Below are positions 1 to 64,000 of a stretch of 64,000 nt of DNA, one piece after another. Each line of letters opens with the position of its first letter. Positions within the stretch are counted from its first letter, which is position 1. The position numbers and the translations under genes were made by a program. Under the pieces are notes generated by a model that had not been told where the DNA came from, made no database searches, and worked only from the letters and a program-made list of their open reading frames with translations. The DNA lies in IMG/VR virus record IMGVR_UViG_3300034072_000926, positions 401,260-465,259 of that record; one strand, 5' to 3'.

Positions 1-23
1 CAAACAGGAGGGAGTCAACCTGT

Positions 24-386
24 TTATTCGGAACACCAGCTTATTAACATCAAAGTCTTAATTTGCTTCAAATGCTCTTTCGTTACCTTAATTTCTGGCG
101 CATAATGATTCCAGCCGTCACCGCCAACGCCGCCGACACCTCCGCCAATCCGCACCATCGATCGATCTCCTAGCATCTTTAGCAAATCGATGTCATTAAC
201 CACCCCTAAAGTATTGCTTTCGAAATTATTTCCTTTGCTCTCATATTTTACGGGAATCACGCTGCTAACCAATAAACGTCGGTTATTGCTATATCTGATC
301 GATATACCGTAATGGTCACGCAGCAGCTTGTTAATAACCCGGAGACCGGCATTATCAATAATTCGGGCTTCAATGCGCTTATCCAT
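24..386 (-). CDS. hypothetical protein
   Basis: 120-aa ORF in the co-directional minus-strand run; no family recognised. Confidence 0.6.
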   Translation of the reverse strand: MDKRIEARIIDNAGLRVINKLLRDHYGISIRYSNNRRLLVSSVIPVKYESKGNNFESNTLGVVNDIDLLKMLGDRSMVRIGGGVGGVGGDGWNHYAPEIKVTKEHLKQIKTLMLISWCSE

Positions 387-496
387 TTTTCGATCTCCAG
401 TTTGCTTTATTGCCTATAAAAAGACAATAGCACAAACTGGATTTCGTGCAACCAAAAAGTCACCAAAACTCAATAAAAACGGAAAGATTTTGATGT

Positions 497-1297
497 TTAT
501 CGGGAGCCTGAGAGCTTCATCATGAGCGCCGTGTCCTTCAGGGTCATGGGCATTTTCATGATCTTCTGGGTCGAGTTTTCCTCAAGCGGAATGCGGAGCA
601 TTTCGCCATCACCACAAGCTTCAACCAATACCCGGATCTCATCCGCGTAACCCTTGACTACACCTACATCGAGACCCTCGCCATAGAGCTTCGCAACGAC
701 CACAAGGTCGCCAATGTTGACTTCCTGATCGAGTCGATCAAAGAACGTCAATGGACGAACGTCCTCATTGAATGCGTAGACTTCACCACCCTGGTAATCG
801 ATCAGGATGGAAACAGAATCGTCCACACCACTAGCCATATAGCCGGGATAGATCGTGCCGTCCATCATGCGAATCGGAGTAGATCCTGAAAAGGAATACC
901 ACCGCAAATAGCGAGGCGCACGAGTATAAGCGTATTTCTTAGACTTGTTATAGGTTTCCCACGAGGAAAGGTGATAGTTGGTATTTTGAATGGTGACTTC
1001 GTTGACCAAGAAACGCCAACCAGTATGGTCTTTGTCATTTGTCGTGGCACGGAATATCGAACCCTTGTTGATCCCCCGATTGAGTTTCAGCCACACAAAG
1101 GGCTTCTTAACCTCTGCGATAAGGAGATCGATATTTGCTTCGCGCTCGGCCAGCTTCTTCAGATCACCCGCAGTAAGGGGATTATTGTTTGATAACGTGG
1201 AGGGGATAACGTCGTCATCGAAAGCGAATACGCTAGTGGATTTGAGCTTGATTTCTTTCATATAGGTGGGATAATAGGCTACCCCACCTATAGTCAA
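497..1297 (-). CDS. hypothetical protein with C-terminal AxxMKL motif
   Basis: 266-aa ORF ending DTALMMKLSGSR. Confidence 0.7.
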   Translation of the reverse strand: MTIGGVAYYPTYMKEIKLKSTSVFAFDDDVIPSTLSNNNPLTAGDLKKLAEREANIDLLIAEVKKPFVWLKLNRGINKGSIFRATTNDKDHTGWRFLVNEVTIQNTNYHLSSWETYNKSKKYAYTRAPRYLRWYSFSGSTPIRMMDGTIYPGYMASGVDDSVSILIDYQGGEVYAFNEDVRPLTFFDRLDQEVNIGDLVVVAKLYGEGLDVGVVKGYADEIRVLVEACGDGEMLRIPLEENSTQKIMKMPMTLKDTALMMKLSGSR

Positions 1298-1305
1298 TAT
1301 TCACA

Positions 1306-1974
1306 TCATTTGGGTTCGAGACGGAAGTCCGGATCGCCAAATTCGTTGTAGAAATGAATGCCCCAGGTATCCAGCTCACTCTCAGGAATGAGCTCAAATG
1401 ACTTCTTAGAGTCAACATAGCGATGATAGGAAGGACGACCATCGGCATTAAAGTCAGTGCGCTTCTTAAACGCTATCCGACTGATTTCTGTATTGGCTCT
1501 TGCCTTTCGAGCCTCGAGGATCCGTGCCTTTGCCGGTTCAAGATCAGTTCCTGGTTCGACATAGAATCCATAATGAAGACCCTCTCGACAACCCTCCGGT
1601 TGCCAATAGACCATTTCATATTTAGGAGGCCAAGGCAATCCCGCTTCTAACCTTTCAGCCTTCATCTTCGCAACTTCAAGGTGTCGCTCGACACGATGCT
1701 CAGGAAGCTGGAAGTTATATCGTTTGGCAACCTTGATAGCTGCGCCATAGTTGGCGTAACTTCCAAAGGAGGTCACGGACATAGCCTCGTTGACTTCCCG
1801 GTCCTCTTGGCTGATCCCGTGTGGGTCGACTTTCGCTCGATGCGCGTAATATTCTGGCCAGGTCATCGGTGGCAGCTTTTCGGGCTGCGACTTCGCGAGC
1901 GATTCGTTCTCGCCCTTTGATGGTTTTGGCTTTGCGGGCTTTCCGCTTGAGTCGTTCGGGTTCTCTTTCGTCAT
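1306..1974 (-). CDS. hypothetical protein (start uncertain)
   Basis: 222-aa ORF; 5' part overlaps the next ORF by 260 nt, so the true start is probably internal. Confidence 0.55.
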   Translation of the reverse strand: MTKENPNDSSGKPAKPKPSKGENESLAKSQPEKLPPMTWPEYYAHRAKVDPHGISQEDREVNEAMSVTSFGSYANYGAAIKVAKRYNFQLPEHRVERHLEVAKMKAERLEAGLPWPPKYEMVYWQPEGCREGLHYGFYVEPGTDLEPAKARILEARKARANTEISRIAFKKRTDFNADGRPSYHRYVDSKKSFELIPESELDTWGIHFYNEFGDPDFRLEPK

Positions 1975-2338
1975 ACCATTTCATAACTTTTGGGTTAATA
2001 TCTGTCAAGCCGAGATACTTGCGAGCCCGGCCATCCTTCTCGATCGCTGACTCTAGGAACTCAAGAGGCATGACTGTGAAGAAGAATCTCTTGTCCGAGT
2101 TGTAGAACGCGAGAACTTTACCCTTAGACGTATCAAGAAGCCACCATGTCTTAGTCAGCGATTTACGTCCAATGAATCCCTTCCCACTTGTTATGAGGTC
2201 CGGTAGGGCTTTCCATTCTTCATGAGAGATTACAAAATTATATCGCTGGAAGATTCGTTCGTTAAAATGCCGCCATGCTGATTTAGAGGTCCATCCTTTA
2301 CCGGGCATAACCCCACTCATCATAAGAGTTTGCTTCAA
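1715..2338 (-). CDS. hypothetical protein
   Basis: 207-aa basic ORF, protein-like composition. Confidence 0.6.
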   Translation of the reverse strand: MKQTLMMSGVMPGKGWTSKSAWRHFNERIFQRYNFVISHEEWKALPDLITSGKGFIGRKSLTKTWWLLDTSKGKVLAFYNSDKRFFFTVMPLEFLESAIEKDGRARKYLGLTDINPKVMKWYDEREPERLKRKARKAKTIKGRERIAREVAARKAATDDLARILRASSESRPTRDQPRGPGSQRGYVRDLLWKLRQLWRSYQGCQTI

Positions 2339-2699
2339 CGCAGGAACGATCCTGATCGAGTTGCCATCCCTTTACGGGGAGAATGAAGCCATAGTGGGGA
2401 GAAGCTGTTCGATCGTCAATTCGATAACGAGTAGCATTGGAAGGAAAGAAGTCCCAGAACTTCAAGGATCGCTCTTCGCCGTGGAACCGACAGATCAAAT
2501 CGGCCAACATGAGGAAGCTGCGGGCATTTTGCCCCGAGACGCCCCTGTGACGCTCTCTGAGCTGATACGCATAGTCTGCGTAGGGCGTGGGCGCCCGACC
2601 GATCATTGCGTTCTTATAGGCCGTCTCTGCTGCTTCGAAGGATGGCGAATCCCATCCACTCCGAGGCATTGCATCTTCTATGTATTTTTGCGAAGTCAT
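2298..2699 (-). CDS. hypothetical protein
   Basis: 133-aa ORF; TTGAGGACTGC SD-like sequence upstream. Confidence 0.6.
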   Translation of the reverse strand: MTSQKYIEDAMPRSGWDSPSFEAAETAYKNAMIGRAPTPYADYAYQLRERHRGVSGQNARSFLMLADLICRFHGEERSLKFWDFFPSNATRYRIDDRTASPHYGFILPVKGWQLDQDRSCVEANSYDEWGYAR

Positions 2700-2825
2700 G
2701 CAGTCCTCAAGTCTGGTATCACAACTCCATATAGGACAAATACACCAAGGACAAGAGTAAGAATAGACCCAATCATACCGAACTCCTAAAGTGACAAATT
2801 ACCACCTATCCTGTAAACTGGCAGG

Positions 2826-3389
2826 ATGTCTAAGTGGGAATATGTTCTGTTCGATCTGGAGTGCAACGGGTTCAAGCCAGATAAGATTTGGGTCATCTGT
2901 ATGATTGACCTAATCACCCGTGAGCGCAAGAGCTTCGTTGGTATGGAAGCCATAGCAGAAGCTATCATGATCTTGCAAGACGCAAAGTTACTCGTCGGCC
3001 ACAATATCAAGACCTTCGACGTTAGGGTGATTGAGAAGATCATGGAGGGCGCAGTGTCGTTTGACCGCGATCGTGTTCTCGATACACTCTATTTGAGCAA
3101 GGCGCTTGTGAAGATGGACAATCATCGCCTCGAGGCATGGGGCGAGATCCTAGGCGTGCCAAAACTTGATACGCCGTTTGGATGGTTCAAGTTTGATCCA
3201 CGTATGGTTCCCTATTGCGAACGCGACGTGGATCTAAACCTTGAGGTGTTCTTGGCTCTTTGGGCCCTAATGGAACAGAGACACGGTCAGAAAATACCAC
3301 CTAAGTGGAAGATGTTGACCGAGTTTAAGGAATCAGTTGCGGCTCATCAATCCCAAGCCGCCGGAGATCTTGCCGTCCTTAAGGGTTAA
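2826..3389 (+). CDS. stand-alone DEDD 3'-5' exonuclease resembling the T7-type DNA polymerase proofreading domain
   Basis: ExoI FDLE, ExoII GHNIKTFD, LDTLYLSK, HRLEAWG, ExoIII YCERD motifs. Confidence 0.85.
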   Translation: MSKWEYVLFDLECNGFKPDKIWVICMIDLITRERKSFVGMEAIAEAIMILQDAKLLVGHNIKTFDVRVIEKIMEGAVSFDRDRVLDTLYLSKALVKMDNHRLEAWGEILGVPKLDTPFGWFKFDPRMVPYCERDVDLNLEVFLALWALMEQRHGQKIPPKWKMLTEFKESVAAHQSQAAGDLAVLKG

Positions 3390-3743
3390 ATCCTGCAGAC
3401 GGGCAGGTCGCCACGAATTGTGCTGATATGCTCCGTCGTAGACCATCAGGACGAGTTGCCATCCGAACATACTGCGGCGAGGAGCAAAGCAGATAGGAAG
3501 TTCTCCAGCCTCTTTGGGTTCAAGCAGAGTGGACAGGCTCATCGTGCTCAGATGCTCGAGAGTCACATTGTGCCAGTTCTTCCCAATCTCAACCCATTTA
3601 CTCGGAGACATGAAGAAGGTTTTGTATTCTTCGACCTTCTTCTCAGCCTGAAGGATGATGACCGGATCCTTGAACCAGCGAGACTTGAGGGCGAAACGAT
3701 ACCGACCAGTGTGAGTGGAACGATAGTTAGAACCTTCAGACAT
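3333..3743 (-). CDS. hypothetical protein with two internal W-x-x-(A/V)-x-L-x-(D/H)-L repeats
   Basis: WHNVTLEHL and WRPARLQDL in a 136-aa ORF. Confidence 0.55.
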   Translation of the reverse strand: MSEGSNYRSTHTGRYRFALKSRWFKDPVIILQAEKKVEEYKTFFMSPSKWVEIGKNWHNVTLEHLSTMSLSTLLEPKEAGELPICFAPRRSMFGWQLVLMVYDGAYQHNSWRPARLQDLTLKDGKISGGLGLMSRN

Positions 3744-4119
3744 TGTCGTCTGCCAGTGTCAACATTGCAGCGCGCTGCTCTTCGGTCAGATTGTGATCCT
3801 TGACGAGAGTGTTGAGACGATCCCAGATGTTTCGCTGGATCTCGTAAACGCTCTGAACGAACCGTCCGCCCTCCTTCAGAACGATAGATTCCCACCACAT
3901 GAAATCGGTCACGGTGAGTTCCAGACGATATTCCTTCTCGACCTTGTTCCCAACTGTGGTCGGGACACTGATGCTCTTGAAGCTCTTGGCCACATCGTCA
4001 GGGACGATCTTGACCAGTTCACGGTAAAATTCCATGAACTGCTGGTGTTCCTCAGTCTCCTTCTGGCGAGCACCGGTGATGATGGCAATGAGGGACTTAA
4101 AAGCATTGAAGGGAATCAT
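3736..4119 (-). CDS. hypothetical protein
   Basis: 127-aa ORF coupled to neighbours by short overlaps. Confidence 0.6.
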   Translation of the reverse strand: MIPFNAFKSLIAIITGARQKETEEHQQFMEFYRELVKIVPDDVAKSFKSISVPTTVGNKVEKEYRLELTVTDFMWWESIVLKEGGRFVQSVYEIQRNIWDRLNTLVKDHNLTEEQRAAMLTLADDNV

Positions 4120-4712
4120 TCAACAATCTCCACAATGGCGCGCTTCTTACGAGGGCCAAGTTCGTGTCTACCAAGTTCGAGGGGCTTATCCCAACCGTTC
4201 TTGCGAGCCTGAGCCACAGACGGGAAGAAACCCAAGTCCACCATGAGGTGAGCCATTAGGGTCTTGTTCTGCGCCTGCATGTCCGCGATGCTGATACGGT
4301 CGGCTTTGCGCTGGGGATCGCCGTTGCTGTCAATATCCCACCAGCCTATCTTCTCACCACGTTTGATGCCCTCGCGAGCCTGTAGCTTGACTTGACCGAG
4401 CCAATCTTCTTTGGTTCGAGGCTCTCCGGATTGGAACCAACCCCAAAAACCCCAGTCATCATCGCGGATAACCTCGAAGGTCTTGTCGCCGAATGTGAAC
4501 TGACCGCGCAATGGCATAAAGTCGCCATCTTCCACGATAGTTTCATCCACACCTGGATCGGGAACAATCACACCGTGGGACTCGTGAATCTCATGGACCT
4601 TCGTCTCAATGAGATGACCCATCCACCACACTTCTTCCTCTTCAAGACGAAGGGTCTTGAATTCAACGAAGCCGGGCTGAATAGCCGTGCCGGAAGGGAA
4701 TAGAACTTTCAT
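4116..4712 (-). CDS. hypothetical protein with S4-like C-terminal motif
   Basis: MAHLMVDLGFFPSVAQARKNGW resembles the S4 RNA-binding helix of TyrRS C-termini; TTGACA promoter upstream. Confidence 0.6.
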   Translation of the reverse strand: MKVLFPSGTAIQPGFVEFKTLRLEEEEVWWMGHLIETKVHEIHESHGVIVPDPGVDETIVEDGDFMPLRGQFTFGDKTFEVIRDDDWGFWGWFQSGEPRTKEDWLGQVKLQAREGIKRGEKIGWWDIDSNGDPQRKADRISIADMQAQNKTLMAHLMVDLGFFPSVAQARKNGWDKPLELGRHELGPRKKRAIVEIVE

Positions 4713-4751
4713 ATGTCTGCCCTATAGTTAAGCAGGTGAGATGTCAACCGA

Positions 4752-5120
4752 TTAAATCCAGGGCTTGAGACCCTTAAGGATGTCTTCACGATCCTTTGGA
4801 TCAATAGGTCCGATGCCAAGTGCGGTAATCATCGGGCGAGGGAAGACAGTCTTCCCTGCATCCTTAATAAGAGCCACACCATATTTGTCCTTGTAGAGAC
4901 GACTCAGCTTGTGGAGGGTTTCTTCATCGGCAACGAGACAAACCTTGGCTACTATGCCAGAGTCCCGATAAGCCTTGACAACATCTGGGAAGCGATCCAA
5001 AGCGTCAAAGACAGCCTCAGTGTAGGCGTGCCCGATCTGAGCACCCATCTTGCCACGATTGCCCTTGGACTCCTGAACAGCTTCCTTGCTCACAATACAG
5101 TAGAGTTTAAGTTCAGACAT
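4752..5120 (-). CDS. pth2: peptidyl-tRNA hydrolase, Pth2 family
   Basis: GKMGAQIGHA, KVCL, IKDAGKTVF, TALGIGP motifs. Confidence 0.88.
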   Translation of the reverse strand: MSELKLYCIVSKEAVQESKGNRGKMGAQIGHAYTEAVFDALDRFPDVVKAYRDSGIVAKVCLVADEETLHKLSRLYKDKYGVALIKDAGKTVFPRPMITALGIGPIDPKDREDILKGLKPWI

Positions 5121-5415
5121 TCTCTAATTTCCATACCATTGCTGCTGCTCGACCGTTATCTCTAGCCAGCACATAAATGGTGGTATAGAAGATAGCTTCG
5201 TTGGTTGCCTTCATGATACGGCCGAGTTTCGAGTCTCCTTGGCGAATAATATCCGCTTCGGGAAAAATCCCAAAAGTTGCTAAGAAATCATCGAGACTTC
5301 CTTGAATAGCAAGCTCATGAGTATCCGAAAACGTGAATCCCTGACTATTATTGGTGAGAGATTTCACATAATCGCGCTTCTTTTCGGCACGATCTTCAAG
5401 TTCTGATAGTGTCAT
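5113..5415 (-). CDS. hypothetical protein
   Basis: 100-aa ORF ending AAAMVWKLENV; TTGATT-N17-TATAGT promoter upstream. Confidence 0.65.
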   Translation of the reverse strand: MTLSELEDRAEKKRDYVKSLTNNSQGFTFSDTHELAIQGSLDDFLATFGIFPEADIIRQGDSKLGRIMKATNEAIFYTTIYVLARDNGRAAAMVWKLENV

Positions 5416-5446
5416 GCCTTACTATAGCGCAAGGTAGAACAGTTAA

Positions 5447-5602
5447 TCAATTTTTAAGGAAGGCACAAGCTATCTTGCAACAGGAGCCACACTTGACTGC
5501 GCAGCCGAGGATCGAATATGCTTCATGAGGGCTTTTGGCGCCTGCTGCCTTAGCCTTTGCGAGTTTCGTTTCGTTGATATTATTGCAGGAACAAACGATC
5601 AT
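5447..5602 (-). CDS. bfd: Bfd-like (2Fe-2S)-binding ferredoxin, 51 aa
   Basis: Not in ORF track; translates MIVCSCNNINETKLAKAKAAGAKSPHEAYSILGCAVKCGSCCKIACAFLKN with CxC...CxxC; GAGGTG SD. Confidence 0.82.
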   Translation of the reverse strand: MIVCSCNNINETKLAKAKAAGAKSPHEAYSILGCAVKCGSCCKIACAFLKN

Positions 5603-5643
5603 ATTCACCTCATCTCATATTTACATGAAATGAAAGGTGGTTG

Positions 5644-5931
5644 TCAAGCCAAGGTAAGGCGCAAAAGAACAGCTGATTGAACACCGTGCTTCTTCGCGTG
5701 ATAGAACACCTGCCCGTCACGCTCGAACTGTTCGATGAGTGCGTGGTATTCACTCTCAAAGCGTTGCCAAGACCTATTGCCCGGATCGCCGAAACCAGTC
5801 ATGTAGTCATGTGCAAGAGTCCACGTCTCTCGCATATTGCGATCGGTTGCACGATGTCCCATTTTGATATGATACATCTTAAGAGCTTCGAATGATGCCT
5901 TCATTCGTTCCCGTAGATCGTCAATAGTCAT
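5644..5931 (-). CDS. hypothetical protein, paralog of 5921-6196
   Basis: shares VFYHAKKHG(V/L)QSA(V/M)LL(R/K)L tail and MTxxDLRE start. Confidence 0.7.
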   Translation of the reverse strand: MTIDDLRERMKASFEALKMYHIKMGHRATDRNMRETWTLAHDYMTGFGDPGNRSWQRFESEYHALIEQFERDGQVFYHAKKHGVQSAVLLRLTLA

Positions 5932-6196
5932 TGGAAAGCTTCAACAGCATAGCTGATTGCAACCCATGCTTCTTTGCATGATAGAAGACGTCTCCGGCAC
6001 GAACAAGTCGTGTCGCAATGTCTCGATACTGGGCGGTAATATTTGGCGACTTTACAACAACCTTCTTGCAAAAGGCATAATGCTCACGCATTGATTTATT
6101 GCGTACGCCATTTGGAGGATTCATCGACTCACGATAAGCGGAATACTCAGCAAAGACCCTCTTGAGGTCCTCACGTAGATCATTCAGGGTCGTCAT
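5921..6196 (-). CDS. hypothetical protein, paralog of 5644-5931
   Basis: same shared C-terminal block. Confidence 0.7.
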   Translation of the reverse strand: MTTLNDLREDLKRVFAEYSAYRESMNPPNGVRNKSMREHYAFCKKVVVKSPNITAQYRDIATRLVRAGDVFYHAKKHGLQSAMLLKLSNDY

Positions 6197-6480
6197 AGTT
6201 TGCCAGTCATCCTTAGACGCTTGGCACGACGATAGGCCCAGGAACGAAACTTCTTCAGCTTTGCATCACGAGCAATCCAGTTCTTAGTCAGTCGGACCTT
6301 CTCACGATCATACGGGAAGGTTGCCTGCTTCACTCTCTCATATTCTTCCTTAGAAGGGAAGGCGCAGCTATAACGACCGTGGGGACGACGTTCCTCGACA
6401 ATCTTCCAGAACCGCCGGAGATAGTCCTGTCGATTCCACCGAATTAAAGTCTGAGCAATCGAAAGCGGTGTAAGCGTCAC
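6193..6480 (-). CDS. hypothetical basic protein
   Basis: 95-aa ORF, 4-nt overlap with next gene. Confidence 0.6.
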   Translation of the reverse strand: MTLTPLSIAQTLIRWNRQDYLRRFWKIVEERRPHGRYSCAFPSKEEYERVKQATFPYDREKVRLTKNWIARDAKLKKFRSWAYRRAKRLRMTGKL

Positions 6481-6484
6481 AGAT

Positions 6485-6694
6485 TTATCCGTCTAATTTA
6501 TGGGCCAATACATCAGCTTGTTCAGCCAGATTGAGCGCACCGAACTTTGTCCATAGCGCGGCCTTCTGAAGCGAGTCAACACCTTTTTGACCCATCTTCT
6601 CAAGTTCAGACATGGGAAGATTGCGAATGCTCGCAATGATCACGCCTTCACTATCAAGGGTCAAATCGATCGTTATGACGGGTTTATCGCTCAC
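6485..6694 (-). CDS. hypothetical protein
   Basis: 69-aa ORF (GTG start) in tight gene run. Confidence 0.55.
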   Translation of the reverse strand: MSDKPVITIDLTLDSEGVIIASIRNLPMSELEKMGQKGVDSLQKAALWTKFGALNLAEQADVLAHKLDG

Positions 6695-6960
6695 TTCTTA
6701 TCCTTCGCTCTAGCCTGCCTGTCAGACTTCACAGCCTGCACTATAGCGTGATAGAGGAACTTCTCCAAGCCTGCACGTGGCGCATCCTTGAAGCCGTCTC
6801 GGATGGCCCTCTTTACCTCATCTGGAATACCATCCTCACCGAATTTTGCACCCTTGGATACCCAGGCCGCATACTCGATCTGAGCAATCGCAACATCAAG
6901 GAGATCAGCGTCTGGCTTATCTTGGAAGCCTTCGAGCAAAGGATGGTCGCGATATTCCAT
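6691..6960 (-). CDS. hypothetical protein
   Basis: 89-aa ORF in tight gene run. Confidence 0.6.
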   Translation of the reverse strand: MEYRDHPLLEGFQDKPDADLLDVAIAQIEYAAWVSKGAKFGEDGIPDEVKRAIRDGFKDAPRAGLEKFLYHAIVQAVKSDRQARAKDKK

Positions 6961-7196
6961 TACCGAGCCTTATTCTTGAGCATCGTTTCGAGGAACTGGA
7001 TCTTCAGCTTCGGAGCGCGAGCCGGCGTAGCCATCTTGGGCTTGCTGGAGACCACCGGACGGATGCGAGCAGTCATCCCGGTCGCGTAAGCGTCTTCCAT
7101 CAACTGGGCGCGCTCTGCTGCGGTCATCGGGGCCAGGGTTGCTGCGGCTGCTGCAATCACGATCGAAAACATCTGTATCTCCTTGTTGTCTTGCAA
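6960..7196 (-). CDS. hypothetical protein with signal-peptide-like N-terminus
   Basis: MFSIVIAAAAATLAP after AAGGAG SD; true start probably the internal Met. Confidence 0.55.
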   Translation of the reverse strand: MQDNKEIQMFSIVIAAAAATLAPMTAAERAQLMEDAYATGMTARIRPVVSSKPKMATPARAPKLKIQFLETMLKNKAR

Positions 7197-7243
7197 CCTG
7201 GTATATAGGTTTTCAACAAGGAGTCAACACCTAATCTCCTGAA

Positions 7244-7468
7244 TCACGCATAGATGGTTTCGCTGACCGTCCAGTCGTTTTCGTTGCACCACTGTTCTGC
7301 CTCAGCAAGATCACCTGCCTTGTAGAGATAGTCGTAATTGTCGTCCTTGAGACCATAGCGGAGATTCTCAAGTGAATCGTCCTCCTCCATGATGTCCTCA
7401 AATACGTTTGAGAACAGGACGAATACCGCGCCGTCACAATCGACAAGGGTCGCAGGTTTATCCGACAT
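7244..7468 (-). CDS. hypothetical acidic protein
   Basis: 74-aa ORF, GAGGAG SD. Confidence 0.6.
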   Translation of the reverse strand: MSDKPATLVDCDGAVFVLFSNVFEDIMEEDDSLENLRYGLKDDNYDYLYKAGDLAEAEQWCNENDWTVSETIYA

Positions 7469-7979
7469 TCACGTTCTCCTCAAAGAACTGGTTCGCGTCC
7501 TCGACATAGCGGAAAGCATAGAGGATGCCATTTGCGGCGCGCCAGGTGTATCGATGTTCGCTTATCACTTCACTCGGTATCATATCGAAATGCGGAATGA
7601 ACACACAATACCAAGTTGATGCCGAACCTGAACGAGTCGTGACCATACGTTCGGCCCACTTCGGAAGTGAAGCATTTCGCTTCAGATAATCCGACACGCA
7701 TTCACCATGGTGAACGTCGTCCGTTGACAGATTGTCGAGAACTTCCATACGCTCGATTTCAGACTGGACGACGCGCTTGGTAATCTCGAGAGCATTTGGA
7801 TTAGAATGCTCGAGGAACTTCAGCGCAACGGTGTCGGAATTGTAGGGATAGAGTTGAATTCGACGCTGACGATGCAAACGAATGAGCTGAATCGGAGCAT
7901 CAAAGGAAAGATGATATGCGCCTGACCATTTCGATTTGGCTTTTACGCGCTTGTTCAGAAGAATCATACCAACTCCCAA
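7458..7979 (-). CDS. hypothetical protein
   Basis: 173-aa ORF overlapping both neighbours by a few codons. Confidence 0.6.
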   Translation of the reverse strand: MGVGMILLNKRVKAKSKWSGAYHLSFDAPIQLIRLHRQRRIQLYPYNSDTVALKFLEHSNPNALEITKRVVQSEIERMEVLDNLSTDDVHHGECVSDYLKRNASLPKWAERMVTTRSGSASTWYCVFIPHFDMIPSEVISEHRYTWRAANGILYAFRYVEDANQFFEENVNVG

Positions 7980-8599
7980 TCAGAATCCTTAACATCCAGG
8001 CGAGCCGAGAACTTCTCGATCATCACGCTAACATCCTGGAACAACTGCTCGTCACCATCCTTCAGACCGGGCAGCACATCAGCCTTTTCCTGCACCCACT
8101 TGCGGGCAAAACCGGGGTCATTGGCAACAATGCTGGGCATGTTGGACTTGATGTCGGCGAGCTTGACAGTCTGCCGCTCCGGCGTTGCCCGCCAGGCATG
8201 CTCCTTGTCAATGTCCTTCCGAACCTTGCGATTCCCGTCGGACAGCTGACTCACGTCAGTTACCTCGTAGACACCGGTCACAATCTGGCTCGCGACATCA
8301 TCGCCAAACCTCTTGCCGAACGCCTCACGGATATCACCGAGTCCCTTGTGGGTATCCTCAACCACGTCATGCAACAGCGCAACAGCAATCGTCACGGAAT
8401 CGTTGTGCTTGGACAACGACACCATCTTTGCAACTTGGATAGGATGAACCTCATAGTGGGCACCACTATACTTGCGACGCTGGCCTCCCAGCTCAGGGTC
8501 AGGCTTCAGCGCATGATTGCGATGTGCGTCGATCATGAACTCCATCGCAAAAATCACGATGGAATCCTGCATCACGTCATATGTGGTCTCGTTTGTCAT
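7964..8599 (-). CDS. HD-domain protein, RelA/SpoT hydrolase-like (small alarmone hydrolase type)
   Basis: DAH..QRRKYSG..YEVHP, ALLHDVVEDT, VKLADIKSN motifs. Confidence 0.85.
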   Translation of the reverse strand: MTNETTYDVMQDSIVIFAMEFMIDAHRNHALKPDPELGGQRRKYSGAHYEVHPIQVAKMVSLSKHNDSVTIAVALLHDVVEDTHKGLGDIREAFGKRFGDDVASQIVTGVYEVTDVSQLSDGNRKVRKDIDKEHAWRATPERQTVKLADIKSNMPSIVANDPGFARKWVQEKADVLPGLKDGDEQLFQDVSVMIEKFSARLDVKDSDWELV

Positions 8600-8640
8600 G
8601 CTCTGTGCATAACATAGGTGACCTGTTTGTCAACCAAAAG

Positions 8641-9087
8641 TTATCCGACGATTTTCAGGAAATGGTCATTCCATGTCAACTTGAACCAAGCTGCGGTGCT
8701 CTTGTCAAACAATCGTATAATAATGACATGCTGCGATATCACGGGAGCCTTTGCTCCTAAAGCGACAAGATACGAATCCTTGAACTCAACCTCTCGTTTG
8801 TCGACTTTAACCTCAAAGAGAATGTTCATCCCATTAAGCCAAGCAATCGAGGGATGCTTCTTTGCCGCGACTAACCGAGCCCTGTCCCAGCCCTCGGGAT
8901 TTGTTTCAAGACTTCTGATACGACGCAACTCCTCAGAAGCATCGGCTAGCGGCATATTGAGATACTTTGCCTTCTTAAGGAAGTCTCTCTCGAGTTTTTC
9001 GATCTTAACTTTGGGCGGTGGTTTGACGACCGACGAATCTAGGGCGAGAGCAAATTCTATCATTAGCGCCTCCAAGACACGACACAA
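8641..9087 (-). CDS. hypothetical protein
   Basis: 148-aa ORF with AAWFKLTW near the C-terminus. Confidence 0.6.
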   Translation of the reverse strand: MCRVLEALMIEFALALDSSVVKPPPKVKIEKLERDFLKKAKYLNMPLADASEELRRIRSLETNPEGWDRARLVAAKKHPSIAWLNGMNILFEVKVDKREVEFKDSYLVALGAKAPVISQHVIIIRLFDKSTAAWFKLTWNDHFLKIVG

Positions 9088-9187
9088 ATCCTTCCAGAGA
9101 AGCTTATCTGTGCGCTTTGAGTCAAGGTCATCTTCCTTAAATACAGCGTTGCCAGTCTAGAGTCAAGCTGGTAAGATCGGAGGCATA

Positions 9188-9748
9188 GTGAAGAAGCTCG
9201 TCCTTGCAGCTTGTTTGTTTCTGACTGGATGCGCTACCGCATCACGCGATACCTATCCTATTCGTTCCGCCACTGAAGAGATGCTCATCAGCGAAGCCGC
9301 AGAAGATGCAGCTCGTCAGATAATCATCACGATTCCCAAGGGACGACGCTGCTATCTTGATACCACAAACTTCGAGGGACTCGATGGTCGTTATGCAGTC
9401 TCGGCCGTGCGACAGAAGCTCTTAGAGCAAGGAATCGCACTTATGGAAACAAGGTTAGAAGCTGACACAATCATTGAGATAAGGACTGGCGTTCTCTCCA
9501 TCGACAGCATCGGCAAGAGCATCATGATCCCCGCCATTCCAATTGGACAGATCATCCCTCAGATCACCACACCACTATCCTATAACCAGTGGTCGCGTCG
9601 CCGAGACGAGGGTATCGCCAAGATCAGTGCCTTTGCGTATGACAAGAAGACTGGAACCCTCTTGAGCGTAGCTGAGTCTGTTATTGGCAGGTCACATCGT
9701 CGCCGAATTAACGGACAACAGGTCGTCGTCTCTAAACAAGCGAACTGA
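9188..9748 (+). CDS. lipoprotein
   Basis: MKKLVLAACLFLTGC lipobox; GGAGG SD, GTG start. Confidence 0.75.
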   Translation: MKKLVLAACLFLTGCATASRDTYPIRSATEEMLISEAAEDAARQIIITIPKGRRCYLDTTNFEGLDGRYAVSAVRQKLLEQGIALMETRLEADTIIEIRTGVLSIDSIGKSIMIPAIPIGQIIPQITTPLSYNQWSRRRDEGIAKISAFAYDKKTGTLLSVAESVIGRSHRRRINGQQVVVSKQAN

Positions 9749-10400
9749 CGATCTTCTCCGGATCAGAGGTCAAAATCGTCCTCTCCAGATCCAAATTAGC
9801 CTTAGCATGTTTCACCAGTCGTTTTGCCTGGTGGGTATAGAACATGAGTGCTGGATCAATTGTGGAAAGGAACTTGAGCCTATTCTCCACATAGACGTCC
9901 TTGCCGTAGATACTATATTCGCGCCAGATGTTCTTGGCATATTCCAAATAATGATGGTCAGGGCACAGAAAGATGTGCATATCCGCATCGCTCATCATCT
10001 TGTAGATCAGCGATGCATCAGCATCCGGCTTATGGTTTGCGGTCATTCGAATGAGACTGGCGACCAGATTGCTCTTTGCAACGATCTTCTGATAAATCCC
10101 GCTTGCCTTGCTATATACCTCCCATTGCTGGGCCGACATTTCCTCATTGTCCTTGCGCATAACATAATAGACAACGTCATGATAGAACAGTGCAAACTTG
10201 ACCAGAACAGCATCTTCGCCGTTGCCATAATGACGATTCACAAAACGGATGCACTCAGCAATGTGCTGGAATGTATGATAGAACCGTCCAGGCTCACTGT
10301 AAGCAGTGCGAAGACGGAAGAACTCTTTCAGAGACGGACGAACACCCACGGCCAAGTGGATGGACACCCATTCCTTGAATAGAAACAAATCGTTCTTCAT
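9732..10400 (-). CDS. HD superfamily phosphohydrolase (COG4339-like)
   Basis: YSEPGRFYHTFQHI, LFYHDVVY, DNEEMSA, DADM, REY motifs. Confidence 0.8.
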   Translation of the reverse strand: MKNDLFLFKEWVSIHLAVGVRPSLKEFFRLRTAYSEPGRFYHTFQHIAECIRFVNRHYGNGEDAVLVKFALFYHDVVYYVMRKDNEEMSAQQWEVYSKASGIYQKIVAKSNLVASLIRMTANHKPDADASLIYKMMSDADMHIFLCPDHHYLEYAKNIWREYSIYGKDVYVENRLKFLSTIDPALMFYTHQAKRLVKHAKANLDLERTILTSDPEKIVSSLV

Positions 10401-10425
10401 ACGTCCTCTCTACCACTATACAGGA

Positions 10426-10794
10426 TTATTGCTTCAAATCAACAGGAGTTATTTCCTTTGGAGCATCCGGACGAGTCTCGCCGATGCTCTTCAGCTTTTC
10501 GTCCTGTTCTTTCTGTAGTTCTGCCTCTCGTTGCGCAGCATTCATGTCCATCAGGTCATTGCATTCGCCCCTCGTGAACACGCCATCGGCTTTAGATTTC
10601 AGAATGAAGATCCTGAAATTGGGATGGGTTTCATAGAAGGACTCGAACAGACTGTAGCAGGAATCTGAGGCACGTTCGTTGTCACGATGGTGGTTCATGT
10701 AATAGGGAAAGCCTACCCCAAAACCCACTATCACTGCACAACATGAAGCGAACAGTAAAGCTGATGATCGATTAGACAATCTCTTCCTCCTCAA
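10426..10794 (-). CDS. membrane-anchored hypothetical protein
   Basis: N-terminal hydrophobic segment LLFASCCAVIVGFGVGFPYY. Confidence 0.6.
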   Translation of the reverse strand: MRRKRLSNRSSALLFASCCAVIVGFGVGFPYYMNHHRDNERASDSCYSLFESFYETHPNFRIFILKSKADGVFTRGECNDLMDMNAAQREAELQKEQDEKLKSIGETRPDAPKEITPVDLKQ

Positions 10795-12409
10795 TCAACA
10801 CGCCTGCTCGAATCCTCAAAATGTTGATGCAGTTCTCAAGACCATACGCCTCAATGAATGCACCGAACCGAGGACCATCACTGGATCCCAACAGGCACTC
10901 GTATAGCGCCTGGAACCAAGAACGCAAAGGTTCAAATCCATGTGCCTTGCCAACCTCATATACCTGATACTGGTAATGATCAGCCGTCATGTTGGGCAGC
11001 ATTGCCTCAAGGCGAGTAGCAAGGTCGATGAACGCATCAGCTTCCTGAACCGTTGGTTCCCGACATTCACGATCATACAGACCACGCTCAGTCGCGTAGC
11101 GGATGACCTTGTTGGCCTTGATGAGAACCTGCAACCGCTGCTGGAAGTCAAGTGGTCGAGACTGTTCGAGGTAGCTGACCAGCGTTTCAGCGTCCGAAGC
11201 CTGGCTGACCACGCTCAAGTTGAGCAATAGGCTATACGCCACATCGACGATCGGTTCGGCGATCCCATTCTCAGTGAAGAACCACGCAGCATCGTTCGGA
11301 GTGAGCGGTCGCCCAAGCATCTTCAGATAGTCGTCTTCCATCTTGGGAACAAGATCGATATGAATCGGCTTAGATGCAGTCGGCTTCTGGAACAGGAAGA
11401 GCATGAGCGATTCCTTAGAGCCATAGGACAACCAGTCCTCAATCGAAAAGCCATTGCCCTTCGACTTGCTGATCTTCTTGCCCTCTGCGTCGAGGAAGAG
11501 TTCATAGGTCATGCCAACTGGAGGTGTCCCGCCGATTGCACGACAGATCTTCCGAGAAGCCGTAACCGAATCAATGAGATCCTTGCCGGACATTTCGTAG
11601 TCCACATCAAAGTGAGCCCAGCGCATTGCCCAGTCCACCTTCCACTGAAGCTTGGAGCGACCATTACCCGTTGGGCTCGTCACCGCCGTGACATCATCCC
11701 TTCCGGTTTCCCACGTGAGCTGGCGCCCGGGGATCACCATTTCGCGCGAGACACCCTCATTGAGGAGTCGTCCCTCAAAAAGCGGCATGAATGGACTGTA
11801 GGTTGCGCGGCGCTCCTCACCCAGTGTGGGCAGCATCACGCCCTGAATGGCATCGTAATTGTCCCAGATGCGATCCAGCATTTCGTTGAACTTGCCCGAC
11901 CGGTAATAGTCAGAGGAGCTCACGAAGGATACGCGACTCCGATCCGGCGAGCTGCCGACCACCGAGCCATCGTAGGTCTTGAGAATGTCGTCAACAAACC
12001 GCACCAGACGATCGTTGTTAGCGCCCGCAAAGCTGCCTGCATACTGGTCGGCATCGTTGGCCACGCACTCGTCCATTTCCGGATAAGGATTTGGAACCGT
12101 GCTCAGCGGCTTGCCCAGATAATCCTGCATCCACGCGGGCATCCCATCAGGAACCTTCCGCATCGCGTCGTAGTCGTCGCTGAACATGATAAGTCGAGTC
12201 TGATACGCCTTGTCAGTCAGCGTATCAAATGCCTTCATAACCCAAAGGGTGCGAACAACTTCTGCGAACGTGCCGATATGCGGCGCACCCGAGGGACCAT
12301 AGCCGGTCTCGAACGTCACGACATCACCAGGCTTCTTCCCCTTCTTCTCAATATGCTTGAGAAGTGAACGGGCCTCTTGGAAGGGCCAGCTCTTTGCCTG
12401 AGTAGTCAC
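10772..12409 (-). CDS. lysS: lysine--tRNA ligase, class I
   Basis: ETGYGPSGAPHIGT (HIGH), KLQWKVDWAMRW, YEMSGKD, KISKSKGN (KMSKS), GPRFG; GTG start after AGGAGG. Confidence 0.95.
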   Translation of the reverse strand: MTTQAKSWPFQEARSLLKHIEKKGKKPGDVVTFETGYGPSGAPHIGTFAEVVRTLWVMKAFDTLTDKAYQTRLIMFSDDYDAMRKVPDGMPAWMQDYLGKPLSTVPNPYPEMDECVANDADQYAGSFAGANNDRLVRFVDDILKTYDGSVVGSSPDRSRVSFVSSSDYYRSGKFNEMLDRIWDNYDAIQGVMLPTLGEERRATYSPFMPLFEGRLLNEGVSREMVIPGRQLTWETGRDDVTAVTSPTGNGRSKLQWKVDWAMRWAHFDVDYEMSGKDLIDSVTASRKICRAIGGTPPVGMTYELFLDAEGKKISKSKGNGFSIEDWLSYGSKESLMLFLFQKPTASKPIHIDLVPKMEDDYLKMLGRPLTPNDAAWFFTENGIAEPIVDVAYSLLLNLSVVSQASDAETLVSYLEQSRPLDFQQRLQVLIKANKVIRYATERGLYDRECREPTVQEADAFIDLATRLEAMLPNMTADHYQYQVYEVGKAHGFEPLRSWFQALYECLLGSSDGPRFGAFIEAYGLENCINILRIRAGVLIEEEEIV

Positions 12410-12481
12410 GTATGCCTCCTTGAATACTATCAAGCTGCAACGTATAGACAATCACACAGGTGTCAACCTATTTAGGAGGAC

Positions 12482-12934
12482 TCAAAGATATCGGCTATTC
12501 ACACCACGGAATTTGAGACCTCGCATCCTACGAACTTTCACAGTCTTCTTGAAAGCCATCATCTCTTTAACCGTATAGTTGATCTCAGGCCATTTGGCCA
12601 TACGTCCATAGATATACTCACTTCGACGAGCAATGTGATTACGGTAATATACCTCGGTGCGACTGAGATTATTAACATTCTTCTTGAAAATAAGAATGTT
12701 GTTATGACGGCGCTTCATAAACGCCGTATATTCTGTATCAGTTGGATTGAGCTGTCGTAGGCGTTGATTGCGATCACGAACAGTCGTTGCATGATAACGC
12801 TTCATCGACAGATAGCCTGCCATTTCTCCATTTAGACTGGAGATCTTAGCCCGTGCATGTTCCATCCCAGCTTCCTCATAGAGCTTGATGAAGAACTCAG
12901 GGTTGCTGTAGAGATGTTCAATCGTAGGTTTCAT
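12482..12934 (-). CDS. hypothetical basic protein
   Basis: 150-aa ORF, TAATG coupling. Confidence 0.6.
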   Translation of the reverse strand: MKPTIEHLYSNPEFFIKLYEEAGMEHARAKISSLNGEMAGYLSMKRYHATTVRDRNQRLRQLNPTDTEYTAFMKRRHNNILIFKKNVNNLSRTEVYYRNHIARRSEYIYGRMAKWPEINYTVKEMMAFKKTVKVRRMRGLKFRGVNSRYL

Positions 12935-13230
12935 TACGCGACCTTGGTGAGAATGCCGTAGATGTTCTTTATTGTCGTCCAGCCATTCACATGACCATGG
13001 TTATTTGAGATCTGAAACTGATCCCCGCGCACCGCAGAGACAAGATGAAGGTATTGATTACCCCTGACCTTGCATAGCACAATGTCACCCTTTTGCGGGG
13101 GAGACGAGACAGGTGCAACGGTGCAAAGCTGTCCCGAGGAGATCCTTCCAGTCATGGAGTTACCACGGGGACGAAACTCAATAGTCTCGCCAGCTTCTAG
13201 CTTCTTGATATATTGGGTAGCCCAGCTCAT
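12934..13230 (-). CDS. S24/S26 peptidase-like small protein
   Basis: RGNSM...GDIVLCK...YLHLV pattern. Confidence 0.7.
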   Translation of the reverse strand: MSWATQYIKKLEAGETIEFRPRGNSMTGRISSGQLCTVAPVSSPPQKGDIVLCKVRGNQYLHLVSAVRGDQFQISNNHGHVNGWTTIKNIYGILTKVA

Positions 13231-13377
13231 AAGCCACGTTACAGAGTGGCATTACCTGTAGTCAAGATGTTCCTGAAGGGCATTACGAATGCCACGCCGT
13301 ATGACATCCTTTTTATTGCAGTTATCGAATCTATTACTGTATAAAAAGGGTTAATAAAAACAGAACTGGAGAATGGT

Positions 13378-14841
13378 ATGCTGGCGCCAAAACAGCTAGA
13401 CACGACCAAAGACCTTACAATGAAAGGCGGCAGAATCTATCTAGTCGATGGCGACGCGTCATCTGTAAGCCTAGGGTTCCGTGACCATCCCAATACTGGC
13501 TTTTACCGATCGAGTGATGGCTCCATGGGCTTTGCACAGAACGGCGTTAGTCGTCTGCATATCAATCCCTTGGGTGTTATCTCAGGTGCGTTTTCCGGCT
13601 CTATAACAGGGTCTGCTGATACAGCAGTCAAGCTATCAAGTTCAAGGACTTTCTCACTCACAGGGGATGCAACAGCATCTGTGACTAGCGATTTGGCAAC
13701 TGGTGTGAGTCTAGCCGTTACCTTGAAAGATATCGTTGGTTTAACACCTGGAACTTATAATTCCTTGACTGTTGATCAGAAAGGTCGCATTACTAGCGGC
13801 ACTGTCATCAGTTTCACAAAGTCCCTTGTTGGACTTGGTAATGCAGATAACACCTCAGATGCCCTAAAACCAATCAGCAATGCAACTCAGGCTGCACTGA
13901 ACCTCAAGCTCAACAGTAGCGCATTCGTGCCTGTTGGCAATACGAGCGAAGTCATCTATAACAATGCCGGTGCTTGGGGATCGGCATCTAATTTGATGGT
14001 AGAGGGTGGCTATCTCAAACTCGCTGCCAGTCTTCCTACAATTGCAACCAACGGTGTCATACTAGGTGCTAAGGATCATGCGGGTCGAACAATGCCTGCA
14101 TGGGTCGACAGCAACGGTCTTGATATAACACCCCAGCCGCATATTGGTAGGAATTGTGTAAGTCAATGGACTCCACAATTCGGCGCTACAACACTCAGCA
14201 TATGGGGCATGTCAACCGCAACTGCAACTGGCACGGCAACTGCAAGAAGTCCAGCAAACACAAGTCTCCTTGCAAGCTTGCGTCGCACTGGCTTTGTGAG
14301 TGCAGGAACAAGCGGTAGCCTTTGTGGCTATCGTCAACCCACTGCCCAATGGTGGAGGGGTAATGTCGCGGGCGCTGGTGGCTTCCATTATATCCACACC
14401 TTCGGCATCTCAGATGCTTCCACGTTGAGCACGGCTAAGATGTTTGTGGGATTATCAGCTTCGACCGCGGCGCCCACCAACGTAGAGCCCAATACTCTAG
14501 TCAATAGTGTTGGACTTGGAAAGATGTCAACGTCCGCGAACCTCTGCATCATCACAAACGATGCAACGACAGGCTTCACTCCAATTGATCTCGGAGTCAA
14601 CTTCCCAGGGACCGTGGTAGGTGACATCTATACCTTGACCTTATTTGCTCCACCCAACGGTAGCTTTATCGGATATAAGGTCGAGAGAGTGACAACAGGT
14701 ATGAGTGTATCGGGCACACTTACCACAGACCTACCGGTTAACACCACATTCCTCACCTTACAGTCATGGCGAACAAATAGCACCATTTTGGCCGCCGCTG
14801 GACTGGACCTCATTAGTCTCTATATCGAAACTGATAATTGA
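13378..14841 (+). CDS. putative virion fibre/tail-associated structural protein
   Basis: Gly/Ser/Thr-rich; LTGDATAS, PGTYNSLTVDQKGRITSG and VGLGNADNTSDALKP repeats typical of phage fibre proteins. Confidence 0.7.
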   Translation: MLAPKQLDTTKDLTMKGGRIYLVDGDASSVSLGFRDHPNTGFYRSSDGSMGFAQNGVSRLHINPLGVISGAFSGSITGSADTAVKLSSSRTFSLTGDATASVTSDLATGVSLAVTLKDIVGLTPGTYNSLTVDQKGRITSGTVISFTKSLVGLGNADNTSDALKPISNATQAALNLKLNSSAFVPVGNTSEVIYNNAGAWGSASNLMVEGGYLKLAASLPTIATNGVILGAKDHAGRTMPAWVDSNGLDITPQPHIGRNCVSQWTPQFGATTLSIWGMSTATATGTATARSPANTSLLASLRRTGFVSAGTSGSLCGYRQPTAQWWRGNVAGAGGFHYIHTFGISDASTLSTAKMFVGLSASTAAPTNVEPNTLVNSVGLGKMSTSANLCIITNDATTGFTPIDLGVNFPGTVVGDIYTLTLFAPPNGSFIGYKVERVTTGMSVSGTLTTDLPVNTTFLTLQSWRTNSTILAAAGLDLISLYIETDN

Positions 14842-14882
14842 CTCACCGGCGTAAGCCAAAGCCTTCCCCCGAATACAGGTAA

Positions 14883-14913
14883 AGGGGACTCTTCCGGTAT
14901 TGAAGAGTCCCCT
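14883..14913. terminator. GC-rich hairpin between convergent genes
   Basis: AGGGGACTCTTC/GAAGAGTCCCCT 12-bp inverted repeat. Confidence 0.7.
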
Positions 14914-14960
14914 AGTTCGGGCGGCTTATTGGATTGGCTGTGGGGTTGGATGCGCGGCAG

Positions 14961-15296
14961 TTAGCTGTTCTTTTTCGTCCACTTATCCAGATATTTCGTC
15001 AGTTCGGGACTGGCCTTACCCGTTCCGAAAACTCGATTTATTGCGAGTGCCTGTTGCAGATCCTGAGCGTTCATCGGCTGCGCGAACGGCTTGTTCTGTG
15101 ACAGCTTGCGGAAACAGGCGTTCAGTGCGCCCTGTTCGGTCGTGAAGTCGATGCCGTTGAGCCAGCTCTTGTCCGGCTTCTCGCACAGGAATTCGTAGGT
15201 GTCGTCATCGTGATGGATGAGGCAGATCTTCATCTGGGTCAGGAAATCTGCGAAACGAGGATGGGTCAGGCTTTCAAGCTTCGTGAAGGACTTCAT
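14961..15296 (-). CDS. hypothetical protein
   Basis: 111-aa ORF, AAGGAG SD, host-like GC3-rich codons. Confidence 0.7.
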   Translation of the reverse strand: MKSFTKLESLTHPRFADFLTQMKICLIHHDDDTYEFLCEKPDKSWLNGIDFTTEQGALNACFRKLSQNKPFAQPMNAQDLQQALAINRVFGTGKASPELTKYLDKWTKKNS

Positions 15297-15305
15297 GGTA
15301 TCTCC

Positions 15306-15815
15306 TTAAAAGGTATTGCGGTCCTTGTCGAAGGTAACTTCGCGGACATTCATTTGGACGAGAGTGTGGGCGCTCTGCGGCAATTCCTGCGTGTCGAAGG
15401 ACACGTTGATGTTATCACGGAAAAGGAATCCGGGGCCGTGGTGAAGGGTAACGAATACCGGCGTCGTAGCAAGGGCCTGACATTCCGTCATCGTTGCATA
15501 TTCGTTCGGGCATTCGTAGAGGATGGCATCGACCGTCATCTTCTCCATGAAGTCCTGGCTATTGTTCCGGACTTGAACGTCCATCGTGAACGCCGGATTG
15601 AACTGGCCGTTGTCACGTTGGATGTTGTCGATGGTGATGCTGTAGGAGGGGTCCAGACCAGTGACCGTATAGTCACTCTGCCAATCCTTGACCCACTGCA
15701 CGGCGAGCCAGAGCCCCAAAGCGATCATGAACAAGCGGAAGAGTTTGAACTGAAACATCAGAGCGAAAATGGCACCGAAAATTACAAATCCGCTAATGCC
15801 TCCACTCTTCTGCAT
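15306..15815 (-). CDS. membrane-anchored hypothetical protein
   Basis: N-terminal hydrophobic stretch; AGGAGATCGAAC-ATG leader. Confidence 0.7.
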   Translation of the reverse strand: MQKSGGISGFVIFGAIFALMFQFKLFRLFMIALGLWLAVQWVKDWQSDYTVTGLDPSYSITIDNIQRDNGQFNPAFTMDVQVRNNSQDFMEKMTVDAILYECPNEYATMTECQALATTPVFVTLHHGPGFLFRDNINVSFDTQELPQSAHTLVQMNVREVTFDKDRNTF

Positions 15816-15879
15816 GTTCGATCTCCTTGTTGCCTAATCACACGGATAGCAGAAATAGGAGACAAGTCAACCAGAATTT

Positions 15880-16848
15880 TCAGATATATCGAAGACTGGA
15901 TATAACGCTGAGATTCGTGAGCTGCCCGCCAAATACCGAATAGGGAATTGCGAGGATACCCTTGTCTAAGAGTTCCTCCCAGCTATAGGGAACAACCTGC
16001 AAGTAGGAAACTTGCTGGTCACTGATGTAGAAATTGATCTGAAAATCTCGATGCAATTCCCGTTGCATATTCAACCGAGACGTGAGTATCTGGGAACCGT
16101 ATGTCATGCAAGCAAAGCGTTCCTTCCGAAGAAGAAACTCAGCTTTGCGGAAATTCTCCTTATCATCTTCCCAAGTCAATGCCCGGAAGGTAGGAGTGTA
16201 GAGGGAAATGTCCTCACTGGGAACCATGCAGACTCCCATCATCTTCTCAGAAATGAAGCTCTTAGAGAGGCTATGGAGGAAGATAGCCTGGCCGGTATCC
16301 CAGAGACTTTGGGTCAGCTCGTCCATGTCGAAATAGTTGTAGACGCCGTCGATGACGATGCGACGCTTCTTGTCATGTGCAAGCCATTGAAAGAGAGTTG
16401 CACGTTCGCCCATTGAGAGTGGTTCATTGCGCGGCTTGCTAGGATGACAGAAGAGCAGGAAGTCACCCTGGGGTATATTGGCCAGTGGGTAACTCCGATA
16501 TGTCACTGTGAGCTGGAATGGATTCCGCTTTGCAAGTTGCATATAGACCGGATAGACATCTTCCGGAATAACCCATAGCTTGGCGAAATTTGATTTCAGG
16601 AGAACTTCGAGAGAATGACGAACACCCTGAGAGATCAAGGTATTAGGCTTGAGGTCACGGGATAGTTTCATTGCATCGAGCCAGAACTCAGCAAGGTGAC
16701 AGCGGTATGAAACCTCAGGTAGATCATCGGGATGGAAGTTGCGCGGCTTGAGCCTGCTATTGCGTAGGCGAGACTCGGACAGATCGAGAATGTCCGGCTG
16801 TTCGGCGAGGATCTTCTCTTTTGCTTCGATGAAATTCTGAAGGTTCAC
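15880..16848 (-). CDS. PLP-dependent aminotransferase class I/II-fold protein
   Basis: ISQGVRHSL, VYPVY, CHPSKP, VIDGVY, HSLSKS (PLP lysine) motifs. Confidence 0.78.
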   Translation of the reverse strand: MNLQNFIEAKEKILAEQPDILDLSESRLRNSRLKPRNFHPDDLPEVSYRCHLAEFWLDAMKLSRDLKPNTLISQGVRHSLEVLLKSNFAKLWVIPEDVYPVYMQLAKRNPFQLTVTYRSYPLANIPQGDFLLFCHPSKPRNEPLSMGERATLFQWLAHDKKRRIVIDGVYNYFDMDELTQSLWDTGQAIFLHSLSKSFISEKMMGVCMVPSEDISLYTPTFRALTWEDDKENFRKAEFLLRKERFACMTYGSQILTSRLNMQRELHRDFQINFYISDQQVSYLQVVPYSWEELLDKGILAIPYSVFGGQLTNLSVISSLRYI

Positions 16849-18116
16849 TTGATCGTAATCTCGCTCTTAGGGTCCTCGAGACTGGCGAGGACAGTTCCAT
16901 CTTGCATGATATTCCAGCTTCGTGCAATGCCATTTTTCCTCTCCCAGAACATGCTGGGTTCGGTGTAGGCCGCAACACGCATTTTCTTGCCCTTGATTTC
17001 ACCTTCAAAGAAGGGCGCACCCCAGGGAAGCTGACCTTTCTCCTCAAACGCAATGTTCTCCATTGCCTCAAGGACTACAGAGAGCGACACTTGATTCGCC
17101 TCGCTGTAGAGGTTTTCCTCATTGCCTGCGTAGACACTTTCGAAGGTGGTCGAAACGTAGAGCTCTTTGAAGCAGACTTCCTGAACACCAAGCTCTGCAG
17201 CCCATTCCAAATACTTCTCAACCTCAGCGGCCGAGTTGATTCCGCTCTTTTGTAGGACGCAGATGAGACGCGACGTGATCTTCGTCTTTTTGACTTGTTC
17301 GATCACTTCTTCGGTATTCGTGTCAAGACCCATGATGAATTGGTTGACCACCGGCTCATAGTGGTGACGCGAAATTGCTAGGACATTCAAGCCATTGGCA
17401 TCATAGTCTATGACCATATCGGGACGCTTTGCAAGCATTACACCATTTGTAATCAGGACGGTCTTGAACATTGAACTGCCGACTAAGATTGCCTTGCAGA
17501 TTTCAGGATGACTGGCTAGGGTAGGTTCCCCGCCACCTGTTATGACGAACCGAGTTGCACCGCGATGATAGGCAGTTATCATCTTGCGGACGATGGAAGG
17601 ACTGAACATTGCTTTCGAGTCCTGTTCAACCGAGACCGAAGCCTCACTGAAACAGAACTTGCATTTGGCCTGACATGCTTGACCGACTGGGAGCCAGCTA
17701 ATCGAGCGAGGTTCGAGAGACTCGTAGGGTTTGAAGCCACCCTGGATAGCCATCGACATAGCGTAGATTGTCTCCACGTTATATGTCTCGCCATTCATGT
17801 AGATTGTCTCAACAGGGAAGCGATTGCCCTCGATGTAGCGACCCAGCCCCGTGCCCGTTACATCATTGGTACGAACATCGTAGCCTTTAAGATCTCCCTG
17901 CATGATAATGATCTCATCACCAGGAATGTTGAGCTTCTCGAGGAGCCGTTCGGCCTTGGCAGTTCCGATGCCGAGTTCGTGATGTCGGAGGACAAATGTC
18001 GTTCCAGGATAGGAAGACTCGGGGATGGCAGACTTATCATAGGCGCGAGCATACTTGTCGTAGGCTTTCGCAAAGTTGCTCAGCAGCGTCACATGATAAT
18101 AAAAGAACATCAGCAT
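16845..18116 (-). CDS. radical SAM protein with extra N-terminal domain
   Basis: CQAKCKFC (CxxxCxxC), ITGGGEPT, LITNG, AISRHHY. Confidence 0.88.
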   Translation of the reverse strand: MLMFFYYHVTLLSNFAKAYDKYARAYDKSAIPESSYPGTTFVLRHHELGIGTAKAERLLEKLNIPGDEIIIMQGDLKGYDVRTNDVTGTGLGRYIEGNRFPVETIYMNGETYNVETIYAMSMAIQGGFKPYESLEPRSISWLPVGQACQAKCKFCFSEASVSVEQDSKAMFSPSIVRKMITAYHRGATRFVITGGGEPTLASHPEICKAILVGSSMFKTVLITNGVMLAKRPDMVIDYDANGLNVLAISRHHYEPVVNQFIMGLDTNTEEVIEQVKKTKITSRLICVLQKSGINSAAEVEKYLEWAAELGVQEVCFKELYVSTTFESVYAGNEENLYSEANQVSLSVVLEAMENIAFEEKGQLPWGAPFFEGEIKGKKMRVAAYTEPSMFWERKNGIARSWNIMQDGTVLASLEDPKSEITIK

Positions 18117-18169
18117 CCCTTAGGTTTCGCACCTGTTTAGCTGATGTAGGTGTTCCAGTCAAGCGCAAA

Positions 18170-18206
18170 GAAACCCGCCGGAGAGTGGGGGAACCCGGCG
18201 GGTTTC
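18170..18206 (-). terminator. intrinsic terminator-like hairpin
   Basis: AAACCCGCCGG/CCGGCGGGTTT followed by CTTT on the minus strand. Confidence 0.65.
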
Positions 18207-18241
18207 TATCCTCTAGGGTTGCTGACTACAGACTCGCAGGC

Positions 18242-18409
18242 TTATTCGGCCTGGGACTCTTGCTCGGTCACCTCCTCAGGAGTCCCTAGGGAATCTGAGC
18301 TCTTCAGAAGTTGTTGCGCTTGCTGGATTGCCGATTGCTCATCGTTGCTCGTGACAGTGAGTGTTGCACTGTTCGAGCCTTCGTTGATGTTGAACTGATA
18401 CTTCGGCAT
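18242..18409 (-). CDS. small acidic hypothetical protein, 55 aa
   Basis: Not in ORF track; MPKYQFNINEG...QESQAE after AGGAGATCGAA leader. Confidence 0.7.
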   Translation of the reverse strand: MPKYQFNINEGSNSATLTVTSNDEQSAIQQAQQLLKSSDSLGTPEEVTEQESQAE

Positions 18410-18525
18410 TTCGATCTCCTGCTAACCTGTTGTGCTTTTGCACCACAACAAATTGCGCTTGTGAGCACTTCCAGTCAAATGGAAGACAAAACAGGAGAGC
18501 TTAAGGAAACAACGCTCTATCCAGG

Positions 18526-18903
18526 TTAGATGAGAGTGAAGCTTAGACGCAGAATGGCATCATTGCCGGAGACCTTAACATCATGACCGATTTGAGCAGA
18601 TGCAATCTTGTTCGAGAAGTCAAGCAATTGTGCAACCGAGATGCCGTGACCACCGTCGCTGATTGCCACTTCACCAGTCGAGCCATCGATCATAATGGAA
18701 TGCGAATCAGCGAGATCCAAGCCAGTCTGGCGACAGATCATCTTGATGTGCTTTTCCTTGATCTCGTAGTTTTCCGACTCTTCGTCCTCGTTAGTGCGAG
18801 ACCTATCGTCGGCTTCTGCCTGTGCTGCAATACGCTCAACTTCCTCGTCGGGCAAGCCTGCATGTCGCAGTAGAGTGCGGTAATCAGTCATGTATTCCTC
18901 CAT
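18526..18903 (-). CDS. hypothetical acidic protein
   Basis: 125-aa ORF; GAGGAA SD before internal MTDYRT. Confidence 0.6.
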   Translation of the reverse strand: MEEYMTDYRTLLRHAGLPDEEVERIAAQAEADDRSRTNEDEESENYEIKEKHIKMICRQTGLDLADSHSIMIDGSTGEVAISDGGHGISVAQLLDFSNKIASAQIGHDVKVSGNDAILRLSFTLI

Positions 18904-19000
18904 TCACTATAATACTTATCAGTCGAACAAAGGATCTATATCTTTCAGTCACAAGAATGGGCAGGATTGCTCCTGCCCATTAGCTTGCCGAATGCCTATG

Positions 19001-19369
19001 TTAGGCTTCCGTCTGCTCGGTCTGTGCCGGCGTTTCTTCCTTCGACGTCACGGACACTTCAGCGCCCTCGACGTTGTTCTCGGCGCCCGCGGCGGTCAGA
19101 GCGAACCAGCCATACTTGTCGGGGCGCAGGCCGAAGTTCGACGCATCGGCGATCACGCTGTTGGCGCCCATCTTCTCGACCAGCGCGTCGGCGATTTCGA
19201 CGGACAGGCCCTTGCTCTTGCTGCCCTTCAGTTCCACGAGATGCGGCGACGCCTTGCGATCCGTCGGACGAACGAAGAGGACGCCGTCCTTGACCGCGAC
19301 ACGCAGCTTGGCGCCGCTGCGCCCGGAAATTGCCGAAGAAGCCTGGGTATTGAAATTCAGAACACGCAT
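19001..19369 (-). CDS. hypothetical protein, paralog of 21823-22116
   Basis: shared KDG.LF.RPT.R and DKYGWFAL; GC3-rich; GGAGATCGAAT leader. Confidence 0.8.
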   Translation of the reverse strand: MRVLNFNTQASSAISGRSGAKLRVAVKDGVLFVRPTDRKASPHLVELKGSKSKGLSVEIADALVEKMGANSVIADASNFGLRPDKYGWFALTAAGAENNVEGAEVSVTSKEETPAQTEQTEA

Positions 19370-19533
19370 TATTCGATCTCCATCTTTACAGCACTACGAC
19401 CATCCTGCGCTGTTAATTCCAACTTAATGGATTGGATCCAAACGTCAATACCGAAAGTGACATTTTTCCACATTTTTAGAAAAATGCGACTAATCGTGGG
19501 AATGGCCCGAAGCGTCCTCCGGGCCATTCAAAG

Positions 19534-19881
19534 TTAACGGCAGCGACGGTCGATTGCGCGTCCTGCCAGAGCACCAGCACCGGCGCCTACGATAGTGCCA
19601 GTTGCACGATCGCCTTCGGTATCGATGGAGCGACCCAGCAGTCCGCCTGCTACTGCGCCGAGAATTGTGCCGGTGGTTCCACCACGGCAACGCTCGCCAC
19701 GATAGCCATTGCGGTATGGACCACGGCGATCATAACGGTCATAACCACGATAAGGACGATAGTCCCTGTAGTGACGGTCATAGCGATAGCCACGATCATG
19801 ACGACCATGATCCCTTGCCTCAGCGGCAACAGGAGCCAGAACCATCAGAGAGGCCATAAGACCAAGAATGAGCTTTTTCAT
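19534..19881 (-). CDS. secreted glycine-zipper 2TM protein with Arg/Tyr/Asp-rich repeat
   Basis: signal peptide, RxY repeats, GTILGAVAGGLLGR..GTIVGAGAGALAGR. Confidence 0.85.
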   Translation of the reverse strand: MKKLILGLMASLMVLAPVAAEARDHGRHDRGYRYDRHYRDYRPYRGYDRYDRRGPYRNGYRGERCRGGTTGTILGAVAGGLLGRSIDTEGDRATGTIVGAGAGALAGRAIDRRCR

Positions 19882-19938
19882 AGAATTCTCCTTTCCTATA
19901 TGTATCTAGCACAGATCGGCTTAACCTAACCTGTATAG

Positions 19939-20385
19939 TTAATCCTTTTTCTTTTTCTTCTGCTCGTCGAACTGTTTATAGAACAAATAGGAATGCACGC
20001 CTGCGTCCATGATGTGCTGCTCAGTCGGCGAAAGGCTAACCGCGCCGTCCTTGAGTTCTTCGATACAGCTTTTGTCGTAATATGGAAGGGGAAGATCATG
20101 GCCACTGTAGATCTTGGGATTGCTTTCAATGTCCTCGAGATCGTGGTCGAGGATCACAAAAGCTGTATAGACTTCATCATCGCCTGGATGACATACTGCC
20201 ATGGCGATCTTGTTATGGCCACTTCGCATTTCGTTCGCGCCGTCAAGGACTTCGTTGAGAGCGTCCCGAAGAGCTGTTAGGCCCTGTCGTCCGCCAATCA
20301 CGTAAGCGTTGTGGTGATACTTTTTCTGAGGGAAGATAGCGAGGATACGATTCTCAGATGCTTCGATGAATTCGTCACGGTCCAT
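19939..20385 (-). CDS. hypothetical protein
   Basis: 148-aa ORF, AAGGTG SD. Confidence 0.6.
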   Translation of the reverse strand: MDRDEFIEASENRILAIFPQKKYHHNAYVIGGRQGLTALRDALNEVLDGANEMRSGHNKIAMAVCHPGDDEVYTAFVILDHDLEDIESNPKIYSGHDLPLPYYDKSCIEELKDGAVSLSPTEQHIMDAGVHSYLFYKQFDEQKKKKKD

Positions 20386-20482
20386 ATATCACCTTTTAAT
20401 ATTGATTAGCTGTCCTGCTCTATGTATAACAAGGACAGTAGGAAAGCAAATTGTGAGGACGAAATACCGCACAAAGAATTTT

Positions 20483-20752
20483 CCCACTAGACTAGCATCC
20501 CTGCTCAGTGGGCCCTAAATCGGTATGGGGATACAGACCGACGTTGACCTGCCACCGTAAACGCACAGGGGCCTTTCGGGATTGAGCTATATCAATTCTC
20601 GGGTGTTGGATATCACCGCCCTATCCAGGTACGCCTACTATCCAAGGGGCGAAGTTGGGGAAGAACTTCTAAATAAGTCCTGCGGGGCAATCCGCCGAGG
20701 TCAACGTAGCCTCAAGAGCCAGGAAACTTTCTAGTCAACTGTTTCCTGGCTC
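20483..20752. ncRNA. candidate structured non-coding RNA
   Basis: ORF-free; 10-bp helix 20541-20550/20698-20707 enclosing several hairpins including GCGGG-GCAA-TCCGC; flanking hairpins. Confidence 0.45.
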
Positions 20753-20772
20753 GCTTTGCCATAAATACACAT

Positions 20773-20865
20773 GACAGAGACGCCTAATTGGTATGGGCGC
20801 TTCCGCACTTCGGGCAGGCGTATCCAGTGGAAGAGTGTAGCGGGGTTCAAATCCCCGCCCTGTCA
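20773..20865 (+). tRNA. tRNA-like element with 24-nt anticodon loop
   Basis: GACAGAG/CCCTGTC acceptor, GCCT/GGGC D-arm, CTTCC/GGAAG stem, CGGGG-TTCAAAT-CCCCG T-arm; no CCA. Confidence 0.6.
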
Positions 20866-20866
20866 C

Positions 20867-21058
20867 TTACGAAGCGAAATCAGGATCGATCACGCGAGGA
20901 TGATCCTTGGCAGACTCGAACCCCATCTGATAGGCCGGCGTCCCGCTTTTGTAGCGTTCCATCAGCTCAGTGTGACCTTCGCCATAGTAGCGAACTCCAT
21001 CCTGCTGGCCGGTCTGATACTGGGCCTGATTGGTGTCGAAAGTCAAGCTCTTATACAT
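20867..21058 (-). CDS. hypothetical protein
   Basis: 63-aa ORF, GGAAGGA SD. Confidence 0.55.
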   Translation of the reverse strand: MYKSLTFDTNQAQYQTGQQDGVRYYGEGHTELMERYKSGTPAYQMGFESAKDHPRVIDPDFAS

Positions 21059-21073
21059 GAGACGTCCTTCCCG

Positions 21074-21328
21074 TTATACTAGGCGGCGCACTGGATTACC
21101 GTCGCGATCAATACGCTCAATAATGCCATAGCAGAATAATTGCAACTGATCCCATTCCTCGCTTAGTGCGAGGGCACGGCTATATGCCATTTCAATGAGA
21201 TCCGGGATCTTAACGAACCGAGGATCCGTCGACGGAAGGCTGAATTCCTTAACGATCTTGTCCTCGAGAAGAACCGTCACATTATGATCGCGATTGGAAT
21301 GGCGCGGTACATTCATTCTCTGAAACAT
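21074..21328 (-). CDS. hypothetical protein
   Basis: 84-aa ORF, AAGGAG SD. Confidence 0.6.
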   Translation of the reverse strand: MFQRMNVPRHSNRDHNVTVLLEDKIVKEFSLPSTDPRFVKIPDLIEMAYSRALALSEEWDQLQLFCYGIIERIDRDGNPVRRLV

Positions 21329-21382
21329 CGTGGCTCCTTTCTTAACACTTATGACAAATACATAACAGGTGTTAAGAGAGCA

Positions 21383-21694
21383 TTAACGGACAGCGACCTC
21401 CTTCACCTCATATTCGATGTCATAGACGTTGTCGTAGCCGACCTCTTCGAAATAGCCGCCATCGAGTTTCAGGATCTTCTTTATCCAGTCTATCCAGTTC
21501 GTCTGGTTCAGAACCGAGTTCTTCTCGACACTGTCGTAGCGAGCATCGTAGGCATGTCGTGCTGCCTTGACTTCTTCGTTGGCCGAAAACGCCCAGGACT
21601 TTGCGAGCATTTCGTCATCCGTCACAAACGGATACGATAGTTCTTCACCGCCGCTGTAATCACCATGGTCGAGTTTGCGAATTACGAGGAACAT
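21383..21694 (-). CDS. hypothetical acidic protein
   Basis: 103-aa ORF, AGGAGATCGACA leader. Confidence 0.7.
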   Translation of the reverse strand: MFLVIRKLDHGDYSGGEELSYPFVTDDEMLAKSWAFSANEEVKAARHAYDARYDSVEKNSVLNQTNWIDWIKKILKLDGGYFEEVGYDNVYDIEYEVKEVAVR

Positions 21695-21822
21695 TGTCGA
21701 TCTCCTGTTTCTGTTAACCTGGTTATAAGCGGTTCAGATTAGGAGTCAAGAGGAGATTGACTAGATATGATTACGGCACCGACCGAAGCCAGCGCCGTAA
21801 TAGATTCGGGAAGAATCGCTGT

Positions 21823-22116
21823 TTAAGCGATCTTGACCGAGGGACCGCGGCCCTGATGACCCGGAATGAGGGCGAACCAGCCATACTTGTCGGCGCGGAC
21901 GCCGTAGGTGCCGGCGGGCATTTCGACGCCTTCGAGCTCGATCTTGGCGCCGTTCAGCGGGACCAGGTGTTCGGCCGACTTGTCCAGGTTCACCGCCGAT
22001 GCACGATGCGTCGGACGAATGAAGAGGGTTCCATCCTTGATATGAGCGCGGATCTTCTGTGCGCCGACAAAACGATCCTGCCCACGGGCAGCGGTGTTCA
22101 GAGTGAGAGTTGCCAT
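21823..22116 (-). CDS. hypothetical protein, paralog of 19001-19369
   Basis: start MATLTLN after GGTAGATCGAAC; shared motifs; GC3-rich. Confidence 0.8.
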   Translation of the reverse strand: MATLTLNTAARGQDRFVGAQKIRAHIKDGTLFIRPTHRASAVNLDKSAEHLVPLNGAKIELEGVEMPAGTYGVRADKYGWFALIPGHQGRGPSVKIA

Positions 22117-22400
22117 GTTCGATCTACCTTTGTTCACTGTTCGGTTATAGGTTGCGGGATTGCTACCTACTTGTGAACAGCGGAACTTGCCGTTCACAGC
22201 CTGAATATATGTGATAGAATTTTATTGTCAACAGCTTTTCGCACGTTTTCTGCGGTTTTGACTACTCTATAGGGTGTTGTCAAGCGAAAAATCAACGATT
22301 ACTGCGGTTTTTGCACCTAAAATTTTTCACATTTTTCTTGCACCATAGTATAGATGTAGTACGCTATCCAGTGTATTTCAATAGGTTGGAAGCAGGTTAA

Positions 22401-22778
22401 ATGACCAAACCTACCATGTCGGATCTGATGAAGTTGACGACAGATGAAGAGATCGACGCACTCATTATCTGTCATGCCAAGCACTTTAATGTGGTGCAAA
22501 TGAACCCTGGAGGGTTTGTAAGTGGTAGCCGAAACTACCTGCACCATAAAGCATACACGATAGAAGAAGCCCGCACAATGGCCAAAGATCTACATGAGGG
22601 CGATGAGAAACGTCGTCATATCGTGATCTATGCGGTCGCAGATATTGGCTATGTGACTAATATGAGTCGCCCCGTCGAAACTTATCCGCTTTCCAAGCCC
22701 TTTATCAGCAAAGCCGCAAAGGCTAAAAAGGAACGCGAGGAACGTTCCTTAGAGCGTCAGACAAAGCGTAAATCCTGA
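22401..22778 (+). CDS. hypothetical protein
   Basis: 125-aa ORF in its own divergent unit. Confidence 0.6.
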   Translation: MTKPTMSDLMKLTTDEEIDALIICHAKHFNVVQMNPGGFVSGSRNYLHHKAYTIEEARTMAKDLHEGDEKRRHIVIYAVADIGYVTNMSRPVETYPLSKPFISKAAKAKKEREERSLERQTKRKS

Positions 22779-22847
22779 GAGTAAGTCGCACTACTCGAGC
22801 GCAGTTAATTTGCTTGTAAGGCTGCGATAGAGCCCCTCTGATAGCCC

Positions 22848-23210
22848 TTAGGGTAGGGTCAGCTTCTTAGCTGCCATGTAGTCTCTACGGTATTTCAACA
22901 TCTTTTCTTTGGCTTCCTCAGTGAGTTCGTCACGCTCGCTCAGTTCCTTGCAGATATCAAGCTCTGCCTTGTATTTCTCATAGAGCGGAGTGAGGAACTC
23001 GTCATCAGCAGCCGGGCCGGTGTCCAGGGAAATTCCAGAGCTACGAATCACATCGTGCCAACGCAGCCCAACATACTCTTCACCCAAGAGGCCATTGTCC
23101 ATAATGGCCTGGAATGCCTTGCTGAGACCCATGTCCGCGATTGGACCCAGTTCCTTCAATGTAAACGCCTTATCTCCAATGAACATAAAGATATTATTGT
23201 CGAGGGCCAT
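22848..23210 (-). CDS. hypothetical protein
   Basis: 120-aa ORF. Confidence 0.6.
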   Translation of the reverse strand: MALDNNIFMFIGDKAFTLKELGPIADMGLSKAFQAIMDNGLLGEEYVGLRWHDVIRSSGISLDTGPAADDEFLTPLYEKYKAELDICKELSERDELTEEAKEKMLKYRRDYMAAKKLTLP

Positions 23211-23259
23211 GCTTCACCTAAATTGACTATAAGGTGATTATGGACGTATCATACCCTTA

Positions 23260-23586
23260 ATGTCAAATAAGAACACAAGCATCTATGTTATTGGCCCACC
23301 AGAGGGGCCCTTCAAGATTGGTTACTCGGCTAGTCCTACTCATCGTCTGTCCAGTTTACAGACAGGGACGACTGAATACCTTATGCTTCATTACAGTGAA
23401 GAGACAGAAACCGATAAGGCAAAGGTCATCGAGAAGATGATCCATCGCACCCTTGCACATAAGAGGATTCGAGGGGAATGGTTCAAAGTCACCCTCGAGG
23501 AAGCGATCGCAGAGGTCAAGTTTGCATTCATAAGGTGGGACGGTGAGGATGAGCTCACCGTCCGATTTAAGCGAAAGTTGATTTAG
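23260..23586 (+). CDS. GIY-YIG superfamily (T5orf172/Mug113-like) protein
   Basis: IYVIG..FKIGYS..RLSSLQTG..IEKMIH..RIRGEWF. Confidence 0.85.
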   Translation: MSNKNTSIYVIGPPEGPFKIGYSASPTHRLSSLQTGTTEYLMLHYSEETETDKAKVIEKMIHRTLAHKRIRGEWFKVTLEEAIAEVKFAFIRWDGEDELTVRFKRKLI

Positions 23587-23819
23587 CTAACTACGAACCA
23601 AATCCCTAGAGAAACTATCCCAATCCTCACAGTATCGTAGATGAAATCCACAATACGATATGGGATTTTGAAGTCGAAGGGTTCATAGCCGTTCTCTGAA
23701 CGGTATTTTCGTAGCCGTCTATCTGCGATAATGCTTCCAGTCATCGCAAAAATGACAGCACCAATATAGAGTGTGATGGCAAAAGCCACTAGGACCTTTG
23801 CCATCACAATCCAAGTCAT
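23583..23819 (-). CDS. small membrane protein
   Basis: two hydrophobic segments. Confidence 0.6.
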   Translation of the reverse strand: MTWIVMAKVLVAFAITLYIGAVIFAMTGSIIADRRLRKYRSENGYEPFDFKIPYRIVDFIYDTVRIGIVSLGIWFVVS

Positions 23820-24268
23820 GCAGCGAGAACCTGGCGGACGACCGCGCTGGCCTTGGCCTTGTCGAGCGAGGTGCCGAAAGTTGTGGACAGATGTGCCATG
23901 ATGGCGCCCATCTGCTTCATGGTCTTCTCGGGCAGCGTCGCAGCAAAGGTCTCAGCTTCGCCACGGATGTCGTCCTCGCTTGCCATCTGCGGCAGCAGCG
24001 ATTCCAGCATGGCCAGTTCGCGGATGCTCTGCTCATGATCGGGCTTCAGCGCCAGCGTGTCGTTGACCTGTTTGATCGACTTCTGGATTGCACGGAGCGC
24101 GTCCTCATCAGTGACCACAGCCGACGCAGGATCCTGCTTCAGCTTGACCACAGTTTCCTTCGCGTTCGCAGTGGCCAGTGCCTGAACCGCCTGGAACGAG
24201 CCGGCCAGCGGGTCGCGAGTCTTCCGCAGCTCGAGGGTTTTTGCGTTCAACGCGGCGAGAATACTCAC
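23816..24268 (-). CDS. GatB/YqeY domain protein
   Basis: TDEDALRAIQKSIKQ..ELAMLESLLPQM..KQMGAIM..ASAVVRQVL. Confidence 0.8.
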   Translation of the reverse strand: MSILAALNAKTLELRKTRDPLAGSFQAVQALATANAKETVVKLKQDPASAVVTDEDALRAIQKSIKQVNDTLALKPDHEQSIRELAMLESLLPQMASEDDIRGEAETFAATLPEKTMKQMGAIMAHLSTTFGTSLDKAKASAVVRQVLAA

Positions 24269-24708
24269 TTCGTGTCTCCTTCTTCGTATTCGATTGTGAC
24301 CTTAACGTCCAAATCGCTATACAGGCTTTTGAGCCTATTGCAAGCATTTAGGACAGATTCTTTCTTCCTGAATTGCTTGGCTTGGTTCTGATCGTCAACG
24401 AGCTGCGGCAACCGCCGACCAGTGTATTGCTTCTCAATGACGTTCTCGGGACGCGCTAAGGGCTTGCGATAGCTTGCAAGGGTGCCTTTGCGTTCATGTC
24501 GAGCATGTTGTCGTCCATAACGCCTTACTGAATTATAGGAAGATCCTCGACGTGGATCATAAGGCTGACGATCAGGTAATATCGAGACCTCAATCGTCTC
24601 AGCCATTTCACCCGAATAGAACCGATGCCCTACCTTGATATAGAAGTAGGACCCCCTCGGTAGCTTCTCGTTGGCTTTAAGGCTATTGAGCTTTGACATA
24701 TGTCTCAC
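24265..24708 (-). CDS. hypothetical basic protein
   Basis: 147-aa ORF. Confidence 0.6.
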   Translation of the reverse strand: MRHMSKLNSLKANEKLPRGSYFYIKVGHRFYSGEMAETIEVSILPDRQPYDPRRGSSYNSVRRYGRQHARHERKGTLASYRKPLARPENVIEKQYTGRRLPQLVDDQNQAKQFRKKESVLNACNRLKSLYSDLDVKVTIEYEEGDTK

Positions 24709-24730
24709 TTATAGGGAGAAAGGCGTTCTG

Positions 24731-25030
24731 TCAATCGCCCCAGGTCAGTCGAGCCAACACATAGTCGCGATCACAATCGAGCCACACCCGGCACATCTTG
24801 ATCAGTTCGGGATGATGGTAGAAGACTGGCTTCATCGAGTCCTCAAAATTATCATCATTGGCTGCTAGGAACTTGCCATATTGTGTGTTCAACATCCGCT
24901 TGTAGACTAACGGATGCCGGGCATAAACGATTGCAACCCTGAGCAAATCATCGCTCAGGGTCATAAAGTCAGCAAATGTTTTAGGGGTAGGAAGAGGACG
25001 TTCGCCGCTGGACCAACCGAAGGGATACAT
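24731..25030 (-). CDS. hypothetical protein
   Basis: 99-aa ORF ending VLARLTWGD. Confidence 0.6.
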   Translation of the reverse strand: MYPFGWSSGERPLPTPKTFADFMTLSDDLLRVAIVYARHPLVYKRMLNTQYGKFLAANDDNFEDSMKPVFYHHPELIKMCRVWLDCDRDYVLARLTWGD

Positions 25031-25043
25031 CCTCTCTCCTCTC

Positions 25044-27143
25044 TTAGTTGCCGAAGCCGATGCCAGACTTACGATAACCCGGCTTGACCTTCAGTTCGTC
25101 CTCAATAAGGTTGAGGATTTCGTTAGGGTCTTCCACGCCCAGGATCGTGACCTTCTTCATGACCGTCGAGAAGTCACCCGGTGCCAGGTTATCGAAACGC
25201 TCAATGCGCGTCGGAGCAGGCAGCTTGAAATACTTCTCAAAGAGCTTCGCGCTTTGTTCAGGACGCATGAAGTCAAACTTCATCTTGAAGGTGAACCTAC
25301 GCAGCGAGGCAGGGTCCAGGTTGTCCATCAAGTTGGTCGTGATAATGAAGGGCTGGTCGTGATTTTCCATCTGCGACAGCATTTCATTGACCTGGCTGAT
25401 CTCCCAGCTCTGACGTGCCTTGGTGCGATCCTGAAGGAAGGAGTCGCCTTCGTCGATGATCAGGACCTTCTTGCCCTCACGCGCTTCCTTGAAAGCCTTC
25501 GCGATGTTCTTCTCGCACTCGCCGAGCCACATGCTCTGCAGGTCCGATGCGCGCTTGTAGAGCACTTGCTTGCCTAGGCGCTTTGCAAGGTAGCGACCAT
25601 ATTCGCTCTTACCCGTGCCAGGAGCACCGTAGAGGCAAAGCGAGAATGCCGGGTTAGCGGTCATCAGACGCTCAGTGAACTTATTGAGGTCCAAGTCAGT
25701 GTTTGCGCAAGACACATCGTAGGGAGTGTCCTTCATCTTCACTTCATCGAACTTGCGAGTCTCACCGAAGTTCATCAGTCGGTCGAGGCTAACGATAACT
25801 TCAGAGATGTCATCGCCCTCAAGGCCGGCCATGCCGCTGATCTTCATGGAGTTGTTGATCAGAGCAGGAACAATGTCAAAGGAGTTGCCGAAGCTTTCCA
25901 CGAGTTCGTCGGACAGGTTGACGTTATACTTTGCTGCCGCACGAGCCCACATTCCCTTGCGAGCTTCCTGAGGAGGAATTTCGAAGTGAATGTTATAGAC
26001 CATTCGACGCAAGCAAGCCGAACCCATCGCGGTCACGCTGTTGGTGGTCCAGATGATGGGGATGGTAGTCGTCTCAATAATGCGGTTGATGAACGCCTTG
26101 GAGAACGACGCATTGTTGTCGACCTTGAACAAGTCTTCCATTTCATCGAAAAGGATGACCGCCTTCGGATCTTTCTTGAACAGCTTCAGTGCCAGCTTGA
26201 GCGAGGTCAAACGCTGAGCACGACCCTTTTCAGCATCGTCGTTTTCCGAGATGTCGCCGACGATGTGGAGGTTCCAGTCGTTCTGCTTCGCCAGTGCAAG
26301 AGCCAGTTCGGTCTTACCCGTGCCCGGCAGGCCCCAGAACATCACGTTCGTGCCCTTGTTCTTGGTTTCCAAGCTCGTGTTCACGATCCGAACAGTGCGG
26401 TCGATTTCCTTTGCGAGGTGCGGATAATTCTCCATTCCGAGCGTGGATTCCACGTTGCTGGGAAAGAGCTTCTCTTCGAGAGATTCGATGGAGAAGCTAG
26501 TGGCGCAGAGCGCTTCCTTGAGTTCCGCATTCACGTAGGGAAGGCGATTACCTTCGCTCTCAATAAGGACACCCGACTTGAAGAGGAAGCCCTTGACAAT
26601 CTTCTCCATATCCTGCGAAGGGATACCGAGGAGAATGTTGTAGCGTTGGACCGGATCCTTCATGTCCATGTGGTGCCCAAACTTGTCGAACACATAATTG
26701 TATCCGTAGGGCAGGCTCTGACGCAGTCGAATTGCAAGGTCGAGAATGACCGCTTCGTGCTCGTTCAAATCCAGCAAGTCAGCTAGTGCAACCGAGTTCT
26801 CGAGCAGTTCGAAGGGTTCCAGGACCTCAGGGAAGAGTTCGGCCATACGAGCAGCAGCAGCCTGCATGTCGTCGATGGTCATATACTTCTTGAAGCTTGC
26901 GTAGCTCGCGAATTCTGCCTTCTCGGGCGAGAGCGTTGCCATCCACTCGTTCCGACGAGTAGTGATGATCGTCCACCACTGATTCTCGTTCTCAGAACCA
27001 TCCTCGAGGTTGCCGACATACATGAGATGCCGATCCATCGCCTGCTCGATAGCCGAGTCCTGATGGGTGTGGGCAGTCCACGCTCGAACGAGGTTGTAGA
27101 TCATCTTGTTGTAAAAGCGATTATGCATCTGAGGTCCCAACAT
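25044..27143 (-). CDS. AAA+ ATPase with two AAA domains (SpoVK/Ycf46/Vps4-like)
   Basis: GLPGTGKT/ILFDEME and GAPGTGKS/LIIDEGD, TTN, LRRF. Confidence 0.92.
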   Translation of the reverse strand: MLGPQMHNRFYNKMIYNLVRAWTAHTHQDSAIEQAMDRHLMYVGNLEDGSENENQWWTIITTRRNEWMATLSPEKAEFASYASFKKYMTIDDMQAAAARMAELFPEVLEPFELLENSVALADLLDLNEHEAVILDLAIRLRQSLPYGYNYVFDKFGHHMDMKDPVQRYNILLGIPSQDMEKIVKGFLFKSGVLIESEGNRLPYVNAELKEALCATSFSIESLEEKLFPSNVESTLGMENYPHLAKEIDRTVRIVNTSLETKNKGTNVMFWGLPGTGKTELALALAKQNDWNLHIVGDISENDDAEKGRAQRLTSLKLALKLFKKDPKAVILFDEMEDLFKVDNNASFSKAFINRIIETTTIPIIWTTNSVTAMGSACLRRMVYNIHFEIPPQEARKGMWARAAAKYNVNLSDELVESFGNSFDIVPALINNSMKISGMAGLEGDDISEVIVSLDRLMNFGETRKFDEVKMKDTPYDVSCANTDLDLNKFTERLMTANPAFSLCLYGAPGTGKSEYGRYLAKRLGKQVLYKRASDLQSMWLGECEKNIAKAFKEAREGKKVLIIDEGDSFLQDRTKARQSWEISQVNEMLSQMENHDQPFIITTNLMDNLDPASLRRFTFKMKFDFMRPEQSAKLFEKYFKLPAPTRIERFDNLAPGDFSTVMKKVTILGVEDPNEILNLIEDELKVKPGYRKSGIGFGN

Positions 27144-27223
27144 TAAGTCGATCTATCTTCGGACCTTGTTCGCACCTTTTAGTTTGTGGTAGGTGCTGCG
27201 TCAAGCAGGAAAATCACCTGCCC

Positions 27224-27598
27224 TTAATAATCTTCTCGCCATGCCAGTTTCGCCAAAACCATGTCGTAATGGTTCTCCATATAGCAGATGACCATTCGAC
27301 GATTGGTATAAAATTCGATAAAGGATTCCGAGATGTCGATCAATTCCCAAGTCGATAGGGTTGTGTTCATATCACGACGACATTTGATATAACTGTAGAT
27401 GTCTCTTTCGCACCAGTCATAGACAATTTCGTTACGACCGGCTTCGTAGACTAGAGCTTCCCGAACCAATTCAGGAAGTCTCTGGAAAGTGTCGAAGGGC
27501 CGGGAGATAGTGCCTGACCAGTCAACCATCTTGGCAACCACTACCGGCCCTTCCACTTCAAAGTCTGCAAGCGAGGATCCTGGGGTTCCTTCGCCCAC
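27224..27598 (-). CDS. hypothetical protein (start uncertain)
   Basis: 124-aa ORF; first ~19 codons overlap the upstream gene. Confidence 0.5.
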   Translation of the reverse strand: MGEGTPGSSLADFEVEGPVVVAKMVDWSGTISRPFDTFQRLPELVREALVYEAGRNEIVYDWCERDIYSYIKCRRDMNTTLSTWELIDISESFIEFYTNRRMVICYMENHYDMVLAKLAWREDY

Positions 27599-28341
27599 GT
27601 GTCGTTGAACTTGCCAATCGTCAAGTGCAGGTTCCAGTTCGAGGGAATATCGAATTCGTCCCGAATCTGCTTCAGCATAGGAGCCTGAACCACAATAAAC
27701 CAGTGCAACGCCTTGCGGTCGCCAGTCGTATCGCCCGTGAACCGAATGTCCGGCTCATAAGTGAACTCGATCTGCTGACCCTCATACTTGCCCCAAAGGG
27801 CATGACGCTCCTCACGAGGAACATCAATGAGGTCGTTGACGCCACGGGTAATCGTAATGTGCGGCACGTGGCTCGGAGCGAGAAGCCCCAGACCTTCGAC
27901 GCCCGTCATGTTCAGCAGCTCTCGATCAACGAACCAGCGATAATAGCTTGCAAGGTCCAGATCGACCGTTGCTACCGCCCAGTAGTGATACTGGTTACGG
28001 TAACGAGACATCTGCTCCAGCTTGTCGCGGAACTTGCCACCGCCCTTGCAAGCAAGCAAAGCCCGTGCAAGGAACCTGCAAGCCAGCTGCGCGTCGACTA
28101 CATCGCCGGCCGCATAAGCGTCAAAGAGCGCGATACGCTGCTGAGCAACCACATCATCAGCCGTCGGCGTTACGCGGAACTGACTCAGGTCGAGGTCATC
28201 CATGACGAACTTGTAGAAGTCATAGGCAACTCGATCTTCGCGCTTCTTCAGCGTGGGATTGCGATAAGGCTCATAATGGATCACTCCCTGTCCAGTGAGC
28301 GAGCCCTTGGGCTTTGCAGTAAGGATGCGTCTCTGTTCCAT
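27541..28341 (-). CDS. 2H phosphoesterase-fold protein with N-terminal extension
   Basis: two H-x-T motifs, PHITITRG and LHLTIG, about 70 aa apart. Confidence 0.7.
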   Translation of the reverse strand: MEQRRILTAKPKGSLTGQGVIHYEPYRNPTLKKREDRVAYDFYKFVMDDLDLSQFRVTPTADDVVAQQRIALFDAYAAGDVVDAQLACRFLARALLACKGGGKFRDKLEQMSRYRNQYHYWAVATVDLDLASYYRWFVDRELLNMTGVEGLGLLAPSHVPHITITRGVNDLIDVPREERHALWGKYEGQQIEFTYEPDIRFTGDTTGDRKALHWFIVVQAPMLKQIRDEFDIPSNWNLHLTIGKFNDTWAKEPQDPRLQTLKWKGR

Positions 28342-28380
28342 ATCACCTGTTTAGCAGGAAAGAAAGACTTGTCAAGCGAA

Positions 28381-28406
28381 AAGGGTGGAAGTTTCCTTCC
28401 ACCCTT
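28381..28406. terminator. intergenic hairpin
   Basis: AAGGGTGGAAG/CTTCCACCCTT inverted repeat. Confidence 0.5.
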
Positions 28407-28478
28407 CCCTTCCGTCAACCGTGAAGGAACTTAGGCTTGGATGAAATTTGATTGATATTTGGGAAAGAGACTGGAAAG

Positions 28479-28823
28479 TTAGCTCTCGACAAATACCTTC
28501 TTAGTATGATTCCAATTATAGGTTCGACCGTTCATCCTTAGGCCAACCAAAGCGTCCAAATTTACGTTACGAAATGCACCCTTCTGCATTTCCTCCTGCG
28601 TCTTGCCCTTGTTGTGGGCCGCGCTAGGGTCCAGCTTCTGCATGTCATATACAGTGAGGAGGTTGTGGTCGCTGGGCTTGTAAGCCTGGCCGACACCCTT
28701 GACGCCCTTGCTGACACCACGACGGCAATTCATTGTGCGGATGCTGCCATCGCCGCGCTTCACGAAGTCGACGGTGAAGAGCTGACCACTGGCGGTCTTT
28801 TCCATAAACTGGTCGAGGGTCAT
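28479..28823 (-). CDS. phage SH3/WYL-like small beta-barrel protein
   Basis: FTVDFVKRGDGSIRTMNC..VYDM..FRNVNL pattern. Confidence 0.65.
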   Translation of the reverse strand: MTLDQFMEKTASGQLFTVDFVKRGDGSIRTMNCRRGVSKGVKGVGQAYKPSDHNLLTVYDMQKLDPSAAHNKGKTQEEMQKGAFRNVNLDALVGLRMNGRTYNWNHTKKVFVES

Positions 28824-28909
28824 TTCCTGTGCCAAAGTGCAGTCTCCCTTTAGTTGATACATATCAATTAGCGGGAAAACTGCACTCTGTCAAGCCCGAT
28901 CTAGAACTT

Positions 28910-29248
28910 TTATCGTTTTGCCGAAACTTTCTTCGGCTTGGTCTTCTTTGTGGGCATAGATATCCCACCATAGCCGATCCGTTTGACGCCTGCTCCTGCG
29001 CCACTGACGATCACGAGGTCATGATCGCAAGCTTTGAGCATTGCACGGATGGTTGCAAGCTGCGGGAAGCGGGTCTCGCGATACAACCATTTGCTGGTCG
29101 TCTGAGGGGTGGGGCCACCACGCTCATGCACTCGCTTGAGGGACTGGCCACTGTTGAGCATGACTGCGATACAATCGTCTCTCAGGTCTTCCAGTTCAAC
29201 CAGCGGCTGACGTGCGAGAACAAACGGTTTACCTTTTGCCTTTGCCAT
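28910..29248 (-). CDS. XRE/Cro-like HTH protein
   Basis: GQSLKRVHERGGPTPQTTSKWL..PQLATIRAMLKA. Confidence 0.65.
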   Translation of the reverse strand: MAKAKGKPFVLARQPLVELEDLRDDCIAVMLNSGQSLKRVHERGGPTPQTTSKWLYRETRFPQLATIRAMLKACDHDLVIVSGAGAGVKRIGYGGISMPTKKTKPKKVSAKR

Positions 29249-29257
29249 GATATCTCC

Positions 29258-30562
29258 TTACAGTTTTGGCAATTCCCACTTGATCCGGATGCTGCGGATT
29301 GGCTTGCCCTTACGGAACGCCATAAATCCACGCATCAAGACTTCGACTTTCTGTTCCCTAACAAGCGAACTCAATTCGAGCAGCTTCTCGCGAGTCACAT
29401 AAGCGGGACTCTGAGCATCCAAGCCGATACCTGTGATGACCTGCCCCATGAAGGTATCAGCTGCATCCTTGTCAGCTTGGCTCATCACATAGTAACAGAA
29501 CCCTATCACACTTGGCGGAGCAAGTCGCTTGCTCTTGTTGCCATGCTTGTAGGGAAACTGGCTTGCAAGATCGAGCATCTTGTCGGTCTTGGCTCGCTCA
29601 TAGATCTCAGCGGCTGTCACACGATTCAAGTTGGCAAAGTTCTGCCCATCATTGCGCTCATATGCAATGAGGAAGCGAGTCAGTGCCGCGAGGGTTGTGG
29701 GCTGGGTGAACCCATCGACGCTCAGATGATCGTGGGCGCCACGATTAGCCCCGGTATCCACTGTTCGCCGCGATGCGCGTTCCACGCCAAAAACAAAGAG
29801 AACCGGGATCGCCTTCTGTGTGTCCAAGACCGCGAGGCTGCGATGCTGACCATTGTTGACCAACCCTTCCTTGCTGATGATGATGGTTTCACCGTTGAAG
29901 TCCCAACGATCAGCATTGATGTCGCTGATGTATTGGTTCAGCTTTGCTTGCCGGACAGGACGATTCCCGTCATTGTGTTCCAACAAGACCGTTGCAAGTT
30001 CGGGAGTCATATCGACTTGGACGGTATGGACCCGTTTCTGGGAGAGTCTGACCTGTTCCTGATACCACGCTTTCGCATCGTCGATGTCTGTGAGGTCTGC
30101 ATGAGCAGCCCGTTCAGAGGAGACATCTTCCTGGAAATGTGTAGCAGGGAAGTTGTGTTCGGGTTCTGCGCTCTCTTTCAAGCCCACAATGTCCACGAAC
30201 GTTTCGCGAACCAAGTCTGGAAGTTCGCTTGTCACTTCGATCTCATGTGTCTCAGGATGATAGACACCCTTGAGATGTTGGGCTGGCATTTCCCTGGACG
30301 CCGTCGTGAGACCAGTGAGATGATGTTCGCCCAGTGAGGTCGCATAAGCAAAATTGCCTCGGTTGCGGTCACTAAGTTTCACACCATCTTCGCCGATCTT
30401 GATCCGCAGTCGGCCATCGGACTGTTCGATCCGCGCATTTCGATCTGCTTCTGGGATTTGAGAAATGAATTCCTTGTGGACTCCCAGGCTCCACACAAGG
30501 CGCGGATTGGCCTTGGTTCCCATTCGTAGGCTAGATAGCCTCAAATCAATTGCTTGGTTCAT
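29258..30562 (-). CDS. ParB/Srx-like domain protein with N-terminal extension
   Basis: MTPELA..NRPVR..WDFNGETIII..NGQHR. Confidence 0.8.
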   Translation of the reverse strand: MNQAIDLRLSSLRMGTKANPRLVWSLGVHKEFISQIPEADRNARIEQSDGRLRIKIGEDGVKLSDRNRGNFAYATSLGEHHLTGLTTASREMPAQHLKGVYHPETHEIEVTSELPDLVRETFVDIVGLKESAEPEHNFPATHFQEDVSSERAAHADLTDIDDAKAWYQEQVRLSQKRVHTVQVDMTPELATVLLEHNDGNRPVRQAKLNQYISDINADRWDFNGETIIISKEGLVNNGQHRSLAVLDTQKAIPVLFVFGVERASRRTVDTGANRGAHDHLSVDGFTQPTTLAALTRFLIAYERNDGQNFANLNRVTAAEIYERAKTDKMLDLASQFPYKHGNKSKRLAPPSVIGFCYYVMSQADKDAADTFMGQVITGIGLDAQSPAYVTREKLLELSSLVREQKVEVLMRGFMAFRKGKPIRSIRIKWELPKL

Positions 30563-30565
30563 AGT

Positions 30566-30799
30566 TTACTCCGATCTAACTGTAGCGATGACTCGATCCA
30601 TAAAAGCTTTCTCGACGGTCTGTTTGTCATTCGTAAATGCACTAAGGGCCTCGATAAGTTTGGGGTTTATATCTGGATCGAAGAACATCTTTATGACAGT
30701 GCTGGCAAGGTATTGCTTGCTCATGCCAGTTCTCTTGGCTACAAGATCGAGCGCACCACTCGCCTCTTTTGTTATTGAAACGCTTGTGGTTGTCGTCAT
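30566..30799 (-). CDS. ribbon-helix-helix-like protein
   Basis: TSVSIT beta strand followed by ALDLVAKRTGMSKQYLASTVIK. Confidence 0.6.
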   Translation of the reverse strand: MTTTTSVSITKEASGALDLVAKRTGMSKQYLASTVIKMFFDPDINPKLIEALSAFTNDKQTVEKAFMDRVIATVRSE

Positions 30800-30982
30800 A
30801 CTGACCTCATAAGGCTATAGGAATGCAGAAGAAGCCCGAACGCCGAAGCGATCAGGCTACTACTTGCTTTTGTCGAGATGCGCGTATTGCGACCCACTGA
30901 CATTCCTATCTCTCTACTGTCAGTGAGCTAACTTATAGATTGCTTATAAGAAGTCAAGAACACACTTATAAGCCGTTTATGG

Positions 30983-31423
30983 CTATGATATTTCACTCAC
31001 AATGTCAGCCAGAATCTCATCTGCTAGAGCGAGAAGTTCAGCTTTTTGTACGAGTTGAAGCGCGATTGGTGCTCGACGATCCTGAGTCATCTTGAGTTCG
31101 AAGGAGCAAGTTCGGTAACTGAACAGGTCTTTTGCTTCAATATTTCCTAGATCGATCTGTTGCTGATTGTGGGAGAGTCTTTCCCTGCGGGCTTCAATGA
31201 GACTGTGGAACTTCTGTATGAACCACGGCCCCCCGCCATGCTTTATCATATTGTTGTCAGCGAAGAATCGTCCCTTGGGTTCACGTTTCGCAACCTCAAA
31301 TGCAAGGAAGGGCGTTATTAGGACGATGTTCTTGGAATTTGTTTCGAAGCGACCAAACATCTTCGCATTTCGGAAGACCTTAGCGGAGTCAATTACATTA
31401 GGAACGAGTTCACTCATGTTCAC
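30983..31423 (-). CDS. hypothetical protein
   Basis: 146-aa ORF, GAGGTG SD. Confidence 0.6.
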   Translation of the reverse strand: MNMSELVPNVIDSAKVFRNAKMFGRFETNSKNIVLITPFLAFEVAKREPKGRFFADNNMIKHGGGPWFIQKFHSLIEARRERLSHNQQQIDLGNIEAKDLFSYRTCSFELKMTQDRRAPIALQLVQKAELLALADEILADIVSEIS

Positions 31424-31740
31424 CTCTCATAACAACGGGGAGGGCTTTGCAGCACCTCCCCGTCGGTAGCCCGCTTACTAGACAACTTGGGAACCAGGTC
31501 GGGTCGCTACAACCAGATCCTTTAGCCGTCTTTCCACACCGTCCGCCACGCACACCGTAAAGCCCTGTATGCCCCGCGAAATGTGCCCACCTTCCCTAGA
31601 AGGAAAGGCTCTCCCTCAGCAAACTACAGCCTGCAGAGTAGTGGAATTCGTAGAAAAAGCAAGACGTTTACGCCTATGCAACAAAATTTTTCTAGGTTAG
31701 TCAAGTCTTTAACCTAATATCATTATATTCAATGCAGTAG

Positions 31741-32040
31741 TTACATGAATGTGATGCGAATATAATGAGTAAAGTTTGCACAATGCTTGGATTCGTCGAC
31801 TACGGGCCCGTAGATGGCCTCCAAGTAGGCAAAATTATAGGTCTGGTGCGCGTCCTTAACCGTTGACATTGTGAGCTCTCGAAGCTGCTGGCGATCCAGT
31901 TCAGGGTCGACTAACATGCGGAAAACTCGCTGTCCGTTATGGTTGGTGAAATTCGCGACTTTGACATAAACGCCCAGTTCGTTCGAGACGACCTGAGCGT
32001 ATGTGTAATCAGCGGGGTAATCACGACAATCTAAGTGCAT
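31741..32040 (-). CDS. hypothetical protein
   Basis: 99-aa ORF. Confidence 0.6.
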   Translation of the reverse strand: MHLDCRDYPADYTYAQVVSNELGVYVKVANFTNHNGQRVFRMLVDPELDRQQLRELTMSTVKDAHQTYNFAYLEAIYGPVVDESKHCANFTHYIRITFM

Positions 32041-32091
32041 AATGAACCTCTAAGTAGGAAGGCTACTTCCTACTTATCAGTTGTTCAGCCC

Positions 32092-32580
32092 TCAGGATGC
32101 AAGGATCATAGCCTGGTAGCGGCCAGAGAAATCGTCCCAGCTCTTCATGCCGGTCGGGTTGAAGCTGATCCGCTGGAATGCAAGCAAGTGGCGCATCACT
32201 GCAACGGGAATCACGACCTCGAGGATCTTCCGCAAACCTTCCTCGGTCATCGTGTCCATATAATTGCGGTCTGCGAACATCTTGCGACATTCCTCAAAAG
32301 CTTCCTTGGACTTGTAGTCGCCGGTGAAGTTCTCCATCGAGTAGCGCAGAAGGGTATCAATTTTCGGATTCATGACCTCCTGATACTGCGGATTCAGGTG
32401 GGTCGGACCATCCGACTTGTCCTTCATGAGCGTGTGGAAAGCGATCACATCCTGCTGGAGACGGACCATAGTCGCATACTTGTTCAGACCGGCGGCCTTG
32501 GCAGCACCTTCAAGTGCGCCCATCGCTGCGCCGGCGATTGCAGCTTTGAAAATGTTCTTCAGAATTTCACGGCGGTTCAT
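32092..32580 (-). CDS. hypothetical protein with twin-arginine-like leader
   Basis: MNRREILK followed by Ala/Gly-rich stretch; AGGAGATCGAAC leader. Confidence 0.7.
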   Translation of the reverse strand: MNRREILKNIFKAAIAGAAMGALEGAAKAAGLNKYATMVRLQQDVIAFHTLMKDKSDGPTHLNPQYQEVMNPKIDTLLRYSMENFTGDYKSKEAFEECRKMFADRNYMDTMTEEGLRKILEVVIPVAVMRHLLAFQRISFNPTGMKSWDDFSGRYQAMILAS

Positions 32581-32671
32581 GTTCGATCTCCTGTTTGTCT
32601 CTATGCCATATTCATAGCATCAAACAGGAGACACGCAACCTCTTTTTCACCTTTGTTGAAAGAAAGGTGAC

Positions 32672-34213
32672 TTATACGGCGTAACGAACCTCCGCTTCCC
32701 AGTTGCCAATACGCACACCGCCCTTCTTCACCTTGCTCATCTCATACGTTGCGAGAATGTCCTCGATAACCCCGTAGCGGGTGTTCAGAGCTCCGTCGAT
32801 GAAGATCTCCTTATCGAGTTGCTTATTGACCAACTGCTGGAAGAGGACGTTCCCAGCAAGTCCATTCTTGATCTTCGGTTCCATCTCCTGGAACTTCTTG
32901 TGGTCAATACCCAGGTAGTCCCGAACCATAATGTTGATCGTGGAAACGACCTGCAAGGTGTGTTCGCGGCTGCAAAGACCACAGATCTTTGTGGTCTTGA
33001 TGTTGAATACGTGACCACAATCCTCGTCTTCACAACGCTTCCAAACATTGGTGCGCTTCTCGTAGCTCTTAGCCGACAGTTCGCGTTCCTCACGTTCGAG
33101 GAGCAGACCCTTTGCAGCACGGGGCCATTCAATTGCTTCGACCGGACCATGCTCCTTGATGTTGCCGGCAAAATCGAAAACATAGCCGAAACGCTCGCCT
33201 TCACACTTGCGGAGGACACGACCTACCATCTGCTGGTAAAACGCAATGCTGCCGACCTTGCGGGTCAGGAAGCAGAACTTGGCCAGCTTCTCGTCAAAGC
33301 CTTCACACAGAGCGTTAACGCTGATCAGCACCTGCGTGATGCCCTCATGGAAACGCTTGAAGATGTCTTCCCGAACCACCGGGCTCTGACCCTGAACATA
33401 ATCGACATCGCCAACATTGCCCTTGCCTGCCGTTACGACTTCGCACTTAATGCCCAGTGCAAGGAACTGCGCTTCCAGTTGCTTGGAGTGGTTCGTATCA
33501 TCGGTAAACACGATAGTGCGCTTGTTCTCATGCGAGGCAGTTGCGAGCAGCCATGTCTTGCCAACATGGTCATCAGCGAGGCTGAGCTCTTCATATACGG
33601 GCTTCTTCAAGTCGCCTCGTTCGATGAGTTCGCTCATCGTTGCTGCAACGATCATCCGATCCCCATACCATTCTGCAAGGCTTTCGCCGGGCTTATCAGT
33701 GCCATCCCGATACGGAGTAGCGGTGAAGCCGACGACCTTAGCGTTGGGCCAGCGGTTGCGGATTGCTTGGAACTCCGACGAGGTTGCCTTGTGGGCTTCA
33801 TCGAAGATGATCATTGTGGGTTCGAAGCTGGGATCGAAGTAGAGGTCGTTGGACAGACCGAGGGTGTTGGTCAACGTCTTCGGAAGCGTAACGAGCAAGT
33901 TACGCTTATAGTCGCATACCAGCTTGTGGGAAGCCTTGCCGACCAAGTAGGTCTTGATCGAATCATGCAGGGCGCTCGACATAATCTGGAAGCCATGCTG
34001 CATGGTTGCAATCGTCTGTCCCAGGAGAACCTGCAAGTTAACGATTGCAAGAACCCGACCGCCCCGCTTGATTTCCTCAGCCGCTACGTCTCCCATCACG
34101 ACCGTCTTGCCGTATCCCGTAGGAGCAACGACAAGAACAGAAGGCTGTTGCTGCAAAATGTTAAACACTTGCGTTGTTACGTTGCGCTGTTCTTCACGAG
34201 GCTTGATGACCAT
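32672..34213 (-). CDS. SF2 DEAH helicase (RadD/UvsW-like) with C-terminal Zn-finger
   Basis: APTGYGKT, DEAH, FTATP, LCEGFD, QQMVGRVLR, CEDEDC..CGLC. Confidence 0.92.
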   Translation of the reverse strand: MVIKPREEQRNVTTQVFNILQQQPSVLVVAPTGYGKTVVMGDVAAEEIKRGGRVLAIVNLQVLLGQTIATMQHGFQIMSSALHDSIKTYLVGKASHKLVCDYKRNLLVTLPKTLTNTLGLSNDLYFDPSFEPTMIIFDEAHKATSSEFQAIRNRWPNAKVVGFTATPYRDGTDKPGESLAEWYGDRMIVAATMSELIERGDLKKPVYEELSLADDHVGKTWLLATASHENKRTIVFTDDTNHSKQLEAQFLALGIKCEVVTAGKGNVGDVDYVQGQSPVVREDIFKRFHEGITQVLISVNALCEGFDEKLAKFCFLTRKVGSIAFYQQMVGRVLRKCEGERFGYVFDFAGNIKEHGPVEAIEWPRAAKGLLLEREERELSAKSYEKRTNVWKRCEDEDCGHVFNIKTTKICGLCSREHTLQVVSTINIMVRDYLGIDHKKFQEMEPKIKNGLAGNVLFQQLVNKQLDKEIFIDGALNTRYGVIEDILATYEMSKVKKGGVRIGNWEAEVRYAV

Positions 34214-34507
34214 TTACATTCCCCAGTTAATTTACCGATCTCTTGTCCATTCTTATACATAGGTGGAACAAGCGAGTCAACCAGGTATTTCACCTTTTCT
34301 CGATCTAGTTGCTAGGTCGGTACGCCCTCCTCCTTACCGACACCGAGGTCCACGCTATTCACGCTTCTGCCCTCTGAAATCCAGCTCAGTGCTACTTGTC
34401 GGCCGCCGTTCACACCTCTGCTCTAGCATTGGTGAGCGTATGGTGAATACAAAGGTGTGTCAACTCTAGATATGGGAATGGGCCGAAATTTCTTCCGGCC
34501 CAAAATC

Positions 34508-34798
34508 TTACTTGACTTTGCCGCCGCAACCGATGATACCAGCTTCGAGGCTCTTGATGTAGGCTTTCTGTTCCGCAATTGTCTGGCGCAACATAGCATT
34601 CTGCTGTTCTAGCTTCAGTCCACGTTCTGCCTTATCAATTGCAATCTCAGCCTTTGCGATTTCGACCGTGCAAAGAACTGGAATAGGCACGTCGTTCTGG
34701 ACGACCTCTGTGTTCTCTGGCGGTTTAGGGATAGTCTCAACATGCTTGTCGCCACAGGCAGCAAGCGATAGAAGAGCTAGGATGGCAAGTTTTTTCAT
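34508..34798 (-). CDS. outer-membrane spanin (Rz1-like lipoprotein)
   Basis: LLSLAAC lipobox, Pro-rich, directly after a TM/coiled-coil gene. Confidence 0.75.
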   Translation of the reverse strand: MKKLAILALLSLAACGDKHVETIPKPPENTEVVQNDVPIPVLCTVEIAKAEIAIDKAERGLKLEQQNAMLRQTIAEQKAYIKSLEAGIIGCGGKVK

Positions 34799-35325
34799 TC
34801 TACCTTCCTCCAATCCTTAATGAATTCGTCAGTTGTTTTCTGTTCACGATCAATGCGATCGTCTGCGGTGCCGGTGCTTGGGTTAGCTGCACGATACTTG
34901 GCCGCTAAAGCCAAGTATTCCAAACGCTTTGCCTCGACCTTAGCAGCTTCCCTGCGAGCACTTGCGAGAGCCTGATCGGCAATACGCTTGAGATCCGCAA
35001 TGGCACGGTTGTTGGTCGCGATGGTCTTGCGATGCTGGGTCTTTTCCGTATCCAGAGCCTTGACATACTGCTTAAGAGCGGCATCCTGTTGCTTAATGAA
35101 TACTTCCTTTTCCTTCACAATGACACGAGTTTCCTCAAGTATATTGTAGGTAGCAACCGCATACCAACCTAAGAAACCCAAACCTATCGATAGCAAAAGT
35201 GTGAGGAACTGAAATGGGCAATTCCAGGCGAACTTTGCAATTCCCTTAATGGCGTCCCAAATCCATGTCATAACTAGCTTACCAAAGCCCAGGGTCTTGA
35301 GCAGGATACTCAGCAATATTCCCAT
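34795..35325 (-). CDS. inner-membrane spanin (Rz-like)
   Basis: N-terminal TM helix plus long coiled coil; TAAATA motif upstream. Confidence 0.75.
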   Translation of the reverse strand: MGILLSILLKTLGFGKLVMTWIWDAIKGIAKFAWNCPFQFLTLLLSIGLGFLGWYAVATYNILEETRVIVKEKEVFIKQQDAALKQYVKALDTEKTQHRKTIATNNRAIADLKRIADQALASARREAAKVEAKRLEYLALAAKYRAANPSTGTADDRIDREQKTTDEFIKDWRKVE

Positions 35326-35412
35326 AATGACTCTCCTAAAAGGATGGTAAAACTACCTCCTATTTAGTCGAGACATGGGAATGGGGTGGACTTGAAATCC
35401 ACCCCATTCTGG

Positions 35413-37110
35413 TCAGCGATCGTTGTCGCCGGCCTGCTCTTCGTTGGAGAAGTTGCTCGTGCGAGCAATTACCGAATCGATGAGCACATTGTCAACGGGC
35501 TTGCTTTCGGCCCTGGCAAGCTTCACAGCCAGCTTGATCACGTTCTTGATCTGACGACCATTCAGATCATGCTCAGCCAGTTTAGCGAGATCCAGACCCT
35601 GGACACCGGCAGCGTCAGTCAGGTTCGTCCAAATCTTAGCGCGCTTCTCGACCGTGGCAGCACCAAAACGCAGGCCGATGGAAATACGCGAGTAGAACGC
35701 CTGGTCAATGTTCTTCACGCGGTTGGTCGTGAGGAAGAGAACACCCTGATGGTATTCCAAGAGACGCAGGAACACGCCGACCATTGCGTTGCGGACGATG
35801 TCCTTCTCGTCACGCTCTTCAAGGAAGATGTCAGCTTCGTCGAGCAGCAGAACCGCATTCCAGACCGTCGCGACATCAAGGATGCGACGCAGAGTCTTTT
35901 CCAGCGAGTCAGGGTTGGTTCCGAGTTCGCCAACGCTGATGCTATAGAGAGGACGCTGGAGCTCTTCCGCGATGGCTTCTGCGGTCAGAGTCTTGCCCTG
36001 TCCCGGCGGACCATGCAGCAGGAAGATCGACCCGCCGCCCTTGCCGTCGATGAGGTCAGAGAAGTCACCACTGTCATCCTGCACGATGGCTTTGACTAGT
36101 GCCTTGTCCTCTTCGGGCAGAACCAGCTTCTCGAACGCGTCAGTACGGAACTCAATGTCGCTGAGACCCGAAACTGCCATACGACCCCACTGCTTCACAG
36201 ACATGCTGAAGCCATAGAGGTATGGATAGGTGCGCCACAGATCGCTATCGGGAATCACGATGTCAATCTTCTTGTTGTTGCGCTCTTCGCGGTTCGATTC
36301 GATGCCGCTCTGGTAGCTCTCGTTGGAGAACTGGTTGTTGTCAACCTGCTGGAAGCTCGAGATGTCCATGATCACACGACCATCGGCGCGGAACGCCTGA
36401 CTCGACCAGTAACTGTTGCGAGTCAGCTGACCCTTATACTGAATATAGTGAACGCCATTCGCATACTTGCGGTAACGAGCGCCACGCTCGGTCAGGTAAG
36501 CCTTGGTCTCGTCATCGAGGGGACGAACAGTCAGCGAGTTGATCTTCTGGAAACCAGCGAAGTAGCCCACGTTGGTTTCAAAGATGTTGTCCTTTATCGT
36601 GCCGTGGACGTTCGAGATCACCTTAATCTGGACCTTGTAATAGGTCGAGAAGAAAGTCTGAACCAGCTTGACGCTCTCGATAGTGCCGGCGATCAATTCA
36701 CCGTCAGCGGAGGTAACGACTTCCTTGTCCTTCTCGAGCAGGAAGTTGAGGTCACCAAATTCAACATGGCCCTTCGCCAGCTTGTCAGCCAGCTGAGACT
36801 TGATTTCAGTCTCGTAGGCATCGATGATGTCGAGGACAGGCTTATACTTGCTCGAATTGCTCGTGAAATCGACTTCGTAGTCACCGAATTCGCGCACGAT
36901 ATCTGCACGGCGCCCCATCAGGACCGACAGAGGATAGATGTGAGAAAAACGCAGAGCTTCGTGGTAGCCGAGGACTCCCTGCATGATGCTCTGCATCATG
37001 TGCTTGATGTCTTCGCCGACCTTGGTGCAGTCCAGATAGGACTGGCCACCGTCATCAAAACGCGAGATGATCTGCTTCACCTGCGTCTTCTTTGCTTTGG
37101 CTGTGGTCAC
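35413..37110 (-). CDS. AAA+ ATPase (single C-terminal AAA domain)
   Basis: HGPPGQGKT, LLLDEADIF, LRLLEY, LTTNR, LNGRQIKN. Confidence 0.92.
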   Translation of the reverse strand: MTTAKAKKTQVKQIISRFDDGGQSYLDCTKVGEDIKHMMQSIMQGVLGYHEALRFSHIYPLSVLMGRRADIVREFGDYEVDFTSNSSKYKPVLDIIDAYETEIKSQLADKLAKGHVEFGDLNFLLEKDKEVVTSADGELIAGTIESVKLVQTFFSTYYKVQIKVISNVHGTIKDNIFETNVGYFAGFQKINSLTVRPLDDETKAYLTERGARYRKYANGVHYIQYKGQLTRNSYWSSQAFRADGRVIMDISSFQQVDNNQFSNESYQSGIESNREERNNKKIDIVIPDSDLWRTYPYLYGFSMSVKQWGRMAVSGLSDIEFRTDAFEKLVLPEEDKALVKAIVQDDSGDFSDLIDGKGGGSIFLLHGPPGQGKTLTAEAIAEELQRPLYSISVGELGTNPDSLEKTLRRILDVATVWNAVLLLDEADIFLEERDEKDIVRNAMVGVFLRLLEYHQGVLFLTTNRVKNIDQAFYSRISIGLRFGAATVEKRAKIWTNLTDAAGVQGLDLAKLAEHDLNGRQIKNVIKLAVKLARAESKPVDNVLIDSVIARTSNFSNEEQAGDNDR

Positions 37111-37187
37111 TTCTTTACTCTCTTTAGTTGCAACTCCACCTTAGCTAGGCTGGGTTGAAACTGTCACTAAAGAAAGTAGAAAAAGTT

Positions 37188-37622
37188 TTACCGGCTCAAA
37201 AGCTTTATCTGAGCGTCATCGGACTGCCAGTAGGCGTGCTGGCGTTCGAACGAAACATCGTTGAGATATTTGCTGATGAAGCCCTTGCCGGGATTGACCA
37301 CGCGCTGATCTTCACCCAGGTTTTCGACCAGGTCGTGGATCAGCTCATCGAATGACCAGATGTCGTTGGTGAAGAACGCCGCGTCTTTGAAGACATCATA
37401 TTCCCGATGCTGGGTGGGATAGAGCTTCTTGTCCTTGAAGTTCATTGCATGGCCGCCCACTGCACCTTCGACGAGAAGCATCCATCCCGAATTGTCGGAG
37501 AAGGTCCGCTTGATCAGCTTGATCTTGCTGCTGAAGCGAAGCTCAGTCACACAGGAGAGATGACGGGAAATCATCGCTTCATTGAAGAAGCCATCATACT
37601 TGGGGTCATCGGCCTTAGCCAT
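37188..37622 (-). CDS. hypothetical protein
   Basis: start MAKADD after AGGAGATCGAAA and a TTGACG promoter. Confidence 0.7.
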   Translation of the reverse strand: MAKADDPKYDGFFNEAMISRHLSCVTELRFSSKIKLIKRTFSDNSGWMLLVEGAVGGHAMNFKDKKLYPTQHREYDVFKDAAFFTNDIWSFDELIHDLVENLGEDQRVVNPGKGFISKYLNDVSFERQHAYWQSDDAQIKLLSR

Positions 37623-37689
37623 TTTCGATCTCCTGTTTGTGCTTCCGATAAAACACGAATAGCACAAACAGGTGATACGTCAACCTATT

Positions 37690-38286
37690 TCAGGCGATCA
37701 ATGCCCTGAAAGTGAGGCTGATCCTCGACCGACTATTGAAGCCGGCTTTCGGAATACGATGCTGATTACCGTCCTGGAATCCAGCTGGCATCAAGCAAAG
37801 CGAGCCCTGCTCCAGTGCGACTTCCTGAGGCTCACTCCAGGTCTTTTCGTTTGTTGCCTCGTTGAATGAAACCAACTGTCGGAACTGAATTGCGCGAGGC
37901 GTGTGGACACCTTCGCCGCCATAGAGAGTCACGATCGCAATGGGCTTCGAATGATCGATGCCTGGATCATCGTCGGCATGCCAACCGAGCCAATCCCTCG
38001 AGGTCTCGTAACCGTTCAGGAAACAGCCCTCGAATTCAACAGCCACATCCGTGTGAGCAGCCAAGGCGTCGCTGACTTCCTTGATCGACCGATGAAGTTC
38101 CTGTGCCTTGTAGGTGCGAATGCCTGCGCCACGACCATAGGTATAGTCGCGATCGAAGGTGTTCGTCCAATATTCGCGGCGAGGAGCATCTTCGCGTCGT
38201 TCCCAGTTGAGCTCATCCCAGAGTTCATAGAACATCTTCCCCGCCCGAGCAGATGGGATGAAATCAGGAATATAGACGACGGTCAT
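37690..38286 (-). CDS. AlkB-like 2OG-Fe(II) dioxygenase
   Basis: YTYG, FLNGY, GWHADD (HxD), HRIPK, RISLTFR; start MTVVYI after AAAGGAG. Confidence 0.88.
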   Translation of the reverse strand: MTVVYIPDFIPSARAGKMFYELWDELNWERREDAPRREYWTNTFDRDYTYGRGAGIRTYKAQELHRSIKEVSDALAAHTDVAVEFEGCFLNGYETSRDWLGWHADDDPGIDHSKPIAIVTLYGGEGVHTPRAIQFRQLVSFNEATNEKTWSEPQEVALEQGSLCLMPAGFQDGNQHRIPKAGFNSRSRISLTFRALIA

Positions 38287-38648
38287 GGTAACATCTGCTC
38301 CTTTATGGTGTGGAAGTTGCGGTCGTCTCCGACCTGTAAAAGCGAAACATTGAGGCCATTGTCGATGATCAACTGTCTGACCTCGAACATATCGTGGACG
38401 TAGCCATCGGTATAGACCGCGATCGGACCTTTGAAATCCTTGACAATGCGGAGTGCCGGGCAGAGCAATGAGCCACCGCCGCCGATGAATTGGAAATAGT
38501 TGATGTGATCCTGGCTCTTCATCGTGCCAATCACATGCGGGCGACAGTCGAAGCAAATGACCTTGTCGCCAACTTTGAGCTCGCTGCGAATTCGTGATAT
38601 CTCACTGACGGGCAGACTGCCACTTGTATCTATGAGAACTGCTCGCAC
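38283..38648 (-). CDS. small VWA-like domain protein
   Basis: IDTSGS (MIDAS), GGGS, YTDG. Confidence 0.75.
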   Translation of the reverse strand: MRAVLIDTSGSLPVSEISRIRSELKVGDKVICFDCRPHVIGTMKSQDHINYFQFIGGGGSLLCPALRIVKDFKGPIAVYTDGYVHDMFEVRQLIIDNGLNVSLLQVGDDRNFHTIKEQMLP

Positions 38649-38695
38649 GACGATCTCCTTTCACACCCTTATAGCATAAAAGGAGATCCAGTCAA

Positions 38696-47865: not shown

Positions 47866-49143
47866 TCAGTCCAACTCGCTCAGAAGGAATTTGTTCTCGA
47901 GATAGGGACGAAGCACCTCAGGGATACGTATCTCTCCGCCGTCCTGATAGTTCTCGAGCACCGCCACAAGTGTTCGACCAACAGCTAGACCACTACCGTT
48001 GAGGGTATGTGCGAAGACCGTGTGGCCATCAACCTTGTAGCGGGTATTCATGCGACGTGCTTGGAAATCGCCGCAGTTAGAGACGCTGCTGATCTCTCGA
48101 TACGCTTGCTGACCCGGAAGCCAGACCTCAATATCATAGGTCTTCTGTGCGCTGAAACCCATATCGCCCTTACAGAGCAACATCGTGCGATAAGGAAGAT
48201 CAAGACGAGCAAGGATCTGTTCAGCAGCATTCAGCATATAGTCATGCTCGCTGACACTTTGTTCGGGCTTGCAAATCGAAACCAATTCAACTTTCTGGAA
48301 CTGGTGTTGACGAATCAGCCCACGAGTATCACGACCTGCCGAGCCTGCCTCACTACGGAAGCAATCAGTCAATGCCACATAGCGATGCATCCCTAGCAGG
48401 ATTTCATCAGCATGGATATTGGTCAGGCTGACCTCGGCAGTGGGAATGAGATATTGTTCGGTTGCAAAGGCATCTTCGCTATTGGCAATTCCGAAGAGAT
48501 CATCTTTGAACTTGGGAAGCTGCCCAGTGCCGAATAGTGCTTCCTTGTTGACGATCACTGGAGGGATGACCTCGAGGAAGCCCCGCTCACGATGACTATC
48601 AAGCATGAACTGACCGAGGGCACGATGGAGACGAGCGACTGGACCCATCAACATGCTGAAGCGGGATCCGCTGATCTTCGCAGCACGGTCCATACCGAAT
48701 TGCAGGTCAAGTTCGTAATGAGGAACGGAGTTCTTGGGAAGGATGACGCCCCATTTGCGAACTTCTACATTGCTTGATTCGTTCGAGCCATCGGGAACAT
48801 CATCAGCCGCGATATTGGGACACTGTAGGAGATAGCCGTTGAGAACAAACTCACTGCTATTGGCCTGGTGCTCATATAGCTTGATATCGTCCTTCAGTTT
48901 CGCGATAATCGCTTTTAGCTCATCGACTTTCTCAAGGTCATTAGACTTCATAGCCAGACCAATATCCCCGCTGAGCTTTTTCAGAGCGGACTGCGCCTGC
49001 TGTTGCTTGGAAAGGAAGCCTCGACGATTCTCGTCATATTCGAGAATCTTATCCGTTTTTGGATCATGGCCTCGACTCTTCATAGCGTCAGTGAAGGCCT
49101 GTGGATTGTCCCTGATGGACTTGATATCGAAGTGATAATTCAT
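47866..49143 (-). CDS. serS: serine--tRNA ligase
   Basis: N-terminal coiled coil, LIPTAEV, FRSEAGSAGRDTRGLIRQHQFQKVE, EISSVSNC, TLNGSGLAVGRT. Confidence 0.96.
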   Translation of the reverse strand: MNYHFDIKSIRDNPQAFTDAMKSRGHDPKTDKILEYDENRRGFLSKQQQAQSALKKLSGDIGLAMKSNDLEKVDELKAIIAKLKDDIKLYEHQANSSEFVLNGYLLQCPNIAADDVPDGSNESSNVEVRKWGVILPKNSVPHYELDLQFGMDRAAKISGSRFSMLMGPVARLHRALGQFMLDSHRERGFLEVIPPVIVNKEALFGTGQLPKFKDDLFGIANSEDAFATEQYLIPTAEVSLTNIHADEILLGMHRYVALTDCFRSEAGSAGRDTRGLIRQHQFQKVELVSICKPEQSVSEHDYMLNAAEQILARLDLPYRTMLLCKGDMGFSAQKTYDIEVWLPGQQAYREISSVSNCGDFQARRMNTRYKVDGHTVFAHTLNGSGLAVGRTLVAVLENYQDGGEIRIPEVLRPYLENKFLLSELD

Positions 49144-49240
49144 ACCGCTTCGTAACATTGGTTACACTAGGCGTCAAGACTAGATTGGGTAGTCATGGTG
49201 AAACCCAGTTCGTTTCCGAACCGGGCCTCATGTATTTAGA

Positions 49241-50289
49241 GCAGGCTGAGATTACACCTACAAGCGAGTGTCTTTGGTCATTATCCCCGGCTTTGACACC
49301 GGTTTTCTCCCGTTATCCACTAAGCGTAGCCGAAGCATTCACCTAGTAACACTCAAAACCGCTTCCAATTTATATACCGCTGGCATTTGCGGTGTCCTAG
49401 TGATTTATCGGCAGCCTCTGTTCACGTCAGCCCTCGCAGACTGTTAAGGGGTTGCGGCCCCAACAAGAACTCTTCTACCAACACCTTTGAGGTCCCCCTC
49501 TCCAGTGCCTCTGTTAGCCTTAGCCCAGAGGATTGGGTTTCTTTTCTTCCATCGCTGGAAGTCACTAGCGAGTCAGGCTTTCGATTTTTATGCGTCAAGC
49601 ATAGCAAGTTTGACTGTAAACCCATTGCGATGTGCTGACTCAGTAGCTTCATTGGCTTTTGACCAACAAAATACTACACACCACGTATCTTTCGGCTTGC
49701 GACCTACTTGATGTTCTTTCAGGAATTGTCACAGGATTTGACTCCCATACCAACACCTTCAGAATGCCAATCGCCCTTGGTGCAACCTTCGGACTAATTG
49801 ACTATCTCTTACCACTAAGTAATGACCATATTTCGCTGGGAACGTCGGGTTGCGAAGCCCGTTGGATAGCCGCTCGTCGCCACTACCTTTATACCAACTT
49901 GCGTTGGAACAGTTGTCCTATGGTGTCCTACCTATCTCCACTGACCTGCAAGGCCTTGAAGAACTTCCTTTTGGGAAGTAGGTTGAGACTTGCTTGGTGA
50001 GACGACATTGCTATCGCGGAACCTATTGGGTTTCGGTTCCTTTCCACTAAGTTACCCTAGTGTCACTCTGTTAATGGCCCCAAGCGGCCAAACTTTCTAA
50101 CTCTGTAGTTGACCACTTTAACACCGAAGCGCCTTGTTGTCAACAACTTTGTTTCGATCGTTGCCTCTGCGGCACAACGCCCTACTTCTGATCAACTCTC
50201 ATCGTATCCCGCGGTCGGGAAATCCTTTCGGAAACCCCAGGCCTTGTTCTACTCCTGCTGACCTCTGTAGTGCGTTGCACCGCGTTGGT
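49241..50289 (-). ncRNA. large structured ncRNA, GOLLD-like
   Basis: ~1 kb without a credible ORF after a TTGACG-N17-TATAAC promoter; contains GGCGATTGGCATTCTGAAGGTGTTGGTATGGG and ends AGTGGATAA...GTGTAATCTCAGC, which match GOLLD motifs as I recall them. Confidence 0.65.
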
Positions 50290-50645
50290 CTAGCTGTTAT
50301 ATGCAAATAACCAGAGCGCGTCAACAACAAAAATAGATTATTTTGAAATTATTTTGCCCTGGTGCAAACCATAAGGATGGGCCCCAACAATCCTGAGAAT
50401 TGCTGGGACCCTAAGTAGGAACTGGGGGAGTTCCTACCCCGATGCGCTATTGTGTTTGGCTCACGAAGTCCAACCGACCTTAGGCTTCGGTATCCTGTCA
50501 ACGCTGCAATGCGACCTAGGAAAGCAACTCGCCGATCTAGCAAAACTTTCCAGAGAGCGCTAACAAGGATTAGCGTGTCGTATTACTAGAGCGATAAAAA
50601 TTAAGCAAATGAAAAATTGCGAACTATTTGAATCTTATATTTGAT

Positions 50646-51133
50646 ATGGTTAGGGCCTTAGAAACCTAAGTCTCTAAGGCCCAACCATCGAACCGAAGTT
50701 CTCTGGTTTTTGTCACCCTCGGTTCTTTCGCCTATCCCGAAGGATTAGCCAGGGAGTGCCGGAAGGTAACAAAACTCGGTTTAGGCCAGCTAGTTCAATA
50801 CCCACGAAAGGAAAGTTCTAGCTGGCCAACCAACAAAGACCTAAGTCTCTGTGGTATTCGTGTAGGTTTTCCTATATAGGCCAAAGCCACTAAACAGGAC
50901 CCTTGCACAAATTCGGTTTAGGGACCAGTCAATCCGAAAACTAACTGGTCCCAACCAACAAAGACCTAAGTCTCTGTGGTTTCTGTGCCAGTGATCTACT
51001 GTTGCTATGATCCGACCGAAGTCTTCTCAGGGAGTTCAGCAGTCTTTGCACAAAACTCGGGTTTAGGACAGTTGAGTGTTTATCCGGAGATTACTAACTC
51101 AACTGTCCAACCATCGAACCTAAGTTCTTTGGT
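50646..51133. repeat. array of four structured repeats with constant flanks and covarying stems
   Basis: units at about 50646-50707, 50778-50855, 50915-50980 and 51060-51133: GGTT(T)AGG-stem-loop-stem-CCAACCA plus a CCTAAG/CCGAAG hairpin ending TGGT. Confidence 0.8.
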
Positions 51134-51279
51134 ATCGGAAGGTTCTACGCGATTAACAAATCTAGTTAGCCGAAGCTTCTATTAAGTGTCACATCAGCGT
51201 GTGTGCGCTTCCGATAGCTGTTAAGTATGCGATGCCCGCAGAGTTTGCAAGTGGAGATTGCAAAAATTTTACAAAGACC

Positions 51280-51300
51280 TGTGCATAACTCTGTGGATTA
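51280..51300 (-). promoter_or_regulatory. two adjacent DnaA-box-like 9-mers
   Basis: TTATGCACA (fits TTWTNCACA) and TAATCCACA (one mismatch). Confidence 0.35.
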
Positions 51301-52110
51301 TTTCCGTTGGACCCGTCGACCTAGCAGAAGACCGGCACTCGCGAGACCAAACAGGAGAAGCATAGGTGGCGCAGGAACCGGCGTGGGATTGCCAGAACTT
51401 GTGCTGCCGCCCGATGAACTTGTCCAGTCGCCGCCGGTCGACGTTGAGGAACTGGAAGACGAACTGCTGGAAGAGCTCGAAGAAGACGAGCTACTCGAGG
51501 AAGAGCTGCTAGAACTACTCGACGACACGTTTCCAGAACTGCTCGTTACGTTTCCGCTCGAAGTTGACACGTTGCCACTCGAAGTTGAGACCCCTCCCGT
51601 TGAGCTTGAAACAGCCCCAGAGGAAGTGGACACACCGCCCGTAGACGTCGAGACACCGCCGGACGTAGAAGAGGTTGAACTTGAGATACCACCGGTGGAA
51701 CTACTCGTTGAGGAGATCACAACAGATCCGCCCCCACTACCACCGCCGCCGCCGAAGAAGCCGCCCATAAATCCACCGCTGCCGCCAAAGCCTCCTCCGT
51801 TCGCGACTGGAGCAGCACCGCCGCCGCTCGATCCGGACTGAACTGAAGCCTGCACAGGCAATACTGGAACTGGAGCAATGTTATTCACGACAGTGACCTG
51901 AACGGGCTGTGGTTTAACGACCTTTGTGGACTTTACGATATGTCGCTTACGGACAATGTGTCGCCGCACTGGTGCCTTGACCGACTTCCCTTTGGTGCTC
52001 TGAACATATGCAGGGCGTGGCTTCTGAGCAACATGAACTGCGCCACCCGCTAACAGAGCACCACCACAAGTGCAGGCACAGATCTTTGCTAGAGCCATAC
52101 GAACTGACAT
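51298..52110 (-). CDS. PEP-CTERM sorting-domain protein with Ser/Gly low-complexity tract
   Basis: C-terminal PVPAPPMLLLFGLASAGLLLGRR; N-terminus MSVRMALAKICACTCGG as I recall from sphingomonad PEP-CTERM proteins. Confidence 0.85.
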   Translation of the reverse strand: MSVRMALAKICACTCGGALLAGGAVHVAQKPRPAYVQSTKGKSVKAPVRRHIVRKRHIVKSTKVVKPQPVQVTVVNNIAPVPVLPVQASVQSGSSGGGAAPVANGGGFGGSGGFMGGFFGGGGGSGGGSVVISSTSSSTGGISSSTSSTSGGVSTSTGGVSTSSGAVSSSTGGVSTSSGNVSTSSGNVTSSSGNVSSSSSSSSSSSSSSSSSSSSSSSSSSSTSTGGDWTSSSGGSTSSGNPTPVPAPPMLLLFGLASAGLLLGRRVQRK

Positions 52111-52173
52111 AGATTCCTCCTATATACCTGTAATGTAATAGGATGACACCTTTGTCAACATTATTAAGAACCG

Positions 52174-52530
52174 TTAACTATTAAAAACCCAACCCGATTG
52201 GCTTGCCCGTTCGACCAGCTTACTGGTGAACTCCTTGATATAGTCGTCTGAGTCACAATTGCACGGCCACACCATGTCAGTATATTCGTTTGATATAACA
52301 TCCAAGAGATGTTCACGATCATATGTGTCGAGGGTTGGAGGAGTCTTTCGATCTTTCCAGTGTATTGCGATACGCTTTGGATAGCCGGTGATTAGCAGTC
52401 GAACCAGCTTTGGATCTTTGATTATGATCGCTGCCAAGAGTGCCTTGTTGGGAGCGACGAGACCTCGTTCACGCAAAGTATTGTCGCATATCTCGAGGTG
52501 ATGGGGTGCGAGGGTGCAGAGACGAGGCAT
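52174..52530 (-). CDS. hypothetical protein
   Basis: 118-aa ORF, TAATG coupling. Confidence 0.6.
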   Translation of the reverse strand: MPRLCTLAPHHLEICDNTLRERGLVAPNKALLAAIIIKDPKLVRLLITGYPKRIAIHWKDRKTPPTLDTYDREHLLDVISNEYTDMVWPCNCDSDDYIKEFTSKLVERASQSGWVFNS

Positions 52531-52721
52531 TATATCTTTCCTCTGGCTAGCAGTCGAACCCGTTCACGCGAGCATTCCTCAGGATTGGCGCGCATGAATT
52601 CAAGGATGGTCATGCCTTCACTATGTGCCCATCGAACCCATTTGGATTCAATGATGGCATCGATCTGTCGCTCGCCATAGCCAGCATCTCGCAATTCTTT
52701 GATCTCAGCGTTCTGGATCAT
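52530..52721 (-). CDS. hypothetical protein
   Basis: 63-aa ORF, GGAGGT SD, TTGACA promoter. Confidence 0.6.
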   Translation of the reverse strand: MIQNAEIKELRDAGYGERQIDAIIESKWVRWAHSEGMTILEFMRANPEECSRERVRLLARGKI

Positions 52722-52882
52722 TTATACCTCCTGTGCCTATTTCATAACATAGGATAGGAGTTTGTCAACCATTCATGATAACACCTCCGGACGAGGGGGA
52801 CTCAATCCGGAGGTGTATCGGTGAGAGGGTGTAAGTTCGCGCTCCTTACACGGCGGTCGCTACAGCGTCAAGCACTATTTCA

Positions 52883-53296
52883 TTAGCTTTGTGACTTTTG
52901 AGGCTCTTTGAAGTCAGTTCCGGTTCCACATCCGCGCTGGAGCGGAAGACCGGACAGAGTCTTCCCGCTCGGTCGGGGGAAGGTCGACTCGTCGTTCTGG
53001 ACGAATTCGCAGCCAGTCTGTTTGTCCCGAAGGATGTAGACACCGCGCTGGCTGTCGAGATTCGTATATTCGAATACCTCGCCATCATCTGGACTTTCGG
53101 ACACGACCTCGGGTTCGGCGGAGTTCGAGACATTCTCGGCATCCGCAAGAGGAACCTCAGAAGTAACAGCCGCTGCATTGACCTCATTCTGGATGATATC
53201 ATTGAGGGCGTGGTCTTCGACCGCCTGGTCCGGTCCACGACGCGAACAGGCCGACAAAGCCAATACTGCGCATCCAATTAGTAGAAAACGTCGCAT
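52883..53296 (-). CDS. lipoprotein with DUF6440-like C-terminus
   Basis: LALSAC lipobox; VYILRDKQTGCEF. Confidence 0.7.
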   Translation of the reverse strand: MRRFLLIGCAVLALSACSRRGPDQAVEDHALNDIIQNEVNAAAVTSEVPLADAENVSNSAEPEVVSESPDDGEVFEYTNLDSQRGVYILRDKQTGCEFVQNDESTFPRPSGKTLSGLPLQRGCGTGTDFKEPQKSQS

Positions 53297-53347
53297 ACGA
53301 TCTCCTTTCACCTACCCATTACAGTAGGGTAAGGAGAAGTCAACCGT

Positions 53348-53758
53348 TTATAGATTGCCTGCGCGTTTTAGTAGAAGAGCGGTTAGTTCGGCCATATTGC
53401 TCACCCGACACTTGGTGTAAGCTTTGTGGATTTGGGTGCGAACAGTTGAGACCTGTTTGCCAGTCTCGGCGCTTATCTCAGCCGGTGATTTGCCCTGCGC
53501 CAATAGCTGCAAGACTTCATACTCAGCTTGGCTCAAGCGATATTCATCCTTCAACCAAGTAAGGTCGTAGGGACTATCCATGTGGGTTAAGATGTCTTTA
53601 AGCAATTGTCGAAGGTCGCGGTCTCGGACATCTTTCAAGTGCGACATAATTCGTGCCCGAATACCAGAACCAGGCATTGGGATGGCCACCGTAGACATAT
53701 CGTTCGTATCAGCCCTGCTAGAGGTCTTGATAGCAACAGTATAATGGCTATTTTGCAC
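53348..53758 (-). CDS. LuxR-family HTH transcriptional regulator
   Basis: LSQAEYEVLQLLAQGKSPAEISAETGKQVSTVRTQIHKAYTK. Confidence 0.85.
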   Translation of the reverse strand: MQNSHYTVAIKTSSRADTNDMSTVAIPMPGSGIRARIMSHLKDVRDRDLRQLLKDILTHMDSPYDLTWLKDEYRLSQAEYEVLQLLAQGKSPAEISAETGKQVSTVRTQIHKAYTKCRVSNMAELTALLLKRAGNL

Positions 53759-53777
53759 GATTTGTCAACACCATATT

Positions 53778-54848
53778 CTAAATCAAACCAGTCGCAATTG
53801 CCCAGCGGGGATCTGAGACAATGGCGAGTAGTTCTTTACGATATTCATGCACTGATTCCAATGCTTCTTGCTTCTCACTTGATTTGTTCTTCGAAGCAAC
53901 GGTATAGAAGGGCATGAGCAACCAAGTAAACGAACTGAACATCCGATGATACTTGTCATCGAGTTCCATGACTCGATCCCTGGCCCAGAACTGTTCAGTT
54001 GAGAAATATGTCTCAGGAACCCATGTGGCAATCTTGAATGTGTAGTGCGCCTCAGGACCCCCTAGGGCTTCCAAATAGGGCCTATACGGCGGCTGACTAG
54101 CCCAACTACGCTGCACTCCGTCTTGATAGCGCAGACGTTCTAACGTGCAACCACCGGGGCCCTCAAAGCGATGTGTCTTCCCTATCTGACAGAGAAGCGC
54201 ACCATTAGCATATGGTATGAAGAACCTCTCGCCAATAGAGCCACCCGATGAAGCAAACGAGAACAAGTAGTGAGCAACGTGGCGCTTCCAATCGAACAGG
54301 TTGTCCGAGAGATGCTTGAGTGGCTCCCGATCAACTGCGCCGCGCTGAATCATGCGATACAAGGCATGTTGGCCGAGAAGAACAAAGCAAGAGGTCAAAT
54401 CGCCTACAAGCTTCTTGCGATTGACGCTCGTGGTGATCTGATACAGATCCAGCATCATTTCGTTGTGTTGGGTTTCGTCCTCTTCGTCGACATTGTTGGT
54501 CACGCGACGTTCGGAGAGATTCCAGAACTGATATGTCTTTGCCTGAGCAAAGCCAAATTCCGGACCGAGTTTGGCCCGCATCTCGATTTCACGGAATGGA
54601 GAGAACTTTTCTCGGATGTTGGCTTCGATTTGATTCTGAACTTCAATGAGACGTTTGTTCGACAACGTGCCATCAATATAGAAACCAGAGGGTTGGCCTT
54701 TGATTTCTATGCCGGGCTTGAGAATCCTGCCCGCAATGTTCTGGATTGTTTCGTTATTTCGAGGTTTCACAAGGTGTCGGATCTCCTCCTTTACGAGGCC
54801 CCAAGCTAACCTATCATACTCCTCGTCAAACACCGTTTCGATCTCCAA
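53778..54848 (-). CDS. hypothetical protein
   Basis: 356-aa ORF, TAG stop. Confidence 0.7.
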   Translation of the reverse strand: MEIETVFDEEYDRLAWGLVKEEIRHLVKPRNNETIQNIAGRILKPGIEIKGQPSGFYIDGTLSNKRLIEVQNQIEANIREKFSPFREIEMRAKLGPEFGFAQAKTYQFWNLSERRVTNNVDEEDETQHNEMMLDLYQITTSVNRKKLVGDLTSCFVLLGQHALYRMIQRGAVDREPLKHLSDNLFDWKRHVAHYLFSFASSGGSIGERFFIPYANGALLCQIGKTHRFEGPGGCTLERLRYQDGVQRSWASQPPYRPYLEALGGPEAHYTFKIATWVPETYFSTEQFWARDRVMELDDKYHRMFSSFTWLLMPFYTVASKNKSSEKQEALESVHEYRKELLAIVSDPRWAIATGLI

Positions 54849-54913
54849 TGCAATCTATGTAGCACGGATCGCAAAGGTGTCAAGACTGGTTAGTGAAAAA
54901 GAAACCCAGTCCG

Positions 54914-55585
54914 TTACTTTATGGATCTGCCTAATGACCAACCATTGGATAGAAGATCAACTACATCAGATCCTTTTACTTTCTTCGGTCCTTCTTCAGG
55001 ATGACACATCCATTTTGAGCCGAATTGGGAATTACCAGAACCTGTTTGATGCTTTGAAGTATTGGCTCCGATTTTCTTCTTAGCCTCATCAGTATGTTCT
55101 AGACCAGTGAAAGTGCCTTTACGACCCTTAGTAACAGTCAATGCCTTTTGGCTCATTTTCAAAAGCTGGGTGCGAATCTCTGCATCGAACTCCGGATCTT
55201 CCTTACGACGTTCTGTCTGTAGTTGGTTCTTTTTGCGAGCGCCTGCAGGACAAGCAACAGCACGATTTCGGGCACGAACTTCGGGATTGTCGTTTATATA
55301 TTTGAAACCGTTTCCGCCCCAACCACCCGGTATTAGATTGTAACAGTTGTCAGACTTTAGCAGATCTTCTGTTATAAGTTCTCGCTCTTTCAAACGCATT
55401 TCATGTTCATCTTTACAATAGAACAGAATTTCCCGTTTGAAATTTTCTCGTCCATGTTTAGCGATTGCTTGACCTAAAAGTTTCCCAGATCCGAGATAAC
55501 CGTCGTCAATCTTTAATGTTTGATGCATCCCGATATAGAATTTTCCATTTAGGATGTTAGTCGTTTTGTAGATTATATAGAACAC
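54914..55585 (-). CDS. GIY-YIG homing endonuclease with NUMOD3-like motif
   Basis: IIYKTTNILNGKFYIG..YLGSG..FKREIL; HTDEAKKKIG; AT-rich. Confidence 0.9.
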   Translation of the reverse strand: MFYIIYKTTNILNGKFYIGMHQTLKIDDGYLGSGKLLGQAIAKHGRENFKREILFYCKDEHEMRLKERELITEDLLKSDNCYNLIPGGWGGNGFKYINDNPEVRARNRAVACPAGARKKNQLQTERRKEDPEFDAEIRTQLLKMSQKALTVTKGRKGTFTGLEHTDEAKKKIGANTSKHQTGSGNSQFGSKWMCHPEEGPKKVKGSDVVDLLSNGWSLGRSIK

Positions 55586-55630
55586 AAAATACCCGCAGTC
55601 ATTACTAACTGCGGGTATTTATTAAAGCGG

Positions 55631-55705
55631 CAGCGAGGGATGGGCTCGAACCACCGCCGACGATCTCTTCACAAGATCGCGCTCTACCAACTGAGCTACC
55701 CCGCT
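55631..55705 (-). tRNA. tRNA with 9-nt anticodon loop (TT-GTG-AAGA, His-like anticodon)
   Basis: AGCGGGG/CCTCGCT acceptor, GCTC/GAGC D-stem, CGATC/GATCG stem, GGTGG-TTCGAGC-CCATC; G73; no CCA. Confidence 0.65.
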
Positions 55706-55849
55706 ATGGTTGGGATGGAAGTTCTTCAAGTTTGGACAATTGCTTGTCCGCACAGGCATTTTACTTCCATCCCTCAGTGTGCGTCGCTGTAAGCTTGCAC
55801 ATCAGACCTTATTACTACAAGACTCTGATACAAGCGTCAACAACTATTT

Positions 55850-56551
55850 TCAGTCTTTCTTCACGCCCACAAAGCGGAGCAGGAAGAGGAAGAGATTGAG
55901 GAAGTCGAGGTAGAGGTTCAGCGCACCCATGACCACGATTCGACCCTTCGTATCACTGTCCATACGCGGGCTATAGGCTTCCTTGAGAGTCTGCGTATCC
56001 CAGGCAGTCAAGCCGGCGAAGATCAGGATACCCGCGATGCCGATGAACAAGTTCAGTCCAGTGCTGGGCATGAAAATGTTCAGGATCATGAGGCCCAGAA
56101 GACCGAACAAGCTGAAGATCAGGAAGCCACCGATTGGACCGAGGTCACGCTTGGTCGTGTAACCGTAGAGGCTACAGCCCGCAAAACCGATAGCAGCACC
56201 GAGGAATGCGAACAGAATCGAACCACCGGTATATTTGCTCAGGATCAGACCGAGACCCAGACCTTCGAGGATCACGAACGACCAGTAAAGGCCATGCAGC
56301 GTGGACAGTTTCATGCGCTCGACACCGAGGCTCATCGCGAACACCAAGGCTAGCGGCGACAGTGCGACGATCCAGAAAAGCAGACCGCCCTGCTTGAGAG
56401 TCTCGACCATACCGCTGATCTGTGCGAACCATGCAGCGCCGGCGCTGACGAGAAGACCCATGAGCATCAGATTGTAGATGCTCGTCATATAGTTGCGAAG
56501 GCCTTGGTCAACGGCCTCGCGTTCTGCAATATACATTCGTGAAACCTCCAT
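55850..56551 (-). CDS. Bax inhibitor-1/YccA family membrane protein
   Basis: multiple TM helices; YGYTTKRDL, AWDTQTLK, GALNLYLDFLNLFLFLLR. Confidence 0.92.
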   Translation of the reverse strand: MEVSRMYIAEREAVDQGLRNYMTSIYNLMLMGLLVSAGAAWFAQISGMVETLKQGGLLFWIVALSPLALVFAMSLGVERMKLSTLHGLYWSFVILEGLGLGLILSKYTGGSILFAFLGAAIGFAGCSLYGYTTKRDLGPIGGFLIFSLFGLLGLMILNIFMPSTGLNLFIGIAGILIFAGLTAWDTQTLKEAYSPRMDSDTKGRIVVMGALNLYLDFLNLFLFLLRFVGVKKD

Positions 56552-56598
56552 TTAGACTCACTCATACCACTATACAGGGTGGTAGGAAGGATGTCAAC

Positions 56599-56817
56599 CT
56601 ACTTGAACTTACCCTTCGGCCGAACGATGGTTGCGTTCTTGATATCAAGCGATGAGAAGAAGCCGTTCCGCTTCGAGAGTTCCTCGCGAGTGACTTTGCC
56701 CGACTTTAAGTCAGCTTCGTCTTTATCCCTCGCTGCCTGTTTCTCCGCCGCCCTCGCTTTCGGGTCGAATGTTCCTACGGATATAGGCTTTTTGGTTGAG
56801 GATTTCTTCTGGTTCAC
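56599..56817 (-). CDS. hypothetical basic protein
   Basis: 72-aa ORF, AAGGA SD. Confidence 0.55.
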   Translation of the reverse strand: MNQKKSSTKKPISVGTFDPKARAAEKQAARDKDEADLKSGKVTREELSKRNGFFSSLDIKNATIVRPKGKFK

Positions 56818-56971
56818 GGGGATGATCCTTTAGTCGCTCGATTATGGCTTGGAAGATCATTGGCTTCATGGAACCGAATGGCGCATTGATTCCACTCAGC
56901 TCTTCAAGTTGGTTCTCACAGAACCGAATGATCTCAATATCGGTTAGTGGATATTGGGCTAGATTTCGCAT
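56723..56971 (-). CDS. hypothetical protein
   Basis: 82-aa ORF overlapping the next by 95 nt. Confidence 0.45.
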   Translation of the reverse strand: MRNLAQYPLTDIEIIRFCENQLEELSGINAPFGSMKPMIFQAIIERLKDHPREPEEILNQKAYIRRNIRPESEGGGETGSEG

Positions 56972-57031
56972 ATCAGTGTCCTGAAAGTAATAAGACCATT
57001 ACGGTCAATAAGAAAGCCGCGACACCTTGTT

Positions 57032-57412
57032 TCATATCATCTTTTCCATAATAACATAGGTGCTGATAATCATAGCAAGATAACGCCAGTTGTTCCAACG
57101 CAAGGATTGCTTGATATAATACCAGTCCCTTAGTGAATCCTGACACCTCTGCGAATGATCTCGATAATCACCGTTGTGACGAATCACGTATTTCCCATTT
57201 TGGTAGCTGATACCCTGGAAGCCACTTCTCATATGCCTTCGTTCATTCTCTCGATGTGCTGCCGTTTCATCAGCATCAAAGGCAAGATTGGCGAAGATAC
57301 GAGTAGCATAATAGACAATGACCATCAGACAGATAAAGGTCTGGAGGTCTCTACCGTGCATACCCTGAAGGTATCCGAGGAATAGAGCGGCGGGGAGGAG
57401 AAGAAAGATCAT
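57032..57412 (-). CDS. membrane protein
   Basis: hydrophobic N- and C-terminal segments. Confidence 0.6.
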   Translation of the reverse strand: MIFLLLPAALFLGYLQGMHGRDLQTFICLMVIVYYATRIFANLAFDADETAAHRENERRHMRSGFQGISYQNGKYVIRHNGDYRDHSQRCQDSLRDWYYIKQSLRWNNWRYLAMIISTYVIMEKMI

Positions 57413-57654
57413 TTGATTTGAATTGCCGCTTGTCTACATTCTTGGAGGGAATCAATAGAAGCCCGTCCATAAGAGTTCTTCATAATCGTATCAACACATT
57501 GGAGATAGAAATCCCTTGTGGATTTCTTATCAGCAATTAGCCTATCCGAATTGGTTGGCATATCGCATGAACCTAGGACGACTAGACATAAAAGAAGACC
57601 GAAACGAGCAGAAGTCATAAAGTGACTATACTGTCGTTTCGGTCTGAAAATCAA
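57409..57654 (-). CDS. putative lipoprotein
   Basis: LLLCLVVLGSC lipobox-like sequence. Confidence 0.55.
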   Translation of the reverse strand: MIFRPKRQYSHFMTSARFGLLLCLVVLGSCDMPTNSDRLIADKKSTRDFYLQCVDTIMKNSYGRASIDSLQECRQAAIQIK

Positions 57655-57658
57655 TTTG

Positions 57659-57737
57659 TCCTAGATGTAGGAATCGAACCTACTCGTCTTTCGAAACCCG
57701 TTATGAGCGGGCAGGCTCCCCATTCGCCTTATCTAGG
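57659..57737 (-). tRNA. tRNA with CAU anticodon and long variable arm
   Basis: CCTAGAT/ATCTAGG, GCCCG-CT CAT AA-CGGGT, 12-nt variable region, GTAGG-TTCGATT-CCTAC; A8; no CCA. Confidence 0.7.
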
Positions 57738-57742
57738 ATGTT

Positions 57743-57879
57743 GTGACGGGCAAGTAATCGCTAATGGAATTTAGCCGGCTGCTCTAACCACCTGAGCTAC
57801 ACCGGGCCCTAAGACCCGATGAAGGGAGTCGAACCCTCGACACGCTGGTTGGGATAACCCATCAACTACGGCCCGTCAC
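57743..57879 (-). ncRNA. Y RNA-like element enclosing a circularly permuted tRNA (AT-CCC-AA loop, U73)
   Basis: GTGACGGGCCG..GGGTTATC / T-arm / acceptor closed by TTAG / D-arm / CTTGCCCGTCAC. Confidence 0.8.
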
Positions 57880-57937
57880 GTGTTCTTGATATGGTAAAAG
57901 GGCACTGTTGTCAAGCGCCCTTTTACCATAATGATTA

Positions 57938-58120
57938 TTAAATGTGGACGCCTGAGAGCAGTCCCGATTTCTGCAATAGAACCAGTAGGGCGATTACACC
58001 CACGACCAGTTTTGCTGGCATGTGGACAGGGGCCGGGAATGCCGAGTCAATGACCCAGAATGCACACCACACGATGGCCACAAAGATAACCAGCATTAGT
58101 AGAAGTGAAATGATATCCAT
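57938..58120 (-). CDS. small two-TM membrane protein
   Basis: 60 aa, two hydrophobic helices, AAGGAG SD. Confidence 0.7.
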   Translation of the reverse strand: MDIISLLLMLVIFVAIVWCAFWVIDSAFPAPVHMPAKLVVGVIALLVLLQKSGLLSGVHI

Positions 58121-58189
58121 GTCTTTTCTCCTTTTTCTGGATACTAATACTTACTAGGATAGGAGCGTGGTTAAACACATGGATCAAAA

Positions 58190-58218
58190 TGGTGCGCGCA
58201 GTGGGGGTCGAACCCACG
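58190..58218 (-). pseudogene. isolated tRNA 3' fragment (T-arm + acceptor strand + CCA)
   Basis: GTGGG-TTCGACC-CCCAC-TGCGCGC-A-CCA without a 5' half. Confidence 0.6.
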
Positions 58219-58224
58219 CTTGAG

Positions 58225-58298
58225 TGTCCCCAGTCGGATTCGAACCGACAACATGCGGGGTTTAAGGCCGCCGACTCTACCAGTTGGCCTATAGGGAC
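58225..58298 (-). tRNA. tRNA-Leu(UAA) with short variable loop
   Basis: GTCCCTA/TGGGGAC, CT-TAA-AC loop, GTCGG-TTCGAAT-CCGAC. Confidence 0.75.
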
Positions 58299-58307
58299 AT
58301 AAGTATT

Positions 58308-58392
58308 TGGTAGGCACGGTGGGACTCGAACCCACACGGATTAACCACACAATTTTAAGTCGTGCGCGTATGACCAATTTCGCCACGTGCCC
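58308..58392 (-). tRNA. tRNA-Leu(UAA)
   Basis: GGGCACG/CGTGCCT, GCG/CGC D-stem, CT-TAA-AA, extended variable region, A73, CCA. Confidence 0.88.
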
Positions 58393-58402
58393 ATGGAGAA
58401 GT

Positions 58403-58978
58403 ATGTCTAAGAACGAAGTGATAAAACAATTCGGCTACACATGTTCAGCTTGTAGCATATCTGAATGGATGGGTAAACCTATTTGTTTAGAGCTTGATCA
58501 CATCGATGGCAATAATCGAAACAATGAATTGTCGAATCTGCGTCTACTCTGTCCCAATTGTCACTCTCAGACAGAGACATTCAGAGGTCGCAATATCAAT
58601 AAAGGTGAGACTAAAGTTTCAGATGAGGATCTAGTCGAGGCTCTGACTTCGACGAAAAACATTCGTCAAGCCCTCATCAAGGTCGGTCTAACACCAAAGG
58701 GTATGAACTATCAGCGAGCTTCAAAACTTCTTAATCATCAATACCAAACGGTAGATAAGAATAATTCGCAATATGGATCAGTTTGGATCCATAATGGAAC
58801 TTCAAATAAGAAGATCAAAGCTGACTTACTTTCAGAATATCTCGAGCAAGGGTGGGTCAAAGGCAGGATCATGCTAACGAAAGCCCCATCACAACGCGGC
58901 AAGTTTTGGGTAACGAACGGTCTTCAAAACCGAATGGTTACTGAGATTCCTGAAGGATGGTGGAAAGGTATGTGTTAA
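58403..58978 (+). CDS. HNH homing endonuclease
   Basis: CSAC..LELDHIDGNNRNNELSNLRLLCPNCHS; inserted antisense next to tRNA-Leu. Confidence 0.9.
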   Translation: MSKNEVIKQFGYTCSACSISEWMGKPICLELDHIDGNNRNNELSNLRLLCPNCHSQTETFRGRNINKGETKVSDEDLVEALTSTKNIRQALIKVGLTPKGMNYQRASKLLNHQYQTVDKNNSQYGSVWIHNGTSNKKIKADLLSEYLEQGWVKGRIMLTKAPSQRGKFWVTNGLQNRMVTEIPEGWWKGMC

Positions 58979-58993
58979 GTCTCTACCTTTGGG

Positions 58994-59425
58994 CTATGCG
59001 CGCTTAACGTCCTCAACGGCTCGACGGAGAATGTCTTCCATCAGCGTATTGAACGTAATATCCCTCTTATGTGCTTCCTTGAATAGAAATAGAAGCAATT
59101 CGTCATCCAGATCGAGAGGTATCTGAACACGGAGATCGAAGGTCTTATTAGCCACGATGGCTTCGGCCTTCTCGACAAAGTCCTCAAGCACGTCAAGCTC
59201 AACAAACTCGATGCTCGTATCTAGCTGATCAGCTACGGCATCCTTATGATCTGGATCAATCCAACGATAAGCGAAGCTACCATGCTCATAATCGGGACGG
59301 GTCACAACAGTTAGGACACGAGTGCCATGACCCTGAACTACTCCGGCGGTCATTCTCGCAGTATCCTGATTCAGACCCTTGCTGGCCTGATCCACATACC
59401 AGTTATAGATTTCTGCTTCGTTCAT
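58994..59425 (-). CDS. hypothetical protein
   Basis: 143-aa ORF, RHH-like C-terminus, TAG stop. Confidence 0.65.
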   Translation of the reverse strand: MNEAEIYNWYVDQASKGLNQDTARMTAGVVQGHGTRVLTVVTRPDYEHGSFAYRWIDPDHKDAVADQLDTSIEFVELDVLEDFVEKAEAIVANKTFDLRVQIPLDLDDELLLFLFKEAHKRDITFNTLMEDILRRAVEDVKRA

Positions 59426-59446
59426 CTTGTTACCTCTTTATCTCAC

Positions 59447-60355
59447 CTACTTATTAGCAGGGTTAAGGTCAGAGGACAATCTTTCTTTCGCAAACTCGAT
59501 ATAATGTTCATCAACATCAAAGCCGAGCCAATCAAGACCTTCGGCTTGAGCCGCCACAGCACTGGTTCCTGTTCCCATAAAGGGGTCGAGGAGGGTTCCC
59601 TCGACGTTGCTGAACCTAATACAGCGACGAACCAATTCAACGGGGAAGGTTGCCGGATGAGAGCCCCTATGAGTCCCTCGACTAGCAATCGTTTCATACG
59701 GTATAAACCACACATTGCCGGGGCAATGTCGGTCGTCTACGGGCTTGGCTGATGCTAATTTGAGGGCTAGAGCGTCCTCGAGTGCAACCTTTTGCTCTTC
59801 GGTCGCATTCGCGTCATAGTCTCGCTTATCCTTCCATCCGGCTTTCTTGATCATACGACCACGCCAGCGGCCACTCTTGTCCAAGTTTGCTTTATCTGCA
59901 TATGGAACACCGACTGCCGATTTATTACAAGGGACATTGCCTGACTTTGTGAAGTGGAAGAGATGTTCCCATGTGGGATTTGCGAAACGCTCGCTATTGA
60001 TGGGCTTGTAATGACCCAATTGTTGATCATCGATTGCGATGCTTTTGGTCCAAATGAAATTGTTCTGTAGGACCATATGCTTGCGAGCTTCGTTGGCTAC
60101 ATCCATACCAACCCAGGGATCCACATTACTGTAGCCCATATTAAGCCAGAAATGTCCATCGGGTTTGAGCACTCGTTTCACTTCTGCGAAAACGCAAGAA
60201 AGCCACGTGAGATAATCCTCACGTGGCGTTGTATCTTGATATGTGGAATACTTGATTCCAAGATTATATGGAGGGCTAGTGACGCAGATATCTAGGGATT
60301 CTGCATCCAACTCTTTCAAACCCTCGAGGCAATCCTTCAGTTCTATTCTTCCCAT
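59447..60355 (-). CDS. beta-class amino DNA methyltransferase (N4-C/N6-A)
   Basis: VTSPPY, HPATFP, LLDPFMGTGTS. Confidence 0.92.
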   Translation of the reverse strand: MGRIELKDCLEGLKELDAESLDICVTSPPYNLGIKYSTYQDTTPREDYLTWLSCVFAEVKRVLKPDGHFWLNMGYSNVDPWVGMDVANEARKHMVLQNNFIWTKSIAIDDQQLGHYKPINSERFANPTWEHLFHFTKSGNVPCNKSAVGVPYADKANLDKSGRWRGRMIKKAGWKDKRDYDANATEEQKVALEDALALKLASAKPVDDRHCPGNVWFIPYETIASRGTHRGSHPATFPVELVRRCIRFSNVEGTLLDPFMGTGTSAVAAQAEGLDWLGFDVDEHYIEFAKERLSSDLNPANK

Positions 60356-60386
60356 ACATCTAATTAGCGATGTAGGAAAGTGAACT

Positions 60387-60557
60387 TTAGCCCAGGGTAG
60401 CGAGCTCCTCAGGGGTCAGCCGGCTCTTGATCTCTTCCACGGCTGCATTGATGCGAACCAGTTCGGGATGATCAGGCTGTTCCAGGCAGTCCAACCTCAA
60501 GCCATTCAGGCGAAGCTGGGCGTTGCGTAGGTGCTGAAGATTCGTTGCGTTGTTCAT
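60387..60557 (-). CDS. small hypothetical protein, 56 aa
   Basis: MNNATNLQHLRNAQLRL...; AGGAG SD; TTGCAA promoter; not in ORF track. Confidence 0.65.
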   Translation of the reverse strand: MNNATNLQHLRNAQLRLNGLRLDCLEQPDHPELVRINAAVEEIKSRLTPEELATLG

Positions 60558-60661
60558 GTATTCTCCTGTTGCTGGTCACGCATCAGTAGAACACAATTGC
60601 ATCCTTTGCAACCTAAAAATGTAACCGATTTAGTGACATGATTGGTTAGGAGCCTATAAGT

Positions 60662-60862
60662 ATGCAGAAACGCAACATACCCGAGGTGGGTTACATGTTC
60701 ATCCTACAATCACTTCTAGTTCTATATCTGACCGCAGCCATAGCAATGAGCGCAGCGCTCTGCAGGCATTATCCACAATTTATGGGATGGGCTAACGTGA
60801 GTCGCGGAATGGCTTGGCCAGTCACGATCTACGAAATCGTCTCAGGATTGATCGACGAATAA
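60662..60862 (+). CDS. small membrane protein
   Basis: hydrophobic segment; WPV motif. Confidence 0.5.
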   Translation: MQKRNIPEVGYMFILQSLLVLYLTAAIAMSAALCRHYPQFMGWANVSRGMAWPVTIYEIVSGLIDE

Positions 60863-60863
60863 G

Positions 60864-60953
60864 CGGGAAGCAGTGGAATTGAACCACTCACCTGTAGGGG
60901 TTATAGGTGCTCATAGCTTGAAGCCAGACTAGGACCATCCTAGCTTACTTCCC
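60864..60953 (-). tRNA. tRNA-Sec-like / allo-tRNA-like RNA, anticodon UCA
   Basis: GGGAAGT(A)/(T)GCTTCCC, 6-bp D-stem GCTAGG/CCTAGT with 5-nt loop, CT-TCA-AG, long variable arm CACCT/AGGTG, G73; anticodon stem weak. Confidence 0.7.
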
Positions 60954-61154
60954 AGGTTGCAAGCGATCATAGAACGTCCTCAAGAGATCGTTCGACATCT
61001 TTGCATAATAAGAACGCGGATAGTTGGTTGCAATGTGGTTGAGCTGATTACTCAGCATCTTTGCATCATCGGCTGAGATTTGACGATCATTGATCCAATC
61101 GCTTCCGTTGTGGTTGCGAAGCCAATAATTCTTATTCAATTCCCAAAGACGCAT
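60945..61154 (-). CDS. small protein starting MRLWEL after a TAAATA motif
   Basis: GGAGG SD; its stop codon overlaps the 5' end of the UCA tRNA. Confidence 0.6.
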   Translation of the reverse strand: MRLWELNKNYWLRNHNGSDWINDRQISADDAKMLSNQLNHIATNYPRSYYAKMSNDLLRTFYDRLQPGK

Positions 61155-61177
61155 AATATCCTCCACGTTCAGGATAT

Positions 61178-61453
61178 TTAGCGTTCTGGGCGATGCTCAA
61201 CTGTCCAACCAGGAAGCTCTCTTTGTAGCCTCTTGTGAAGGTTTGCGCCTTGTTTGTTGAATCCCTTGAGATCAAAGGGACGTTTGCGGTCCTCGACGTC
61301 TAGGTAGAATTCACTCTGTTCATACCAAAGCGTCCACTTATAGATATCATCGAAGAGTCGCTGACTGATGGGGAGTTCCTCGAGGTCCATCATGCTACCG
61401 TCTTTACTCCAAACACCACTGCTGGAATAATCGGCCATCAACTTAACGAACAT
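61178..61453 (-). CDS. hypothetical protein
   Basis: start MFVKLMADY after AAGGAG; the upstream ORF-track extension runs through an RNA gene. Confidence 0.65.
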   Translation of the reverse strand: MFVKLMADYSSSGVWSKDGSMMDLEELPISQRLFDDIYKWTLWYEQSEFYLDVEDRKRPFDLKGFNKQGANLHKRLQRELPGWTVEHRPER

Positions 61454-61462
61454 TGGAACTCC

Positions 61463-61706
61463 TTTTGAGGGCAAGTTTTGTGCTGGCCTTTCTTCCGCTG
61501 CGTCTGCCAATTCCGCCACCTCGCCCATCAACTGCCTTGGATACAACAGCAATTATGATCTTGCGTATCCATTCTTGTCTTACTGTCCTAGGCGGATTTT
61601 AGCCGGAGACCTAGTCCAAGACAGATGGTGGGGAGGGAAGGACTCGAACCTTCATGACTTTAGTCCACGGTCTTACATCGATAACCCAGAACTTCGGCCC
61701 TCAAAA
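61463..61706 (-). ncRNA. Y RNA-like element enclosing a permuted tRNA-Tyr-like domain (GTA, long variable arm, A73-CCA)
   Basis: TTTTGAGGGCCGAAG..GGGTTATC, 3' half ending CCTCCCC-A-CCA, ~95-nt linker, 5' half GGCGAGG-TG-GCG..CGC, CTTGCCCTCAAAA. Confidence 0.78.
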
Positions 61707-61715
61707 CGATCTAAA

Positions 61716-61858
61716 AGTTCGACGGGCAAGTGTTGCGAAGGACCTTTTTCAGCGTCCTATCCACTAGACGATCCCCGCACAATGGAGCGGGGACTGGGAT
61801 TCGAACCCAGGTTTCCGGCTTGACATGCGATAACCCTTTGCTATCGGCCCGTCGAACT
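61716..61858 (-). ncRNA. Y RNA-like element enclosing a permuted tRNA (AT-GTC-AA loop, Gly-like acceptor, CCA)
   Basis: AGTTCGACGGGCCGA..GGGTTATC, T-arm CTGGG/CCCAG, TCCCCGC-T-CCA-TTGT-GCGGGGA, D-arm, CTTGCCCGTCGAACT. Confidence 0.82.
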
Positions 61859-61894
61859 AATGACTTTATACACTGGCATCTAACCAGTGTCAAG

Positions 61895-61963
61895 TGCTCT
61901 AGGAGGGATTCGAACCCACAAGAGTCGCTTTAGGAGAGCAACGTCCGTCCAGTCGGCTAGAGC
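61895..61963 (-). tRNA. tRNA-Arg(CCU)-like with shortened D region
   Basis: GCTCTAG/CTAGAGC, TTGCT-CT CCT AA-AGCGA; only 15 nt between acceptor and anticodon stems. Confidence 0.6.
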
Positions 61964-61974
61964 ATAAGTAGAAT

Positions 61975-62283
61975 ATGTTTAGATATCTTCAACCCGGTGA
62001 AAAGGGCGACTATTGGGGAACCTCAAGTCTCCTTGAATGGCTTACAAAGCTTCTAAAAGGTCATGTTGTTCCGGAAGATGCAACTGTTCAGCACATTGAA
62101 TTCTTTCTTCAAGAATATTATGCCAATGCACAGAAAACAGGCCCATATGCTATAATCACTTTCTATCCTTCATCTATCCGATATTTGGGTCCTGAAGGAG
62201 TAGACGGGACTACCTTTGATGCTCATCGAATCAATATCAATTACGATACTAATCGAGTTATTCAAAGTATTAGCTTAGGGTAA
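61975..62283 (+). CDS. hypothetical protein
   Basis: AT-rich 102-aa ORF antisense within the tRNA island; C-terminus resembles small protease-inhibitor motifs (RININYD..VIQSISLG). Confidence 0.6.
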   Translation: MFRYLQPGEKGDYWGTSSLLEWLTKLLKGHVVPEDATVQHIEFFLQEYYANAQKTGPYAIITFYPSSIRYLGPEGVDGTTFDAHRININYDTNRVIQSISLG

Positions 62284-62284
62284 G

Positions 62285-62356
62285 TGGTCCTACCAAGATT
62301 CGAACTTGGGCTTACGCTTTCGTAGAGCGTCGTGATATCCATTTCACTATAGGACC
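62285..62356 (-). tRNA. tRNA-Arg(ACG)
   Basis: GGTCCTA/TAGGACC, GTGA/TCAC D-stem, ACGCT-CT ACG AA-AGCGT. Confidence 0.88.
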
Positions 62357-62361
62357 ATGGG

Positions 62362-62466
62362 TGACGAGCAAGTGGAGGATTCCGTGCGCTCCCAATTGAG
62401 CTAACCGTTGTTCGTGAACAACGATTGGAGTCGAACCAATGATAACGGAAGCCAATCGGCTCGTCA
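62362..62466 (-). ncRNA. YrlA-type Y RNA (T-arm, closed acceptor-like stem, D-arm, no anticodon)
   Basis: TGACGAGCCGA..CGTTATC-ATTGG-TTCGACT-CCAAT-CGTTGTT-CACG-AACAACG..GCTC/GAGC..CTTGCTCGTCA; compensatory change in the terminal stem. Confidence 0.82.
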
Positions 62467-62472
62467 TTTGTT

Positions 62473-62633
62473 TGAACCCCGAGGCCAGTTTCCGCACCTG
62501 GCTCCTTTCATCTCCGTCCATCTTCTCAAGATGGTGAGCTCGCCCAACAAACTTCAAAGATACTCGATTGGGGCGAAGGCCATCGATTGCCTAGCCTGAT
62601 CCGCTCTTTTTCTGAGAAGCTTCAAGGGGTTCA
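62473..62633 (-). ncRNA. candidate structured RNA within the tRNA island
   Basis: closed by TGAACCCC/GGGGTTCA; internal hairpins CCATCTT/AAGATGG, GCCAG/CTGGC, CGCCC/GGGCG. Confidence 0.45.
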
Positions 62634-62634
62634 G

Positions 62635-62705
62635 TGCTCTGAGAGAGAATCGAACTCTCGTTGGCGGGTTACGAATCCGCTATCTTACCACTAAATGACC
62701 AGAGC
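62635..62705 (-). tRNA. tRNA-Thr(CGU)
   Basis: GCTCTGG/TCAGAGC, TT-CGT-AA loop, GAGAG-TTCGATT-CTCTC. Confidence 0.78.
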
Positions 62706-62710
62706 GTGGT

Positions 62711-62784
62711 TGGTGCCGGCTAAGGGAATCGAACCCTTGATTGATGCTTACAAGGCAACTGTTATACCATTTAACTAAGCCGGC
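62711..62784 (-). tRNA. tRNA-Thr(UGU)
   Basis: GCCGGCT/AGCCGGC, GTTA/TAAC, CT-TGT-AA, A73-CCA. Confidence 0.88.
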
Positions 62785-62789
62785 ATTTT

Positions 62790-62923
62790 CCATAGTTTGT
62801 GATCAGACCAGTGACCGCCACGGTTGAGCGTCTGTCTAGCGTCCTTCGTGTAAAAACTCTAGATACTACTGCCTAAGCGGGTAGCCTAATCCGCCCAGAT
62901 TACTCCGAACGAACCAACTATGG
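62790..62923 (-). ncRNA. candidate structured RNA
   Basis: 8-bp terminal inverted repeat CCATAGTT/AACTATGG; ORF-free; lies between tRNAs. Confidence 0.35.
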
Positions 62924-63017
62924 AAGAAACAAAGAGCCTCGCAGCGCATTACTTCTGTAAACTCTTTGTTTCCGATCTGGACTCTACAGCAGTACATCCG
63001 TGCTGTCAAGTCCATAG

Positions 63018-63086
63018 AGGCCCTGTCGAGACTCGAACTCGACATCAGACGTTCGAAGCGTCCGGGCTAGATCCACTAGCAGGGCC
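63018..63086 (-). tRNA. tRNA-Arg(UCG)-like with shortened D region
   Basis: GGCCCTG/CAGGGCC, GGACG-CT TCG AA-CGTCT, TCGAG/CTCGA; 16 nt between acceptor and anticodon stems. Confidence 0.6.
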
Positions 63087-63087
63087 A

Positions 63088-63378
63088 TTAGATCGCCATG
63101 AACATCATCTTGAAGGTCATAGCGTGTTTCTTCTCAAGAAACCAGATCTCTCTGGTCAGAAGCTCTCGGTCGCAAGTCTTATGCCACCAAGTGTCTCCAC
63201 ATTGCCCGATCATGCGTTCGAACCACTGGAGACTCTCAAGCTTCATATACCGATAGCCTTCGCTCCAGTCCTTCATCGACAACCCTCTGTCGAATTTGTC
63301 GAACGGGTCGAACAACTTGTCGGTCTCTTCCCGGCTGAGCTCGAAGACATAGTCTCCGTTCTCTTCATACATGTTCAT
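63088..63378 (-). CDS. hypothetical protein
   Basis: 96-aa ORF ending KHAMTFKMMF. Confidence 0.65.
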   Translation of the reverse strand: MNMYEENGDYVFELSREETDKLFDPFDKFDRGLSMKDWSEGYRYMKLESLQWFERMIGQCGDTWWHKTCDRELLTREIWFLEKKHAMTFKMMFMAI

Positions 63379-63435
63379 GCTTGCCTCCTGTCAACGACAC
63401 GTTAAACTAGAGGCAAGCATGAAGTCAACACCAGG

Positions 63436-63690
63436 TTATTTGTCAGCGATTGCATCAGTGGTCGCGAAACGCAGAAGCGCAGTCGTGATACCAACAACCG
63501 AGAGCAAAGCACCATAATGGTTTCCGATTACATCCTTCAGGAAAGGCATGTAGAGCTCAACAGCACCAAGAATGGTAACTGCGGTCGAGAACCAAACGGT
63601 CTTGGATTTGCCGGCCTTGAGCAACCAGTCCTTAGCGTTAAAGCCTAGGCTCTTTAGTGCGTCAAGTGCGGGAACAACATTGTAGGCCAT
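63436..63690 (-). CDS. small two-TM protein, possible holin
   Basis: KSKTVWF..two TM helices..LRFAT; TAAATA motif and GGAGATCGG leader upstream. Confidence 0.6.
   Translation of the reverse strand: MAYNVVPALDALKSLGFNAKDWLLKAGKSKTVWFSTAVTILGAVELYMPFLKDVIGNHYGALLSVVGITTALLRFATTDAIADK

Positions 63691-64000: not shown

What the first reader, a model, noticed from the sequence alone, without database searches (positions are those of the whole stretch)
60864..60953. Sec-like/allo-tRNA with UCA anticodon overlapping a CDS stop
Seen: 6-bp D-stem with short loop, long variable arm, G73, UCA anticodon, 7/5 or 8/4 acceptor/T arrangement. Its first nine nucleotides are the last codons (GGG AAG TAA) of the upstream ORF. 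No selA/selB/selD in the window. Established: SerRS recognises long variable arms largely independently of the anticodon, and 8/4 allo-tRNAs resemble tRNA-Sec. Inference: a UGA-to-Ser suppressor served by the phage SerRS. The weak anticodon stem could instead mean decay.
Basis: partly seen in the sequence, partly recalled or inferred. Interest (0 to 1): 0.7.

Follow-up and report, generated by a model that had tools for sequence, protein, structure and literature searches.

The report
Serine-type odd tRNA in megaphage
A giant phage carries a real, transcribed, serine-type tRNA of unusual shape whose anticodon happens to read the stop codon UGA, but sister phages have a crippled 6-base loop there and the phage uses UGA as a normal stop, so it is not a code-changing device.

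Summary
The cloverleaf is real. It lies on the minus strand (60953→60864) in the tRNA cluster of a 465-kb phage. It has a 7-nt loop CUUCAAG (anticodon UCA), a 21-nt variable arm and G73, and its first 9 nt are the last codons of a conserved ORF. Default ARAGORN and Rfam thresholds miss it, and they also miss or under-score a clear tRNA-Ser(GCU) homolog that has the same acceptor, D and T arms and folds 8/4. So it belongs to the phage (8/4) tRNA-Ser / allo-tRNA lineage, and serine identity is plausible. The phage does encode a SerRS.

The tRNA body is strongly conserved: 9% divergence against 42% at flanking third codon positions, with no pair broken. RNA contigs from two metatranscriptomes end at its predicted 3' end. 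The anticodon loop is not conserved. Two sister lineages have 6-nt loops (CUCUAG, CUCUUG), so UCA is a derived state caused by a 1-nt insertion.

TGA ends about 37% of the phage's genes, and I found no in-frame TGA, SelA/B/D or RF gene.

Verdict: this is a functional serine-type tRNA-like RNA. In this lineage it may be a weak or incidental opal suppressor, but it is not a recoding system, a tRNA-Sec or a decaying pseudogene.

The parts
60864..60953 (-). Class-II (long variable arm) tRNA-like gene, 90 nt, with G73 at 60864 and no encoded CCA
   Evidence: Sequence; cloverleaf MFE z = -3.2; Rfam tRNA-Sec 36.2 bits; homologs in L002/G001, L024 and L016; identical in 5 further assemblies
60917..60923 (-). 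7-nt anticodon loop CUUCAAG, with anticodon UCA at 60921-60919
   Evidence: Sister lineages have 6-nt loops CUCUAG and CUCUUG, so this loop is derived by a 1-nt insertion plus one substitution
60911..60928 (-). Anticodon arm: 5 pairs with bulged U41 (60913) and one G.U pair
   Evidence: Rfam alignment. In G001 the G.U becomes A-U and the bulged base changes U to C. All pairs are kept
60888..60910 (-). Long variable arm (5-bp stem plus loop)
   Evidence: A46-U64 here corresponds to G-C in G001, which is a compensatory double change
60945..61166 (-). Conserved small ORF (69-73 aa). Its last codons GGG AAG TAA are tRNA nt 1-9
   Evidence: It is 77% (G001) and 85% (L024) identical at protein level. 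Third codon positions differ 31/74, against 16/74 and 8/74 at first and second positions, as expected for a coding sequence under purifying selection
60662..60862 (+). Convergent 66-aa hydrophobic ORF whose stop lies 1 nt from the tRNA 3' end
   Evidence: It is conserved in G001 and called as a gene in other assemblies
47866..49158 (-). Phage seryl-tRNA synthetase (430 aa; Seryl_tRNA_N plus class II core)

Best explanation
This is a genuine, expressed class-II tRNA gene of the phage (8/4) tRNA-Ser / allo-tRNA lineage.

Shown:
- It is co-transcribed with the upstream small ORFs.
- An RNA end lies at its predicted 3' terminus.
- Its acceptor, D, T and variable arms and G73 are held by purifying selection. 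These are the parts that RNase P/Z, EF-Tu and SerRS read.
- Its anticodon loop is not held by selection.

Inferred:
- It is serylated, by the phage SerRS or by the host enzyme, because SerRS ignores the anticodon.
- The function conserved across the family does not need a canonical anticodon loop. Two sister lineages have only a 6-nt loop.
- In this phage lineage, a 1-nt insertion re-created a regular 7-nt loop that reads UCA. This allele can therefore in principle deliver Ser at UGA.
- The genome shows no dependence on that, so I rate it a weak or incidental opal suppressor and not a recoding device.
For: Family:
- L016 carries a homolog with an identical acceptor stem, an identical T arm, a near-identical D arm, G73 plus encoded CCA, a normal anticodon arm with GCU, and an 8/4 fold.
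- Mukai et al. (PMC5389517) report (8/4) tRNA-Ser in bacteriophages, and allo-tRNAs with long D stems and diverse non-Ser anticodons.

Constraint:
- 8 of 90 positions differ from G001, against 42% at third codon positions of the flanking ORF.
- All 27 pairs are kept in both sequences. There is one compensatory pair in the variable stem and one G.U to A-U change.
- True orthologous tRNAs of the two phages are 66-97% identical. This element is 91% identical.

Expression and processing:
- RNA-library contig X11 covers 60863-61026 with no mismatch and ends at the tRNA 3' end. Contig X6 60690-60864 starts there.
- The same pattern appears at the neighbouring tRNA-Arg genes: ends at 61893/61894 and at 62357.

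Loop turnover:
- The loops are CUUCAAG here, CUCUUG in L024 and CUCUAG in G001.
- ORF73 identities of 85% and 77% place L024 nearer to this phage, so the 6-nt state is the parsimonious ancestor.
- Both alleles are confirmed in independent assemblies.

No need for UGA decoding. SerRS is present.
Against: - Nothing here shows aminoacylation, or a mature 90-nt species with CCA added.
- The RNA evidence is a few unstranded Logan contigs from metatranscriptomes, which can contain DNA.
- Only three lineages are known, and one of them is partial, so the polarity of the loop change rests on parsimony.
- The UCA allele is fixed in every strain of this lineage seen: 5 further assemblies plus 3 DNA runs.
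- The loop has canonical U33 and A37.
- The phage keeps two well-formed tRNA(CUA) genes that are conserved in the sister phage.
- The last three points all fit a real suppressor role better than an incidental one.
Confidence: 0.45

Rival explanations
1. Dedicated UGA-to-Ser nonsense suppressor. The tRNA is serylated by the phage SerRS and competes with RF2 at UGA, producing programmed read-through of phage or host genes.
For: - A 7-nt loop with U33, UCA and A37.
- Ser-type body and a phage SerRS.
- The allele is fixed in all strains seen.
- This lineage shows extra changes in the element, including a compensatory variable-stem pair.
- Conserved tRNA(CUA) genes show that the clade keeps suppressor-type tRNAs.
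- Irregular allo-tRNAs can be translationally active in E. coli (PMC5389517).
Against: - Sister lineages have 6-nt loops, so the family's conserved function predates UCA and does not need it.
- TGA ends about 246 of 668 roughly called genes, usually in ATGA overlaps.
- No in-frame TGA has coding signal on both sides.
- Stops that align to a sense codon in the sister genome: TGA about 8/245, TAA about 17/377, TAG 2/45. None of the TGA cases aligns to Ser.
- There is no RF gene.
- The anticodon stem has a bulge and a G.U pair, and C32-G38 could pair and shrink the loop.
Confidence: 0.3
2. A purely structural RNA-processing module. The tRNA shape is kept only as an RNase P/Z cleavage and 3'-end-forming or stabilising signal for the ORF124-ORF73 transcript, in an 82-nt gap between convergent genes. 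It is neither charged nor used for decoding.
For: - RNA contig ends fall at the 3' terminus.
- No terminator-like site lies between the convergent ORFs.
- The anticodon loop is free to vary.
- Other tRNAs of the cluster sit 1-11 nt after ORF stops.
Against: The long variable arm is not needed for RNase P/Z, yet it is kept as a helix through a compensatory double change. G73 and the Ser-type acceptor are invariant across all homologs, including the true tRNA-Ser.
Confidence: 0.12
3. A decaying tRNA-Ser/Tyr pseudogene with no function, retained only because it overlaps an ORF stop.
For: - Sub-threshold for ARAGORN and Rfam.
- Bulged anticodon stem.
- 6-nt loops in relatives.
- No encoded CCA.
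Against: - 100% of pairs are kept in two phages whose flanks differ at 42% of third codon positions.
- Only 9 nt overlap the ORF, so the overlap cannot explain conservation of the other 81 nt.
- It is present in RNA libraries.
- A clearly intact homolog (L016) is also missed by ARAGORN and scores only 40 bits, so the low tool scores reflect the architecture and not decay.
Confidence: 0.1
4. A selenocysteine tRNA (selC) that uses host SelA/SelB.
For: UCA, G73, long D stem, long variable arm. The best Rfam family is tRNA-Sec.
Against: - The score is below the gathering threshold (36.2 against 47).
- The acceptor/T branch is 12 bp, not the bacterial 13 bp (8/5).
- The long D stem is shared by this phage's tRNA-Tyr and tRNA-Ser.
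- There is no SelA, SelB or SelD in the genome.
- There is no in-frame TGA.
- The homolog is a tRNA-Ser(GCU).
Confidence: 0.03

Closest known systems
allo-tRNAs and (8/4) tRNA-Ser of bacteria and phages (Mukai et al. 2017, NAR 45:2776, PMC5389517)
   Same: - tRNA-Sec-like look: long D stem with a short loop, long variable arm, G73.
- A 12-bp acceptor/T branch that can fold 8/4.
- A serine-type body carrying a non-serine anticodon.
- Location in a cluster of irregular tRNAs.
- Found by a Sec-type model and missed by standard finders.
- Some members overlap ORFs or are thought not to decode.
   Different: - Here 7/5 and 8/4 are both possible. Only the L016 homolog is forced into 8/4.
- The anticodon stem has a bulge.
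- Close relatives have 6-nt loops.
- It sits in a 465-kb phage beside a phage SerRS.
- The 5' end supplies the stop codon of a conserved ORF.
Suppressor tRNAs of stop-codon-recoded phages (Borges et al., bioRxiv 10.1101/2021.08.26.457843; Peters et al. 2022, PMC9523058)
   Same: A phage-encoded tRNA with a stop-codon anticodon, sometimes accompanied by a phage aaRS.
   Different: - Recoded phages show in-frame stops in late genes and depletion of the recoded stop as a terminator. One close relative uses TGA at 2.7% of stops.
- Only TGA to Trp and TAG to Gln reassignments were seen in those phages.
- Here TGA is about 37% of stops, there are no in-frame TGAs, and the tRNA is serine-type.
Bacterial tRNA-Sec (selC, Rfam RF01852)
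   Same: UCA, G73, extended D stem, long variable arm.
   Different: A 12-bp and not a 13-bp acceptor/T branch, a sub-threshold score, no Sel machinery and no SECIS context.
Phage tRNA-Tyr(GUA) paralog of the same genome (genome 6064-6144) and of other phage contigs (L015, L017, L018)
   Same: Identical nt 1-9 and identical 3' acceptor strand, with similar D and T arms.
   Different: Those have A73 plus encoded CCA, a GUA anticodon and a short variable arm. The element has G73 and a much longer variable arm, and it matches the tRNA-Ser(GCU) homolog better.

Membership tests
allo-tRNA / (8/4) tRNA-Ser (Mukai 2017) | 12-bp acceptor/T branch in an 8/4 (or 9/3) arrangement | tested here: inconclusive
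   A8-U82 (8/4) and A66-U82 (7/5) are mutually exclusive alternatives. The homolog L016 has U in place of A66 and folds 8/4 in both the MFE and the centroid structure.
allo-tRNA / (8/4) tRNA-Ser (Mukai 2017) | Serine identity set: long variable arm and G73 | tested here: met
   A 21-nt arm with a 5-bp stem kept by a compensatory change. G73 is invariant in all homologs.
allo-tRNA / (8/4) tRNA-Ser (Mukai 2017) | Sec-like D arm (long stem, short loop) | tested here: met
   6 bp with a 3-nt loop, or 5 bp with a 5-nt loop. This phage's tRNA-Tyr and tRNA-Ser show the same trait.
allo-tRNA / (8/4) tRNA-Ser (Mukai 2017) | Serylation and activity on the ribosome | not testable with these tools
   Needs an aminoacylation assay and a reporter assay.
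tRNA-Sec (selC) | Rfam RF01852 gathering score | tested here: not met
   36.2 bits against 47.
tRNA-Sec (selC) | 13-bp acceptor/T branch (8/5 in bacteria) | tested here: not met
   At most 12 bp.
tRNA-Sec (selC) | Sel machinery and in-frame UGA targets | tested here: not met
   No SelA, SelB-wing or SelD in the 465-kb genome. No in-frame TGA with coding signal on both sides. Host genes could not be examined.
Suppressor tRNA of a recoded phage | In-frame use of the suppressed stop, and its depletion as a terminator | tested here: not met
   TGA is 246 of 668 stops, 102 of 133 closely spaced TGA junctions are in the ATGA-overlap frame, there are 0 in-frame TGAs, and there is no excess against the sister genome.
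Canonical bacterial-type tRNA | Detection by ARAGORN at default settings or by Rfam RF00005 at gathering score; 7-nt loop with U33 and a purine at 37 | tested here: inconclusive
   Not detected at default thresholds. The loop itself is canonical in this phage but is 6 nt in the sister lineages.
tRNA pseudogene | Broken stems, a near-neutral substitution rate, no expression | tested here: not met
   100% of pairs kept. 9% divergence against 42% at flanking third codon positions. RNA contigs cover it.

The most novel reading that the evidence does not exclude
In this megaphage clade, tRNA bodies are kept while their anticodon arms turn over. In this lineage a serine-type tRNA-like RNA that had a non-decoding 6-nt loop has just been converted, by a 1-nt insertion, into a working Ser-inserting opal suppressor served by the phage's own SerRS. 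That would be a natural UGA-to-Ser suppressor caught at birth in a phage that still uses the standard code, and a possible first step toward a reassignment not yet reported in phages.
Probability: 0.25. Interest if true: 0.75.

Novelty: new variant of a known kind. Interest (0 to 1): 0.5.

Why it matters
- Standard tRNA finders miss a whole structural class of phage tRNAs. Both this element and its tRNA-Ser(GCU) homolog are missed.
- This is a natural case where the parts of a tRNA read by SerRS and the processing enzymes are conserved while the anticodon loop changes in length and sequence between sister phages.
- That bears on how suppressor tRNAs and code changes originate, and on whether allo-tRNA-like RNAs decode at all.
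- The three natural alleles (7-nt UCA, 6-nt CUCUAG, 6-nt CUCUUG), the GCU homolog and the phage SerRS together form a ready-made experimental series.

Tried and rejected
- ARAGORN at default settings and Rfam at gathering thresholds gave no call.
- megablast and blastn of the element and its surroundings against 50,697 cultured-phage records found nothing useful.
- Four pattern scans of IMG/VR contigs found only one relative, G001.
- The first metagenome pattern scan was empty.
- The genome-contig scan gave one chance match in a Marinomonas contig that has no tRNA.
- A protein search with the convergent 66-aa ORF found only the ORF itself. The search with the 124-aa ORF found only itself and the already-known L024 contig.
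- Whole-genome recoding was tested and rejected:
  - the largest ORFs are open in code 11;
  - apparent long TGA- or TAG-containing frames are off-frame artefacts or neighbouring genes joined together.
- Assembly error as the cause of the 6-nt or 7-nt loops was rejected. Both alleles recur in independent assemblies.
- The promoter/terminator scan near the element was no better than shuffled sequence.
- Complex prediction was not used, because it gives no verdict for RNA partners.
- A paper search for tRNAs with 6-nt anticodon loops found nothing relevant. My statement that such loops are not expected to decode normally rests on my own knowledge.

Full report
WHAT IS THERE

The finding lies on the minus strand, from window 60953 (nt 1) to 60864 (nt 90). 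The sequence folds on its own into a cloverleaf (MFE -33.9 kcal/mol, z = -3.2, 0 of 200 shuffles as good).

Read together with the Rfam tRNA-Sec alignment, the anatomy is:
- Acceptor GGGAAGU/GCUUCCC, with an optional 8th pair A8-U82.
- A D stem of 5-6 bp with a 3-5-nt loop.
- An anticodon stem of five pairs, with one G.U pair and a bulged U41.
- A regular 7-nt loop CUUCAAG (U33, UCA, A37).
- A 21-nt variable arm with a 5-bp stem.
- T arm GUGG-UUCAAUU-CCAC.
- Discriminator G73, with no encoded CCA.

Nt 1-9 are the last two codons and the TAA stop of the ORF at 60945-61166(-).

Standard tools do not call the element. ARAGORN at default settings and Rfam at gathering thresholds miss it. The best Rfam family is tRNA-Sec at 36.2 bits against a gathering score of 47. 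ARAGORN reports a misregistered 'tRNA-SeC' only at a 90% threshold.

CONTEXT

The window is the last 64 kb of a 465,259-bp virus record rated complete.
- ARAGORN finds 58 tRNAs in the genome. Most are in one minus-strand cluster that runs across the record ends, and the element sits inside it.
- A full-length SerRS (N-terminal arm domain plus class II core) is at window 47866-49158(-). A class I LysRS is at 10772-12451(-).
- SelA, SelB, SelD and release-factor domains are absent from the whole genome.
- The element fills the 82-nt gap between ORF73 and a convergent 66-aa plus-strand ORF whose stop is 1 nt from G73.
- Other tRNAs of this phage follow ORF stops by 1-11 nt. This is the only real overlap.

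RELATIVES AND FAMILY

Four kinds of relative were found.

1. A 462-kb sister phage, G001 (locus L002), has the element in the same place, with the same ORF ending in PGK-stop.
2. A 721-bp ENA contig (L024) holds the first 45 nt. Its ORF73 is 85% identical, against 77% for G001.
3. A 4.2-kb metagenome contig with a phage-like tRNA cluster (L016) holds a clear homolog. It has:
   - an identical acceptor stem and T arm, and a near-identical D arm;
   - G73 followed by an encoded CCA;
   - a normal 5-bp anticodon stem with loop UUGCUAA, so it is a tRNA-Ser(GCU);
   - a fold with an 8-bp acceptor and a 4-bp T stem, because the base before the T stem is U.
   ARAGORN misses this one too, and it scores only 40.0 bits on the tRNA-Sec model. 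The low scores of the finding therefore reflect the architecture and not decay.
4. Within the genome, the nearest paralog is tRNA-Tyr(GUA) at genome 6064-6144. It has the same first 9 nt and the same 3' acceptor strand, but A73 and an encoded CCA.

The phage's other class-II tRNAs (Tyr, Ser) also have long D stems with short loops. That trait is a house style of this phage and not a selenocysteine hallmark.

Mukai et al. (PMC5389517) describe exactly this class. They report (8/4) tRNA-Ser in bacteriophages. They also report allo-tRNAs with Sec-like D arms, serine identity and highly diverse anticodons. Some of those are active in E. coli, and others are probably not used in translation.

CONSERVATION

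Between this phage and G001 the element differs at 8 of 90 positions. The flanking ORF73 differs at 25% of nucleotides and at 42% of third codon positions. Orthologous true tRNAs of the two phages are 66-97% identical, so at 91% this element is conserved as well as they are.

None of the 8 differences breaks a pair:
- A46-U64 against G-C is a compensatory double change in the variable stem.
- G29.U39 against A-U keeps the anticodon stem.
[quoted passage not shown] - CUUCAAG (7 nt) in this phage.
- CUCUUG (6 nt) in L024.
- CUCUAG (6 nt) in G001.

Both the 7-nt and the G001 6-nt alleles recur in independent assemblies, so neither is an assembly error. The 7-nt form is identical in five further assemblies and shows no difference in three DNA runs. 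The G001 form recurs in a Logan assembly.

L024 is nearer to this phage than G001 is. The 6-nt loop is therefore the parsimonious ancestral state, and UCA arose by a 1-nt insertion plus one substitution. This step is inference from three lineages.

EXPRESSION

Four wastewater metatranscriptome runs hold pieces of this region.
- One contig (X11, 164 nt, no mismatch) runs from 61026 through the whole element to 60863.
- Another (X6) covers 60690-60864.
- So two runs show an end within 1 nt of the predicted discriminator.
- The same behaviour is seen at true neighbours. Contigs end or start at 61893/61894, next to A73 of tRNA-Arg(CCU). One ends at 62357, the base before the 5' end of tRNA-Arg(ACG).

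This suggests that the element is co-transcribed with ORF73 and cut at its 3' end like a tRNA. Three caveats apply. These are unstranded Logan contigs of low depth. RNA libraries can contain DNA. A mature 90-nt species would not be captured.

DOES THE PHAGE NEED UGA DECODING?

The evidence says no.
- The largest ORFs (up to 3517 aa) are open in the standard code.
- A rough gene call gives 668 genes at 84% coding density, with stops TAA 377, TGA 246 and TAG 45.
- TGA stops are mostly in ATGA overlaps. Only 8% are followed in frame by the next gene.
- No in-frame TGA or TAG has coding potential on both sides.
- I fetched the whole sister genome and aligned 60 codons on each side of every stop. 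A stop in this phage met a sense codon in the sister genome, with homology on both sides, for about 8 of 245 TGA, 17 of 377 TAA and 2 of 45 TAG stops. None of the TGA cases aligned to Ser.

So the lineage that carries the UCA allele has not begun to accumulate readable TGAs. Recoded phages, by contrast, first lose the stop that will be recoded, and only TGA to Trp or TAG to Gln has been seen (bioRxiv 10.1101/2021.08.26.457843).

INTERPRETATION

Best reading (0.45): a functional serine-type tRNA-like RNA.
- Its body is kept for processing and, by inference, for serylation. SerRS does not read the anticodon, and the variable-arm helix, which only SerRS needs, is maintained by compensation.
- Its anticodon loop is not under selection across the family.
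- In this lineage the loop has become canonical and reads UCA. Ser insertion at UGA is therefore possible, but it is probably weak or incidental.

Rivals:
- A dedicated opal suppressor (0.30). In favour: the canonical loop, its fixation in all strains, and the clade's conserved tRNA(CUA) genes. Against: the 6-nt sister alleles and the genome's ordinary use of TGA.
- A pure processing or 3'-end module (0.12). The conserved variable arm and G73 argue against it.
- A decaying pseudogene (0.10). Constraint and expression argue against it.
- A tRNA-Sec (0.03). It fails the score, the 13-bp rule and the machinery test.

NOVELTY

This is a new variant of the published allo-tRNA / phage (8/4) tRNA-Ser kind. 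What is new:
- The three natural anticodon-loop alleles on one conserved body.
- The megaphage setting, with its own SerRS.
- The overlap with an ORF stop.
- The RNA-end evidence.

It is of moderate interest as it stands. It would be of high interest if the UCA allele proved to be a working Ser suppressor.

Noticed in passing
window 61717-61857 (-) and 61463-61706 (-): There appear to be two circularly PERMUTED tRNA genes. In each, the 3' half (T arm, acceptor 3' strand, discriminator, CCA) lies upstream of the matching 5' half (acceptor 5' strand, D arm). The whole is closed by a 10-11-bp inverted repeat.

After un-permuting in silico, ARAGORN at default settings calls tRNA-Leu(AAG) with a 49-nt 'intron' and a class-II tRNA-Tyr(GUA) with a 59-nt 'intron'. 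In the native order nothing is called.

The block is 88% conserved in the sister phage. There are compensatory changes in the permuted acceptor helix (G5-C to A5-U, A7-U to G7.U), while the spacer and the discriminator vary.

The phage has an Rnl2-type RNA ligase (genome 154631-155116) but no RtcB and no tRNA-intron endonuclease. A text search found no paper on permuted tRNA genes in phages. This may be more novel than the assigned finding.
   Followed up: partly
window 40312-40388 (-); also genome 222209-222282 (outside the window): Two well-formed tRNA genes with a CUA (amber) anticodon, one scoring 62 bits on the Rfam tRNA model. Both are conserved in the sister phage at 88% and 95% identity. 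Yet the phage uses the standard code, TAG ends only about 7% of genes, and no in-frame TAG was found.
   Followed up: partly
genome 5752-5823 (outside the window) against sister phage 185829-185902: These are orthologous tRNAs with identical acceptor, D and T arms but unrelated anticodon arms, CCA (Trp) here and CUA (amber) in the sister phage. It is a second case of anticodon-arm turnover on a conserved tRNA body.
   Followed up: partly
genome 5839-5911 (outside the window): A tRNA that ARAGORN labels '?(cc)'. Its anticodon loop is irregular, either 6 nt or 8 nt depending on the closing pair. It lies next to tRNA-Trp, and no ortholog was found in the sister phage.
   Followed up: partly
window 61893-61894 and 62357: Metatranscriptome contig ends coincide with the 3' end of tRNA-Arg(CCU) and with the base before the 5' end of tRNA-Arg(ACG). 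This suggests RNase Z-type and RNase P-type cuts in the cluster transcript.
   Followed up: no
window 10772-12451 (-): A phage-encoded class I lysyl-tRNA synthetase (PF01921, 296 bits), in addition to the SerRS. Two further class II core matches lie elsewhere in the genome.
   Followed up: no
window 60662-60862 (+): A small hydrophobic 66-aa ORF lying antisense within a minus-strand gene run. It is conserved in the sister phage, and an RNA contig covers it. Its function is unknown.
   Followed up: no
window 55629-63086 together with genome 447-10309: The tRNA cluster continues across the two ends of the record, so the record is a linearised circular or circularly permuted genome.
   Followed up: no

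What the first reader, a model, noticed from the sequence alone, without database searches (positions are those of the whole stretch)
61463..61706. Permuted tRNA-Tyr-like Y RNA with a ~95-nt insert between CCA and G1
Seen: the 3' half has a GTA anticodon, a type II variable arm (GGAC-TAAA-GTC), a T-arm and A73-CCA, a coherent Tyr identity set. The 5' half (GGCGAGG-TG-GCG..CGC-A-GCGG) lies ~95 nt downstream and pairs 6/7 in the acceptor stem. The ends pair over 10 bp (TTTTGAGGGC/GCCCTCAAAA). The linker has its own hairpins (CTAGG..CCTAG; GGATAC..GTATCC). The 3' end overlaps the SD of 61178-61453. Inference: linker length is unconstrained, as expected if the linker is excised. The linker may itself be a small RNA, and processing could control translation of the downstream gene.
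Basis: partly seen in the sequence, partly recalled or inferred. Interest (0 to 1): 0.8.

Follow-up and report, generated by a model that had tools for sequence, protein, structure and literature searches.

The report
Phage Y RNA with expanded tRNA-like arm
This is one of five Ro60-type "Y RNA" genes in the tRNA island of a 465-kb phage; its tRNA-shaped half is a circularly permuted, leucine-type tRNA whose acceptor stem is closed by an unusually long 100-base insert. It is a new variant of a known RNA class, not a new kind of gene.

Summary
On the minus strand, 61463-61706 holds a 10-bp terminal stem and, in this order: the 3' part of an anticodon loop, a long variable arm, a T-arm, the acceptor 3' strand, ACCA, 100 nt, the acceptor 5' strand, and a D-arm.

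It is a YrlA-class Y RNA. It carries the Ro60-binding motif GNCGAAG. It has four paralogs in the window and orthologs in two related jumbo-phage contigs. A covariance model built without it finds its relatives just upstream of Ro60 genes. The window's own contig encodes a Ro60 protein.

YrlA RNAs are already described as circularly permuted tRNA mimics, and M. smegmatis YrlA is cut by RNase P and receives CCA.

The "Tyr identity" is not supported:
- The body is tRNA-Leu-like.
- GTA is lost in one ortholog.
- The same triplet position drifts freely in the sister Y RNA.

The insert is lineage-specific. The orthologs have 9- and 15-nt loops, and 123 relatives have 0-38 nt. It is unique in sequence and moderately structured. 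Whether it is excised could not be tested.

Verdict: new variant of a known kind, moderate interest.

The parts
61697..61706 (-). P1 5' strand, TTTTGAGGGC (terminal stem, Ro60-binding module)
   Evidence: Sequence. P1 covaries across 123 relatives.
61692..61698 (-). GCCGAAG, an instance of the Ro60-binding motif GNCGAAN0-1G
   Evidence: Sequence. The motif is defined in PMC4201824. CCGA is invariant in alignment A2.
61683..61689 (-). P2 5' strand CTGG (61689-61686) followed by the start of the conserved GGTTATC block
   Evidence: CTGG pairs with CCAG at 61486-61483. The paralogs show covarying pairs at this position (AAGGG/TCCTT, GTAAG/CTTAC), read.
61671..61678 (-). Vestigial 3' part of an anticodon loop, A32-U33-GUA-A37-G38-A39; GTA lies at 61676-61674
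   Evidence: ARAGORN places GTA at positions 34-36 when the halves are joined. The triplet is not conserved in L079.
61667..61670 (-). P3 3' strand CCGT (anticodon-stem equivalent)
   Evidence: Pairs with GCGG at 61498-61495. The orthologs have CCGC and CTGC, which are one-sided G-U to G-C changes.
61654..61666 (-). Long (class II) variable arm, with stem GAC/GTC and loop TAAA
   Evidence: ARAGORN drawing. The arm is kept in both orthologs.
61637..61653 (-). T-arm GAAGG-TTCGAGT-CCTTC
   Evidence: Sequence. The L079 ortholog has CCAGG/CCTGG, two compensatory pairs.
61630..61636 (-). Acceptor 3' strand CCTCCCC
   Evidence: Pairs 6 of 7 with 61525-61519. L079 has CTCCCCG/CGGGGAG, pairing 7 of 7 with three double changes.
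61626..61629 (-). Encoded discriminator A73 plus CCA
   Evidence: Sequence. ACCA is also present in L079, but L202 has ACTA.
61526..61625 (-). 100-nt lineage-specific insert closing the acceptor stem. It is predicted to form a stem that branches into two hairpins.
   Evidence: blastn against L202 breaks at 61528/61628. The fold has z = -2.05 for the insert alone and z = -3.8 with the acceptor strands. No other copy was found anywhere.
61519..61525 (-). Acceptor 5' strand GGCGAGG (G1-G7)
   Evidence: Sequence.
61500..61516 (-). D-arm GCGGAATTGGCAGACGC, of tRNA-Leu type
   Evidence: Among 311 tRNAs it matches only tRNA-Leu genes. A tRNA-Leu(CAG) contig in run X3 also matches it.
61495..61498 (-). 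P3 5' strand GCGG
   Evidence: Sequence and orthologs.
61483..61486 (-). P2 3' strand CCAG
   Evidence: Sequence.
61463..61472 (-). P1 3' strand GCCCTCAAAA, preceded by the conserved ACTTG
   Evidence: Sequence. ACUUG is conserved in A2 and in the R1 consensus.
61716..61858 (-). Y2, a sister Y RNA 9 nt upstream of Y1 (acceptor loop TCCATTGT). It very likely shares a transcript with Y1.
   Evidence: R1 scores it 121 bits. Promoter-like TTGACA-17-TATAAA lies at 61893-61865.
62360..62468 (-). Y3, a Y RNA paralog directly upstream of tRNA-Arg(acg)
   Evidence: Rfam YrlA 30.4 bits, E = 6.7e-4. R1 51 bits.
63730..63797 (-). Y4, a short Y RNA paralog without a tRNA module
   Evidence: R1 32 bits. Sequence.
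57742..57880 (-). Y5, a Y RNA paralog
   Evidence: R1 87 bits. Rfam YrlA 33.1 bits.
61178..61464 (-). Downstream ORF (91 aa, no Pfam family) with Shine-Dalgarno AAGGAG at 61464-61459 and ATG at 61453
   Evidence: The same ORF follows the Y1 ortholog in L202.

Best explanation
The element is a phage-encoded Y RNA of the YrlA class.

Anatomy:
- Its 5' and 3' ends pair into a 10-bp stem that carries the GNCGAAG motif. This is the docking site for Ro60, and the same 465-kb phage contig encodes a Ro60.
- The rest is a complete class II tRNA of leucine type, circularly permuted. The Ro60 stem is attached where the anticodon loop would be closed, between nt 31 and 32.
- The natural tRNA ends are joined by a loop. 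In this phage lineage that loop has grown from about 10 nt to 104 nt.
- It is transcribed with its sister Y2, from Y2's promoter, as part of a Y2-Y1-ORF precursor.

Inferred, not shown:
- As in other Ro60 systems, the tRNA-shaped module recruits a tRNA-binding or RNA-processing partner to Ro60.
- The stem has 7 bp, a tRNA-like T-arm and an encoded ACCA. I therefore think RNase P most likely cuts 5' of G1 and the insert is trimmed back to CCA. That would leave a two-piece Y RNA held together by the Ro60 stem, as shown for M. smegmatis YrlA. I put this step at about even odds.
- The GTA triplet is a relic of the ancestral anticodon loop, not a working anticodon.
For: The family is a Y RNA family:
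- Motif and architecture match published YrlA.
- Covariance model R1 was built from 20 phage relatives without Y1. Of its 24 pairs, 22 show changes on both sides. 96% of cells pair, against 40-45% when partners are slid.
- R1 hits lie within 1.5 kb upstream of Ro60 genes in most of 80 Ro60 loci.
- R1 finds four paralogs in the window. Two of them also give sub-threshold Rfam YrlA hits.

Y1 belongs to it:
- The Y1 orthologs score 88 bits (L079) and 60.8 bits (L202).
- Outside the loop, Y1 is 92% and 98% identical to the L202 ortholog.
- The window is 100% identical to L075, a piece of IMGVR_UViG_3300034072_000926. That contig encodes a protein with TROVE and vWA_Ro60 domains.
- The relatives Phosso, L202's contig and L026's contig also encode Ro60.

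The tRNA module is Leu-like.

The insert is exceptional:
- Acceptor-loop lengths in 123 relatives are 0-38 nt.
- The orthologs have 9 and 15 nt.

Processing is plausible:
- NCCA opens the loop in 16 of 96 relatives, where about 1.5 would be expected by chance.
- M. smegmatis YrlA is cut by RNase P and receives CCA in vivo (PMC4201824; bioRxiv 10.1101/312249).
Against: - Rfam's YrlA model gives no hit on Y1 even at E = 10.
- R1 scores Y1 at only 26 bits and mis-aligns its 3' half into the insert. Membership therefore rests on the orthologs and on reading the sequence.
- Ro60 is not adjacent. It lies elsewhere on the contig, and no Y RNA sits beside the Ro60 gene in this phage clade.
- Ro60 binding, expression and processing are all untested.
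- The L202 ortholog has ACTA instead of ACCA.
- The acceptor strands plus the insert can fold into one long helix in which CCA and nt -1/-2 are paired. That could hinder RNase P.
- One cDNA library holds the D-arm, insert and T-arm words, 12 of 12 sampled. This may be phage DNA.
Confidence: 0.72

Rival explanations
1. It is the same Y RNA, but the insert is never removed. The insert is an expansion of the acceptor arm that stays in the mature roughly 244-nt RNA. There it could add a binding surface or simply be tolerated.
For: - YrlA acceptor stems vary in length and are 'much longer' in some cyanobacteria.
- Relatives with 28-38-nt loops form extended hairpins.
- The acceptor strands and insert fold as one nearly continuous helix with two terminal hairpins, z = -3.8.
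- Most YrlA RNAs are thought to be poor RNase P substrates.
- Run X9 holds the words of the D-arm, insert and T-arm stretch.
Against: - The exact 7-bp stem followed by ACCA is the configuration that is cut in M. smegmatis.
- A 100-nt insert with no counterpart in the orthologs or in 123 relatives is easier to tolerate if it is discarded.
- No covariation is available to show that the insert's fold is selected.
Confidence: 0.35
2. It is a genuine permuted or split tRNA gene. After the acceptor is opened, the RNA is aminoacylated. It would be charged with Leu by body identity or Tyr by the GUA triplet. It might even have the Ro stem removed and the anticodon loop sealed by phage RNA-repair enzymes, giving a decoding tRNA.
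For: - The joined halves make a complete class II cloverleaf with U33-GUA-A37, which ARAGORN calls tRNA-Tyr(gta).
- It has an encoded ACCA and a 7-bp stem.
- LeuRS does not read the anticodon (my own knowledge).
- The cultured relative Phosso has 62 tRNAs for 19 amino acids but none for Tyr. It also encodes RNA ligases, a polynucleotide kinase and a nucleotidyl transferase.
- The authors of the YrlA structure raised this possibility.
Against: - GTA is replaced by UGG, with A33, in the L079 ortholog.
- In Y2 orthologs the equivalent triplet drifts: GTC, CTC, TCC, ATC.
- The body is Leu-like while the triplet reads Tyr.
- There is an A31.A39 mismatch.
- No bulge-helix-bulge motif is apparent in the terminal stem, and no bacterial enzyme for that kind of splicing is known.
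- P1 and the GNCGAAG motif are shared with a paralog (Y4) that has no tRNA module.
- Phosso has no Y1-type element.
Confidence: 0.07
3. It is a decaying remnant with no function of its own: the halves of two tandem tRNA-Leu genes, or a Y RNA disabled by an insertion.
For: - The 100-nt insert disrupts the usual compact acceptor hairpin.
- The acceptor has a C.C mismatch.
- There are no expression data.
- Four other Y RNAs in the window could cover the function.
Against: - All helices and the Ro motif are intact.
- Three orthologs keep the helices through compensatory changes.
- The C.C mismatch is shared with L202, which has no insert.
- The element is identical in contigs from three independent studies.
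- It sits 9 nt behind a promoter-driven sister RNA and directly before a conserved ORF.
Confidence: 0.08

Closest known systems
YrlA (Y RNA-like A; Rfam RF02553; Salmonella Typhimurium structure PDB 6CU1)
   Same: - Terminal stem with the GNCGAA motif for Ro60.
- Effector module with T-arm, closed acceptor stem and D-arm, in that permuted order.
- The anticodon-stem equivalent is formed by the two halves of the RNA.
   Different: - The loop closing the acceptor is 104 nt here, against a few nt.
- The acceptor stem has 7 bp, against 6.
- It has an encoded ACCA, a long class II variable arm and a retained 3' half of the anticodon loop.
- The gene sits in a phage tRNA island, far from the Ro60 gene.
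- It does not reach the Rfam score.
Mycobacterium smegmatis YrlA (Chen et al. 2014, PMC4201824)
   Same: - Seven-bp acceptor stem.
- That RNA is cut by RNase P at the tRNA 5' site and ends in CCA. The two halves stay bound to Ro60. I infer the same fate here.
   Different: - There CA is added after trimming; here CCA is encoded.
- There the loop is short; here 100 nt would have to be removed.
- Processing has not been shown here.
Circularly permuted tRNA genes of Cyanidioschyzon merolae and some archaea (Soma et al. 2007, as cited)
   Same: The 3' half lies upstream of the 5' half, a linker joins CCA to G1, and the acceptor is opened by RNase P/Z.
   Different: - Those precursors are circularised at a bulge-helix-bulge motif by the splicing endonuclease and ligase, and they yield decoding tRNAs.
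- Here the ends carry a Ro60-binding stem.
- The anticodon triplet is not conserved.
- No such enzyme is known in bacteria or phages.
Two-piece tmRNA from permuted ssrA genes (alpha-proteobacteria, cyanobacteria; my own knowledge)
   Same: The T-arm, acceptor 3' strand and CCA lie upstream of an intervening segment that is excised, followed by the 5' acceptor strand. The mature RNA is two base-paired pieces.
   Different: Here there is no tag reading frame and no pseudoknots, ARAGORN calls no tmRNA at this site, and a D-arm and variable arm are present.
Thermus phage phiLo Yrl1/Yrl2 with phage Ro60 (PMC12135203)
   Same: Phage-encoded Ro60 together with phage-encoded Y RNA-like RNAs carrying the CGAA motif. 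That complex recruits the host PNPase.
   Different: - Those RNAs lie directly upstream of the Ro60 gene and are simple stem-bulge-stem RNAs.
- Here there are five RNAs scattered among tRNA genes, four of them with full tRNA-like modules.

Membership tests
YrlA-class Y RNA | The 5' and 3' ends pair into a stem carrying the Ro60-binding motif GNCGAAN0-1G | tested here: met
   10-bp P1, with GCCGAAG at 61698-61692. The motif definition comes from PMC4201824.
YrlA-class Y RNA | tRNA-like module in the order T-arm, acceptor-like stem closed by a loop, D-arm, with conserved T- and D-loop nucleotides | tested here: met
   TTCGAGT T-loop, GG in the D-loop and a 7-bp acceptor. The closing loop is atypical at 104 nt, against 0-38 nt in 123 relatives.
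YrlA-class Y RNA | Reaches the curated Rfam RF02553 gathering score (69 bits) | tested here: not met
   No hit on Y1 at E up to 10. Paralogs Y3 and Y5 score 30.4 and 33.1 bits. The Rfam model does not reach these phage RNAs. My own model R1 scores the orthologs at 61-88 bits.
YrlA-class Y RNA | A Ro60 (TROVE) protein is encoded in the same genome, usually adjacent | tested here: met
   A Ro60 with TROVE and vWA_Ro60 domains lies on the same contig (L268). It is not adjacent, and no Y RNA sits next to it.
YrlA-class Y RNA | The RNA is bound by Ro60 in vivo | not testable with these tools
   Needs co-immunoprecipitation or a gel-shift assay.
RNase P-processed two-piece YrlA (M. smegmatis type) | Seven-bp acceptor stem with a tRNA-like T-arm, the determinant of RNase P cleavage | tested here: met
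   GGCGAGG/CCTCCCC, 6 of 7 paired, followed by ACCA.
RNase P-processed two-piece YrlA (M. smegmatis type) | Two stable halves, with the 5' half ending in CCA | not testable with these tools
   Only assembled contigs of RNA libraries were available.
Functional circularly permuted tRNA gene | The 3' half lies upstream of the 5' half, and together they form a full cloverleaf | tested here: met
   ARAGORN calls the in-silico joined halves an 85-nt tRNA.
Functional circularly permuted tRNA gene | The anticodon is conserved among orthologs and consistent with the identity elements of the body | tested here: not met
   GTA in the window and L202, but UGG with A33 in L079. The body is Leu-like.
Functional circularly permuted tRNA gene | A bulge-helix-bulge motif at the joined termini for the splicing endonuclease | tested here: inconclusive
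   The termini form a Y RNA stem with the GNCGAAG internal loop. I saw no 3-4-3 bulge-helix-bulge when reading, but I made no formal search.
Two-piece (permuted) tmRNA | Tag-peptide reading frame and pseudoknots after the 5' acceptor strand | tested here: not met
   ARAGORN and Rfam find no tmRNA at 61463-61706. A D-arm follows the acceptor strand.

The most novel reading that the evidence does not exclude
After RNase P opens the acceptor and the insert is trimmed, the two-piece RNA is a chargeable tRNA-Leu- or tRNA-Tyr-like molecule still clamped by Ro60. This would be a Y RNA that is aminoacylated. Alternatively, it is converted by the phage's RNA-repair enzymes into a decoding tRNA-Tyr, the one isotype that the cultured relative Phosso lacks. 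Either case would be the first permuted or split tRNA that functions in a bacterial virus.
Probability: 0.06. Interest if true: 0.85.

Novelty: new variant of a known kind. Interest (0 to 1): 0.42.

Why it matters
- Y RNAs are proposed to have arisen from dimeric tRNA transcripts, with the acceptor stem coming from the spacer between two tRNAs. This element looks like that intermediate. It is a full class II tRNA, permuted, that still carries half an anticodon loop, an encoded CCA and a spacer-sized linker.
- It offers a clean natural test of whether a YrlA acceptor loop is opened by RNase P and whether loop content matters. The 9-, 15- and 104-nt orthologs are otherwise 92-98% identical (window vs L202).
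- Jumbo rhizobiophage-like genomes are shown here to carry sets of five or more Y RNAs inside their tRNA islands. Each mimics a different tRNA, and all lie far from the phage Ro60 gene. This points to Ro60/Y RNA complexes as part of the phage's tRNA-centred counter-defence or RNA-repair equipment.

Tried and rejected
- Rfam at E up to 10 over 61000-64000 gave nothing on Y1: no ribozyme, no intron, no tmRNA.
- Model R1 could not bridge the 100-nt insert and mis-aligned the 3' half. I therefore relied on the orthologs.
- My first script suggested an 88-nt insert in L026 and long inserts in several other loci. Reading them showed short loops closed by G-U-containing stems, or neighbouring tRNAs. 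These were false alarms.
- A Y1-specific pattern found only three viral contigs. It found nothing related in metagenome contigs and nothing in genome contigs. The comparative depth for Y1 is therefore three sequences.
- The insert has no match in the phage collection, the window or any fetched locus. It is not a repeated mobile element in the data available.
- The sigma-70 scan was at chance level (13 found, 9.8 expected). A weak AAGACA-18-CATAAT inside the insert is not credible on its own.
- Generic Ro60 queries did not surface the relevant phages. I had to walk through the whole Phosso record to find its Ro60, then step to L222 and L268.
- The RNA libraries were available only as contigs, at depth about 4, and showed no ends.

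Full report
**What is there.** All features lie on the minus strand. Reading 61706 down to 61463 gives, in order:
- TTTTGAGGGC
- CGAAG...GGGTTATCG
- A-T-GTA-A-G-A
- CCGT
- a 13-nt arm, G-GAC-TAAA-GTC-AT
- GAAGG-TTCGAGT-CCTTC
- CCTCCCC
- ACCA
- 100 nt
- GGCGAGG
- TG
- GCGGAATTGGCAGACGC
- A
- GCGG
- ...CCAG...ACTT
- GCCCTCAAAA

The linker is 100 nt rather than about 95. The overlap with the Shine-Dalgarno site is two A's of AAGGAG (61464-61459). The insert is not an assembly artefact: contigs from three DNA runs in three different studies span the whole element without a single difference.

**It is a Y RNA, and the window holds five of them.**
- The 5' strand carries GCCGAAG, an instance of the Ro60-binding motif GNCGAAN0-1G (PMC4201824).
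- The same CCGA...GGTTATC...ACTTGC frame recurs at 61716-61858 (Y2), 62360-62468 (Y3) and 63730-63797 (Y4).
- Rfam gives a sub-threshold YrlA hit on Y3 (30.4 bits, E = 6.7e-4).
- I collected relatives from viral contigs with a pattern scan and aligned 20 of them without Y1.
- RNAalifold found P1, the T-arm, a 7-bp acceptor stem and the D-arm, with compensatory changes in 20 of 24 pairs.
- On 123 matches of the resulting model R1, 96% of cells pair, against 40-45% when partners are slid. Of 24 pairs, 22 change on both sides.
- R1 hits lie just upstream of the Ro60 gene in most of 80 independently fetched Ro60 loci. This ties the model to Ro60 biology.
- In the window, R1 scores Y2 at 121 bits, a fifth copy at 57742-57880 at 87 bits, Y3 at 51 bits and Y4 at 32 bits.

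**Y1 itself.**
- R1 aligns the 5' half of Y1 well but cannot bridge the insert, scoring 26 bits.
- Membership rests on two orthologs found with a Y1-specific pattern. L079:6020-6168 scores 88 bits and L202:2228-2383 scores 60.8 bits.
- Outside the acceptor loop, Y1 is 71/77 and 62/63 identical to the L202 copy. In L202 the same ORF (MFVKLMADYSS...) follows the element.
- The more distant L079 copy keeps the T-arm and acceptor stem through five double substitutions.

**The phage has its own Ro60.**
- The window is 100% identical over 13,767 nt to L075, a piece of IMGVR_UViG_3300034072_000926, a 465-kb contig.
- No Ro60 lies in the 64-kb window.
- I walked through the nearest cultured relative, Sinorhizobium phage Phosso. 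That turned up a 'Ro-like RNA binding protein' between its tail sheath and tail tube genes.
- Its homologue in L202's contig then led to a 560-aa protein with TROVE and vWA_Ro60 domains on the window's own contig (L268).
- In this clade no Y RNA lies beside the Ro60 gene. The Y RNAs sit among the tRNA genes instead.

**How far the 'permuted tRNA-Tyr' reading holds.**
- Published work already describes YrlA RNAs as resembling circularly permuted tRNAs with a closed acceptor stem. It also proposes an origin from dimeric tRNA transcripts (bioRxiv 10.1101/312249).
- Y1 fits this unusually literally. Joining the 5' half (to A31) to the 3' half (from A32) gives an 85-nt class II cloverleaf, which ARAGORN calls tRNA-Tyr(gta).
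- The Tyr label does not survive comparison:
  - The nine nearest of about 300 real tRNAs are all tRNA-Leu, scoring 32-22 against 15 for the best Tyr.
  - The acceptor-plus-D-arm half matches only tRNA-Leu genes.
  - An 83-nt contig in run X3 that reads as tRNA-Leu(CAG) matches both the D-arm (21/22) and the T-arm (20/21).
  - GTA is kept in the close L202 copy but is UGG, preceded by A33, in L079.
  - In the Y2 orthologs the equivalent triplet reads GTC, CTC, TCC or ATC, while U33 and A37-A38 mostly stay.
- I therefore read the triplet as a relic of an anticodon loop, not as an anticodon under selection.

**The insert.**
- blastn between L202 and the window breaks exactly at 61528/61628: 99 nt here against 10 nt there.
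- The three orthologous loops are ACCACATGA (9 nt), ACTAGCAAACATATG (15 nt), and ACCA plus 100 nt.
- Among 123 family members the loop is 0-38 nt. The expansion is therefore exceptional and recent.
- The insert has no other copy in the window, in about 300 fetched loci or in the phage collection.
- It folds into a stem that branches into two hairpins (z = -2.05). Together with the acceptor strands it forms an almost continuous helix (z = -3.8).
- No covariation is available to judge whether that fold matters.

**Mechanism, marked by how well each step is supported.**
- Shown by sequence and comparison: it is a Ro60-type Y RNA with a permuted Leu-like tRNA module, and the phage encodes Ro60.
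- Inferred from context:
  - Y2 has a near-consensus TTGACA-17-TATAAA that places the start at the base of its stem.
  - Y1 begins 9 nt after Y2 ends, and the ORF's Shine-Dalgarno site abuts Y1's stem.
  - So Y2, Y1 and the ORF are probably one transcript that must be cut.
- Inferred by analogy:
  - M. smegmatis YrlA has a 7-bp acceptor stem. It is cut by RNase P, nibbled and given CCA, and both halves stay on Ro60.
  - Y1 has the same 7-bp stem and an encoded ACCA.
  - NCCA opens the loop in 16 of 96 relatives, about ten times more than chance would give.
  - I therefore favour excision of the insert as a 3' trailer, at about even odds.
- Against the excision step: L202 has ACTA, CCA can pair within the extended helix, and there are no RNA end data.
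- Function beyond this is extrapolated from other Ro60 systems (PMC12135203, PMC7824862). The candidates are recruiting a tRNA-binding partner or nuclease, RNA repair, or acting as a decoy in tRNA-targeted defence.

**Verdict.** This is a new variant of a known kind. It is a YrlA-class Y RNA with a class II, near-complete tRNA module and a uniquely long acceptor-loop insert, in a jumbo phage that scatters its Y RNAs through its tRNA island.

Noticed in passing
window 57742-57880 (-): A fifth Y RNA paralog that my first pattern missed, because it has CCGT instead of CCGA. R1 scores it 87 bits and Rfam YrlA 33 bits. It lies directly upstream of tRNA-Met (57658-57737).
   Followed up: partly
window 61865-61893, about 63806-63834, and just upstream of 57880 (all -): Y2, Y4 and Y5 are each preceded by a near-consensus TTGACA-17-TA..AA promoter, placed so that transcription would start at the first base of the terminal stem. 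Y1 and Y3 lack one and look co-transcribed with a neighbour: Y2-Y1, and Y3 with tRNA-Arg.
   Followed up: partly
window 61779-61786 (-), the acceptor loop of Y2: The loop is polymorphic between otherwise near-identical strains. It reads TCCATTGT here, TGCGATCTAT in run X3 and TCCGATCTAT in run X5. The stem flanks are unchanged, so the loop sequence, CCA included, is not constrained in Y2.
   Followed up: partly
Y2 orthologs: window 61716-61858, L202:2396-2535, L001:2994-3133, L026:9124-9263, L079:7500-7643: All keep a vestigial anticodon-loop 3' half in which the triplet drifts (GTC, GTC, CTC, TCC, ATC). Other phage YrlA relatives (for example L154, L084, L070, L109) seem to carry a complete anticodon-like hairpin between GGTTATC and the T-arm. 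That would make them four-arm permuted cloverleaves. I read this by eye from alignment A2.
   Followed up: partly
L268:2001-3680, L219:13301-14965, L263, L221: In this jumbo-phage clade the Ro60 gene lies apart from the Y RNAs. In Phosso it sits among tail sheath and tail tube genes, about 266 kb away. No R1 hit lies near it. In most other viral contigs the Y RNAs sit immediately upstream of Ro60.
   Followed up: yes
Sinorhizobium phage Phosso PV764938.1 (loci L001, L203-L205, L207, L214-L219): ARAGORN finds 62 tRNA genes covering 19 amino acids, plus two CTA 'Pyl'-type suppressor-like tRNAs, but no tRNA-Tyr. The phage also encodes several RNA ligases, a polynucleotide kinase, a nucleotidyl transferase, peptidyl-tRNA hydrolases and aminoacyl-tRNA synthetases.
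   Followed up: partly
window 63831-64000 (-): The 3' part of a tmRNA-like gene (Rfam RF00023 positions 180-374, 18.8 bits, below threshold), cut by the end of the window. Its T-arm and 3' end lie just before the Y4 promoter.
   Followed up: no
window 60865-60953 (-): A weak match to tRNA-Sec or another class II tRNA (36.2 bits, gathering score 47, E = 1.6e-4) that ARAGORN did not call. It lies at the 3' end of ORF 60945-61166.
   Followed up: no
window 40312-40388 (-): A tRNA with a CTA anticodon, labelled 'Pyl' by ARAGORN (Rfam tRNA 62 bits), with an encoded ACCA. It is a likely amber-suppressor tRNA. Phosso has two of the same kind.
   Followed up: no
window 10772-12451 (-), 47866-49158 (-), 54914-55585 (-): A class I lysyl-tRNA synthetase, a seryl-tRNA synthetase and a SegE-like GIY-YIG endonuclease are encoded in the window. 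Only 3 of the 10 tRNA genes encode CCA.
   Followed up: partly
L208 (Ga0208299_1000803), about 2170-2230: A short stretch, AGTTTTGAGCCGAAATGGCGGAATTGGCATACGCAGCGGAAAAG, joins a Y-RNA-like 5' stem and CCGAA motif directly to a Leu-type D-arm. It may be a truncated or differently built relative.
   Followed up: no
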